From assembly GCA_965262605.1 (NCBI GenBank), contig CBDHFN010000003.1:1312930-1376929 (forward strand): 64,000 bases of DNA, written 5' to 3'. Source of the stretch: Alphaproteobacteria bacterium. GTDB taxonomy: Bacteria > Pseudomonadota > Alphaproteobacteria > JASGCL01. How positions within the stretch are numbered: position 1 is the stretch's first letter; every line of letters begins with the position of its first letter. Positions 1 through 64,000 of this stretch are shown one piece after another. Made by a program: the position numbers and the translations under genes. Below the pieces are notes generated by a model. The model did not search any database. It was not told where the DNA came from and worked only from the letters and a program-made list of their open reading frames with translations.

Positions 1-876
1 GTCTTGGGGTGATTTTATGGCGTTAAGGCGGATATTTTCGTAAGTTTGTTGATAAATATCGTGAATCATTTGGCTTATCATGCGCCTTACGCATAAGGAA
101 ATAATTTTCTTTGGGGGTATTTCGGCGAATTTATGGGGATATTCGGCTTTTATAGCCATAATTTCGCTGTTTAGCCATTCTTGGCTCATAATATTATCCC
201 ATTCAAGCACCGAAGAATTAAAACCATCGTCAATGTCATGCCCATTATAAGCAATATCATCGGCTTCGGCGGCAATTTGCGCTTCAAGGCTTGGGGAAAG
301 TTTCTTGTCAAATCCTAATTTATCAAAAATCACTTCAGCGCAAGGCGCGATAATTTCATCTTCGCCAATTTTACCATGATGTTGCACCAAACCCAATAAT
401 GTTGCTGCGGTTAAATTTAAGCCTTTATGATCAATATATCGGTCTTCAACAACCATTAAATTGCGTAAAGTTTGATGGTTATGGTCAAATCCGCCGTAAT
501 TTTTTAATGCTAATCGCAAGGCAAATTCGCCAACATGCCCAAATGGTGGGTGTCCAATATCATGCGCCAAAGCAATGGCTTCGGTTAAATCTTCATCGCA
601 ACCTAAATTTCGTGCCAAAGAACGGGCAATTTGGGCGACTTCCAGTGAATGGGTTAATCGCGTGCGGAAATGGTCGCTTTTGGGGGCAACGAATACTTGG
701 GTTTTATGTTTTAATCGGCGAAATACATTGGAATGGATAATGCGGTCGCGGTCGCGTTGAAAGCAATTTCGTTCTTGGGTCGTATTATCATCATATACGC
801 GCACGCCCCATGACAACGGCAGTGCCAGAACACCCCTTGATGAGTTGCGCAACGGGAATTGATTAAAATTATCCAT
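1..876 (-). CDS. dgt: dGTP triphosphohydrolase (3' end runs off the window; absent from the ORF track)
   Basis: Manual minus-strand translation from ATG at 876 gives FQRDRDRIIHS..FRRLKHKTQVF..DHFRTRLTHSLEVAQIARS..AHDIGHPPFGH, the HD-domain dGTPase signature. Confidence 0.93.
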   Translation of the reverse strand, partial: MDNFNQFPLRNSSRGVLALPLSWGVRVYDDNTTQERNCFQRDRDRIIHSNVFRRLKHKTQVFVAPKSDHFRTRLTHSLEVAQIARSLARNLGCDEDLTEAIALAHDIGHPPFGHVGEFALRLALKNYGGFDHNHQTLRNLMVVEDRYIDHKGLNLTAATLLGLVQHHGKIGEDEIIAPCAEVIFDKLGFDKKLSPSLEAQIAAEADDIAYNGHDIDDGFNSSVLEWDNIMSQEWLNSEIMAIKAEYPHKFAEIPPKKIISLCVRRMISQMIHDIYQQTYENIRLNAIKSPQD

Positions 877-973
877 GAAATACCTTTGAAATACTGCTTG
901 CAATTTGATTTTAATTAAGTATAATTTGTTTTACAAATATTATCAAGAGCAAATTGGGAATAATTTACGCATA

Positions 974-1984
974 ATGAATATAAATATTAAAGAAAATGCC
1001 CAAAGTTTCTTAACGGAAATAAGTGGTAATATCGCGCAATTAGCCGATAATTTAAGCGATGATTTTGCACAATGCGCCCAAATTATTCACGAATCAAAAG
1101 GGCGATTAATTATTACTGGCGTGGGTAAAAGCGGACTTATCGGACGGAAAATTGTTGCAACATTTGCATCATTGGGAAAGCCTGCGTATTTTATTCACCC
1201 AACCGAAGCCAGCCACGGTGATATGGGGGCATTAACAAAATCTGATGTGCTTTTGGCTTTGTCAAAATCCGGCGAAACTATGGAATTAGCAAATATTCTG
1301 AATTATGCAAAATCGCAGTCTATACCAATTATGGCTATATGCGCCAATGCGCAATCAAAATTAGGCAAAATTGCCGATAAAATATTATTAATAAGCAATA
1401 TACCCGAAGCGGGAAAATTACAAACAGCACCCACGACTTCCACGACACAAACTTTGGTTTTGGGCGATGCGCTGGCTTTGGCGGTCATGAATCTGTCTGG
1501 CTTTAATCAAGAGAATTTTCATCAATTGCACCCCGGTGGCTCATTGGGATTGCAATTGACTTTGATTAAGAAAATTATGGTGATGGGCGACATGATTCCT
1601 TTGGTCAGCGTTAAAAGCAATCTAACCGATGCTTTGCACGCCATGGATGGTAAAAAATTTGGCGCAATGGGCGTAGTTAATGCCGATAATATGCTTTTAG
1701 GCATGATTACCGATGGCGATTTGCGAAGGCATCTTGGCGCGGATTTTTTTAATTTATCGGTTGATAAAGTTATGACGGCAAACCCGCTTGTTTGCACGGA
1801 AAATGCCTTTGCATCTGAAGTTTTGCAAAAAATGAATCAAAAAAATATCAATGTTTTATTTGTGGTCGACGGCGAAGATAACGGCATGAATATCGGCAAA
1901 TTAAACGAATTTTCGCCAGCTGGACGCAAAATTAAAGGCATTGTGCATATTCATGAAATTTTTCGGGCGGGAATTATCGCATGA
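974..1984 (+). CDS. kdsD: KpsF/GutQ-family arabinose-5-phosphate isomerase (SIS + CBS domains)
   Basis: GVGKSGLIGRK, HPTEASHGDMG, APTTSTT and HPGGSLG motifs with C-terminal CBS pair; ATG at 974 preferred over TTG at 905. Confidence 0.93.
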   Translation: MNINIKENAQSFLTEISGNIAQLADNLSDDFAQCAQIIHESKGRLIITGVGKSGLIGRKIVATFASLGKPAYFIHPTEASHGDMGALTKSDVLLALSKSGETMELANILNYAKSQSIPIMAICANAQSKLGKIADKILLISNIPEAGKLQTAPTTSTTQTLVLGDALALAVMNLSGFNQENFHQLHPGGSLGLQLTLIKKIMVMGDMIPLVSVKSNLTDALHAMDGKKFGAMGVVNADNMLLGMITDGDLRRHLGADFFNLSVDKVMTANPLVCTENAFASEVLQKMNQKNINVLFVVDGEDNGMNIGKLNEFSPAGRKIKGIVHIHEIFRAGIIA

Positions 1985-2559
1985 TTCGCCCGCGCAGATT
2001 TCGTTTTTATCAACGGCTATTATTAGTAATGGCGTTTTCTTTGGTTATTTTAATGCTAATTTACCCTTATATTGCCAATGATGTTAACGATAAATTTCAA
2101 TATCTTAGCATTCCCAAAATGAAATTAGGCGGATTTATTATTGAAGGCGCGAATTTAAAAGGCGCAGACAAGCAAAATCAAGAATATTATATCACCGCAA
2201 AAATGCTTTCAACCGATGAAAATAATGATGAAATTACCCATTTAACCGAACCTACGGGTAAAATCACCCTTAAAGATGGTAAAAAATACGAAATTACAGC
2301 GAATATAGGCACAGCAAATAAGAATACAAAAATTTTATACTTGAATGATGATGTAAAATTAGTTAATGTTGCTGATAATATTCAGCTAAACGCACAAGAT
2401 TTGCAAGTTTTTTGGGATAAAAAAGAATTTTTTACGCAAAATAAAATCACTGGGCGCACGGATAAAATTTCATTTAATTCCCAAGGGCTAAAAGTTCTGC
2501 AAGAAGGAAATATTATCAAATTAGTTGGGCATAGCAAAGTCAGTATTATGTCAAAATAA
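1981..2559 (+). CDS. lptC: LPS export protein LptC
   Basis: Single N-terminal TM helix, beta-jellyroll-like sequence (GADKQNQEYYITA), position between kdsD and lptA. Confidence 0.8.
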   Translation: MIRPRRFRFYQRLLLVMAFSLVILMLIYPYIANDVNDKFQYLSIPKMKLGGFIIEGANLKGADKQNQEYYITAKMLSTDENNDEITHLTEPTGKITLKDGKKYEITANIGTANKNTKILYLNDDVKLVNVADNIQLNAQDLQVFWDKKEFFTQNKITGRTDKISFNSQGLKVLQEGNIIKLVGHSKVSIMSK

Positions 2560-2581
2560 TGCAAATTTTTAAGGATATTTT

Positions 2582-3454
2582 ATGAAATTTTTCAATATGA
2601 TGCTTTTTTTTGGGTTAATTCTGTCAAATATTGCCCAAGCGCAAACCACAAAAAACAAAGACGAACCCATCACAATTGAAGCATCTGGCGGCATTGATTG
2701 GGTGCGTGATAAATTTTATTATTTTGCCAAAGATGCCGTGATTATTGAGCAAGGGACATTTAAAATTACTGCCGACCAAGTGCAAATTGATTATGAAATT
2801 ATCAAAGGCAAAGACGCAAAAGAAACCACGGCGTATAAAAAATTAACGGCAGTGGGTAATGTGAAATTTTATGATACGGATATATCGGGGGCGGGCGATA
2901 AGTTATTATGGTTTTTCGCCGATGAACGCGGGGAATTATACGGCAATAAAGCAAAATTCATCAACAAAGAAACGACAATTAATGCAAATAAATCAATATT
3001 TTATGACAAGAAGTTAAATCAAGGTAAAGCTTTGGGGGCGGTAAAGGTGGTTGACCCCAAACAAACGATTGAAGCCGATGATATGGTTGCGGTTTTTTAC
3101 CCCAAAGACGAAGCCCCAAAGTCAGAAATTAAAAATAAAAAAAATACAGATGATAAAAATAGCGAAAAAAAATCATCAATAAAATCGGCAAAGGCAAATG
3201 GCAATGTCAAGGTTATTACCCAAAGCGAAACTATCACGGGCGCGAATTTAACATATGAATCCGAAGAAAAACTTGCCGTTATTTGTGGCAGTGTAGTAAT
3301 TTTGCGCGACAAAAATAAATTTAGTGGCGATTGCGCGAATTTAAATACCGAAACGCAACAAAGCTCTTTAGTTGCGAATAAAGCAACTGGTGGCAGGGTA
3401 AAAGCCGTGATACAATCAAATGAAAAAGATAAAAAAATAACGATTGGGCAATGA
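2582..3454 (+). CDS. lptA: LptA/OstA-family LPS transport periplasmic protein
   Basis: Signal peptide, PITIEA, repeated AxGNVK OstA motifs, C-terminal GGRVKAVI. Confidence 0.8.
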   Translation: MKFFNMMLFFGLILSNIAQAQTTKNKDEPITIEASGGIDWVRDKFYYFAKDAVIIEQGTFKITADQVQIDYEIIKGKDAKETTAYKKLTAVGNVKFYDTDISGAGDKLLWFFADERGELYGNKAKFINKETTINANKSIFYDKKLNQGKALGAVKVVDPKQTIEADDMVAVFYPKDEAPKSEIKNKKNTDDKNSEKKSSIKSAKANGNVKVITQSETITGANLTYESEEKLAVICGSVVILRDKNKFSGDCANLNTETQQSSLVANKATGGRVKAVIQSNEKDKKITIGQ

Positions 3455-3484
3455 ATTAGCCAATAATTCTTAACGCAATAAACT

Positions 3485-4426
3485 TTAAGTATATAATTGT
3501 CTTGGTAAATTAAATTGCACCGATTCGGTGGTTAATGAAACTTTTTCTATGTCAAGTTCGCCTTGGGAAGCCAAAAATTCTAACACACCTTCAACTAAAT
3601 CTTCGGGTGCTGATGCGCCCGCGGTGATGGCAATGGTTTGATTGCTTGATAACCATTCTTGGTTAATATCATTAAAATCATTGATTAAATAACCATTTTT
3701 TGCGCCGAATTTTAAGCCAACTTCCAATAATCTTAATGAATTAGATGAATTTTTAGAACCGACAACCAATAATAAATCACAATCTTTGGAAATGGCTTTC
3801 ACGGCGGCTTGGCGATTGGTGGTGGCGTAGCATATATCTTCTTGCTTTGGGCGGTGAATATTGGGGAAATTTGCGATTAAATAACCGATAATTTCTTGGG
3901 TTTCATCAACCGACAAGGTTGTTTGCGTGACATAGGCAAGCTCTTGGTCTTTGGGGAAATTTAAATTCTGAATATCGGTGATATTTTCAACTAAAAATAT
4001 TTTATCTTTATCAACTTGCCCCATCGTGCCAATGACTTCGGGGTGGTTTTTATGCCCGATAAGCAGGATAATGCGCCCATTTTTAACTTGTTTTTCTGCC
4101 TCGCGGTGAACTTTGCTTACCAAAGGGCAAGTGGCATCAATATAGGTTAAATTACGAAGTTTGGCGTTGTCTGGCACTGATTTTGGCACGCCATGCGCGG
4201 AAAAAATTACGGGTTGATTCGTGGCAGGAATTTCTTCTAATTCTTCCACAAAAATCGCGCCCATTTTTTGCAATCGGCTCACTACATGCTTGTTATGAAC
4301 GATTTCATGGCGGACATAAACGGGCGCGCCAAATTTTTTTAACGATTCTTCCACAATTAAAATCGCCCGTTCTACCCCAGCGCAAAATCCACGGGGGGAC
4401 GCAAGTTTTATGGTGTATTTATTCAT
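3485..4426 (-). CDS. ispH: 4-hydroxy-3-methylbut-2-enyl diphosphate reductase
   Basis: PRGFCAGVERA, DATCPLV, DICYATTNRQ, SSNS and TAGASAPE motifs; ATG at 4426 overlapping the def 3' end is preferred. Confidence 0.96.
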   Translation of the reverse strand: MNKYTIKLASPRGFCAGVERAILIVEESLKKFGAPVYVRHEIVHNKHVVSRLQKMGAIFVEELEEIPATNQPVIFSAHGVPKSVPDNAKLRNLTYIDATCPLVSKVHREAEKQVKNGRIILLIGHKNHPEVIGTMGQVDKDKIFLVENITDIQNLNFPKDQELAYVTQTTLSVDETQEIIGYLIANFPNIHRPKQEDICYATTNRQAAVKAISKDCDLLLVVGSKNSSNSLRLLEVGLKFGAKNGYLINDFNDINQEWLSSNQTIAITAGASAPEDLVEGVLEFLASQGELDIEKVSLTTESVQFNLPRQLYT

Positions 4427-4949
4427 CGTTGGATTTTTTCCTTCGTGGTTCACCTTGAACGCCTTTTTTTATTTTGCGGGCAATGATAGATTTTTTTAAC
4501 GGCGAAATTCGGTCTAAAAAAACTTTGCCATTTAAGTGGTCAATTTCATGTTGAATGCAAATCGCCAGCAAGCCATCGGCTTGCAAAACTTGCTTTTCAT
4601 TATTATAATCAAGATATTCTAAGGTAATTTCTTTGGCACGGATAACATCTTCGTAAAATGTTGGCACGGACAAGCACCCCTCTTGGTAAGTTGTTTTTTC
4701 ATCAGAAAACCAAGTTATTTCAGGATTCGCAATGTATAATGGTTTAAATTCTTCGCGGGCTAAATCAATTACAATTACCCGTTTTAATATGGCGACTTGC
4801 ACCGCGGAAAGCCCAATGCCATCAGCAACATACATGGTTTTAAGCATATCATCAAATAATTGACGAATATTATCATCAACCATGGCAATTGGTTCAGAAA
4901 TTTTCTTTAAAATTGGGTTTGGGAATTCAATGATTTTTAATATGGACAT
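4419..4949 (-). CDS. def: Peptide deformylase
   Basis: GIGLSAVQ, EGCLS and QHEIDHLNG motifs. Confidence 0.96.
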   Translation of the reverse strand: MSILKIIEFPNPILKKISEPIAMVDDNIRQLFDDMLKTMYVADGIGLSAVQVAILKRVIVIDLAREEFKPLYIANPEITWFSDEKTTYQEGCLSVPTFYEDVIRAKEITLEYLDYNNEKQVLQADGLLAICIQHEIDHLNGKVFLDRISPLKKSIIARKIKKGVQGEPRRKKSNDE

Positions 4950-5121
4950 TTGGTTTGTTTTTTCATTTGCTAATAAATACCAGACGATTTCAAAATAATT
5001 TTGATATTGTTTCGTTATTCTTTATATTTATTTTGCACAAAATTCAAGCTTTTAATGATAATTATGGGATATTTTTTAAATTATAATTGATTTTTTTTTA
5101 ATATACTATATAGTATATTTT

Positions 5122-6153
5122 ATGATTAACCGAAGGAATTTTATATTCACCGCTTTAATGATGGCGGGGAGTGCTGGCTTTTTCAAGCAAGCATTCGGGC
5201 AAACACGCCAAACTTTCGTTATTGCCGTGCCTAAGAACAGCCAAAATCCCTTAATACAAAATTTAATTAATCAATTATTTGGTATAAATATTAATTTTTA
5301 TGAATATGTTAATGTCCCGCAATTTATTGATGATGTTAACCAAGGAAAAATACAAATTGATTTAGGAATCGCCCTAAATTCTGAAATAAATAGGTTGGTA
5401 ATTAAAGATAAATTAGCGGTATTGCATGAAAAATATATTAATAATGTGAATAATTTAACCGAAGATTATTATAATCAATTTAAAATTAACCCATATACTA
5501 TACCAGCACTTAAAATTTATTCTGGTTTAGTGTATAACCGCAAAAAATATCCCAAAGTAGATTCTTGGGGGCTAATATTTGATGAAAATAACGAAAAAAA
5601 TCGTGTCGGCTGGATTCGCCATGCCAAAACTATGGCAGAAATTAGCATGATTTATGAAAAATTAGAATTTAAATCTGGCAATTTAAATAACCCCAAAATC
5701 CGCAATAATTTAGTGCGCAATATCAAGAAAAATGTGCAATTGACCGATTTTGCATCCACGCAACGAATAATTCAAGACGAATTGGATATTTGCATTGCAT
5801 CATCGGGAACTGCGCTTGTGCTTGCGAAAACATATCCAATTCTTGGCTTCGCATTTCCAAAGGAGGGGATACTTCTTGATGAAATATCGTGTTTTGTGCC
5901 TAAAAAATCAAAATTTCAGCTTGAAGCAATAAGTTTTATTGATTTTTTATTAAATCCCTTAGTTAACCTTAATCTTTGCCAAAAGATTTTAGCCCCAACA
6001 ACCTTGCAAATTGACGATAAAAATATCAGCGTGAATTATGTTAAAAATCCTTATTTATTCCCCGATGCCAAGCAAATAATTTTTCATTCTTTATTGCCAG
6101 ACGCGCATGAATATGATAAAATCAACCAAAATTACCGCGAAATTTTTTCTTAA
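5122..6153 (+). CDS. Divergent PotD/PotF-like ABC substrate-binding protein
   Basis: Tat-like NRRNFI leader; GLVYN..K, SW..IFD, FPKEG and A..FIDFLL.P motifs. Confidence 0.6.
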   Translation: MINRRNFIFTALMMAGSAGFFKQAFGQTRQTFVIAVPKNSQNPLIQNLINQLFGININFYEYVNVPQFIDDVNQGKIQIDLGIALNSEINRLVIKDKLAVLHEKYINNVNNLTEDYYNQFKINPYTIPALKIYSGLVYNRKKYPKVDSWGLIFDENNEKNRVGWIRHAKTMAEISMIYEKLEFKSGNLNNPKIRNNLVRNIKKNVQLTDFASTQRIIQDELDICIASSGTALVLAKTYPILGFAFPKEGILLDEISCFVPKKSKFQLEAISFIDFLLNPLVNLNLCQKILAPTTLQIDDKNISVNYVKNPYLFPDAKQIIFHSLLPDAHEYDKINQNYREIFS

Positions 6154-6155
6154 TT

Positions 6156-6752
6156 ATGTTCAGCAAATTAAAAAACACCATTGAAAAATATTTTATGACG
6201 GGGCTTCTTGTCTTAACACCTTTATGTATTTCAATTTATTTTGTATGGTGGTTGCTAAATTCCATTGATTCATTATTGCCCAGTATTTTACCTTCGGGAA
6301 CTATCCCAAAGATTCCGGGTTTGGGAATTTTAATTTTATTAGCAATAATTATTGTTATTGGCTGGTTATTTACTTCGTTAATTGGTGAAATTTTTTGGCG
6401 ATTTTATGAAAAATTATTGGCAAAATTGCCAATTTTAAGCACGATTTACAATGCCTTAAAGCAAATTTCGGAAACTTTTTTATCTAAAAAGACTCAAGCA
6501 TTTTCGCACGCGGTAATGGTTGAATATCCGAAAAAAGATACATGGACAATTGGTTTTATTACCGCCAGCCCCAAGGGTGAAATTTTGCAAAAATTGGGCA
6601 CAGAAAATGATACTATTATGGTTTATGTGCCAACGACACCCAACCCAACCAGCGGATTTTTGCTAATATATCCCGTTAATCAAGTTAAAATCCTTGATAT
6701 GCCCGTTGACCACGCAATTAAATTGGTAATTTCCTTGGGTATTGTGGAATAA
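6156..6752 (+). CDS. DUF502 membrane protein
   Basis: FMTGLLVLTP, two TM helices, VEYPKK, VYVPTTPNPTSGFL. Confidence 0.9.
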   Translation: MFSKLKNTIEKYFMTGLLVLTPLCISIYFVWWLLNSIDSLLPSILPSGTIPKIPGLGILILLAIIIVIGWLFTSLIGEIFWRFYEKLLAKLPILSTIYNALKQISETFLSKKTQAFSHAVMVEYPKKDTWTIGFITASPKGEILQKLGTENDTIMVYVPTTPNPTSGFLLIYPVNQVKILDMPVDHAIKLVISLGIVE

Positions 6753-6782
6753 TCCTTAAACTATATTGTTATATTGTTATAT

Positions 6783-6798
6783 TATGATTTAAATCATA
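6783..6798. promoter_or_regulatory. FNR/ANR-like palindrome upstream of arcD
   Basis: Perfect palindrome TATGATTTAAATCATA 58 bp before the arcD ATG; resembles TTGAT-N4-ATCAA. Confidence 0.55.
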
Positions 6799-6855
6799 GT
6801 ATTACCTTATTTATTAGCGCATTATAAATAATGAATTAATATTTAGGAGAATGTT

Positions 6856-8238
6856 ATGAATAATAAATTATCTTTAAGCGCATTGGGCGCGTTAGTCATT
6901 GGATCAATGATAGGCAGTGGCATTTTTGCATTGCCCCAAAATATCGCCGATAAAGCAGGCGTAGCAGCAAGCTGGCTGGCGTGGGGCATTACTGGCGTGG
7001 GTATGCTGGCTTTGGCATTAGTATTTAACAATTTATCGCGTGTCAAACCCGAATTAAACGGCGGTGTTTATGCTTATGCCAAAGCAGGATTTGGCGATTA
7101 TATGGGTTTTTCTTCGGCTTGGGGTTATTGGGTAAGCGCGGTTGTCGGCAATGCTAGCTATTTAATCTTATTATTTAGCGCGTTAAGTTATTTCTTTCCA
7201 ATATTCGGCGAAGGCAATAATATGGCGTCGCTAATTGGTGCATCAATTTTATTATGGTTAGTGCATTTATTGGTTGTTCAAGGCATTAAGCAAGCCGCTT
7301 TTGTTAATATTATTGTAACTTGGGCAAAAATTGTGCCTTTAGTAATATTTGTGATGATTGGCGTGTTGTTTTTCAAGCTTGATTTATTTCAAGCCAATTA
7401 TTGGCAAGGCGACTTAGGCAGCACATTTGACCAAGCTAAAAATATGATGCTTGTAACTGTTTGGGTTTTCATCGGTATTGAAGGCGCAAATTTACTATCA
7501 GGGCGGGCGGAAAATCGCAATGATATTGGCAAAGCAACAATTATGGGTTTTTTGGCGGTTTTGGCTTTATTGATATTTGTTAATATGGTTTCCATGGGTT
7601 TAATGAACCGCGCGGAATTAGCTGGCTTAAAAAATCCCTCAACAGCATATCTTCTTGAACAAATAATTGGTAAATGGGGCGCGATTTTAATGGCGCTTGG
7701 TTTAATTATTTCTTTATCTGGTGCATTATTAGCGTGGGTGTTATTTTCCGCTGAAATATTATTTGTTGCGTCAAGCGATGGCACAATGCCCAAATGCCTT
7801 AGAAAAGTAAATGATAATCAAGTGCCTGTTAATAGCTTGTTATTTTCAAATGCCGTTGTGCAGATTTTTTTGATTATTTCATTAATTTCTTCCAGCTCGT
7901 ATAACGCCATGTTTTATTTGGCAACTTCCATGATTTTAGTGCCGTATTTTTTCTGTGCGGCATTTGGTGCAATGGTGGCAAGCAAACAAAGCATCAGTTG
8001 TATGGTATTTTCTTGGGTTGCATTAATTTACAGCATTTGGTTGATTTATGCGGCTGGAATTAAATATTTGTTATTATCGGCGATTTTATACGCGTTTGGT
8101 TTGATATTATTTATCATAGCAAAACGCGAACAAGGAAAAATTTTGTTTGATTTCAAAGAATTATTAATGGCATTAATCATACTTGTTGCGGCGTTTTATG
8201 GCATCATCGGTTTGATTAATGGCACTTTAACAATTTAA
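6856..8238 (+). CDS. arcD: Arginine/ornithine antiporter
   Basis: GSMIGSGIFALPQN, GGVYAYAKAGFG and WVFIGIEGA motifs; about 12 TM helices; first gene of the arc operon. Confidence 0.93.
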   Translation: MNNKLSLSALGALVIGSMIGSGIFALPQNIADKAGVAASWLAWGITGVGMLALALVFNNLSRVKPELNGGVYAYAKAGFGDYMGFSSAWGYWVSAVVGNASYLILLFSALSYFFPIFGEGNNMASLIGASILLWLVHLLVVQGIKQAAFVNIIVTWAKIVPLVIFVMIGVLFFKLDLFQANYWQGDLGSTFDQAKNMMLVTVWVFIGIEGANLLSGRAENRNDIGKATIMGFLAVLALLIFVNMVSMGLMNRAELAGLKNPSTAYLLEQIIGKWGAILMALGLIISLSGALLAWVLFSAEILFVASSDGTMPKCLRKVNDNQVPVNSLLFSNAVVQIFLIISLISSSSYNAMFYLATSMILVPYFFCAAFGAMVASKQSISCMVFSWVALIYSIWLIYAAGIKYLLLSAILYAFGLILFIIAKREQGKILFDFKELLMALIILVAAFYGIIGLINGTLTI

Positions 8239-8255
8239 CAATTTAGGAAAATATT

Positions 8256-9503
8256 ATGAGTAAATTAGGCGTATATTCTGAAATCGGGCAATTAAACAAA
8301 GTATTAGTTTGCGCCCCAAATCTTGCACAAAATCGGCTTACCCCGCATAATTGCCAAGAATTATTATTTGATGATGTTATTTGGGTAAGTCAAGCCCAAA
8401 AGGATCATTTTGATTTTTGCAATAAAATGCGCGAAAGAGGCGTTGAAGTTGTTGAATTTGGGCAATATTTAATTGAAATTCTGGATAATCCCCAAGCATT
8501 AAATTGGATATTAGACCATAAAATTAATGAAAATATGGTTGGTATTGAATTTTGTGCGGAATTAAAATCGTGGTTAAGTTCATTGCCCGTTGCGAAATTA
8601 GCAAGTTATTTAATGGGCGGAATCGCATTTGACGAAGTGCCTTGGCGAAATTCTTCGGCATTAGCAAAATATTTGGGTCCGCATGATTTTATCATTCCGC
8701 CTTTACCAAATTTATTATTTACCCGTGATACAAGTTGCTGGATATTTAATGGCGTAAGCTTGAATGCAATGTATTGGCAAGCAAGACGCATGGAAACCAT
8801 GTTAGTCGCCGCGATTTACAAATTTCATAGCGATTTTGCGAATCAAGATTTTACTTATTGGTTTGATGGGGCGCAATTAAATAAATCATATGCAACAATT
8901 GAAGGCGGCGATGTCATGCCCATTGGCAATGGTATAGTGGTAATTGGTATGGGCGAGAGAACAACGCACCAAGCCGTCAGTCAATTAGCGCGCAATTTAT
9001 TTGCCAAAAAAGCAGCCAAGCAAATAATTATTGCGGCATTGCCTAAAACTCGTTCGGCAATGCACCTTGATACAATTTTTAGTTTTTGCGATTACGATTG
9101 CGTGACAATTTATCCAGAAATGGTTGAAAAAATTCAAGCATTTTCCATTCGCCCCAATGATAATTTTTCCCCCGAAAATACCGATAATATTTTAGAAATT
9201 TCAAAAGAAAATGGCTATTTTCCAGATATTATCGCCAAAGGGCTTGGATTAAAGAAAATGCGTGTTATTGCAACGGGTGGTAATAATTATGAATCTGAAC
9301 GCGAACAATGGGACGATGGCAATAATTTATTGGCTTTATCACCGGGTTTAGTTATCGGTTATGACCGCAACACCCATACAAATAGCATTTTGCGCAAAGC
9401 AGGCATTGAAGTTATAACCATCAGCGCATCAGAATTAGGGCGGGGCAGGGGCGGCAGTCATTGTATGAGTTGCCCGATTAGCCGCGATGCTTTTCCATAT
9501 TAA
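8256..9503 (+). CDS. arcA: Arginine deiminase
   Basis: [36 protein letters not shown] and [11 protein letters not shown] motifs. Confidence 0.97.
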
Positions 9504-9524
9504 TTAAACAACAAGGATATAAAA

Positions 9525-10535
9525 ATGGCATTTAACTTACATAATCATCATATTTTAAGCTTAGTTCACCACGATGAAAAGCAATTAAATTTTCTGCTTG
9601 ATTTAGCGCGTGATTTAAAACGGGCAAAATATTCTGGCACGGAAACTCGGCATTTGCAAGGCAAGAATATCGCGTTAATTTTTGAAAAAAGCTCAACTAG
9701 AACAAGATGCGCTTTTGAAGTTGCCTCGTTTGACCAAGGCGCGAATGTAACTTATATTGAACCAAGTTCTTCGCATATTGGACAAAAAGAAACCATGAAA
9801 GATACGGCGCGAGTTTTGGGGCGGTTTTATGATGCGATTGAATATCGGGGATTCGGACAAGAAAATGTAGAGGAATTGGCAAAATATGCGGGCGTGCCTA
9901 TATTTAATGGCTTGACGGACGAATATCACCCCACCCAAATGCTTGCCGATGTAATGACGATGCGCGAACATAGCGAAAAAAATCCCAAAAATATATCATT
10001 TTGTTATTTAGGCGATGCAAGGTCAAATATGGGTAATTCCTTATTATTGATTGGCGCAAAATTGGGAATGGATGTCCGCATTGCCGCCCCCAAAGAATTA
10101 TGGGCAAGCCAAGAGCATCAAGATTTATGCCAAAAATTTGCTAAACAAAGTGGCGCACGAATATTATTGACGGAAAATCCCCAAGAAGCCGTTAAAAATG
10201 TTGATTTTATTCATACGGATGTTTGGGTGTCAATGGGCGAATCTTACGATAAATGGGCATCACGAATTAAGCTATTATTACCTTTTCAAGTAAACCAGCC
10301 ATTAATGCTTGCCAGCCAGAACCCAGCCGTGAAATTTATGCACTGCTTGCCAGCGTTTCATAATAATCATACAAAAATTGGACAAGAAATATCGCAAAAA
10401 TACCCCGAATTAACAAATGGCATTGAAGTTACCGAAGAAGTATTTGAATCGCCAAATTCCATTGTTTTTGACCAAGCTGAAAACCGAATGCACAGCATTA
10501 AGGCAATTTTAGTGGCAACTTTGGGGAATTTATAA
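9525..10535 (+). CDS. arcB: Catabolic ornithine carbamoyltransferase
   Basis: [17 protein letters not shown] and FMHCLPAFH motifs within the arc operon. Confidence 0.95.
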
Positions 10536-11431
10536 TGAAAATCCTCATCGCGCTGGGCGGTAATGCTTTGTTGCAACGGGGGCAAGAATTAAACGCCAAA
10601 AACCAATTAATCAACATTAAAATTGCCGCTGAATCAATCGCAAAAATTGCCATGCAGCATCAAATAATTCTTACCCATGGTAATGGTCCGCAAGTCGGTA
10701 TGCTTGCGCTTGATAAATCACAATCTTCGTTTAGCTTTGATGTTTTAGATGCAGAAACCGAAGGCATGATTGGGTATTTATTGGAACGCGAATTGCGCAA
10801 TATTTTAGGGATTTATTATCCGATTGCTACGATTTTAACCCAAGTCATCGTTGATAAAAATGATATTGCCTTTCAAAATCCAACTAAATTTATTGGCGGT
10901 ATTTATGATAAAGACGAGGCGCAAAAATGCACGATTGAAAATAATTGGGTGATGAAACAAGATGGGCAAGCATACCGCCGTGTGATAGCCAGCCCAAAAC
11001 CTCAAGAAATCTTACAATTACCCATCATAAAATCCTTAATCGCCCAAGAAAATTTTGTGATATGCGGCGGGGGTGGCGGAATCCCCATTATCATTGAAGA
11101 AAATAATCAAATAAAAGGCATTGAAGCCGTAATTGATAAAGATTTATGTTCGTCTTTATTGGCAAGTAAATTATCGGTTGATGCTTTTGTGATTGCCACT
11201 GATGTTGCGGGTATAATGGAAAATTTCGGCACGGATAATGCGCGTATAATTTCTCAAATTAATTATCAAGATTTACAATTAATGACTTTGCCTGCTGGCT
11301 CAATGGCACCCAAAGCCCAAGCTGCCATTAATTTTGTGCAATCTACGCGCAAGCCTGCCTTTATCGGTAATCTTAGCGAATTATCAGCAATATTAAAAAA
11401 CAAAGCTGGCACCCGCGTTGAATATGAATAA
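10535..11431 (+). CDS. arcC: Carbamate kinase
   Basis: ALGGNALL, HGNGPQVG, GGGGIP, EAVIDKD and GSMAPK motifs; TAATG coupling to arcB. Confidence 0.95.
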   Translation: MKILIALGGNALLQRGQELNAKNQLINIKIAAESIAKIAMQHQIILTHGNGPQVGMLALDKSQSSFSFDVLDAETEGMIGYLLERELRNILGIYYPIATILTQVIVDKNDIAFQNPTKFIGGIYDKDEAQKCTIENNWVMKQDGQAYRRVIASPKPQEILQLPIIKSLIAQENFVICGGGGGIPIIIEENNQIKGIEAVIDKDLCSSLLASKLSVDAFVIATDVAGIMENFGTDNARIISQINYQDLQLMTLPAGSMAPKAQAAINFVQSTRKPAFIGNLSELSAILKNKAGTRVEYE

Positions 11432-11522
11432 CTATCATTGAAATTTATCTTGCAATTTTATTGAAATAATTTATAGGAAGGGCAGGGGATATTCCCAAAA
11501 TCATTTTAACACGGAGGAATAA

Positions 11523-12494
11523 ATGAATATCGGTATTATTGGCTTAGGTAATTTAGGTGAAAAATTAGCAAATAATTTAGTAAAATCAGGAAATCCAATT
11601 TGGGTATTGGACTTAGACCTTGAAGTTGTGGCAAGTTTTGTAAAAAAAGGGGCTAAAACAGCCGCAAACCCCGCGGAATTAACCAAAAATGTTGATTATT
11701 TAATTACTTGCTTGCCAAGCCCCAAGGCAACCCGCGCCGTGATTGAAGGCGAAAATGGCGCAATTCATGGCATGAAAAAAGGCTTAATTTGGGCAGAAAT
11801 GTCAACAACCGGGTTTGATGAAATCACCCGTTGGGACAAAATTATGCAAGAAAAAGGCGTAAAAGTTATTGATTGCCCCGTAACTGGTGGCGTGCATAAA
11901 GCCGAATCGGGCAATATCTCAATTTTAGTTGGTTGTGATAAGCAAACTTTTGACGATATAGTTCCCGTTTTATCCATCATGGGACACCGATTATTGCATA
12001 CGGGCGCGATTGGCACGGCTTCACAATTAAAAGTTATGACGAATTATTTGGCAACGGCAAATTTAATCAGCTGTTGCGAAGCCTTAGCTGTGATGCACAA
12101 ATGCGGAATTGACTTGGCGACCACATATGATGCTATCCGAATTTCTTCGGGCAATAGTTTTGTGCACGAAACCGAAAGCCAATTAATCTTAAATGGTTCG
12201 CGCATGATTCATTTTACCCATGATTTAGTTTTAAAAGATGTTGGCTATTTTCAAGGGCTTGCCGATAAGCATGGCTTGAAAATTGACTTATCACCCGTAT
12301 TATTGGAAATTTTTGAAGATGCTAAAAAGCGGTATGGTGGCGATGAACAATCGGACGATATTATCCGCCGTTTAGAAGAACAATGCGGTGGATTTAAAAT
12401 TATCGCGGACGGCTTTCCCGCAGTTTTAGTTGATAATGACCCAAAACGAAAAGGCGAAGTGGTTGATACCAAAGCCGAAAAACCCGTCGCTTAA
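11523..12494 (+). CDS. NAD(P)-dependent oxidoreductase, 3-hydroxyisobutyrate dehydrogenase family
   Basis: GIIGLGNLG, ITCLPSP, EMST, DCPVTGG and LKVMTNYL motifs; strong GGAGG RBS. Confidence 0.85.
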   Translation: MNIGIIGLGNLGEKLANNLVKSGNPIWVLDLDLEVVASFVKKGAKTAANPAELTKNVDYLITCLPSPKATRAVIEGENGAIHGMKKGLIWAEMSTTGFDEITRWDKIMQEKGVKVIDCPVTGGVHKAESGNISILVGCDKQTFDDIVPVLSIMGHRLLHTGAIGTASQLKVMTNYLATANLISCCEALAVMHKCGIDLATTYDAIRISSGNSFVHETESQLILNGSRMIHFTHDLVLKDVGYFQGLADKHGLKIDLSPVLLEIFEDAKKRYGGDEQSDDIIRRLEEQCGGFKIIADGFPAVLVDNDPKRKGEVVDTKAEKPVA

Positions 12495-12508
12495 CAAAGG
12501 AGCAAAAA

Positions 12509-13153
12509 ATGATTAAATTATATGGATTTAAAGGCGCAGGGCAAGTATGCGCCCAAGTTGTTTTAGAAGCAGCAGGCTTGAAAAATGGCAAAGATTATGA
12601 AGTTATTATGGTTGAACGCGATGCGAACAAGAAAATTCCTGAATCTTACCGCGATATAAACCCTGCGATGTTAATTCCCACTATCATCATGAATGATGGT
12701 TTGAAAATTACCGAATCGGGTGCAATTATGATTTATCTTGCCGAAGCTTTGCCACAAGCAAATTTAGGCGCGGATAATTTGGCAATGAAAGCCGATATGT
12801 TGCAATTAATATTCTTCATTGCGTCTTCGGTTTATCCAAACGCGATTCGCGGATATTATTCGGACCGATATTCGTCCGATTCCAGCCATAGCGAAGGCAT
12901 TAAAACCATGGCGATTAAGAAACTTCACGAAAATATGCAAGTTTTATCACAAAAATTAGCCAATAATCAATATTTATTGGGTAATAAATATTCGGTGGTG
13001 GATATTTATTTTGCCATGCTTTATGCGTTTTATCTTGATTTAGTGCCAAGCGATTTGCCAAAATTTGCAAATTTGCAAGCATATTATGCTAGATTATGCG
13101 CCAATCCAACTATTCGTGCAATTTGGCAAGACGGCGAATTGCCTGTATTGTAA
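12509..13153 (+). CDS. Glutathione S-transferase family protein
   Basis: INP..IPT, ITESGAIMIYLAE and YLLGNKYSVVDIY motifs. Confidence 0.9.
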   Translation: MIKLYGFKGAGQVCAQVVLEAAGLKNGKDYEVIMVERDANKKIPESYRDINPAMLIPTIIMNDGLKITESGAIMIYLAEALPQANLGADNLAMKADMLQLIFFIASSVYPNAIRGYYSDRYSSDSSHSEGIKTMAIKKLHENMQVLSQKLANNQYLLGNKYSVVDIYFAMLYAFYLDLVPSDLPKFANLQAYYARLCANPTIRAIWQDGELPVL

Positions 13154-13239
13154 AATTTTTTAATTTTTAATAAAATAATTCTTGTTAGCAATAAAAAAAT
13201 ATTGTAATATGACACTATTGTTAATCATGGAGGAAAACA

Positions 13240-14403
13240 ATGACAAAATCAAAAAATCAAGAAATTATGGAATCGGTTGCAATTCACCGCCGTTCCTTAC
13301 TTAAACATGCTGCTGCATTTGGTGCCGCCGCCGCGGTTGCGCCAGCAATTTCGCATTATGGCTTGGCTTCTTCGGGTGAAGTAAGTTGCATTATGTGGGA
13401 CGATGAATTAGATGAAAAATTAATCCAAGCTTTTGAAAAAGACACGGGCATTAAATTTATATTCCATAAAATTGGCGCAAACGAAGAAATTTTACAAAAA
13501 ATGACCGTTGCCAAAGGTGATGGTTATGACTTATGCGCCCCAACACTAAACCGCAATTTACAATGGAAAGACCTAGGCGTTTTAGCAACCCTTGATTACA
13601 AGAAAATTGACAAAACAATTAAATCTTTAAATCCTGCAATGGTGAAAAGTGCCGAAAGCCAATGGAATTTTGGCAAAGGCAATACTTGGTTGCCGCATGT
13701 TTGGGGCACCGAAGCAATCGCTTGGCGCACCGACAAATTCCAACCAAAAGGTGGCGTAGTATCATATGGCGACTTATGGTCAGCTGAAAATAAAGGCAAA
13801 GCAATGGGCAGACCCCATAGCTTGTTATTAACCTTAGGTTTATGGTTAGAAACAATCAATAAATTGCCAGCAAACGCCATGTGGGACGCTTATAAAAACC
13901 CCGAAAATATGGCGAAAACTTGGGATATTGTCACAAAATACGCCATTGAAAACAAAGGGCAAATTAAAACATTCTGGAAATCAGGGGGCGATGCACAAAA
14001 AGACGGCTTGTTAAATCAAGGCGTGGTTGTCGGGCAAACTTGGGACGGTCCAGCACTTGGACTTAAAAACAAAGGCGAACCCGTGAATTATCGCGCACCA
14101 AAAGAAGGCGCAATAGCTTGGGTGGACGGCATCGCCGTATCCGCAGCCGCAAAAAATGTTGATGGTGCCTATAAATTTATTGAATATTTATTGCGTCAAG
14201 ACCTTGCAGGCAAAGCCATTGATTATCATGGTTATAATTCCGCGGTAATTGGTGCAGATAAATTAGCTGCCCCAGCATATGCGAAAAACTTTGCGGAAAC
14301 CTTCCCCGGTGATGCTTTGGCTAAATTAAATCCTTGGCCACCAGAACCACAATGGTATGCTGATAAACGCACGGAATACGCAAATAAATTTGAATCAGCA
14401 TAA
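13240..14403 (+). CDS. Polyamine-type (PotD/PotF) ABC substrate-binding protein
   Basis: Tat signal HRRSLLK; AFEKDTGIK, WGTEAIAW, PKEGAIAWVDG and AYKFIEY motifs. Confidence 0.85.
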   Translation: MTKSKNQEIMESVAIHRRSLLKHAAAFGAAAAVAPAISHYGLASSGEVSCIMWDDELDEKLIQAFEKDTGIKFIFHKIGANEEILQKMTVAKGDGYDLCAPTLNRNLQWKDLGVLATLDYKKIDKTIKSLNPAMVKSAESQWNFGKGNTWLPHVWGTEAIAWRTDKFQPKGGVVSYGDLWSAENKGKAMGRPHSLLLTLGLWLETINKLPANAMWDAYKNPENMAKTWDIVTKYAIENKGQIKTFWKSGGDAQKDGLLNQGVVVGQTWDGPALGLKNKGEPVNYRAPKEGAIAWVDGIAVSAAAKNVDGAYKFIEYLLRQDLAGKAIDYHGYNSAVIGADKLAAPAYAKNFAETFPGDALAKLNPWPPEPQWYADKRTEYANKFESA

Positions 14404-14408
14404 AATTC

Positions 14409-14610
14409 ATTTTCTCTTTGCATTTCAAACTTAAAGCCAAGCAAAAATACTTATACTTTTTGCTTGGTTTTTCGCATGAACCGCTTTGATTAAATGAATT
14501 TTAATCTTTATATTATTTTCTCTTTGCATTTCAAGCCTAAAATCATCGCAAAAATGCGTATGCTTTTTGCGCAATTTTCGCGCTTGCGCTTTAATGGGAT
14601 TAAAGGATTA
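14409..14610. repeat. Two tandem diverged ~106-bp units, each with a central hairpin; first unit may act as terminator
   Basis: ATTTTCTCTTTGCATTTCAA at 14409 and 14515; hairpins AAAGCCAAGCAAAAA..TTTTTGCTTGGTTTT and GCAAAAATGCGTATGCTTTTTGC. Confidence 0.65.
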
Positions 14611-14777
14611 ATTTTATAATTTCTGCTTTGCGCCTCTCTTAGCAATATTTCATGTCTTTTATTCAAACGCGATAAACCACCCCGCTTGTTTATTGCCAAG
14701 GCAATTACGCAAGTATTGCATCAGGGCATAAAATTACCTTTTGGTAATTTTATATAGAAATTGAAGTAATTCAATTT

Positions 14778-14826
14778 CTGCCCTTCAACCTCCGCTTCGG
14801 CTACGCCGAAAATCTAAAGATTGGAG
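14778..14826. repeat. REP-like palindrome, left part of the IS110 target locus
   Basis: CCTCC-GCTTCGGC-TAC-GCCGAA-AATCT-AA-AGATT-GGAG nested hairpins; GGAG(GGGAAGG) is interrupted by the IS. Confidence 0.55.
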
Positions 14827-14851
14827 TTATCTGTGGGTGTCAAGGTTTTTT

Positions 14852-15784
14852 TTAATAATTTTTATCAAAGATTCTATTTTCCTTGACCAGCGTATTAACC
14901 AAGAGTAATAACTTGCGCATACAAGCTGTATGTGCAAGTTTTTTTGGTTTATTTAAGGCAATTTTATCGTTTGTATTTTTAATAAAATCAATTTTACGAA
15001 CAGCATTAAATGTGGGCATGTATAAAGCTTTTCTAACTTTACATCGCCCACCACCAATAAATTTTTTACCTGTAAATTTTCCCGATTGATTATCCATTGG
15101 AGCTAGCCCTGCCAATCGGGCTATTTGCCGTTGGTTGAGCGAACCTATTTCAAACATAAATGCAAGTAATGAATAAGCTGTAATCTCACCAATACCCGGT
15201 ACCGATGTCATTATCGTGTATTTATTGGTTAATCCCTCGTCGTCTTTAATGATTTTTGCCATTTCTGTCAATATTTTATCAATATTTTTATTAATGGTTT
15301 CTATCAATGTTTTATTGATTTGATGACTAACTTTTACCTGATTGACTTTATCACGATTTTGCATTTGCACCCGAATATCAATTAATTCATTGTATTTATT
15401 CATTAATTCCTGCATGATATGCAACATTTTATGACTAAGTTTGCTGGGTTTAATTTCATGTCTTTTAGCATAATCAGCTAAAAAATACGCGTCTTGCTTA
15501 TCGGTTTTGATTGTTTTTCGCAACGAATCCTTATGCCGTTTAACACAATAACTATCCACCAAAGCATACTCTATTGCTTCGGCTTCTAATATTACTTGTA
15601 ATTGCCGATGATAAACATTTGTTGGTTCAAACACAACCAAATCAGTTTTGTTCTTTTTAATCAACTTAACGAACTTCTTGATAGATTTCAATGTATTGTC
15701 TATCACTAAATATTCATTATTCATCATAAAATAAACATCTAATTTTTCTTGCGAAACATCAATTCCAATGATATTATTTGACAT
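14852..15784 (-). CDS. IS110-family transposase/recombinase (DEDD RuvC-like + Tnp domain)
   Basis: GIDVSQ (D), VFEPT (E), KTDKQDA (DD), SVPGIGEITA and AGLAP..QSG motifs; ATG at 15784 follows AAGGAG. Confidence 0.95.
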   Translation of the reverse strand: MSNNIIGIDVSQEKLDVYFMMNNEYLVIDNTLKSIKKFVKLIKKNKTDLVVFEPTNVYHRQLQVILEAEAIEYALVDSYCVKRHKDSLRKTIKTDKQDAYFLADYAKRHEIKPSKLSHKMLHIMQELMNKYNELIDIRVQMQNRDKVNQVKVSHQINKTLIETINKNIDKILTEMAKIIKDDEGLTNKYTIMTSVPGIGEITAYSLLAFMFEIGSLNQRQIARLAGLAPMDNQSGKFTGKKFIGGGRCKVRKALYMPTFNAVRKIDFIKNTNDKIALNKPKKLAHTACMRKLLLLVNTLVKENRIFDKNY

Positions 15785-15789
15785 GGTTT

Positions 15790-15975
15790 TCTCCTTTTTT
15801 CTGCCTTGTCCGCGAGCCAAAATATTATTTTGCTCCATTATCTGTTCGAAACTAGGGAAAATCAGCGGGTAGCGATTAAACTCCATACGATTCTTTAAAA
15901 TCAGGGGAAGCAACAATCCGCTACCCGCTATCTAATTCTCCCTTTTAGAAGAACTATACAAAATATTATTCATAT
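15790..15975 (-). ncRNA. IS110 bridge RNA (ends approximate)
   Basis: Stem AGCGGGTAGCG(G)ATT/AATCGCTACCCGCT encloses guides CTTCCCCT (15903-15910) and TGGAG (15881-15885). A second loop carries ACAGATAA (15838-15845) and GACAAG (15805-15810) around a GAGC-AAAATA..TATTTTG-GCTC hairpin. Confidence 0.85.
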
Positions 15976-15998
15976 TTCATATCTTTTTTATATAGACA

Positions 15999-16120
15999 AG
16001 GGGAAGGATACTATTTTTAAACAAAATATAGTGCGTTTAAAAATAGCATCCTTCCCCTCCTAAGCGAAGCAGCTAACCGAAGGTTAGGCGGAGGGGTGCG
16101 CCGAAGGCGCGGGGTGGTTT
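15999..16120. repeat. REP/REPIN-like palindromic element
   Basis: Inverted arms GGGAAGGATACTATTTTTAAAC (16001-16022) and GTTTAAAAATAGCATCCTTCCC (16035-16056), then CCCCTCC..GGAGGGG with CTAACC-GAA-GGTTAG and GCGCC-GAA-GGCGC hairpins. Confidence 0.7.
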
Positions 16121-16168
16121 ATCGCTATCGCATTTAAAACTATGCAATCAAGCAACAAACTTTAATTA

Positions 16169-17740
16169 TTATTTTCTAGGGAGCTGGCTTTTGGGAATTA
16201 CATAATATCTTATATAATTTGCATTAATTCTTGCGTCGGTATGTCCATTTTTAAATGCTTTTTCAAACCATTCAAACGCTTTACCATAATTTTGCTTAAC
16301 GCCTTTACCTTCATAATAAAGCTGACCTAAATAATATTGCGCAACTGCATTACCCTGATTAGCGGATTTTTCAAACCATTCAAACGCTTTACCATAATTT
16401 TGCTTAACGCCTTTACCTTCATAATAAAGCTGACCTAAATAATATTGCGCAACTGCATTACCCTGATTAGCGGATTTTTCAAGCCATTCAAATGCTTTAC
16501 CATAATCTTGCTTAACGCCTTTACCTTCATAATAAATCTCACCTAATTTAAATTGCGCAACTGCATCACCCTGATTGGCGGATTTTTCAAACCATTCAAA
16601 TATTTTACCATAATCTTTTTGAACGCCTTTACCTTCATAATAAAGCATACCTAAAAAAAATTGCGCAATTGCAATTCCCTGATTGGCGGATTTTTCATAC
16701 CATTCAAACGCTTTACCATAATCTTGCTTAACGCCTTGACCAAGATAATAAAGCCAACCTAAATTAAATTGCGCATCTGCATTACCCTGATTGGCGGATT
16801 TTTCAAACCATTCAAACGCTTTACCATAATCTTGCTTAACGCCTTGACCATGATAATAAAGAAAACCTAAATTATTTTGCGCAACTGCATTACCCTGATT
16901 AGCGGATTTTTCATACCATTCAAATGCTTTACCATAATCTTGCTTAACGCCTTTACCTTGTTCATAAAGCAAACCTAACTTATCTTGCGCAACTGCAAAT
17001 CCCTGATTGGCGGATTTTTCAAACCATTCAAATGCTTTACCATAATCTTGCTTAACACCATCACCTTGTTCATAAAGCATACCTAAAAAAAATTGCGCAA
17101 TTGCAATTCCCTGATTGGCGGATTTTTCATACCATTCAAATGCTTTACCATAATCTTGCTTAACGCCTTTACCTTGTTCATAAAGCAAACCTAACTTATC
17201 TTGCGCAACTGCAAATCCCTGATTGGCGGATTTTTCAAACCATTCAAATGCTTTACCATAATCTTGCTTAACACCATCACCTTCATAATAAAGCATACCT
17301 AAAAAAAATTGCGCAATTGCAATTCCCTGATTGGCGGATTTTTCAACCCATTCAAATGCTTTACCATAATCTTGCTTAACGCCTTGACCAAGATAATAAA
17401 GCCAACCTAAATTAAATTGCGCATCTGTATTCCCCTGATTGGCGGATTTTTCAAACCATTCAAATGCTTTACTATAATCTTGCTTAACGCCTTGACCAAG
17501 ATAATAAATCTCACCTAATTTAAATTGCGCATCTGCATTACCCTGATTGGCACGATTCTTAAGTTTTTCAATCTTATTTAAATATGATAATGAAGTGCCA
17601 ACTACTTTTGGTAATTTTATATTTTTCGTTTCATTTGATTCATTAAAGACATTATTACTAAAAATATTACTTAAAATACCAGCATGCAATGGTTGAATAA
17701 AGATTGTGATTAAGGATGAAATAAAAAATAGTTTATACAT
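16169..17740 (-). CDS. Secreted Sel1-like repeat protein, 12 tandem 36-aa repeats
   Basis: Signal peptide MYKLFFISSLITIFIQPLHA, then 12 x AxAQxxLGxxYxxGxGVKQDYGKAFEWxEKSANQG; alternative TTG start at 17782. Confidence 0.93.
   Translation of the reverse strand: MYKLFFISSLITIFIQPLHAGILSNIFSNNVFNESNETKNIKLPKVVGTSLSYLNKIEKLKNRANQGNADAQFKLGEIYYLGQGVKQDYSKAFEWFEKSANQGNTDAQFNLGWLYYLGQGVKQDYGKAFEWVEKSANQGIAIAQFFLGMLYYEGDGVKQDYGKAFEWFEKSANQGFAVAQDKLGLLYEQGKGVKQDYGKAFEWYEKSANQGIAIAQFFLGMLYEQGDGVKQDYGKAFEWFEKSANQGFAVAQDKLGLLYEQGKGVKQDYGKAFEWYEKSANQGNAVAQNNLGFLYYHGQGVKQDYGKAFEWFEKSANQGNADAQFNLGWLYYLGQGVKQDYGKAFEWYEKSANQGIAIAQFFLGMLYYEGKGVQKDYGKIFEWFEKSANQGDAVAQFKLGEIYYEGKGVKQDYGKAFEWLEKSANQGNAVAQYYLGQLYYEGKGVKQNYGKAFEWFEKSANQGNAVAQYYLGQLYYEGKGVKQNYGKAFEWFEKAFKNGHTDARINANYIRYYVIPKSQLPRK
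16240..17550. repeat. Near-identical 108-bp tandem repeat array encoding the Sel1 units
   Basis: CCCTGATT(G/A)GCGGATTTTTCA..CCATTCAAA(T/C)GCTTTACCATAAT recurs every 108 bp. Confidence 0.92.
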
Positions 17741-18038
17741 AAAGTCAATCTTAATATACGCAATTTGAGTGATTTTTTTCAAAAAATTAAATTTTTTTGA
17801 AAAAAGTTTGCGATAAAGGTAAAATTATGATTCTATATATCTGAAAATTAATTAAAAAACCTATCACAATATAAAAATACAAAATTTTATCGCCGTTTGT
17901 CAAGCAATAATTTGCAAAATTGCAATTAATTATGGATTTTTATTACTTTTTAGGTTAAATCACGCAAAAAAATATAATTATTATAAAAAATCAAAAATAT
18001 GCTTGCATTTAAAAAAAAATCGTATAAACAAACTTTAT

Positions 18039-18114
18039 GCCCAGATAGCTCAGTCGGTAGAGCAGAGGCCTGAAAAGCCTTGTGTCGGTGGTTCGATTCC
18101 GCCTCTGGGCACCA
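18039..18114 (+). tRNA. tRNA-Phe (GAA)
   Basis: 76-nt cloverleaf GCCCAGA..TCTGGGC-ACCA, D arm AGCTCAGTCGGTAGAGC, anticodon loop CTGAAAA, T loop GGTTCGATTCC. Confidence 0.97.
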
Positions 18115-18136
18115 TAATTTTGAAGGAAATTATTTC

Positions 18137-20980
18137 ATGTCCGAATTGTCTAAAATAATTATCCGTGGTGCCAGACAACATAATCTTAAAAATATAAATT
18201 GCGAAATCCCCAGAAATAAATTAGTTGTAATTACGGGGCTTTCAGGGTCTGGAAAATCTTCGTTAGCATTTGATACAATTTTTGCCGAAGGGCAAAGAAG
18301 ATATGTTGAATCATTGTCGGCATATGCGCGGCAATTTTTGGAAATGATGCAAAAACCTGATGTAGATTCCATTGATGGTTTATCGCCCGCGATTGCGATT
18401 GAACAAAAAACTACTTCAAAAAATCCGCGTTCCACGGTGGGAACGGTGACGGAAATTTACGATTATATGCGGCTTTTATGGGCGCGAATCGGTGTGCCTT
18501 ATTCGCCAGCGACTGGTTTACCGATTCAATCCCAATCGGTAAGTCAGATGGTTGATATTTTGCTTTCGCAACCCCAAGAAACAAAATTTTACTTAACCGC
18601 GCCAGTCGTGCGCGGGCGCAAGGGCGAATATAAAAAAGAATTGCTTGATTGGCGTAAAAAAGGCTTTGGGCGGGTAAAAATTGATGACCAATATTATGAA
18701 ATGGACGAATTACCTGAATTAGACAAAAATCTGAAACATGATATTTCCGTTGTGGTTGACCGCATTATAATTGAACCAGAAACCCCCGAATTACGCGCAA
18801 GATTAGCCGATTCCACCGAAACTGCCTTAAAATTATCTGATGGCTTAATGATTGCGATAAATATGGAAACGGCGCATGAATTTATGTTTTCGCAACAATT
18901 TGCTTGCCCTGTATCTGGGTTTACCATCAGCGAAATTGAACCAAGGTTATTTTCATTTAATAATCCCAATGGTGCTTGTTCGGTATGCAATGGTATTGGC
19001 GAAGATAAGAAAATTGCGATTGAATTATTAGTGCCCGATATGAATAAAACCATATATCAAGGGGCTTTGGTGGGGTGGGGTGGGGCGAATCCTTCGCCGT
19101 GGTATCGCCAAGCCTTAGAGGCTGTTTGCCAAACATTTGGCGGTAAAATTACCGATAAATTTTGTGATTTGCCTGTTAAAACCCGCGAAGCCATTTTTCA
19201 TGGCACAAAAGAACCCATTGAATTTATTTTTGATGATGGGTTTCGCACCGTTAAGACGAAAAAACCTTTTGAAGGGGTGATTGCGAATTTAGAGCGCCGT
19301 TATCGTGAAACCGAATCGGCAACGATGCGCGATGAATATGAAAAATTTATGAAGGCGATTCCGTGTGAATCTTGCGGTGGCTATCGCCTTCGCCCCGAGG
19401 CATTATGCGTGAAAATTCATCAAAAACATATTGGTGAAATTACAAAATATTCCATTACCGATGCTTTAAAATGGTTCAGCGATTTACCGCAATTTTTATC
19501 AGCCCAAGAAAAAAATATTTCCAACCGAATTTTGCGCGAAATTACAGCAAGATTAGGGTTTTTAGCCAATGTCGGTTTAACTTATTTGAATATGTCCAGA
19601 AATGCGGGCACTTTATCGGGCGGGGAATCTCAACGAATCAGGCTAGCATCGCAAATTGGGTCAGGTTTAACGGGTGTTTTATATGTGCTTGATGAACCTT
19701 CAATTGGATTGCATCAGCGTGATAATGAAAAATTATTGAAAACTTTGGTGCGATTGCGTGATTTAGGCAACAGCGTTATTGTCGTTGAACATGACGAAGA
19801 CGCGATTCGCGCCGCCGATTTTTTAATAGATATTGGACCGGGGGCAGGGGTTAATGGTGGCGAAATTGTCGCTATCGGCACGCCAGATGAAGTATTTAAC
19901 AATCCCAAAAGCATTACGGCGCAATATATTAATGGCACAGAAAAAATTGTCATTCCTGCAAAACGGCGCAAGGGTAATGGTAATTATTTAACATTAAAGG
20001 GTGCGAAGGGCAATAATTTGCAAAATGTCTCATGTTCAATTCCTTTGGGAGTTTTTGCTTGTGTTACGGGCGTGTCTGGGTCGGGAAAATCCACTTTAAT
20101 TTTAGAAACTTTACAAGCATATTTATCAAGAACTTTAATGGGAAGCTCGGCGATTAATGAAGCTTTTGAATCAATTGAAGGCGTAAAATATCTTGATAAA
20201 GTCATTGATATTGATCAATCACCAATTGGACGCACGCCAAGGTCAAACCCCGCGACTTATACGGGGGTTTTTGGATTGATTCGTGATTGGTTTGCGGCTT
20301 TACCCGAAGCGCGCGCCAAGGGTTATGGACCCGGGCGGTTTAGCTTTAATGTCAAAGGCGGCAGGTGCGAACATTGCCAAGGCGATGGCTTGATTAAAAT
20401 TGAAATGCACTTTTTGCCCGATGTATTTGTGACTTGCGAACATTGCAAAGGCAAACGATATAATAACGAAACGCTAAGCGTGGAATGGCGCAAGAAAAAT
20501 ATCTATGATGTGTTAAATATGTCGGTGCAAGAAGGAATTGAATTTTTTAAAGCCGTGCCGAATATTCGCGATAAATTGGAAACTTTAGCGCATGTGGGCT
20601 TGACTTATATTAAAATTGGGCAATCAGCAACGACTTTATCGGGTGGTGAGGCGCAACGCATCAAGCTTGCCAAGGAATTATCGCGCCGTGCCACGGGTAA
20701 AACTATTTATATTCTTGACGAACCGACGACTGGGCTACATTTTCATGATGTTAAGAAGCTTTTGGAAATTTTGCATAGTCTTGTTGATGCGGGAAATAGT
20801 GTTTTGGTAATTGAGCATAATCTTGAAGTCATTAAAACCGCCGATTATATTATAGATTTGGGTCCAGAAGGAGGCAGTGGCGGAGGTAAAATTATCGGCG
20901 AAGGCACGCCAGAACAATTGGCGAAAATCACGGAATCTTATACTGGGCAATATCTTAAAGAATTATTACGAAAAAAATAA
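18137..20980 (+). CDS. uvrA: Excinuclease ABC subunit A
   Basis: GARQHNLKN, two Walker A motifs ([18 protein letters not shown]), LSGGE signatures and Zn fingers. ATG at 18137; the ORF-track start at 18080 lies inside the tRNA. Confidence 0.98.
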
Positions 20981-21055
20981 TGGCATTTAAGGGTGAAAAA
21001 AAAATCTTGCAAATTTTGAATTAACCTTATAAAGCTAGGGTATAAATTTTACGGC

Positions 21056-22687
21056 ATGGAGGATAAAATGCGCGATGTAATGGAATATGATGTTGTTATA
21101 GTTGGGGCGGGTCCCGCGGGATTAAGCGCGGCGATTAAATTAAAGCAAATTAATTCTGATTTAAATGTTTGCGTATTGGAAAAAGGTTCAGAAGTTGGCG
21201 CGCATATTCTTTCGGGTGCTGTGCTTGAACCACGGGCTTTGAATGAGCTTATTCCTGATTGGAAATCCAAAAATGCGCCATTAAATACGCCCGCCACCGA
21301 AGATAATTTTTTGTTTTTAACGCAAAAATCATCGTTTAAATTGCCGACGCCCCCGCAAATGCACAACGAAGGAAATTTTATCATTTCGCTTAGCCAATTT
21401 GTGCGCTGGCTTGGCACGCAAGCCGAAGAATTGGGCGTTGAAATTTATCCGGGATTTGCCGCCGCCGAAGTGCTTTTCAATGAAAATGGCAGTATTAAAG
21501 GTGTCGCAACCGGCGATATGGGCATTGGCAAAGACGGACAAAAAACGGCTAATTACCAAATGGGCATGGAATTGCACGCAAAATATACTATTTTTGCCGA
21601 AGGATGCCGTGGACATTTATCCAAACAATTAATTGATAAATTTGATTTACGCGCCAATTGCCAATTTCAAACTTATGGTATTGGTATTAAAGAATTATGG
21701 GAAATTCCTGCCGAACAATCAAAACCCGGCAAAATCGTGCATACGACTGGCTGGCCCCTTAAATCTGATACATATGGCGGGTCATTCTTATATCATTGTG
21801 CGCAAAATATGGTGGCAATTGGCTTTGTGGTTGGTTTGGATTATAGCAACCCGCATTTATCGCCATACATGGAATTTCAACGATTTAAGCATCACCCAGC
21901 GATTGAACCGACTTTGCGTGGTGGCAAACGCATTTCATATGGCGCAAGGGCAATTAACGAAGGGGGCTATCAGTCAATTCCAAAATTATCCTTACCCGGT
22001 GCCGTATTCGCGGGGTGTAGTGCAGGGTTTGTCAATGTTCCGAAAATAAAAGGCACGCATACCGCCATGAAATCAGCAATGTTAGCCGCCGAATCTATCG
22101 CCAAAGCCTTGGTAAATGGGCAAGAATATTCGGATTTAACTGATTATGAATCTGCGCTTAAAAATTCATGGGTTTATGAAGAATTATATTTATCGCGCAA
22201 TATTCGCCCTTCATTTCATTTCGGTTTATGGGGCGGTATGTTATACAGCGCGATTGATACTTTTTTATTTCGTGGCAAAGCGCCTTGGACTTTTCGCCAT
22301 CCGCAACCCGACCATGAAGCAACTTTATTATCGGCGCAATGCCCGAAAATTAATTACCCAAAACCTGATGGTATTATTAGTTTTGATAGGCTTACCAATG
22401 TGGCATTTTCGGCAACTAATCACGCGGAAAATCAACCCGCGCACTTAACGCTTAAAGACGCATCAGTGCCAGTTGACCATAATTTGAAATATTATGATGC
22501 GCCCGAAACCCGTTATTGCCCCGCAGGCGTTTATGAAATGGTTGATAATGAATCGGGTGGCAAAAAATTACAAATTAATGCGCAAAATTGCGTGCATTGT
22601 AAAACTTGCGATATTAAAGACAGCACTCAAAATATCGTTTGGGTCGTTCCCGAAGGATCTGGCGGACCAAATTACACGCAAATGTAA
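21056..22687 (+). CDS. Electron transfer flavoprotein-ubiquinone oxidoreductase
   Basis: [24 protein letters not shown], and C-terminal [20 protein letters not shown] 4Fe-4S motif. Confidence 0.96.
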
Positions 22688-22700
22688 GCGGTGTAAAATT

Positions 22701-23351
22701 TTATTTAAATTCTTCAGATAATAATATTGATTCTTTGGTATATAAATCAATATTATTTGCATTAAATTCATGTTTTATTTGACATTTTAAATGTTCTAGC
22801 GTGATTAATTTATATGAAATTGGCATATAATTTTTTTCATTTTGTTGCATTTCAAAAGCTAAAAGTAAATGTTTTGCATCACAAGAAATTTTAAATTCAG
22901 CCGATGGAGATAAATAAAATGAACGAAATGCACTATTTGAACTTTTTTTGTTAAATGTTTTAATTTCTAAATAAATATTTTCTTCTTGATGTGTTATTAA
23001 TATATCAGGATAGCCAGAATTTTTTAACTTACCCTTTTTTGTTTTAGGTCTAGATGCAATTAACCCAATATTTAATTGATTTATTGCTTCAATTACAGGC
23101 TGTTCAATATAATTACCAACTTCGTTTGGTCTGTCAGAGAAAATTCCACCTTGATTTTTAATATTTTCATAACATTTATTGATTGATTTATGTAATTTAT
23201 CAAGCAAAATGCAGTCTTTAATTTTATCAAATGGCAATAAATCATAACCACTTAAACCTTTTATTATTGTTTCAAATGGCATGTTTTTAATAGGTTTTAC
23301 AAGATTCTGAAATAAATTATCATAAATTTCATATTTTAAATTCTTATCCAT
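22701..23351 (-). CDS. Putative type II restriction endonuclease (PD-(D/E)xK)
   Basis: NEVGNYIE, GYPDILI..YLEIKTF; overlaps the 3' end of a DNA methyltransferase; AT-richer than flanks. Confidence 0.6.
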   Translation of the reverse strand: MDKNLKYEIYDNLFQNLVKPIKNMPFETIIKGLSGYDLLPFDKIKDCILLDKLHKSINKCYENIKNQGGIFSDRPNEVGNYIEQPVIEAINQLNIGLIASRPKTKKGKLKNSGYPDILITHQEENIYLEIKTFNKKSSNSAFRSFYLSPSAEFKISCDAKHLLLAFEMQQNEKNYMPISYKLITLEHLKCQIKHEFNANNIDLYTKESILLSEEFK

Positions 23352-24594
23352 TTGTTTTCCTTAAAATTACCATGCGATTTGTATTTGTTCCTTTGTTGTT
23401 ATTGTTAATTCCCCAAATATTTGCAGTTTTAGTAAAGTTTTGTTGATTAATCATAATGCAAACTACTTCAAGCTGTAATCCTTGAACAGCTTCAATTACG
23501 GCATCTTCTAGTAAAATTTTACCATTTTGTAATTCTCCAACTTCAAAAACAATATGCCCATTGGGTTTTAAAGTTCTGAAAAATTCGCTAAAACATAAGC
23601 GCATATAATTAGTCCAATCATTTGTTTTTTTATATTTTGTTATAGGTATATTGTTAATATCAATACCCGCAAACCATGCTCTTAACCAATTATCTTGGGC
23701 ATAATTTACTATATCTAAAAATGGAGGTGATGTAATAATTAAATCAATTGAGTTAACTTGAATTTCATTAGTTAGATGCGCAGGTTTATTATAGCATACA
23801 AATTCATTCTGATTGTAATTTTTTGGCAATTCGGATAATAAAATTTTTGATTTTTTTAAAATAATATTTTTTATATCACGATAAGGTGGAGTTAAATTGC
23901 GTTTTTCATTAATTCTCTGCTGACTTTTTACTGAAATTGCCTGATTAGGCGGCATAGTAAATCCAGAAAAAAATCCATTAGAATGCCCAGTTAAACGATT
24001 TAATGCTACCATTTTTATCCAATTGTCAATTATATCTAAATTATTTTGTTTGAACAAAAAATATTGTCGTAAATTAGTTAACTCAATTAATGTTTGTGGG
24101 TGATAAAAAACTAATAGTTCTTCATCATATTTTATATCGGTTTTTAAATTTATTTTATTTAATCGCATTTCAATTTCGGTAAATTGCGGAGGGTTTAATC
24201 TTGGTGCTGTAAGCATTAAGCTAATTGGGTTAATATCATTGCCAATGGCTTTTCGGTGCATCAGTTGGCTTTGTATTAAAGTTGTTCCTCTGCCCATAAA
24301 TGGGTCATAAACAACATCTGAATGTTTAGTTAATAAATTTATAAAAAATTCTGGTAATTCTGATTTAAAGCAAGCCCTATAACTAATTTCATGTAATTTA
24401 TTGCCTTGTCGTTGTTTTGATGTCCAAAACTCGTTAACGATATAAAGTAAGTTATTTTTTTGGTATGATGAACTTTTATTACCCTGCCATTCAAATTTTA
24501 ATAAGTAATCCAAAATATCATTTTTATATGAATTATTATAGGTATTATTGCTTTGCAATTCATTATAATTTTGCCAAAGATCAAATTGAAGCAT
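23344..24594 (-). CDS. Site-specific DNA methyltransferase (N4-C/N6-A amino type)
   Basis: Motif I VYDPFMGRGTT before motif IV IITSPPF; HEISYRACFK; start at ATG 24594 or TTG 24651. Confidence 0.88.
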   Translation of the reverse strand: MLQFDLWQNYNELQSNNTYNNSYKNDILDYLLKFEWQGNKSSSYQKNNLLYIVNEFWTSKQRQGNKLHEISYRACFKSELPEFFINLLTKHSDVVYDPFMGRGTTLIQSQLMHRKAIGNDINPISLMLTAPRLNPPQFTEIEMRLNKINLKTDIKYDEELLVFYHPQTLIELTNLRQYFLFKQNNLDIIDNWIKMVALNRLTGHSNGFFSGFTMPPNQAISVKSQQRINEKRNLTPPYRDIKNIILKKSKILLSELPKNYNQNEFVCYNKPAHLTNEIQVNSIDLIITSPPFLDIVNYAQDNWLRAWFAGIDINNIPITKYKKTNDWTNYMRLCFSEFFRTLKPNGHIVFEVGELQNGKILLEDAVIEAVQGLQLEVVCIMINQQNFTKTANIWGINNNNKGTNTNRMVILRKTNG

Positions 24595-24678
24595 GGTGGA
24601 ACTCTTTATTTTATTTACTATTGATATTAAATGATTCCAGCAAATTGTCAAATAAGAAATTTGATTAATTTTACAGCG

Positions 24679-25014
24679 TCATACCATAAATGATTCGCCA
24701 CAACCGCATCGTGCTTTTTCATTGGGGTTTTTAAATACAAAACTTGAAGTAAATTTTTCATCACGCCAATCCATTTCGGTGCCGATTAAAAACATAATGG
24801 CGGCGGGGTCAATCATGATTTTTACGCCTTTATCGGTAATGACTTCTTCAAATTTTTGAACATCATGGGCATATTCAACTTGATAAGACATGCCAGAGCA
24901 GCCTTTTTTGGCTAATTTAATCCGTAAGCCAATAATATTTTCATCTGGGGCATTTGCCATTATTTGTTTGACTTGCTGAGCAGCAATATCCGTGATAGTA
25001 AGAACTTGATTCAT
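24679..25014 (-). CDS. A-type Fe-S carrier (IscA/SufA/HesB family)
   Basis: KGCSGMSY and NPNEKARCGCGESF motifs. Confidence 0.95.
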   Translation of the reverse strand: MNQVLTITDIAAQQVKQIMANAPDENIIGLRIKLAKKGCSGMSYQVEYAHDVQKFEEVITDKGVKIMIDPAAIMFLIGTEMDWRDEKFTSSFVFKNPNEKARCGCGESFMV

Positions 25015-25027
25015 AAGATTAATATAG

Positions 25028-25039
25028 TGATTTAAATCA
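25028..25039. promoter_or_regulatory. TGATTTAAATCA palindrome between divergent iscA/sufA and the dioxygenase cassette
   Basis: Same 12-bp core as upstream of arcD and napE. Confidence 0.4.
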
Positions 25040-25095
25040 GATAAATCAAGTTTTTTATGCTTGACAAGATTATAAATATCTTTATTTTATTGAAC

Positions 25096-26064
25096 ATGGA
25101 TTTATTAAAATTTAAAACTTATATGCTTGATGGCATGTGTAATTTTGTACATCATCTGCCGATAAAAGCAATTGATATTGCCAGCCATGCGCATTATTTA
25201 AGCCAAGCTAGCAAGAAATTTTGTGAAGAATCTGGCTTGCATGGTGGTTTTTGTGAAAATCATGAAAATCATGAAAATCATGAAAAAATCAAAGAATTGC
25301 AAGAAAATGGCGTAATTACCATAGATAATTTAGTTGATAAGCAAGAATTAAAAAAATTTACCCAAGATTTAAATGATTTGCCAACATTTGCGGGACATGT
25401 TTTGAATCGTTATCGCGAAGATAATCATAAAGGTTTAAAATTATCACAAAGACTTATGCGCGATGATTGGTCGCAAATTTGTATGCATCAGCAAGATATT
25501 CTTAATCAAGAATTTGTTATTAAATTACTGACAAATAATAATTTAATGGAAATTTTATATCAGTTTATGGGTTGCTTGCCCGTGTTTTATCAAGCAAATA
25601 TTATGTATAATAATCATTCTTCGTCAATCAATGATTTGATGATTAGGCGGGGCAACGAATGGCATCGTGATTATGAAAATATTCGCCCCCTAGTCGTTTT
25701 TATTTATTTGACTGATATTTATGAATTAAGCCAAGGTCCGCAACGATATTTGCGAAAAAGCCATCTTGAAGATAAAGATATAAATTTTGGCAATTATGAT
25801 GCTGAAATAATTGATAAAAACTGGAATAAAGCAAACGAGACTACAATTTATGGTCAGGCAGGCACAACAATAATTAACACGCCTTTCGGTATGCACTATG
25901 GCGTGCCCCCTTCAATTGGGCATCGGGGGATTTTATGGTTAAGATTCGGCATGTTTGGCAATATGGTAAAAAATGACACGGGCGAAGCCAAAATAAATCC
26001 AGATATATTGAATAAATTTGCGCCAAGCCTTAAAAATAAATTTGTTTTACAGGAATATATTTAA
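25096..26064 (+). CDS. Divergent Fe(II)/2-oxoglutarate dioxygenase, PhyH-like
   Basis: WHRD (HxD), VFIYLTD, GP..Y.RKSH, GQAGT and distal His in GMHYG; ATG at 25096 or 25057. Confidence 0.65.
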   Translation: MDLLKFKTYMLDGMCNFVHHLPIKAIDIASHAHYLSQASKKFCEESGLHGGFCENHENHENHEKIKELQENGVITIDNLVDKQELKKFTQDLNDLPTFAGHVLNRYREDNHKGLKLSQRLMRDDWSQICMHQQDILNQEFVIKLLTNNNLMEILYQFMGCLPVFYQANIMYNNHSSSINDLMIRRGNEWHRDYENIRPLVVFIYLTDIYELSQGPQRYLRKSHLEDKDINFGNYDAEIIDKNWNKANETTIYGQAGTTIINTPFGMHYGVPPSIGHRGILWLRFGMFGNMVKNDTGEAKINPDILNKFAPSLKNKFVLQEYI

Positions 26065-26990
26065 TGGCTAAATTTATCATTAAAGATATTATTAAAGAAA
26101 ACTTATCGCCAGAATTTCACGGACAATTGCCCGATGATATTGGTGAATTTGAATTTAACGCAACGATACTAAAAGACGATGAAATTCGGCAATTAACCAA
26201 TGAGTTATTGGATAAAATTCAACAAAATTCTTATACAAAAGTTGGCAAACATCGCCATGATATTTGGGAAAAAGGTTGGGCGGGTGATGGTATTTATAAA
26301 GAAAATGACGCACCATATGAAAAATTACCTTATTATTCCAATCGTGAAAAAATAATTCGCATAAAAAATAAATTATATATGACTGATACAAAATTTGTGC
26401 AAATTCAAATTATTCGTGCCATGCAGTTTTTAATAATTCCCCAGATAATGGCTAAATTTTCGGTGGCAAAATTGGCGGAATATGGTTGTGGCACAGGGCA
26501 TAATTTACATTTTTTGCATAAAATTGGCATAAAAACCAGTGATTTATACGCGTTTGATTGGGCGCAATCGGCGATTGATGGGATAATTGAATCGGGCGTG
26601 GTTGCGCCGCAAAACGCCCAAAGGCTTGATTATTTTGACCAAGCAACATACAATGCCCCTGATGCTAATTTTTTGGCATATACGAATCACTCTTTGGAAC
26701 AAACTGGCAATAATTACCATGATTTTATTAATTATTTAATAAAAAATCCTAATTGCCAAGGTGGCGTGCATTTTGAAATTATGAATGATGTGTTATTTGA
26801 TTCATCAGAATCCGGGCTTTTATCGCAAGTATATTCGCAATACCGCCATTATTTAAGCGGTTTTGGCAATTTTATGAAATTAAATGAATATGCGAAAAAG
26901 CTTGAAATATTATATTTCAAACCATGTTTCATTGGTGCGGAATATTGTGAAGCTAACTCAATTTTAATTTGGAGGAAAAAACATGCTTGA
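26064..26990 (+). CDS. Class I SAM-dependent methyltransferase-like protein
   Basis: LAEYGCGTGHNL SAM-binding motif, FDW, HSLEQ; TAATG-coupled to the upstream gene. Confidence 0.7.
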   Translation: MAKFIIKDIIKENLSPEFHGQLPDDIGEFEFNATILKDDEIRQLTNELLDKIQQNSYTKVGKHRHDIWEKGWAGDGIYKENDAPYEKLPYYSNREKIIRIKNKLYMTDTKFVQIQIIRAMQFLIIPQIMAKFSVAKLAEYGCGTGHNLHFLHKIGIKTSDLYAFDWAQSAIDGIIESGVVAPQNAQRLDYFDQATYNAPDANFLAYTNHSLEQTGNNYHDFINYLIKNPNCQGGVHFEIMNDVLFDSSESGLLSQVYSQYRHYLSGFGNFMKLNEYAKKLEILYFKPCFIGAEYCEANSILIWRKKHA

Positions 26991-27675
26991 ATATTATAAA
27001 TTTTATCAAGAAAATGGCTTTGTTATTATTCCGCAATTAAATGCAAAAAATCTTGATTATTTGCGCAGTTTAGATAAATTAATAACCGAAAAACATCATA
27101 AACCCGCCCAAGTCACAAATTCCGTGCAAGAATTAGAGCCGCAAGTCAAAAAAATTATGGGTTATCAAGGAATTTTTGATTTTATGTCTTTATGTGTTGG
27201 CGGCGAACCATTGGGTGTTGATGCGCAATATTCATTTGGTAATGTTAAATTAAAGGGTTTTTTAGATCATCAAGATAATTTTTATGCGCAATCGCCATAT
27301 GGTTGCTATGCGTCTGCTTGGACGGCAATTGATGATGCGGATGTCGGTAATGGTTGTTTATATGTGATTCCAAAATCCCATTTATTGCCAACGATTAACC
27401 ATGTTGATTCGCATCAAGTTCAAGATGACAAACAACCAAGAACTGCCCGCGCCATTGTCGTAGATTATCCAATAAATGACAATGAAAAATTACCAGCAAT
27501 AATGAAATCTGGCGATGTTATTTTTATCCATGGCAATGTTATTCATGGGTCATTTGATAATAATTCTGAACGAACCAGACGCAATTTATTACTTACATTT
27601 GTTAAGGAAAAAACCTTTATCCGCGATGGCAATTATGTCAAACGCACACCATTTAAACTTGAACGATGGGCGTAA
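26983..27675 (+). CDS. Phytanoyl-CoA dioxygenase (PhyH) family protein
   Basis: FYQENGFVII, HQDNFY, WTAIDDA..NGCLYVIPKSH, GDVIFIHGNVIHGS..N.S.R.R. Confidence 0.88.
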   Translation: MLEYYKFYQENGFVIIPQLNAKNLDYLRSLDKLITEKHHKPAQVTNSVQELEPQVKKIMGYQGIFDFMSLCVGGEPLGVDAQYSFGNVKLKGFLDHQDNFYAQSPYGCYASAWTAIDDADVGNGCLYVIPKSHLLPTINHVDSHQVQDDKQPRTARAIVVDYPINDNEKLPAIMKSGDVIFIHGNVIHGSFDNNSERTRRNLLLTFVKEKTFIRDGNYVKRTPFKLERWA

Positions 27676-28464
27676 TTAATCGGCGAAGGCTTTTTCAATC
27701 ACAAAATCACCGGGGGCGGAATTTGATCCTTCGTTGAACCCTAAATCTTGTAATATTTTTTTAATGTCAAGCAGCATTGCCATTGACCCGCATATCATTG
27801 CGCGATCAGTGCTTGGGTTTAAAGGCGCGATATTATGATTTTTATAAAATTGCCCGTTTAGTATTAAATCGGTGATTCTGCCCATATTTTTGGAATTTTC
27901 ACGGGTGGTATAATCATGCAAATGTAATTTATCGCCAATCATTTCGCTTAAAAATTCGTCATGATATAAAGATTTAACTAATTCTTGGCTATATTGCAAT
28001 TCTGCGGCTTCACGGGTTGTGTGAATGGCATGTATTTGCGCGAATTTTTCATATGCTTCTGGTTCGCGAATAATGCTGGCAAAGGGCGCAAATCCAGTGC
28101 CAGTGGCGAATAAAAACAATCTTTTCGCGGGTAATAAGGCGTCCATCACCAAAGTTCCTGTGGATTTTTTGCGAATCCAAATTTTGTCTTTGGGCTGAAT
28201 TAATTGTAATTTTGATGTTAAGGGACCATCAGGCACTTTAATGGAGAAAAATTCTAAATTTTCAAGCCAATTAGGGCTTGCGATAGAGTAGGCGCGCCAT
28301 ACAGGTTTTTCACTTGGCAAGCCAATCATGACAAATTCCCCCGAACGAAACCGAAATTCTTGGGGGCGATCGGTGGTAAAGCTAAATAATCGGCTTGTGT
28401 AATGTTTGATGGTTTGAACTTCAAGCTCATAAACGCCGTTGGGCACAAGGAAATCTAAACTCAT
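27676..28464 (-). CDS. fpr: Ferredoxin-NADP+ reductase
   Basis: FRSGEFVMIGL, RAYSIASP, DGPLTSKLQ, TGTGFAPF, MICGS and C-terminal EKAF motifs. Confidence 0.94.
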   Translation of the reverse strand: MSLDFLVPNGVYELEVQTIKHYTSRLFSFTTDRPQEFRFRSGEFVMIGLPSEKPVWRAYSIASPNWLENLEFFSIKVPDGPLTSKLQLIQPKDKIWIRKKSTGTLVMDALLPAKRLFLFATGTGFAPFASIIREPEAYEKFAQIHAIHTTREAAELQYSQELVKSLYHDEFLSEMIGDKLHLHDYTTRENSKNMGRITDLILNGQFYKNHNIAPLNPSTDRAMICGSMAMLLDIKKILQDLGFNEGSNSAPGDFVIEKAFAD

Positions 28465-29351
28465 GCGATTAAACCAGCATGACTCATGGCGGATTGCACT
28501 AAATTTTTGCCATTATCGCTTAATTGGCTTAATGGCAAGCGAACTTTTGTGCCTGATTTACCCAAAAGACTTAAAGCATATTTTGTCGGTGCTGGCGAAT
28601 TTTCGCAAAATAAAGCGCGTGCAAGGGGGGCTAATTTATCGCGAACTCGTGCAAAATTGGCTAAATCGCCTTTCGCCCAAAAGCTTTGTAATTCGGCATT
28701 TAATTTCGGCGCAACATTCGCGACAACCGAAATACACCCATGCCCGCCCATCGCCAAAAAGGCAGGGCTTGAATCATCATTACCCGAAAATTGCAAAAAA
28801 TTATCACCCAAAGCTAATTTTTGGTCAACAACCCGCGGAATATCGCCAGTTGCGTCCTTGACCCCAATAATATTTGGGCAATCATCAACCAATCTTTTCA
28901 TGGTTGCAATGGACATATCCATAATGGAACGGCTGGGAATATTATAGATAAAAACGGGAATTTTTACGCTTTTGGCGACGGCTTGAAAATGCAAAAATTG
29001 CCCCTCTGGCGAAGGTTTATTATAATATGGCATCACAACTAACAAAGCATCTGCCCCCAATTTTTCACAATTTTGCGCCAAAGAAACGGCTTCTTTGGTA
29101 GAATTTGAACCAGCACCGGCAATAATTGGCACGCGCTTTTTGGCGGTTTTTATGGCTAAATCAACGACATGCAGATGCTCTTCGTGCGACAAAGTAGGCG
29201 ACTCGCCCGTTGTTCCCATGGGAACTAAGCCATTTGTGCCTTCGTTTATTTGCCATTCAACGAATTCGCAAAATTGTTTATCATTAACTTCGCCATTATC
29301 ATGTAATGGGGTGATTAATGCAGGTATTGAACCATAAAATTTTGTGTTCAT
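28461..29351 (-). CDS. dapA: 4-hydroxy-tetrahydrodipicolinate synthase
   Basis: GTTGESPTL, GAGSNST, PYYNKP, YNIPSR and GVKDATG motifs. Confidence 0.96.
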   Translation of the reverse strand: MNTKFYGSIPALITPLHDNGEVNDKQFCEFVEWQINEGTNGLVPMGTTGESPTLSHEEHLHVVDLAIKTAKKRVPIIAGAGSNSTKEAVSLAQNCEKLGADALLVVMPYYNKPSPEGQFLHFQAVAKSVKIPVFIYNIPSRSIMDMSIATMKRLVDDCPNIIGVKDATGDIPRVVDQKLALGDNFLQFSGNDDSSPAFLAMGGHGCISVVANVAPKLNAELQSFWAKGDLANFARVRDKLAPLARALFCENSPAPTKYALSLLGKSGTKVRLPLSQLSDNGKNLVQSAMSHAGLIA

Positions 29352-29436
29352 AACATTTTCCTCTTGTTATTTGCCAAGATTCATATATTATTTTTTTTGT
29401 AATTTCAAGAAAATATTGCAACATTATGGAGGTTGT

Positions 29437-30417
29437 ATGAGCATTAGCGGAACAGATATTGAATTAGCTTGGAAAATCATTCAAAAATATCAAAAATTGG
29501 GCGTAATTTATCAAACACCCATCGTAGAATCGCCAATTTTAAATAAGCAATTAGGCTTTCGTTTATTCCTTAAATGCGAAAATTTACAAGCATCGGGCGC
29601 GTTTAAAGCCCGTGGTGCATTTAATAAAATCACAAATTTAATGAAAACCAACCCCAAATTATCCCATGTCATCGCGGTTAGTTCGGGCAATCATGCGCAA
29701 GCTGTGGCTATGGTTGCGCAATATTTTGGCATAAAATCAACAATTATTATGCCAGACACAACACCGCAAACAAAAATTGTCCGAACTAAGGCTTGGGGGG
29801 GTGAAGTCGTGCTTTTTAATCGGCTTACCCAAGACCGCGAAGCTATCGGGCGCGAATTATGCGCAAAATATAACGCGCCAATGGTGCATCCGTTTGATGA
29901 TGAATTTGTCATGGCAGGGCAGGGCACAATTGGCTTAGAATTATGGCATCAATTGCAAAAAATTAAATGCACCCCCGATATAGTCGCTGTGCCAATCGGT
30001 GGTGGCGGTATGATAAGTGGCATAAGCACGGCATTAAACCCGCGGGGCATAAAAATTTGGGGCGCAGAACCCGAATATTATGATGATTTTAAATTGGCAT
30101 TGGAAACGGGCGAAAAACGGGTGAATGACCCAACGAAACCATCGCTTAGCGATGCTTTATTATCGCCGACACCGGGCACACTGACTTTGCCTGTGGTAAA
30201 AAAATTAGTGGAAAAAATTATCGTCCAAAGCGATATTCAAGTAAAATCCGCGATGCAAATTTGCGCAAGCGAATTTCGGCAAATTTGCGAACCCGGTGGC
30301 GCGATAGCTTTGGCAGCAATTCTCCATGAAACACAAGCTTTGCAAGGCAAAACCGCAGTCGCCATTATTTCTGGTGGCAATGTTGATTTTGAAATTTACA
30401 AAAAATGTATTGCGTGA
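29437..30417 (+). CDS. PLP-dependent threonine/serine dehydratase
   Basis: KCENLQASGAFKARGA, SSGNHAQ, PIGGGG and ISGGN motifs; ATG at 29437 follows GGAGG. Confidence 0.9.
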   Translation: MSISGTDIELAWKIIQKYQKLGVIYQTPIVESPILNKQLGFRLFLKCENLQASGAFKARGAFNKITNLMKTNPKLSHVIAVSSGNHAQAVAMVAQYFGIKSTIIMPDTTPQTKIVRTKAWGGEVVLFNRLTQDREAIGRELCAKYNAPMVHPFDDEFVMAGQGTIGLELWHQLQKIKCTPDIVAVPIGGGGMISGISTALNPRGIKIWGAEPEYYDDFKLALETGEKRVNDPTKPSLSDALLSPTPGTLTLPVVKKLVEKIIVQSDIQVKSAMQICASEFRQICEPGGAIALAAILHETQALQGKTAVAIISGGNVDFEIYKKCIA

Positions 30418-30590
30418 TTAAGCCAAGCTATTTAATAAATCTGGAATATTAGTATATTTAAAATCTGATTTGAACGAATTATTATTTGCTGTTGCGTTAG
30501 ATATTGATTCTTTTGCGTGATTGAGATGAGTATAAAATTTATTGATAAATTCTTTTGCGTTACCTATAATCAAGAATGATTTTTTTAAAA

Positions 30591-31427
30591 TTAATTATAT
30601 ATATTTTGAATTAACTTATATAAATTATTCCTTGATAAATTAGTAAATTTTTGACATTTTTCAAGGGCGGATTTTGCCGAAATTCCCGACAAATGACAAA
30701 GATTAATTAATTCATTTGCTAAGATTTCTTGATTAAGTTGTTGATTTTCTTGGGGAATTTTATCTAAAATCATAACAATTTCGCCCAAAATTTTTGGAGT
30801 GTTTGCTAATTTTTGCGCTAATTCTTGGGCGGGAAGTGTAATTTTTTCTTCGTAAATTTTGGTTAATTCGCGCCCCATAAAAATCATCGGATTGCCAAAA
30901 TTTGCGATAATTTCGGCGACAAATTGCTTGGCATCGTGGGGGGGGACTAAAAAAATACTGACGCCTTTATGGTTTGGAATTTCATGCCAAATTGCCGTGC
31001 GCGCAATGTTTTTTTCGGGCAAAAATCCATAAAAATGAAATTCATCTGACGGCAAGCCGCTTGCCATCAGGGCGGTAATTATGGCGCAAGCCCCGGGGAT
31101 AGGAATTATTTCAACGCCTTCGCTTTGTGCCAATTTAACTAAGCGATAACCCGGGTCGGCGATGCACGGCGAACCACCATCACTGACAAGCGCGATTTTA
31201 GTGCCTTGTTTCGCCAAATTAATTAATTTTTCGGCTGATTTTTGTTCATTAAAATTATGATAACTAATAATTTTTTTATTTAGGCATAATTTTTGCAACA
31301 AGTTAGCTGTATTACGCGAATCTTCGGCGGCGACAATATCGCACATGGTTAATATTTCAATTGCCCGTGCCGATAAATCACTAAGATTACCGATGGGAGT
31401 CGCAACAAGATAAATTGGAGTTTTCAT
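30591..31427 (-). CDS. rsmI: 16S rRNA C1402 2'-O-methyltransferase
   Basis: YLVATPIGNL.D, AEDSR, VSDGGSPCIADPG and RELTKIYEE motifs; ATG at 31427. Confidence 0.95.
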   Translation of the reverse strand: MKTPIYLVATPIGNLSDLSARAIEILTMCDIVAAEDSRNTANLLQKLCLNKKIISYHNFNEQKSAEKLINLAKQGTKIALVSDGGSPCIADPGYRLVKLAQSEGVEIIPIPGACAIITALMASGLPSDEFHFYGFLPEKNIARTAIWHEIPNHKGVSIFLVPPHDAKQFVAEIIANFGNPMIFMGRELTKIYEEKITLPAQELAQKLANTPKILGEIVMILDKIPQENQQLNQEILANELINLCHLSGISAKSALEKCQKFTNLSRNNLYKLIQNIYN

Positions 31428-33204
31428 GATAAAACCTTTGTTAATCGCAATTTTAAGCCTTTCGCTCTTGGGGGCGTGCGCCGATGAGAAAGTCACTAAA
31501 ACTGCAAGCACTAATAAAGCGGATTTTGCAACAGCAATCAAGGATAAAATGCCAATTCCGCAATATAATGATGAAACTATCGCTAAAGCTGAGGCTTTTG
31601 CGCTTGCGCCAGACCAAGATTTTCAAGTTAATTTACCACAAAAAATTGATACGAATAAAATTTTACAAAAATACCCGAACCGATTTGATAATCAAGGCAA
31701 AATTAGCGATGCGTTTAATGAAAATGATCAATATATCCCCAATAAACAACAGCAACAATCACTAGAAGCCACACGCAACCGCTTAATTGCCAGTCTTGCC
31801 AATCAAAAAGATAAAAATACAGCAAATTTGCTGACACAACAATTGCAATCAGGTGCGGTTTTGGGGCAAAATATCGCCATAAAAAATGATTTGCGTGAAG
31901 AATATGAAATTGCCAATCCCAACGAAGGATTGAAAAGCCCATTTGATGTGATTAAAAAAGATCCCAATCAAATTTATTCCCCAACGGATAGTTTAAATCG
32001 CCCAGATACCAGCGATCCATATGCGTTTGGCAATAATGCTAAGGCTTTGGGGGCAAGTATTTTGCTTGGCGGCAATATCGGGGCAATTAATAAAAACAGC
32101 GTGCCTTTGTTGAATCAAACGCCAAAAACTGAAACAAGCGCATTAAAATATAACCCCAACCCCATTGCATTATTAGTTCCCTTGACGGGTCCAAGATCAT
32201 CTTTGGGCAAGGATTTTCAAGATTCGGCGTTATTGGCTTTACAGCAATTTGCGCAAAATTCGGGGCAAAAAAATATCAGTAAAATTATCCCCATTGATAC
32301 AAAAGGCACGGAGGCTGGTGCCATGGAGGCAATGAAATTTGCGCTTGATAATAACGCCAAAATTATAATCGGACCATTATTTGCCAACGAAGCGCGCGCG
32401 GTTGCGCCCATGGTGCAAAATAAGCCTGTAATGGTTATTTCATTTAGTAATTCAACTTTTGTTGCCCAGCCGAATATTTTTCCAATTGGATATTATCCCG
32501 AAGCGCAAATTGAGACAATTATGAATAAATTAGTGGCGCAAAATGCGCAAAAATTGGCTTTAATGGCACCAGATAACGAATATGGGCGATTAATCGCACA
32601 ATTAGCGCAAAAATACGCCAATGAAAAGCAAATTAAATTCTTAAAACCCCTGATGTATGATGAAAATGCCACAGAATTTGGGCAATTAATCGCGCAATAT
32701 ACCAAATATTATGAACGAAAAGCAAAATCTATTGGCGGGCAAAGAGCTTATCGCCCCGATTATGATGCGATGATTATTGCCGAAAACAACATTCCAAAAG
32801 CCCAGAACATTATTAACCAATTGCAAGTTTTAGATGCGGCGAAACCATTTGCGCAAATATATGGCTTGCAAGTTTTAGATGATTTTCAAAAAATCGCGCA
32901 AGAACCCGCGGCAAAAGGTTTGCAATTAGTATCCATTAACCAAGAAACAAAAATCCAATTTGAAACATTATTTGCGCAATCTTTCAAACGCAAAGCAGAT
33001 AGACGCGCAAGCTTAGGGTTTGATGCGGCATCTTTGGCAATTTTTATTAATGGCAATGATGGCAACCCTTTAAGCTTTATTCGCAAAAATACCAGCGGTT
33101 TTGTTGGTGTTGATGGCAGAATGCAATTTAATCCCAATGGTATTGTTAGCCGTGAGTATAATTTATATGAATTAACTGGTGATGGTGCAGTTTTAGTGCG
33201 GTGA
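31426..33204 (+). CDS. Penicillin-binding protein activator (LpoA/LppC-like) lipoprotein
   Basis: Lipobox LLGAC; C-terminal periplasmic-binding fold IALLVPLTG, IIGPLFA, LGFDA, GFVGVDG..F; conserved divergent neighbour of rsmI. Confidence 0.8.
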   Translation: MIKPLLIAILSLSLLGACADEKVTKTASTNKADFATAIKDKMPIPQYNDETIAKAEAFALAPDQDFQVNLPQKIDTNKILQKYPNRFDNQGKISDAFNENDQYIPNKQQQQSLEATRNRLIASLANQKDKNTANLLTQQLQSGAVLGQNIAIKNDLREEYEIANPNEGLKSPFDVIKKDPNQIYSPTDSLNRPDTSDPYAFGNNAKALGASILLGGNIGAINKNSVPLLNQTPKTETSALKYNPNPIALLVPLTGPRSSLGKDFQDSALLALQQFAQNSGQKNISKIIPIDTKGTEAGAMEAMKFALDNNAKIIIGPLFANEARAVAPMVQNKPVMVISFSNSTFVAQPNIFPIGYYPEAQIETIMNKLVAQNAQKLALMAPDNEYGRLIAQLAQKYANEKQIKFLKPLMYDENATEFGQLIAQYTKYYERKAKSIGGQRAYRPDYDAMIIAENNIPKAQNIINQLQVLDAAKPFAQIYGLQVLDDFQKIAQEPAAKGLQLVSINQETKIQFETLFAQSFKRKADRRASLGFDAASLAIFINGNDGNPLSFIRKNTSGFVGVDGRMQFNPNGIVSREYNLYELTGDGAVLVR

Positions 33205-33265
33205 AACAGCTAAGAAATAAAATATTTCGTTTAAATATATTCACGAATCAGAATATAAATAAAAA

Positions 33266-34690
33266 TTACCAAGGCAATGAATAGGTTTTGATGTTGGTGA
33301 AGCTTTTCATTGCTTCTAACACGCCTTCTTTATAACCAAGTCCCGAATCTTTAATGCCCCCAAATGGTGTCATTTCCAATCGGTAACCGGGCACTTCGCG
33401 GACATTAAGCGAACCGACATGCAATTCCTTGACTAATTTTGTGATAATATCCAAGCGATTCGTGCAAACTGCCGAAGATAAACCATATGCCGTGCCATTG
33501 ACGATTTTAATCGCGTCATCAATAGTTTCAAAACGAATCACGGGCGATACGGGTCCAAAAGTTTCTTGGGCAACAACCTGCATGTTTGGGTCAACATTAT
33601 CAATTAAAGTCGGCGAATAAAGCGCGCCTTTGCGGATATTACCATATAATAATTTCGCGCCGCCTTTGATGGCATCATTCACCACTGATTCAAAATATTG
33701 GGCGGCGGGTTCATCAATCACCGTGCCCATATCCATGGATTCATCAAACGGATCGCCATATTTTACGGCTTTAGTTTTTTCGTATAACAGCTCAACAAAT
33801 TTTTTGGCAACTGAATTTTGCACTAAGATTCGTTTCACCGCCGTGCATCTTTGTCCAGAGTTTTTATAAGACCCCCCCGCAGCCAGCGTCGCGGCTTCTT
33901 CTAAATCCGCATCGTCCATAATAATAATTGGATCATTGCCACCTAATTCAAGCACTTGGCGTTTATAAACAGCTTTTTGGGCGATATATTTACCAATCGG
34001 CACCCCGCCAGTGAATGTAATTAAATCCATGTCTTGATTCGTTAGCATTTCATCGGCAATTTCGCGGGGATCCCCCGTGATAATATGCAACATTTCTGGT
34101 GGCAATCCCGCTTCGTAAAATATATCGGCAATAATAAAAGCCGATAAAGGTGTTTTTTCCGAAGGTTTTAACACCATGCGGTTATTCGTGGCGATTGACG
34201 GCGCGATTTTATGAATAACTTGATTTAATGGGTGATTAAACGGCGTAATTGCGCTGATGGCTCCCAATAATGGATCGCGCGAAGTATAAACTTTACGCGA
34301 TTTACCATGATGAGTTAAATCGCACGAATAAACTTGCCCATCGTCTTGCAAGGCTAAATTCGCGGCAAATAACATAACATCGGACGCGCGACCAACTTCA
34401 TAGAGCGAGTCTTTCATGCAAAGCCCTGATTCTAAGGTAATAACCTTAGCCATGGCTAATTTACGCGAAGCGACAATTTCGCCCGCTTTCATTAAAATTT
34501 TATATCGGTCATAACGGGTTAAATTTGATTTATAAGCTTTTGCAACGCGAAACGCATGTTGCACATCGCCAAGAGTTGCCTTGGGCACAGATGCCACTAA
34601 TTTATTATCAAAAGGATGATAAATATTAATCCGTTCTTTGCGGTCAATTTTTTCGCCATTAATGCGTAAATATTCGTAAATAAAATCCAT
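33266..34690 (-). CDS. phnY: Phosphonoacetaldehyde dehydrogenase
   Basis: ALDH motifs ITPFNHPLN, LELGGNDP, NSGQRCTAVKR and ETFGPV, with PhnY-type EVPGYRLEMTPFGGIKDSGLGYKEG; downstream of phnA. Confidence 0.93.
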   Translation of the reverse strand: MDFIYEYLRINGEKIDRKERINIYHPFDNKLVASVPKATLGDVQHAFRVAKAYKSNLTRYDRYKILMKAGEIVASRKLAMAKVITLESGLCMKDSLYEVGRASDVMLFAANLALQDDGQVYSCDLTHHGKSRKVYTSRDPLLGAISAITPFNHPLNQVIHKIAPSIATNNRMVLKPSEKTPLSAFIIADIFYEAGLPPEMLHIITGDPREIADEMLTNQDMDLITFTGGVPIGKYIAQKAVYKRQVLELGGNDPIIIMDDADLEEAATLAAGGSYKNSGQRCTAVKRILVQNSVAKKFVELLYEKTKAVKYGDPFDESMDMGTVIDEPAAQYFESVVNDAIKGGAKLLYGNIRKGALYSPTLIDNVDPNMQVVAQETFGPVSPVIRFETIDDAIKIVNGTAYGLSSAVCTNRLDIITKLVKELHVGSLNVREVPGYRLEMTPFGGIKDSGLGYKEGVLEAMKSFTNIKTYSLPW

Positions 34691-34706
34691 TTTTTTCTCC
34701 TTAAAA

Positions 34707-35930
34707 TTATTGGCAATTTAAACCCAAATGAAACGCATCAAAATTGCGCCATCTGTGCGATTTATCGGGTGATTTAATAACGCGATTGGTTAAAATCGGC
34801 ACTTGTTGTTCGGATAATCCGCCATGGGAACGCAAAGGCACTTCTAAGGCTTTTAAGTCATGGCGGGCGACCGAAGTGCCAATCACGGCGTCTTGGCGCG
34901 AAACAACAATAATATCGCCAATTCTATCGCCGTCAAGTTCAAATTTTTGCACGGCTTGGGTTTTGCTGTAAACATGGCTGACAAAGGCGTGCTGCCCGAT
35001 GTAATCTTTAATTTTTTTCGCGCTAATTTTACTTTCAAGATAAATAGTGCCGTAAGACCCCAGCGCCCCATGATGCACAACATATGGATCGGTAATCGGC
35101 AAAATCACCCTTGTTGCGCCTTTGCCAAATTTATCGTCCAATAAATCTTGCAAATATAATATATTAGGTTTGCCTTCGCCATTATGCTTGGCGTGCATAC
35201 CATGGTCGGCGGTAATGACTAAATTTGCGCCCATTTTATCAAGTTCTGCCAAATGCCCGTCCATCATTTGATAAAAATCATTGGCTTGTTTCGTGCCGGG
35301 TGCGGCTTTATGTTGAATATAATCGGTGGTTGATAAATACATTATATCCGGGCGGTGTTTCGCAAAAATCTTTACGCCAGCTTCAAAAACAAATTCGGAT
35401 AAATCCGCGCTATATACTGATGGCAAAGGCTTACCAACTAAGGTAAGTAAATTATCAATGCCATTTTCCGCCACCGATGCCACATCGGCTTTTTCAGATG
35501 AAAAGCAAATGCCTTTCATTTTATGCCCCAATAATTTACGCAATTTATCCTTGGCGGTAATAACCGCTAATTTTAAACCCTCATCAGCAAATTTGGCTAA
35601 AATAGTAGGAGCTTTAAGATATTTAGGGTCATTCATCATTACTTCTGCGCCTAATTCTTTGTCATAAAAGAAATTGCCACAAATGCCATGAATTTTGGGT
35701 GGCACGCCCGTTACTATTGACAGGTTATTCGGATTTGTAAAGCTTGGCACAACGCATTCACCTACGAAATAGGTGCCTTTGCCCTGCATCAGACTTTTTA
35801 AATATGGCGCAACGCCCGCGTCAATTGCGGCGTGTATATATTCTTGCTGTGAGCCATCAACGCAGACGACAACTAATGGGTTTTTGGGAAAATTATATTC
35901 GCGTCCATTGACTTTAATTGATTTTGTCAT
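34707..35930 (-). CDS. phnA: Phosphonoacetate hydrolase
   Basis: VCVDG, PSFTNPNNLSIVTG, YLSTTDYIQHK, TADHGM, PITDPYVVHHGALGS and RSHGG motifs. Confidence 0.95.
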   Translation of the reverse strand: MTKSIKVNGREYNFPKNPLVVVCVDGSQQEYIHAAIDAGVAPYLKSLMQGKGTYFVGECVVPSFTNPNNLSIVTGVPPKIHGICGNFFYDKELGAEVMMNDPKYLKAPTILAKFADEGLKLAVITAKDKLRKLLGHKMKGICFSSEKADVASVAENGIDNLLTLVGKPLPSVYSADLSEFVFEAGVKIFAKHRPDIMYLSTTDYIQHKAAPGTKQANDFYQMMDGHLAELDKMGANLVITADHGMHAKHNGEGKPNILYLQDLLDDKFGKGATRVILPITDPYVVHHGALGSYGTIYLESKISAKKIKDYIGQHAFVSHVYSKTQAVQKFELDGDRIGDIIVVSRQDAVIGTSVARHDLKALEVPLRSHGGLSEQQVPILTNRVIKSPDKSHRWRNFDAFHLGLNCQ

Positions 35931-36033
35931 GATTTATTCCTTATATATTTAATTAATTAAATGTTATAATGTAATTCTTTGCATGTCAACATTATCAATC
36001 AGCCAGTTATCAATTAAATATAATGCCAATTAA

Positions 36034-36630
36034 TCACCAACCTTCAACGCCTTGCATATCGGGCAAGTGATGGGCGATACCTTTATGGCAATCAATGCAC
36101 GATTTTTGTCCCGTAATTAAAAATTCGCTGTGGGCAGCAACCGCACGGGCAGATTGTTTGGTAAAATCCATAGATTCGGCGGAATGGCAATTGCGGCATT
36201 CCAGTGAATTATTCGCTTTTAATCGCGCCCATTCATGTTCGGCAAGCTCGCGTTTCATGTTTTGGAATTTTTCTTTAGTGTTTACCGAACCAAAAACATG
36301 CCCCCAAACTTCTTTGGAAGCTTGCATTTTTCGGGCAATTTTATCGGTCCATTTATGCGGCACATGGCAATCGGGGCAAGTGGCGCGCACACCAGAACGA
36401 TTGGAATAATGGATAGTTTCTTTTAAGTCTTGAAAAGGATTATCGTTCATTTCATGGCAAGAAGTGCAGAATTTTTCAGTATTTGTCAATTCCAAAGCCG
36501 TATTAAAACCACCCCAAAATATAATGCCCGCGATAAATCCCCCCATGGTAAGCACCCCAAAACTTAGAAATTTTGCAGGTTTGTTAAAACTATGCCAAAA
36601 ATCTTTAATATATGCCCAAGTTTTTTTCAT
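36034..36630 (-). CDS. napC: NapC/NirT tetraheme cytochrome c
   Basis: TM anchor plus four CxxCH motifs (CTSCH, CPDCH, CRNCH, CIDCH). Confidence 0.96.
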
Positions 36631-36645
36631 GAATGCCCTTTTTGA

Positions 36646-37110
36646 TTATGGTGTTTTTTTGGTTTTATTTTTTTTGTAAAACGAATCAATATCTTGAAAT
36701 TTATTTTCAATTAATGGTTTGCCCGATTGTTGTGGCACATGGCATTGAATGCAATAATATCGCCTTGGGGTAATATCCGCTAAAAACTGCCCTTCGCGGT
36801 CAATAAAATGGGTAATGCTTATCATGGGGGCTTTGCTTTGTTCAACGCTGTTGCGGGCATGGCAAGTCATACATTTATTTGCTTGTTTATCCACTTGATA
36901 ACCATCAATGCTGTGGGGAATTGTGGGTGGTTGTTCGGGGTAATTTCTTGCCCGTTTAACATCGTTATTTTCATAATTTGCTAAGGGTGGTGCTGGTTGG
37001 GTATTAATAAAACTTGGTTCGCCTTTAAGAATTGGAAAACCATCAGCATGAGCTTGGCGTATATCGCCAAAACACCCAATAATCATTAAAAATATAAATA
37101 ATCTTTGCAT
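36646..37110 (-). CDS. napB: Periplasmic nitrate reductase diheme subunit
   Basis: RNYPEQPPTIPH, CMTCH and PRRYYCIQCHVPQ motifs. Confidence 0.96.
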   Translation of the reverse strand: MQRLFIFLMIIGCFGDIRQAHADGFPILKGEPSFINTQPAPPLANYENNDVKRARNYPEQPPTIPHSIDGYQVDKQANKCMTCHARNSVEQSKAPMISITHFIDREGQFLADITPRRYYCIQCHVPQQSGKPLIENKFQDIDSFYKKNKTKKTP

Positions 37111-37123
37111 GATACGCCCTTTG

Positions 37124-39646
37124 TTAAATAAATTTTGAAATTTTAACAGCGCATTTTTTAAAATCCGTCTGTTTGGAAATTGGGTCGGTCGCGTCCAAAG
37201 TTAATTTATTAATTAGCTGGCTTGAATCAAACCAAGGCACGAAAACTAAACCTTGTGGCGGTTTATTACGCCCCTTAGTTTCCACGCGGGTGCGAATAAA
37301 ACCACGGCGCGATTCTAATTTAATTTCATCGCCACGGCGCAACCCTAATCGCTTGGCATCATCTGGGTGCATAAAACAAACCGCGTTGGGAAAAGCTTTA
37401 TATAATTCAGGCACGCGTCTTGTCATGCTACCACTATGCCAATGTTCTAAAACTCGCCCTGTGGATAACCAAAATGGATATTCAATATCAGGCGATTCGG
37501 CGGCTGGTTCAAATGGCAGCGCATAAATTACTGCCTTGCCATCGGCTTTGCCATAAAATCTAATGCCTTCGCCTTTTGGAACATATGAATCATATTTTTC
37601 ATTATATCGCCAAGTTGTTTCTTGCCCGTTAACGACTGGCCATCTTAAACCGCGGTTTTGGTGATAATTATCAAAATTATCTAAATCATGTCCATGGTCG
37701 CGTCCAAAACTTGCATATTCTTCAAATAAACCTTTTTGCACATAAAAACCAAAATGCTTAGATTCATGATTTTCAAAGCCTGATTCAATTTCTTTGGTGG
37801 GGAATTTATCAACTTGCCCATTTTTATATAAAATTTCATACAGAGTTTTACCTTTATATTCGGGGTTTTTGGCTAAAATATCCTTATCCCAAACTTCATC
37901 AGTTTTAAATCGTTTGGATAATTCCATAATTTGCCATAAATCTGACTTTGCTTCGCCGGGTGCGGGCACTAATTGATGCCAAAATTGCGTACGCCTTTCG
38001 GCGTTACCATAAGCACCCTCTTTTTCAACCCACATGGCAGCGGGTAAAACACAATCAGCGGCTTCACAAGTCGCCGTTGGGTAAGCATCAGATACAATGA
38101 TGAAATTATCAGGGTGGCGATAGCCGGGCAACATATCAGTTAAAATATTTGGACCTGCCTGCATGTTGTTATTAACCTGCACCCAAAGCACATTTAATTT
38201 GCCGTCTTTAAGCATGCGGTTTTGTAAAACGGCGTGAAATCCGGGCTTGTCAGGAATTGTGCCCGCCGGCAATTTCCAAATTTTTTCTGCTTTGGCGCGA
38301 TGTTCGGGGTTTGCCACGACTAAATCAGCGGGTAATCGGTGCGTGAATGTGCCAACTTCACGCGCTGTGCCACAAGCCGATGGTTGCCCAGTAAGCGAAA
38401 ATGGCGAATTGCCCGGTTCAGAAATTTTACCCATTAATAAATGAATATTATAAATCATGTTATTTGCCCAAACACCGCGGGTATGTTGATTAAATCCCAT
38501 CGTCCAAAATGACATAGTTTTAATTTTAGGGTCGGCGTATATTTCCGCCAATTGCTTTAGTTTCGTAACGGACACGCCAGAAATTTTTGCTGTATATTCT
38601 TCGGTATAAATACTGACAAATTTTGCAAATTCTTCAAAATTAATCGGCGAAGAAGCCCCGGGGTCGCCCGCATTTTTGGCTTTTTGTTCCAAAGAATTTT
38701 CAGGGCGCAAGCCATAACCAATATCATCAACACCTTTGACAAAATTGCAATGTTTTTCAATAAATTCTTTGTTATATTTATTATTTTTAATGATATAATT
38801 TGCGATATAATTTAATATGGCTAAATCTGATTGGGGTTTAAAAATAATTTGCTGGTCGGCTAAATCAAAACTGCGATGTTCAAATGTTGATAAAACGGCG
38901 ACTTTAACTGATTTTGGATTGCTTAATCGTCGGTCGGATACGCGCGTCCATAAAACTGGGTGCATTTCCGCCATATTTGAACCCCAAAGCACGAACGCAT
39001 CGGCATGTTCAATATCATCATAACAACCCATGGGTTCATCAGAGCCAAATGTTCGGATAAATCCAACCGCCGCCGAAGCCATGCAGTGCCGCGCATTTGG
39101 GTCAATATTATTGGTGCGAAAGCCTGCTTTGAATAATTTCAATGCGGCATAACCCTCCCAAATAGTCCATTGTCCAGAACCCAACATGCCAACTGAGCTT
39201 GGTCCCTTTGCTTTAAGCGCAGATTTAATTTTATCCGCTATAACATCAAAAGCTTTGTCCCAAGAAACCGCTTGAAAATCGCCATTTTTCGCGTATTTGC
39301 CATCTTTCATGCGCAATAACGGCTGGGTAAGCCTGTCCGCGCCATACATAATTTTGGACAAAAAATACCCCTTGACGCAATTTAAGCCACGATTTACAGG
39401 CGATTTAATATCGCCATGGGTGGCTACAACTTTATTTTCCTTGGTGGCGACCATTACCGAACAACCCGTGCCACAAAATCGGCAAGGTGCTTTGTTCCAT
39501 TCAAGTTGCGAATCGTTGCGTTCGGTAATAACATTGCTTGCTTGTGCCGACAATGCCATGCCCGCTGTGATTGTTGCCACGCCAGCAGCGTGTAGTTTAA
39601 TCATTTCACGGCGACTTAATAGTGAATTTTTTTCGTTATTAGCCAT
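37124..39646 (-). CDS. napA: Periplasmic nitrate reductase catalytic subunit
   Basis: Tat [43 protein letters not shown] and [11 protein letters not shown] motifs. Confidence 0.98.
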
Positions 39647-39665
39647 TATTTTCTCCTAATTATTC

Positions 39666-39944
39666 TTAATCAATGATTGTTTCATGGTAAATCATATTGA
39701 CATTATATACGCCTTGCAAGTCGTTGATTTTACATTGAATATCGCTTAATTCATGGGTTGTTTTTGTTTCAATCACCACGATAATTTTACCTAATTTATC
39801 GCTATTATGCACTTCACAAAATGGTGTATTGGCAATTTTTGTGCTTAATTCTTCTAAAAATTCAGGCTTGCATTGCACAATCACGCTGGCAATATGGTAA
39901 GCTATTGGCGCGTTTATGATTTTATCCATCTGGCTTTTATCCAT
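39666..39944 (-). CDS. napD: NapA chaperone
   Basis: HIASVIVQ, EVH..D..GKIIVVIE, GV..V.MIYH; directly upstream of napA. Confidence 0.9.
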   Translation of the reverse strand: MDKSQMDKIINAPIAYHIASVIVQCKPEFLEELSTKIANTPFCEVHNSDKLGKIIVVIETKTTHELSDIQCKINDLQGVYNVNMIYHETIID

Positions 39945-40095
39945 GCGGCAAACCGATTAACATTTGAGTAATCCAAATTGAAAACCCTAAACCCGCGACT
40001 AAAATAATTGTCAGTATGGGAGCTAAAAAAATTGTTAAAAACAGAAAATTCTTGATTTCTTGTTTTTTAATATTGGTTGAAATTTCATTATCCAT
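39937..40095 (-). CDS. napE: NapE small membrane protein (52 aa; absent from the ORF track)
   Basis: Manual translation MDNEISTNIKKQEIKNFLFLTIFLAPILTIILVAGLGFSIWITQMLIGLPHG matches the NapE pattern; overlaps the napD start. Confidence 0.9.
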   Translation of the reverse strand: MDNEISTNIKKQEIKNFLFLTIFLAPILTIILVAGLGFSIWITQMLIGLPHG

Positions 40096-40129
40096 AATGG
40101 ATTTATCGCTAAATTCAACAATTGATTCA

Positions 40130-40143
40130 ATGATTTAAATCAA
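40130..40143. promoter_or_regulatory. FNR-like box upstream of napE
   Basis: Minus strand TTGATTTAAATCAT, one mismatch from TTGAT-N4-ATCAA, 35 bp upstream of napE. Confidence 0.6.
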
Positions 40144-40187
40144 AAAAACAAAATTAATTTTAATAAATTAATGAGCGATGGCGTATT

Positions 40188-41876
40188 TCAATAATGCCAA
40201 TGTATTTCATGATTTTTTGCGCCAAAACCATCGTTAATTTGCAAGTTAATTGAGAATTCTGCTTCATCGCTAAGCGGTGTAAAAATTATATTTTGGGCAT
40301 CTTGCCAATTTAATTCCATGCCTAAATATAAATTGGAGCTTATGTTTAAGTCATGCGTGGTAATATTTTGCAAATGCACGGATACAGCATCATTATCCCC
40401 ATCAAAAACCCAAATATATTGCAATAATTTACCTTGGTTAAAAAAATTTTGAAAGTTAATGTTATGATGCGTGCCGCCATCAAACCATAATTGAGGTTCA
40501 TGATTTAACGAAATAATTTCATTATCATTACTGGGTGTATGGTGAAAATTTTCGTTGGCATGGTCTGGAATTTTATATTGTGTGGCGATGATTTGATTAT
40601 CATGAATGAAATTCACAAAACCAAAATTATCAGTAAATACGGCATCCGCAGGCGGTTTAAATTGCAATAATATGCTATCGCCTAATTGAAAATTGCTAAA
40701 AACCCTATTTTGATTGCCATCAAAATTTATCGTTAATTGGCTGGGTTGATGATTAATGCCAAAATCAAAATTATCATTTCGTGCATGGGTAATATTAGGT
40801 TGAATTTTTGGCGGCGGTGCCGTTGATTCAAATGGATAATCATGATTAATTAGTGAAAATTCATTATTGATAATTAATGAATTATTGCCGTGAATTTGCA
40901 AAAATCCTTGCGAAATTTTTATCATGCTAATAATTTGCGCATTTTGGTTGCTTATTTGGTAATTTTCGCCGATTTTTTGGCTGTTTATCTTGATTTCATC
41001 ATGAAAATACAAAATACTGCCAATCGCAATTTGCTCAAAATCCAGAATATTATCCGCCCAATCATGCCCATTTATTTGCATAATTATTGGGTCATTGGGG
41101 TTGATAATTGTTTTTAAGCCGTGGCTTGAATTATCATATAATTGCACAAGATTTGCCAAATTATTAACCGAATAAATATCATTTCTCGCATCAATATTGA
41201 TGAATTCTTGAATAACCCCTAATTGTGGGGCAGTTAATTGGCTTGAAATATATAAATTATCCGCAACTAAGCTATTTTGTGCATTTATCAGAATTTTATC
41301 CATGCCATTAATTATTGCGTTTGCATCACTGATAAGCCAACCCTTGACATATAAAAATTTCGTAATATTGGCAATAATTTGCCAATCATTAATCTGTAAT
41401 GTTAAATTATTATTCACAATGATGGCTTGATATGGTGCATTAATTTTCGGAATATCATTCAAATTAATAAAACCTTCGCCCAATATTTCCAAGTAAGAAT
41501 AAAATCTTTTTTGCAAGATATTATATTGAATATTATCTATTTGTGTCTTTATAATTTGAGTTGCTTGTGGCTGAAAATATGGGTTAATTGCCAATAAATC
41601 TAAGCTAAATGCCAAGGAATCATTAATAGTAGTTTTATTTGTTAGATTGGCTGGTTTTTGCGGTTTAATTGCGATTTCTTGCACTAAAACATCAGAAATA
41701 TAAATATTTTTTAATAACCGATAAGGCGGGATTTCTTCGCCATCGCTATGCGCATTTTGAATTTTGGGTTCTGCGTGTAAGTCTTGCGCGGTAATATAAT
41801 ATATTATGAGTATCAAAGCCAAAGCCAGCAATATTTCATGCCAAAATAATTTTATGGAATTTTTATTCTCTCTCAT
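40188..41876 (-). CDS. Hypothetical membrane-anchored/secreted Asn/Ile/Gln-rich protein
   Basis: 562-codon ORF with N-terminal hydrophobic helix; no recognised catalytic motif. Confidence 0.65.
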   Translation of the reverse strand: MRENKNSIKLFWHEILLALALILIIYYITAQDLHAEPKIQNAHSDGEEIPPYRLLKNIYISDVLVQEIAIKPQKPANLTNKTTINDSLAFSLDLLAINPYFQPQATQIIKTQIDNIQYNILQKRFYSYLEILGEGFINLNDIPKINAPYQAIIVNNNLTLQINDWQIIANITKFLYVKGWLISDANAIINGMDKILINAQNSLVADNLYISSQLTAPQLGVIQEFINIDARNDIYSVNNLANLVQLYDNSSHGLKTIINPNDPIIMQINGHDWADNILDFEQIAIGSILYFHDEIKINSQKIGENYQISNQNAQIISMIKISQGFLQIHGNNSLIINNEFSLINHDYPFESTAPPPKIQPNITHARNDNFDFGINHQPSQLTINFDGNQNRVFSNFQLGDSILLQFKPPADAVFTDNFGFVNFIHDNQIIATQYKIPDHANENFHHTPSNDNEIISLNHEPQLWFDGGTHHNINFQNFFNQGKLLQYIWVFDGDNDAVSVHLQNITTHDLNISSNLYLGMELNWQDAQNIIFTPLSDEAEFSINLQINDGFGAKNHEIHWHY

Positions 41877-42184
41877 AAAATAAATATAGGTTATTTTAGG
41901 TATAAAAACAAATTTTCATGAATTAAAATCATTAAAGGTTGAGTTGCAATTACCAATATTTTTAAAATATGTAATATAATAAATTAATGATTGTATAAAT
42001 AACATAATATTATTTATAATTTATATTTTTCACGCGAATCGGTTCAATCGGATTTCGCATAATTTTAATTTCTCTTAATATTAATTTAACAATAACTCAA
42101 AAGAAATTCAAAACCCGAATCAATCAAAAAAAGGGTTAAGCAATCAATTTGTAATATTATTTATGCTCTAAATTATAGTATAAT

Positions 42185-42967
42185 TCATTCGCCACGCCAT
42201 ACTGGTTTGCGTTTTTCGCTAAATGCTTTTGTGCCTTCAAGCATATCTTGGGAGCGGTTGCATTTAATTGCCGCGGGTAATCTGCCATCACGCGTGGCAA
42301 GAAAAGCATCGTGCGCCGTCATATTAATGGTTTCACGCACGCATTCTTTAATGGCTTGGAATACTAATGGCGGACCTGATGCTAAAAGCTGGGCAAGTTC
42401 GCGCGTGCTATCCATTAAATTTGCCAAAGGCACGACATCGCGCACTAAACCCCATTTATGCGCCTCATGCGCATCCATCCACCTGCCAGTTAGCAACATA
42501 TCCATCGCAACATTATATGGCAATCTTTGGGTTAATTTTATGGACCCTGCATCTGGAAAAACGCCAACATTTATTTCGGGCAAAGCAAATTTCGCATGGT
42601 CAGCGGCGATAATTAAATCACAAGCAAGGGCTAATTCAAACCCACCACCACACGCAATACCATTTACCGCACAAATTACGGGTTTATTTAAATTTGGTAA
42701 TTCTTGAAGTCCGCCAAAACCGCCTATGCCATAATCGCCATCTGGTGCTTCGCCATCAGCGGCGTTTTTTAAATCCCAGCCCGGGCTAAAAAATTTTTCG
42801 CCTTGACCTGTGATTATCACAACTTTCATTGTTTTATCATTGCAAAAATCTTGCATTATTTTGCCGATTTCTTTGCTTAATGGCACAGTGATAGTATTAG
42901 CCTTGCCTCGCGCTAAGGTTAATTCTAAAATTCCATTATATTTTTGCACTTTAATATCTTCAATCAT
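42185..42967 (-). CDS. caiD: Carnitinyl-CoA dehydratase (crotonase family)
   Basis: TGQGEKFFSPGWDLK.AADGEAPD.DYG.GGFGGL, AVNGIACGGGFE and C-terminal FSEKRKPVWRG. Confidence 0.85.
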   Translation of the reverse strand: MIEDIKVQKYNGILELTLARGKANTITVPLSKEIGKIMQDFCNDKTMKVVIITGQGEKFFSPGWDLKNAADGEAPDGDYGIGGFGGLQELPNLNKPVICAVNGIACGGGFELALACDLIIAADHAKFALPEINVGVFPDAGSIKLTQRLPYNVAMDMLLTGRWMDAHEAHKWGLVRDVVPLANLMDSTRELAQLLASGPPLVFQAIKECVRETINMTAHDAFLATRDGRLPAAIKCNRSQDMLEGTKAFSEKRKPVWRGE

Positions 42968-43067
42968 CAGTATAAAATATCATATTCTAAATTTTAAGCA
43001 AGCAAAAAAACATTGACTTCATGGATAATATATCTTATTCTTAGTTAATTATTGGGGGGCCTTATTA

Positions 43068-43829
43068 ATGAAACAATTGGAAACTTTTGATATTCGGGTG
43101 CGTTTTGGCGAACTTGAAGTGCTAAAAAATATCTCTATTTCCGCGAATAAAGGCGATGTATTATCACTTATTGGCGCATCTGGTTCGGGAAAATCCACTT
43201 TTTTACGCACGATAAATTTATTAGAAAACCCCAGCCATGGACGCATAATTATCATGGGTGAAGAACTTAAATTAGTGCAAAAACAAGGCAAGCTTCATGC
43301 CCAAAATAATGCGCAACTTACGAAAATGCGCGCAAAATTAGGCTTTGTTTTTCAGCAATTTAATCTTTGGTCGCATTTAACAGTGATGGAAAATTTGATT
43401 GAAGCCCCAATTTCAGTGCTTAATATCCCCAAAAAACAAGCCATGGAAAAAGCCCTGCATTATTTAAATAAAGTTAACTTATATAACCGCGAAAATTATT
43501 ACCCCGTGCAATTATCGGGCGGACAACAACAAAGAGTCGCGATTGCCCGTGCATTGATGATGGAGCCAGAAGTTATGTTATTTGATGAACCAACTTCGGC
43601 ACTTGACCCCGAATTAGTCGGCGAGGTATTAAGCGTGATTCAAAATCTTGCCGAAGAGGGCAGAACCATGCTGTTAGTCACCCATGAGATGAGCTTTGCG
43701 CGTGAAGTTTCCAGTAAAGTTATTTTTTTAGCATCGGGATTAATTGCCGAAGAAGGCAAGCCAGAAGATATTTTCTTGCGCCCACAACATCCCGCTTTGC
43801 AAAGCTTTCTGTCCAAAGTTAAGAAATAA
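43068..43829 (+). CDS. Polar amino acid ABC transporter ATPase (HisP/AotP-like)
   Basis: [36 protein letters not shown] and [17 protein letters not shown] motifs. Confidence 0.92.
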
Positions 43830-43888
43830 ATTTCAAATTAATTTGCTATTTTATAAATTATGGGTATAATTAATTTGAGGAATAAAAT

Positions 43889-44482
43889 ATGGTTAAAATT
43901 AATAAAGTTTATACAAAAACAGGGGATAAGGGTGAAACGGGGCTTGGCGATGGGTCAAGACGCAAAAAATTTGATTTACGCGTTGAAACTTATGGCACAA
44001 TTGACGAAGCCAATAGTTATTTGGGCGTGGTGGCTTGTTATTGCCCAAATCCAGTAAAAGAGCTAATTTTATGTATTCAAAATGATTTATTTGATATGGG
44101 CGCAGATTTATGTAAGCCGCATTCATCAGAAAAATCACCTTATAAAGACATTCGGATTCACAAAAATCAAGTTGCGCAATTAGAAGAAGCCATTGACCAA
44201 TTAAATGAATCATTGCCCCCCTTGACAAGTTTTATTTTGCCCGGCGGTAATATGCTATCGGCAAATTTGCATGTTGCCAGATGTATCGTGCGCCGTGCGG
44301 AACGGCTGAATGCCGAACTTGCCACGCTGGAAAAAATTAACCCGCAAGTTGGTATTTATTTAAATCGTTTATCTGATTTATTATTTGTTTTGGCAAGACA
44401 AGCGAATTTTATTAACGCAAATTCACCGCAACCCGAAATTTTATGGGTGCCCAGTAAATTTGAAGATAATAGCGAAGATTAA
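43889..44482 (+). CDS. PduO-type cob(I)alamin adenosyltransferase
   Basis: KVYTKTGDKGET, YGTIDEANS, FILPGG, RRAER and YLNRLSDLLF motifs. Confidence 0.93.
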   Translation: MVKINKVYTKTGDKGETGLGDGSRRKKFDLRVETYGTIDEANSYLGVVACYCPNPVKELILCIQNDLFDMGADLCKPHSSEKSPYKDIRIHKNQVAQLEEAIDQLNESLPPLTSFILPGGNMLSANLHVARCIVRRAERLNAELATLEKINPQVGIYLNRLSDLLFVLARQANFINANSPQPEILWVPSKFEDNSED

Positions 44483-44486
44483 TAAA

Positions 44487-45545
44487 ATGGATTATATTAT
44501 TGATTTTATTGATTATTTATTGCATTTGCGATATATGCCGATGCTGGAACGATGGGTGCAAAAATATACTGATGAATTGCTTTTAATTGGGGCAATAATG
44601 GTTATTTCAATTGTTATTTCAATTTATTTAAGTGGGTTAATTCGTCAGCAAATTACAAAAATTTACAAAAACTTGAAAATTCCGCATCGCTTGTGGCGGG
44701 TAAATCGCGTAAATATTTCCATCGTTATTTTATGGAATTGGGCGATTTTTGTTTTTTCGTTAATGATAAGCGAAATATATAATGATAAATGGGATAAATC
44801 TGTGGGTTTCATTTCGTTGACTATCATATTTTTAATTTTAAAATGGCTATTACCGATAATAAATGCTTGGTTAATTTTGCATGACAAATGGATTAATAAT
44901 TCTTTGCAACCTTTTGTGCCAAAAATTTTAAGCTGGGTGCTTTTTTTAATTGCAATTTCCAGTTATTTAGATTTATTTGGTGTTAAAGTTATGCCTTTTG
45001 TCGCGGGTTTAGGGTTTTTAGGTCTGTCATTATCCTTAGCCGCGCAAGAAATGGTGCGAAATTGGTTGTCGGGTATTTTAATTATTTCTGAAAAACCTTT
45101 TGGTGTTGGCGATGTGATTAAAGTTGAAGATGTTGCGCATGGGCGGGTTGAAAATATTGGGTTTCGCACCACGCGCATCACCCGCGTGGATAGTCAATGG
45201 GCGGTTGTGCCGAATAGTTTATTATTATCCAAGCCGATGATTAACGAAAGCCGCATGATGCGCCGTGAGATAGCATATATTTTTATGATTGATGCAAATA
45301 CTTCCATAAAGAAAATTCAAAAATTGCGCGATAAGATTCATGAAGTTATTGCGCAAAATGCCGATATTCACCCCGATAACCAAAAAATTTATTTGGGGAA
45401 TATTACCAAAGGTATTGAATTGAAAATACAAGTTTTTAGTAATTCGTCCGATTGGAAAATTTGGAATGAAGTTAATTTTAAGCTTGGATTGGATTTAATC
45501 GCGATATTTCATGAATTAAAAATTAATTTTTCACCACTTGAATGA
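44487..45545 (+). CDS. Small-conductance mechanosensitive channel (MscS family)
   Basis: TM helices, LSLAAQE..N..SG..I, KPFGVGDVI, G.VENIGFRTTRI and VPNS motifs. Confidence 0.88.
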   Translation: MDYIIDFIDYLLHLRYMPMLERWVQKYTDELLLIGAIMVISIVISIYLSGLIRQQITKIYKNLKIPHRLWRVNRVNISIVILWNWAIFVFSLMISEIYNDKWDKSVGFISLTIIFLILKWLLPIINAWLILHDKWINNSLQPFVPKILSWVLFLIAISSYLDLFGVKVMPFVAGLGFLGLSLSLAAQEMVRNWLSGILIISEKPFGVGDVIKVEDVAHGRVENIGFRTTRITRVDSQWAVVPNSLLLSKPMINESRMMRREIAYIFMIDANTSIKKIQKLRDKIHEVIAQNADIHPDNQKIYLGNITKGIELKIQVFSNSSDWKIWNEVNFKLGLDLIAIFHELKINFSPLE

Positions 45546-45554
45546 ATAAAAAAT

Positions 45555-46820
45555 ATGAATATTTTAATTATTGGGCAAGGCGCCCGCGAACATGCTATAT
45601 GCTTAAAAATTGCGCAATCGCCTTTTTGCGATGAAATTTATTGCGCTCCCGGCAGTGATGCCATCGCCAAAATTGCTAAAATAGTGCCGATTGCCGTCCA
45701 TGAAGTGGCAAAATTGGCGCAATTTGCCCTTGAAAATAATATTAATTGCGTGATTCCTTGCCCCGAAGTGCCTTTTGGTTTGGGGATTTATGATGAATGC
45801 CAAAAATTGGGCGTGCGATGCTTGGGTCCTTCGCAATCGGCGGCAATTTTGGAAACTTCCAAAATACGCATGAAAGAAATTGCACAAAAATATCAAATTC
45901 CCACTGCGAAATTTGCTAAATTTTCCAATGTTGCTAAGGCTTTGGCGTATATTGAATCGCATGACTTGCCCATAGTGATTAAAACCGATGGTTTGGCGGC
46001 GGGCAAGGGCGTGATAATTGCGCAAAATATTAACGAAGCCCAAGAAGCCATTACCAGCATGATGATTGATAAAAAATTCGGCGAACAAGGCGCAAATATT
46101 GTTATTGAGGAATTTATGCAGGGGCAAGAATTATCATATTTTGTGCTTTGTGATGGCAAGAATTTTGTTTTTATGGGCGCAGCCCAAGACCATAAACGCA
46201 TTAATGATGGCGATGAAGGTGAAAATACGGGGGGCATGGGCGCATATTCGCCCGTGCCTTTTTTGGATATTGCGCTTGATAAAAAAATTCAAGATAAAAT
46301 TGTGCGCCCTTTGGTTGATGGCATGGCGCAAGAATCAATGGCTTACATGGGAATTTTATTTTTTGGCTTAATGGTTGATAAGGGCGAACCAAAATTAATT
46401 GAAATTAATATCCGCATGGGCGACCCTGAATGCCAAACGATTTTGCCCATGATGCATTCGGATTTATTAGTGGGGATTCAAGCGGCAATTGACGGGGTTT
46501 GTGATTTTTTTCAATTCCAATTTAAAAATACTCATAGTATTTGCGTTGTCATCGCGGGTAAATTCTATCCGCAAAGCCCAATTACAGGGCAAGAAATTAT
46601 TCTGCCCCAAGAAATTCCACAAAATATTCATGTATTTCATGCAGGCACCAAGATTCGTGAAAATAAAATTATCGCCAATGGGGGCAGGGTGCTTAGCATT
46701 ATTGCCACAGGAGATAGCTTGCACGAAGCCCAAGATTCGGCATATCAATTTATCAAGCGAATAAATTTTCCTGATAGTCATTACCGAAAGGATATAGGAT
46801 GGCGGGCTTTGAAGAATTAA
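45555..46820 (+). CDS. purD: Phosphoribosylamine-glycine ligase
   Basis: GQGAREHA, KTDGLAAGKGV, QDHKR..DGD.G.NTGGMGAY, EINIRMGDPE and GGRVL motifs. Confidence 0.97.
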   Translation: MNILIIGQGAREHAICLKIAQSPFCDEIYCAPGSDAIAKIAKIVPIAVHEVAKLAQFALENNINCVIPCPEVPFGLGIYDECQKLGVRCLGPSQSAAILETSKIRMKEIAQKYQIPTAKFAKFSNVAKALAYIESHDLPIVIKTDGLAAGKGVIIAQNINEAQEAITSMMIDKKFGEQGANIVIEEFMQGQELSYFVLCDGKNFVFMGAAQDHKRINDGDEGENTGGMGAYSPVPFLDIALDKKIQDKIVRPLVDGMAQESMAYMGILFFGLMVDKGEPKLIEINIRMGDPECQTILPMMHSDLLVGIQAAIDGVCDFFQFQFKNTHSICVVIAGKFYPQSPITGQEIILPQEIPQNIHVFHAGTKIRENKIIANGGRVLSIIATGDSLHEAQDSAYQFIKRINFPDSHYRKDIGWRALKN

Positions 46821-47023
46821 AAGAAATATGGGCAAGTTTGGAATTATTGGGCGAACCTCTTATTATTTGGTCAATTTTTAGTTTTTTTGCTTTGTTTATT
46901 TTATGGCGTTTTGGCAAAAAAATTCAATTTGGCAATCGGCATAGCGCGAAAATTTTAATTATTATTTGCCCGATAATAATTTTTTTATGGTTGATTTATG
47001 CGCTGATTCATGCGCTTATTTAA
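46799..47023 (+). CDS. Small two-TM membrane protein
   Basis: AGGA RBS, two hydrophobic helices; fills the gap between purD and pgpA. Confidence 0.6.
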   Translation: MAGFEELKEIWASLELLGEPLIIWSIFSFFALFILWRFGKKIQFGNRHSAKILIIICPIIIFLWLIYALIHALI

Positions 47024-47032
47024 GGGGGGTTT

Positions 47033-47500
47033 ATGAATAGTAATTTATTTAAATTCGCGGAAAAAATCGCAACCTTATATGGTTTGGGTTACCGAAGTAA
47101 AATGCCCGGCACCTTAGGGGCAATCGCAACACTGCCCGTTGCTTTTGTCATTAATTATTATGGCGGCTATGGTTATTTAATATTTTTTACCTTGGCAATT
47201 TTTTTATTGGGCATTTGGGCGGCGGATATTATTATCACCACAAAAAAATCCGAAGACGATCCCGCAATTATTATTGACGAAGTCGCGGGTCAATCGTTGC
47301 TTTTATGGTTTGCCCCGCTTAGCTTGTCTGGTTATATTTTCGCGCTGATATTATTTCGGATTTTTGACATTTTTAAACCATTTCCGATTAATTGGTTTGA
47401 CGCGAATATAAAAGGCGGTAAGGGCTGTATGCTGGACGATATAGTCGCCGCAATTATTGCATGTCCCATCATGATTTTATGGCGGTTATACGGATTTTAA
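47033..47500 (+). CDS. pgpA: Phosphatidylglycerophosphatase A
   Basis: PGTLG, DP..IIIDEVAG, FRIFDIFKPFPI and GG.G.MLDDIVA motifs. Confidence 0.93.
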   Translation: MNSNLFKFAEKIATLYGLGYRSKMPGTLGAIATLPVAFVINYYGGYGYLIFFTLAIFLLGIWAADIIITTKKSEDDPAIIIDEVAGQSLLLWFAPLSLSGYIFALILFRIFDIFKPFPINWFDANIKGGKGCMLDDIVAAIIACPIMILWRLYGF

Positions 47501-49153
47501 CAATCGGTTATACGCCGAAGTTAAAGCTAGTAGCGAAGCAACTTCGGTATTTCGGGCGCGCCCAACCCCATGCAACGCCGTATTACCTGATTTTATTTCT
47601 AAATAAGCAATGGCTTCGGCTTCGGATCCTTGCCCTATGGCATGTTCATTATAATCCAAAACATTGGCATTTAATTTTAAATATTGATTAACCCCATGCA
47701 CAAACGCATCAATCGCGCCTGTGCCTTTGCCTGTAATTTCAATATTTTTGCCTTGATATTTCATATCAAAAATTGTGTGAATATCGCCATTTTGTTGCAT
47801 TTGCGAGCGATGAATAATAAATTCCAAAGGCGCGATATTATTAACAAATTCTTGGCTAAATTCATGATAAATTTCCGAAGCCTTAATTTCTCGTTCTTGG
47901 TCATCGGCGAATTTTTGAATCAGCGATGAAAATTCAATTTGCAAGCGTCTTGGCAAGCGAATTCCATAATCGGATTCTAAGATAAAGGCAACCCCGCCTT
48001 TGCCTGATTGCGAATTTATTCTAATCACCGCATCATAACTTGCGCCGACATCTTTGGGGTCAATGGGTAAATATGGCACCGCCCAAACATCAGAATTGCT
48101 GCTTTGCATGGCGTTTAAGCCCTTTTTAATCGCGTCTTGGTGCGAACCTGAAAATGCTGTAAAGACTAACATACCCGCGTAAGGATGGCGTTCGGGCACG
48201 GCTAATTGATTGCAATATTCGGCAACTTGGACTAATTCACGCATATTGGAAAAATCTATATTCGCATCCACGCCTTGCGATACCATATTCATGCCCAAGG
48301 TAACTAAATCAACATTGCCCGTGCGCTCACCATTACCAAATAAAGTGCCTTCAATCCTGTCTGCGCCTGCCATCAAGCCAAATTCTGCGGCTGCCACCCC
48401 CGTGCCACGATCATTATGCGGGTGAAGGCTAAGGATAATGCAATCACGATTTTTGAAATTGCGGTGCATCCATTCAATTTGGTCGGCGTAATGGTTGGGG
48501 GTTGCGACTTCCACCGTCGCGGGCAGGTTGAAAATTATGGGGTTTTGCTTGGTTGGTTTGATAATATCCATAACCGCATGGCAAACTTCCAAGGAATAAT
48601 CAAGCTCAGTTTGCGTGAAAGATTCGGGGGAATATTGAAATCGCCATTCGGTTTGCGGGTTCTCATCGGCTAATTGGCGAATTAACCTTGCGCCCTCGCA
48701 CGCAATATTTTTTACCTCTTCACGCGACATATTAAACACAACTTGGCGTTGCAAGGTTGAGGTAGAATTATAAAAATGCACAATGGCTTTTTTATAACCT
48801 TTTAAGGCTTCAAATGTGCGTCTGATTAAATGTTCACGGCATTGGACTAAAACTTGGGGATATACATCATCAGGCAATAAACTTTCGTCCGTGCAGGCGC
48901 GGGCAAAATCAAAATCAGTCTGCGATGCCGAAGGAAAGCCAATTTCAATTTCTTTATAGCCAATTTTTATTAATGTCGCCAACATGCGTTTTTTGCGTTC
49001 CATGCCCATGGGTTCAATCAAGGCTTGATTGCCATCGCGTAAATCCACTGAACACCAAATTGGTGCTTGGGTAATTCGGTTATTTATCCATTGGCGATTC
49101 GCTAAATTCACCGATTCAAATGGTTTATATCGGTGTATGGGCATTTTACTCAT
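47486..49153 (-). CDS. leuA: 2-isopropylmalate synthase
   Basis: WCSVDLRDGNQAL, YSPESF, HPHNDRG, GNGERTGNVDL and AFSGSHQDAIKKG motifs. Confidence 0.97.
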   Translation of the reverse strand: MSKMPIHRYKPFESVNLANRQWINNRITQAPIWCSVDLRDGNQALIEPMGMERKKRMLATLIKIGYKEIEIGFPSASQTDFDFARACTDESLLPDDVYPQVLVQCREHLIRRTFEALKGYKKAIVHFYNSTSTLQRQVVFNMSREEVKNIACEGARLIRQLADENPQTEWRFQYSPESFTQTELDYSLEVCHAVMDIIKPTKQNPIIFNLPATVEVATPNHYADQIEWMHRNFKNRDCIILSLHPHNDRGTGVAAAEFGLMAGADRIEGTLFGNGERTGNVDLVTLGMNMVSQGVDANIDFSNMRELVQVAEYCNQLAVPERHPYAGMLVFTAFSGSHQDAIKKGLNAMQSSNSDVWAVPYLPIDPKDVGASYDAVIRINSQSGKGGVAFILESDYGIRLPRRLQIEFSSLIQKFADDQEREIKASEIYHEFSQEFVNNIAPLEFIIHRSQMQQNGDIHTIFDMKYQGKNIEITGKGTGAIDAFVHGVNQYLKLNANVLDYNEHAIGQGSEAEAIAYLEIKSGNTALHGVGRARNTEVASLLALTSAYNRLLKSV

Positions 49154-49283
49154 GTTTTTTCCTTAAAAATTAAGCATTTAAATATATAAATTATAATAAA
49201 TTAAAGTCAATCATAAAATAATAAAACTTGATTTATCAGATTATTTTGTTATATTTACAATATAAAAAAACTTAGGATAAAAA

Positions 49284-49988
49284 ATGGAAATACCCATAAA
49301 AATTTTTGCTGATGGCGCGACTCCTGAATTAATTATTAAGCATTGCGATAATGAATTAGTGCATGGTTTTACCACGAACCCAAGTCTTTTAAAAGCTTCG
49401 GGTGTAAAAAATTACGCCGCATATGCGCAAACTTTGGTGCAATATACCAAACATAAACCGATTAGTTTTGAAGTTTTAGGCGATGATTACGAAACTATGC
49501 GCCGTCAAGCATTAATAATAAAATCTTGGGGGGATAGTGTTTATGTCAAAATTCCCATTATGAACAGCCATCGCGAATTTCAAGGTAAATTAATTCAAGA
49601 ATTAAGTTCCTTGGGTATTAAATTAAATATCACCGCAATTTTTGATGATAGCCAAGTCAAAGAATTAGTGCCATTTTTAACGCATCATCAACCCGTGATT
49701 ATTTCGGTTTTTGCTGGCAGAGTTGCTGATGTTATGATTGACCCCATGCCTATGGTGCAAAAATGCCATGAATATATCAAAAATATTCCTAATTGTGAGT
49801 TATTATGGGCAAGCACCCGTCAAGTTTTTAGCGCAATTGAAGCCGCAAGATGCGGTTGCCAAATAATAACTATGCCGTTTGATATGATTGATAAATTGGC
49901 GAATCGGGGCGCAAATCCGCTTGATTTATCGCAAAAAGCTGTGCTTGATTTTATAAAAGCCGCCAAAGATGCGAATTTAACGCTTTAA
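49284..49988 (+). CDS. tal: Transaldolase family protein
   Basis: IFADGA, GFTTNPSL, ISFEV, YVKIP, SVFAGRVAD and LLWASTR motifs. Confidence 0.88.
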   Translation: MEIPIKIFADGATPELIIKHCDNELVHGFTTNPSLLKASGVKNYAAYAQTLVQYTKHKPISFEVLGDDYETMRRQALIIKSWGDSVYVKIPIMNSHREFQGKLIQELSSLGIKLNITAIFDDSQVKELVPFLTHHQPVIISVFAGRVADVMIDPMPMVQKCHEYIKNIPNCELLWASTRQVFSAIEAARCGCQIITMPFDMIDKLANRGANPLDLSQKAVLDFIKAAKDANLTL

Positions 49989-49990
49989 AT

Positions 49991-50779
49991 ATGAAAATTC
50001 GTCATAGCTTGATAATTTGGCTTGGTATCATTATTGGGGTTGCCTTAATTATTCCCGATGTGCGCAACATGATGTTCAGTAATTTGTTAGTGCGCAAAGA
50101 ATACGCCAGCCGAAAGCCCGTTGACCCCTTAATTGAGCCATTTAATGCGGTTGGCAGGCTGGTATCGCATCATGGTTTATGCACCGCGACTTTAATTAAC
50201 CCCCAGATAATTATCACCGCGACGCATTGCGTTATTAAAGATAACGATTTTATTGATGCCGATAAATTGCAATTTCAATTGGAACGAGATGGCAAATTTA
50301 TTCCCATGGCAAATGGCAAAGTTTTATTTGCCAATCGTGAATTTATTGATTTTGGTTTTAATGCGATTGCCAAAGATTTTGCGTTTCTTTATTTAGACAA
50401 ACCCGTTGATATTCAAGGCAATTTTCCTGTGCTTGCTTTGTTAAGTCCAGCCAAACAAACGAAAGTTGTGCAAGCAGGATATGGTCCCGACAAGCACGAC
50501 AGGTTATTTGCCGATGATTCATGCGTGATGGAGGATTATTCCCAAAATAAATATGGTAAATTAGCCCGCCATAATTGCCTTATCGTGCAAGGCGATAGCG
50601 GCGGACCCGTTTTTATGAGTAAAAATAACAAATGGATGTTAATTGGTGTTAATACGGCTTTGGTGGGTAATAATAATGTTATGCACGCATATGCAATTCC
50701 GACCGAGAATTATTTTAATGAGTTAACTAATTTTATGGCAGTAAACCAAAAGGCAAGCAATGAATTATCATCTGATTAA
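49991..50779 (+). CDS. Membrane-anchored trypsin-like (S1) serine protease
   Basis: N-terminal TM helix; CTATLI..ITATHC (His), DFAFL (Asp) and GDSGGP (Ser). Confidence 0.9.
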   Translation: MKIRHSLIIWLGIIIGVALIIPDVRNMMFSNLLVRKEYASRKPVDPLIEPFNAVGRLVSHHGLCTATLINPQIIITATHCVIKDNDFIDADKLQFQLERDGKFIPMANGKVLFANREFIDFGFNAIAKDFAFLYLDKPVDIQGNFPVLALLSPAKQTKVVQAGYGPDKHDRLFADDSCVMEDYSQNKYGKLARHNCLIVQGDSGGPVFMSKNNKWMLIGVNTALVGNNNVMHAYAIPTENYFNELTNFMAVNQKASNELSSD

Positions 50780-51146
50780 ATTATGCGTGGGAGTTGAAAA
50801 AATTGAAGAAATTCATGCTTATCAGCAAGAAAAATTGCAAAATTTTGGCTATATTTTTCACCAAACCCGCAATTTCCCGCGCCGTGATTGCCAAGGTTCG
50901 TCTTTATATTGGGTGGTGAAATCCAAAATCATTGCCCGCCAAGCAATAAAAGAATTGCGCCCGCATTTTATTAACGATATTCGGTATTGCTTAATTATTT
51001 TAGATTCCCAAATTCATGAAGTCATGCCGACCCCTTGGCGCGCATTTCAAGGTTGGCGATATTTAAGCCCCGAAATTGCCCCCGCTGACATTCATAGTTC
51101 CGCCCAATCTGACGCAAAAATTCTTAAAGATATGGGAGTTTATTAA
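50760..51146 (+). CDS. DUF1489 family protein
   Basis: HLIKLCVG, TRNFPRR, SLYWVVK and FQGWRYL..APAD motifs. Confidence 0.88.
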   Translation: MNYHLIKLCVGVEKIEEIHAYQQEKLQNFGYIFHQTRNFPRRDCQGSSLYWVVKSKIIARQAIKELRPHFINDIRYCLIILDSQIHEVMPTPWRAFQGWRYLSPEIAPADIHSSAQSDAKILKDMGVY

Positions 51147-51206
51147 AAGGTAATTAGTTTTGAAATTACAAGTTATAAAAAACTATCGGGGGCTGGTATA
51201 ATAATG

Positions 51207-51236
51207 CTTGACATTGTTAAAAAAATTAATTATGTG
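51207..51236 (+). promoter_or_regulatory. Candidate sigma70 promoter of the RiPP locus
   Basis: CTTGACA at 51207 with TTATGT 17 nt after CTTGAC; AAGGAG RBS before 51309. Confidence 0.4.
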
Positions 51237-51308
51237 TTAAATATTCAAATGTAAATTATTAATCAAATTTGTTTAATTTGCATCGCTAACACAAAAAAGG
51301 AGAAAATC

Positions 51309-51710
51309 ATGAATGACAATCAAAAAGTCAATAATTATCAAATGCTAGGTAAAGTTGAGAAATTCGTAGAACGAATTAAGCAAGACCCAAATTTTCTTGA
51401 AAATGCAAAATCAAACCCAAAAATCTTAGCCGATGAATTTGGTTTTGTCGTTCCCGAAGGTATTAAAGTAGAATTTGTGCAAAACACTGATGAAGTTATC
51501 CATTTTATCATTCCAATTGACGCGAACAGCGAATTATCCGATGAATTATTAATGGGGCTTAACGCCGCAAAAGGTGGCTCAGCAAGCTCAGCAGGTTCAG
51601 TCGGCACAGCAGGTTCAATGTATTGCGTTAGCACAAGCCCTTCATGCGTTGGCACTGCAAGCACCATTGGTTCAGCGAGTTCAGCTGGTTCTGGTGGCAC
51701 CGCAAGCTAA
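51309..51710 (+). CDS. NHLP-leader RiPP precursor 1 (proteusin type)
   Basis: Leader DPNF....SNPK.L..EFG..VPEGIKVEFVQNTDEVIHFIIP....ELSDELL; 46-aa Ser/Ala/Gly/Thr-rich core. Confidence 0.9.
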   Translation: MNDNQKVNNYQMLGKVEKFVERIKQDPNFLENAKSNPKILADEFGFVVPEGIKVEFVQNTDEVIHFIIPIDANSELSDELLMGLNAAKGGSASSAGSVGTAGSMYCVSTSPSCVGTASTIGSASSAGSGGTAS

Positions 51711-51739
51711 TAATTAACATTACCAAAAAGGAAAATAAA

Positions 51740-52123
51740 ATGAACATAAAAGATTTAAATCAACAATTAAACACTGGTTTTGACAATTTAAACCAATTGA
51801 TGAAAGATAAAAGCGAAGTCGCAAAATTAAGGGCAAACCCATTGCAATATTTCAAAGACAACGATATGTTGCCCGATGCCTCCAAAGAATATGAAGTATT
51901 TTTTAATACTGATAATGTTTGGTATGTGGTTTTCCCAGCTAATGATAGCACAGAAATTTCTGATGAAGCTTTGTCAAATATTGCGGCAGCAAAATCATCG
52001 GCTAGCGTATCATCTGTGGGCACTGCGTCAACAGCAGGCACAGCAAGTAGCTTTCCTTCATGCGTTAGCTCGGCTGGTTCGGTTGGTTCTGTCTCTTCTG
52101 GTGGCTCAGCGTCCAGTAAATAA
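51740..52123 (+). CDS. NHLP-leader RiPP precursor 2 (proteusin type)
   Basis: ATG at 51740 after AAGGA; leader LRANPL.YF..NTDNVWYVVFP....EISDEALSNIAAA; 43-aa Ser/Ala/Gly/Val/Thr core. Confidence 0.88.
   Translation: MNIKDLNQQLNTGFDNLNQLMKDKSEVAKLRANPLQYFKDNDMLPDASKEYEVFFNTDNVWYVVFPANDSTEISDEALSNIAAAKSSASVSSVGTASTAGTASSFPSCVSSAGSVGSVSSGGSASSK

Positions 52124-64000: not shown

Follow-up and report, generated by a model that had tools for sequence, protein, structure and literature searches.

An IS110-group insertion sequence with a predicted bridge RNA and hairpin-repeat target sites in an alphaproteobacterial genome

Introduction

IS621, an insertion sequence of the IS110 group in Escherichia coli, encodes a bridge RNA of 177 nt (Durrant et al., 2024, PMC11208160; Hiraizumi et al., 2024, PMC11208158) and, according to the cited sections of the first report, carries its core dinucleotide within all four of the pairings that the guides make with DNA. 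The catalytic residues of its recombinase are named as D11, E60, D102, D105 and S241 in the second report (PMC11208158), from which we also took the handshake rule for the bases that come after the 3' guides. Elsewhere in the IS110 family, ISPpu9 and ISPpu10 of Pseudomonas putida insert in REP or conserved intergenic hairpins, as described in the sections cited here (PMC12288879; bioRxiv 10.64898/2026.03.19.712850), and bridge recombinases engineered for use in human cells are the subject of another report (bioRxiv 10.1101/2025.05.14.653916). Members of the IS1111 group share the recombinase family and the guide logic with the element studied here, the RNA (seekRNA or right-end bridge RNA) residing in a long right end there. 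Thousands of such bridge RNAs were reportedly predicted in a 2024 study.

Here we analyse an element in a window of 64,000 nucleotides from the genome of an alphaproteobacterium. Akin to IS621, it has a two-domain DEDD/Ser recombinase, a CT core, a long left end and a short right end, a predicted RNA with a 5' hairpin, a target loop and a donor loop, handshake positions after the 3' guides, a putative promoter that is rebuilt across the joined ends, and insertion sites in repeated hairpin (REP-like) elements. As opposed to IS621, it is known from sequence alone, its protein is distant (80 bits) and of 310 aa instead of 326 aa, its right target guide reads three bases past the core instead of two, its left donor guide stops short of the core, its right end is just 25 nt long and about 20 nt separate the end of its donor loop from the start codon. 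The targets also differ, at 7 of the 9 non-core positions among the 11 positions compared (CCTTCCC-CT-CC here, ATCAGGC-CT-AC for IS621 in the cited part of the literature). Like ISPpu9 and ISPpu10, as far as they are described in the sections cited, the element targets an intergenic palindrome that is repeated many times. It does so in a different host and at a different repeat.

Results

The element lies on the minus strand (window 16000-14825) and measures 1,176 bp with both CT cores or 1,174 bp with one; a sequence-only reading of this DNA had placed it at 14825-16000, and the CT junctions that we read there on the minus strand confirm these limits. The left junction is TATCCTTCCC-CT-TGTC (CT at 16000-15999) and the right junction ACAGATAA-CT-CCAATC (CT at 14826-14825), CT alone being common to the two, with no target duplication beyond the core and a single CT in uninterrupted copies of the surrounding repeat. 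The left end is far longer than the right (214 versus 25 nt) and is matched by a structured RNA model. Given a right end of only 25 nt and an RNA located in the left end, we assign the element to the IS110 group and not to the IS1111 group (features in Table 1).

Table 1. Features of the element and its surroundings, in window coordinates.
Feature	Position	Strand	Basis or remark
Whole IS110-group element	14825..16000	-	Junctions read; two further full-length copies with the same ends
CT core, left copy	15999..16000	-	Sole sequence common to both junctions
CT core, right copy	14825..14826	-	Sole sequence common to both junctions
Left target flank TATCCTTCC-C, 3' arm of the repeat hairpin (~15998-16059)	16001..16009	-	Same at copy B
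Right target flank CCAATC	14819..14824	-	Runs on directly from the left flank in 6 uninterrupted paralogous repeats
Left non-coding end, 214 nt, encodes the predicted bridge RNA	15785..15998	-	
Right non-coding end, 25 nt	14827..14851	-	
Recombinase gene, 310 aa + stop	14852..15784	-	PF01548, PF02371, alignment to IS621
Shine-Dalgarno AGGAG, ends 6 nt 5' of ATG	15791..15795	-	Pairs with UUCUUCU 15953-15947 in the constrained fold
TTGACA, -35 half of a candidate promoter formed only on joining of the ends	14838..14843	-	
TATATA, -10 half of the same candidate	15989..15994	-	Spacing to the -35 of 17 bp over the junction with one core
Predicted bridge RNA, ~186 nt	15798..15983	-	R1, 212 bits; 5' end placed from the candidate junction promoter
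5' stem-loop, 11 bp	15956..15982	-	All 11 pairs with compensatory changes in relatives (helix 1)
Target-binding stem and internal loop	15854..15943	-	Outer stem, GCGGGUAGCGG/CGCUACCCGC stem, loop, inner hairpin
Left target guide CTTCCCCT, equal to left target + core	15903..15910	-	Shuffles; guide and flank change alike in L092
Right target guide TGGAG 15885-15881 + handshake TT 15880-15879	15879..15885	-	Reverse complement of AA-CT-CCA
Donor-binding stem and internal loop	15798..15851	-	Basal stem UUUC/GAAA, loop, inner hairpin 15835-15814
Left donor guide ACAGATAA, same as the final 8 nt of the right end	15838..15845	-	Stops before the core
Right donor guide GACAAG 15810-15805 + handshake G 15804	15804..15810	-	Reverse complement of C-CT-TGTC
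Unoccupied second-type target CTTCCCCTCC(TAAG), other hairpin arm, opposite strand	16051..16060	+	Genome C3:1328980

The recombinase matches PF01548 (E 7.3e-19, 68.5 bits, Pfam cut-off 29) and the C-terminal Tnp domain PF02371 (E 5e-14, 52.9 bits, cut-off 21.3), and it aligns end to end with the recombinase of IS621 (PDB 8wt6; E 2.1e-21, 80 bits). The same holds for the ISCro4 bridge recombinase (PDB 9t56; full-length match, E 3.5e-20), which was compared by protein and belongs to the same family but is distant; the best annotated plasmid relatives are less than 37% identical. Residues D9, E53, D95, D98 and S234 are invariant in a family alignment of 25 sequences and align with D11, E60, D102, D105 and S241 of IS621, S234 falling within an SGK motif, opposite the serine of the IS621 ESG. 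No catalytic residue has been lost, and the reading frame is intact as well. Of the earlier description of the protein as intact and compact (310 aa) the first half thus stands, while the second is relative, in a family that spans about 300-460 aa and in which IS621 has 326 aa.

Three near-identical copies of the element are present in the genome, all within one family of hairpin repeats. The two outside the window, which came from the search for other copies that the sequence-only reading had proposed, are full-length with ends identical to those of the window element; they share one sequence, which departs from that of the window copy at 2 of 1,176 bases, a near-identity that points to recent copying. 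Two copies are flanked by TATCCTTCCC-CT-CCAATC and the third (copy C) by TATTCTTCCC-CT-CCTAAG, a site of a second type that mismatches the right target guide at the third base after the core. Uninterrupted CTTCCCCTCCA occurs six times in the 2.6-Mb genome, against 0.44 occurrences expected from base composition, and all six sites continue the left and right flanks of the window element for tens of bases. These paralogous repeat copies read exactly as the target that had been reconstructed from the window alone, and the accompanying claim of a specificity unlike that of IS621 is likewise upheld when CCTTCCC-CT-CC is set against ATCAGGCCTAC. Among sites reading CTTCCCCTCC, 17 of 19 fall within the same repeat family (contexts read by eye), and many empty target sites are left in the genome. 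Loose contig ends at 14826 and 15999 were considered as an empty allele and rejected, as they read as paralogous uninterrupted repeats. Four sequencing runs of one study contain the element (contigs only), and relatives at E<=1e-20 were found in 0 of 4 genomes of the same family.

The predicted bridge RNA was folded with and without constraints; both of its transcript ends are predictions, the 3' end having been placed at the end of the basal stem of the donor loop. Left unconstrained, the minimum-free-energy structure joins one target guide to the other, and the beginning of the left end to the right donor guide. We read these pairings as by-products of the complementarity of the guides and therefore refolded the RNA from its presumed start with the guides held open, the two loops appearing only in this constrained fold (+8.1 kcal/mol). 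In the alignment of the 25 hits of R1, a covariance model built in this analysis, 90.9% of cells are paired, compared to 38-49% after sliding of the partners, and both sides have changed in 49 of 51 stem pairs, counts that are to be read in light of an alignment fitted to the model, which favours structure, and of four spurious rows among the 25. Helices 2-4 of the target stem are 78-94% paired in this alignment, with compensatory changes, and helices 5-7 of the donor stem are 96-100% paired, with compensatory changes at all 11 pairs; among the three close sequences there is one compensatory pair in the target-binding stem. An Rfam search of 14500-16300 returned 23 matches at E<=10, none at the gathering score and none to a bridge-RNA family, the top ones being microRNA hairpin models on the flanking repeat hairpin. 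The check that had been suggested, by folding and by bridge-RNA covariance models, gave two loops in the constrained fold and a match to our own R1, with no bridge-RNA match in Rfam, and the IS621-like arrangement of target loop and donor loop is supported both by structure and by comparison with relatives. Another R1 match in the window (46538-46643, minus strand, 18.6 bits) is enclosed by a 421-aa reading frame of the opposite strand and was treated as chance.

The four guides lie exactly at the positions that had been read from the sequence (15910-15903, 15885-15881, 15845-15838 and 15810-15805). The first loop is complementary to the target and the second to the donor, the 5' sides reading the bottom strand and the 3' sides the top strand, and together with its handshake positions the right target guide matches the right junction over 7 nt (AACTCCA). 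We shuffled the 200-nt transcript region of the left end 20,000 times with dinucleotides preserved and scored core-anchored matches of at least the observed length. The left target guide was matched in 80 shuffles, the left donor guide in 117, the 6-mer of the right donor guide in 351 and the 5-nt right target guide, which taken alone is a weak match, in 4,050 (∼20%). Since all four were matched together in 0 of 20,000, the set as a whole is not a product of chance.

The core (CT/AG) is present in the left target, right target and right donor guides. After the left donor guide the RNA has UG against CT in the donor, so that of the four pairings between guide and core described for IS621 one is absent here. 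In most distant relatives this guide takes in the first core base only, and in one (L017) both core bases; pairing of the core by all four guides is a feature of IS621 and does not define the family. The extension of the right donor guide by one base into the flank recurs in relatives, and in 20 of the 20 loci whose right end can be read, donor position 7 is complementary to the base that comes next to the right target guide on its 3' side (strings read by eye), with G:C in place of A:T in four of them.

A scan of metagenomes provided two relatives with proteins 68-69% identical and a left end of 91% column identity, compared to only 29-37% protein identity from a scan of genome contigs with the family alignment. 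In L092 the left target guide reads TCTTTCCCCT and so does its flank (TCTTTCCCCT), both having changed alike; the right target guide of the two close relatives matches just CTC of their right junction. Among distant loci, R1 (E<1) matches the plus strand directly upstream of the gene in 18 of 84. The 5'-loop segments of these loci match their own left junction over a mean of 6.56 nt (n=18) versus 3.75 nt for other loci (n=300), and the 3'-loop segments match their own right junction over 6.38 nt (n=16) versus 4.24 nt (n=238), a sum reached in 0 of 5,000 permutations; related loci (e.g. L019, L062 and L069) are not independent and inflate such comparative counts. Six loci on short contigs with truncated flanks (L012, L036, L061, L062, L076 and L079) were excluded from the means or from the permutation. 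As to junction calls, L029 has a doubtful right end, L032 and L027 have left ends that were not located correctly, and the right ends of L076 and L036 were derived by an exact-match rule.

When the right and left ends are joined, TTGACA-N17-TATATA matches a sigma-70-type promoter at 10 of 12 positions in a sequence-level test, the -10 hexamer lacking the usual final T and failing the strict promoter-scan rule. The best promoter-like site spans the junction in all 16 reconstructed junctions of relatives, with a 17-nt spacer in 14 and at least 9 of 12 positions matched in 11. Ahead of the left end in the integrated state there are 4 promoter-like sites versus 6.6 expected, none above background.

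Discussion

The observed anatomy of the element, its copies and the uninterrupted sites, the catalytic residues, the conservation of the RNA structure and the co-variation of guides with flanks lead us to regard it, with a probability of roughly 0.9, as an intact and probably recently active IS110-group insertion sequence whose bridge RNA acts as follows. Excision would join the right and left ends at a single CT and thereby create the sigma-70-type promoter TTGACA-N17-TATATA, from which transcription would yield a bridge RNA of ∼180 nt from the left end and, beyond it, the recombinase mRNA. The RNA is predicted to form a hairpin at its 5' end and two stems that each contain an internal loop, the first loop reading the target and the second the joined ends of the element itself, where ACAGAUAA would pair with the left donor and GACAAG with the core and right donor. 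We infer that the recombinase binds this RNA and that its specificity is programmable through the guides. By analogy with IS621, from which the chemistry is taken, a tetramer of the 310-aa protein, with its DEDD RuvC-like site and Ser234, would cut next to CT and exchange strands, and once the first strands have been exchanged, the one or two bases that follow each 3' guide (UU, G) could form pairs with the partner DNA (handshake). Insertion would then take place at CTTCCC-CT-CCA, on the arms of the genome-specific hairpin repeat.

An element that is intact in sequence yet immobile, its bridge RNA silent and its promoter confined to a circle that no longer forms, is improbable in our view. It would fit the presence of just three copies and the background level of promoter-like sites ahead of the integrated left end; the contigs of the four runs also hold no joint of right to left end, which carries little weight, as contigs show rare forms poorly. 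Against immobility speak the recent copying implied by 2 differences in 1,176 bases and by two identical copies, the intact reading frame with all its catalytic residues, and the many target sites still empty.

The remaining explanations concern the RNA. That the left end serves mainly as a translational leader for recombinase synthesis, the matches to the ends being by-products of a target preference set by the protein, draws on the 7-bp stem UUCUUCU/AGGAGAA, which covers the ribosome-binding site in the constrained fold, and on the right donor guide ending only 20 nt 5' of the ATG. A pure leader, however, would not be expected to have loop segments that vary with their own flanks on stems kept by compensatory changes, the two close relatives have a weaker anti-Shine-Dalgarno stem (6 of 7 positions, interrupted by a mismatch; alignment read by eye), and the IS621 RNA is required for recombination in vitro, according to the cited sections of PMC11208160, all of which makes this explanation very unlikely. 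Less credible still is a chance origin of the four matches, from an AT-rich leader beside a repeat: although the shortest (5 nt) recurs in about a fifth of shuffles, no shuffle yields the four together, and the same columns carry flank-matching segments in distant relatives, at a strength that none of the 5,000 permutations attains. On computational grounds these two results refute it.

Within the preferred reading of an active bridge-RNA element, we consider a more specific variant for the window element and its two metagenomic relatives that is possible and rather doubtful, namely that the donor is read one base out of register, with the core unpaired by the left donor guide, and that at the same time the RNA is fused to the recombinase leader, with a stem around both loops covering the ribosome-binding site. 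If this were true, the protein would be translated only upon refolding or cleavage of the RNA, coupling maturation of the guide RNA to recombinase dosage.

In this element the bridge-RNA mechanism published in 2024 gains a clean new example, as opposed to a system of a new kind. The natural bridge-recombinase systems gain with it a well-documented member from a low-GC bacterium that has been little studied, and the understanding of the mechanism stays unchanged. With a short recombinase, a C-rich natural target, fully readable donor, target and handshake positions, and both occupied and empty sites in one genome, it is a convenient candidate orthologue for genome editing, and it could show how IS110 elements use genome-specific hairpin repeats as landing pads.

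Recombinase gene and guide segments of the element

The IS110-group element meets its flanks at TATCCTTCCC|CT|TGTC on the left and at ACAGATAA|CT|CCAATC on the right (minus strand). Its recombinase exceeds the cut-offs of Pfam DEDD_Tnp_IS110 (E 7.3e-19) and Transposase_20 (E 5e-14), and the sole two matches among solved structures are the recombinases of IS621, an Escherichia coli element (8wt6, E 2.1e-21, residues 5-307 on 9-319), and of ISCro4 (9t56, E 3.5e-20). Alignment with 24 homologues shows no variation at D9, E53, D95, D98 and S234, which, when aligned with IS621, map onto its motifs GID, E(A/P)T, KTDxxD and SG, where the counterparts D11, E60, D102, D105 and S241 are each described as proven essential (PMC11208158). 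Domains, structure matches and invariant catalytic residues together indicate a gene that is intact as far as the sequence tells. Two longer calls, one of 354 aa from TTG 15916 in a mechanical ORF list and one of 344 aa in the database, run across the RNA gene and are artefacts, because the 24 homologues align from the ATG. Gene calling here extends the recombinase frame (14852-15916, minus) upstream through the donor loop, and the close relative P0002 is likewise called too long (325 aa); such calls mask the RNA gene when sequences are annotated. The element's immediate upstream neighbour is a gene for a 537-aa protein (16169-17782, minus) with a signal-like N-terminus and ∼13 Sel1-like repeats in tandem, of the form (G)QGVKQDYGKAFEWFEKSANQGNA.

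The sequence-only reading had placed four guide segments in two loops of the left end, and all four are present there. The region from the inferred RNA start to the ATG (200 nt) was shuffled 20,000 times with dinucleotides preserved; core-anchored matches at least as long as those observed arose 80 times for the 8-nt left target guide, 117 times for the 8-nt left donor guide, 351 times for the 6-nt right donor guide and 4,050 times for the 5-nt right target guide, and never (0/20,000) for all four jointly. The right target guide carries little weight by itself; chance does not account for the four together. The left end folds at -66.1 kcal/mol (z = -5.98), with 0 of 200 shuffles as good.

Features of the element as read from the sequence (window coordinates)
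Feature	Position	Strand
Whole element, CT to CT	16000-14825	minus
Non-coding left end, 214 nt, directly after left CT		minus
Left target guide CTTCCCCT	15910-15903	minus
Right target guide TGGAG	15885-15881	minus
Left donor guide ACAGATAA	15845-15838	minus
Right donor guide GACAAG	15810-15805	minus
AGGAG, 6 nt ahead of recombinase ATG		minus
Recombinase gene, 310 codons	ATG 15784, stop 14854-14852	minus
Right end, 25 nt, then second CT		minus

Copies and target sites in the genome

The genome (2.6 Mb, three contigs) holds three full-length copies with identical ends. The two others, copies B and C, are mutually identical and sit right end to right end at a distance of 160 bp; the window copy is separated from them by two differences in 1,176 bases, of which one is silent and the other gives D266Y at a variable position. 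Two copies are inserted in TATCCTTCCC|CT|CCAATC and the third in TATTCTTCCC|CT|CCTAAG. Copies B and C (contig C3, 1236034-1238545, outside the window) occupy two adjacent repeat units in inverted orientation, an arrangement that could permit inversion or loss of the interval.

The flanks of the element are members of a hairpin-repeat family, with the target on the stem arm GGAGGGGAAGGAT...ATCCTTCCCCTCC. The 11-nt sequence set by the two target guides, CTTCCCCTCCA, is found uninterrupted six times in the genome (0.44 expected from composition), and at every occurrence the context extends the left and right flanks of the window copy for tens of bases. These six uninterrupted repeats are paralogous empty sites, and they bear out the empty-site sequence that had been predicted from the window. 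None of the four genomes from the same family carries a relative, which left nowhere to look for an orthologous empty site. The sequence CTTCCCCTCC occurs 19 times in the genome, 17 times within the hairpin-repeat family (contexts judged by eye), and one occurrence is on the opposite arm of the window copy's own hairpin (16051-16060, plus strand). The repeats are composite, genome-specific and often clustered, with modules GGAGGGGAAGGAT...ATCCTTCCCCTCC, CGCCGAAGGCGCGGGGTGGTTTA and GCAGAAATTGAATTACTTCAATTTCT; they lie at 15998-16150 and 14700-14824 in the window and, for example, at C2:81265, C3:1069606-1069970 and C3:1692706-1692924 elsewhere in the genome. Similar GGGGTGGTTTA-type repeats at L091 and L092, the loci of two close metagenomic relatives, suggest a related host for these.

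Covariation of guides, junctions and structure among relatives

Near relatives of the recombinase are few (69% and 68% identity, then at most 39%), and both of the nearest, L092 and L091, come with their flanks from one metagenome assembly. Their left ends have 91% column identity to that of the window, as opposed to just 68-69% for the proteins, so that constraint is tighter on the non-coding end than on the gene. L092 carries TCTTTCCCCT in guide and flank alike, a joint change, while at L091 the left target guide is CTTCCCCT and the flank ACTTCCCCT; one compensatory pair was seen among the close relatives, in the inner hairpin of the first loop. Against the bridge-RNA reading, the right target guide of both loci, CGGAG, fits the right junction CT|CTACGA only at CTC, and the left donor guide of L091 differs by one base from its own right end.

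As Rfam holds no family matching the left end, the three left ends served to build a covariance model, its structure taken from a fold with the guides held unpaired, and 86 fetched loci (348,771 bases) were searched with it. The model matched 18 of 84 distant loci at E<1, on the plus strand and directly upstream of the recombinase gene, and matched three further loci in part. A weak match in the window at 46538-46643 (minus, 18.6 bits, E 0.045), inside a 421-aa plus-strand reading frame, was judged to be chance. The alignment guided by the model shows conserved donor-loop segments, mostly ACGGATAC and GACAAG, and target-loop segments that vary in nearly every locus, the same pattern as is described in PMC11208160. 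Element ends were then located by each locus's own donor-loop segments, and the target-loop segments tested on own and others' junctions. The mean longest match of the 5' loop side to the left junction was 6.56 nt for own (n=18) versus 3.75 nt for others' junctions (n=300), and that of the 3' side to the right junction 6.38 nt (n=16) versus 4.24 nt (n=238); not every junction could be called, and related loci do not count as independent. For the 15 loci whose flank windows are full on either side, the observed sum was 192, which none of 5,000 permutations attained (permuted mean 127). In the comparison as a whole, poor rows were L021, L012 and L029 on the right and L032, L006 and L027 on the left. 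L067, a distant relative on a genome contig, has GT for CT at its left junction and CT at its right; the GT could be a non-canonical core or a post-insertion mutation.

Over the 51 model pairs, 90.9% of cells hold standard pairs, versus 38-49% with partners slid by 1-3 columns, and 49 pairs show two-sided changes. These figures are tilted towards the structure, having been obtained on an alignment that had been fitted to the model and in which four rows are spurious. Because all four pairs of the donor-loop basal stem change on both sides, we accept UUUC/GAAA (15851-15848 with 15801-15798) as this predicted stem in the window.

Predicted junction promoter and handshake positions

The sequence-only reading was silent on the junction promoter and the handshake positions, both of which are added by the present analysis. 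A promoter rebuilt across the junction is described for IS621 and the IS110 group (PMC11208160). Joining the ends of the element at one CT brings TTGACA (14843-14838) to 17 bp from TATATA (15994-15989), a -10 hexamer without the final T. The best promoter-like site spans the junction in all 16 reconstructed junctions (element and relatives), with a 17-nt spacer in 14 and at least 9 of 12 positions matched in 11, and no promoter above background was found ahead of the left end in the integrated copy. We infer that the bridge RNA starts near 15983.

PMC11208158 describes for IS621 that each 3' guide is followed by two bases which, once strands have been exchanged, pair with positions 6-7 of the partner DNA; pairing of these bases with their own DNA has to be avoided. 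In the element TGGAG is followed by TT and the donor ends in AA ahead of the core, the resulting 7-mer being the reverse complement of AA|CT|CCA, i.e. of the right junction itself; GACAAG has G as its next base, matched by a C ahead of the core in the target (C|CT|TGTC). Neither set of handshake bases is complementary to its own DNA, which has CC and AA, respectively. By eye, donor position 7 is complementary to the base that directly follows the right target guide wherever the right end is readable (20 of 20 loci), and four of those loci have G:C in place of A:T. For target position 7 and the base next to the right donor guide, complementarity was seen in 14 of the 18 loci whose left junction is readable (exceptions L019, L062, L069 and L061).

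Comparison with IS621

PMC11208160 describes, for IS621 in the IS110 group, a recombinase in a family range of 300-460 aa, scarless excision to a circle, a CT core, REP-type targets and a left-end RNA of ∼177 nt with a 5' hairpin and two internal loops. The element fits the group, as described for IS621, in everything, and the differences from IS621 are small. Its target departs from that of IS621, ATCAGGCCTAC, at 7 of 9 non-core positions, and its right target guide reads three bases past the core rather than two. Unlike that of IS621, its left donor guide leaves the core uncovered; in most distant relatives this guide covers the first core base, and the window lineage has an extra A in donor and guide both. 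The right end is also very short, and the donor loop ends ∼20 nt from the start codon. In a constrained fold both loops lie within a 7-bp stem, UUCUUCU (15947-15953) with AGGAGAA (15790-15796, minus), and the ribosome-binding site is covered by it. This stem may link RNA folding to recombinase translation, which we treat as a lead only, since the pairing is weaker in the two close relatives.

Taken together, guides, copies and relatives support the interpretation of what had been correctly observed in the window, with the exception of programmability, which would be expected by analogy with the family. Bridge RNAs were predicted in 2024 for 85.7% of the catalogued IS110 elements, as well as for thousands of orthologues (PMC11208160). 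The element is not new in kind: it is a fresh example of the already known IS110 bridge-RNA systems, and may already be catalogued among them.
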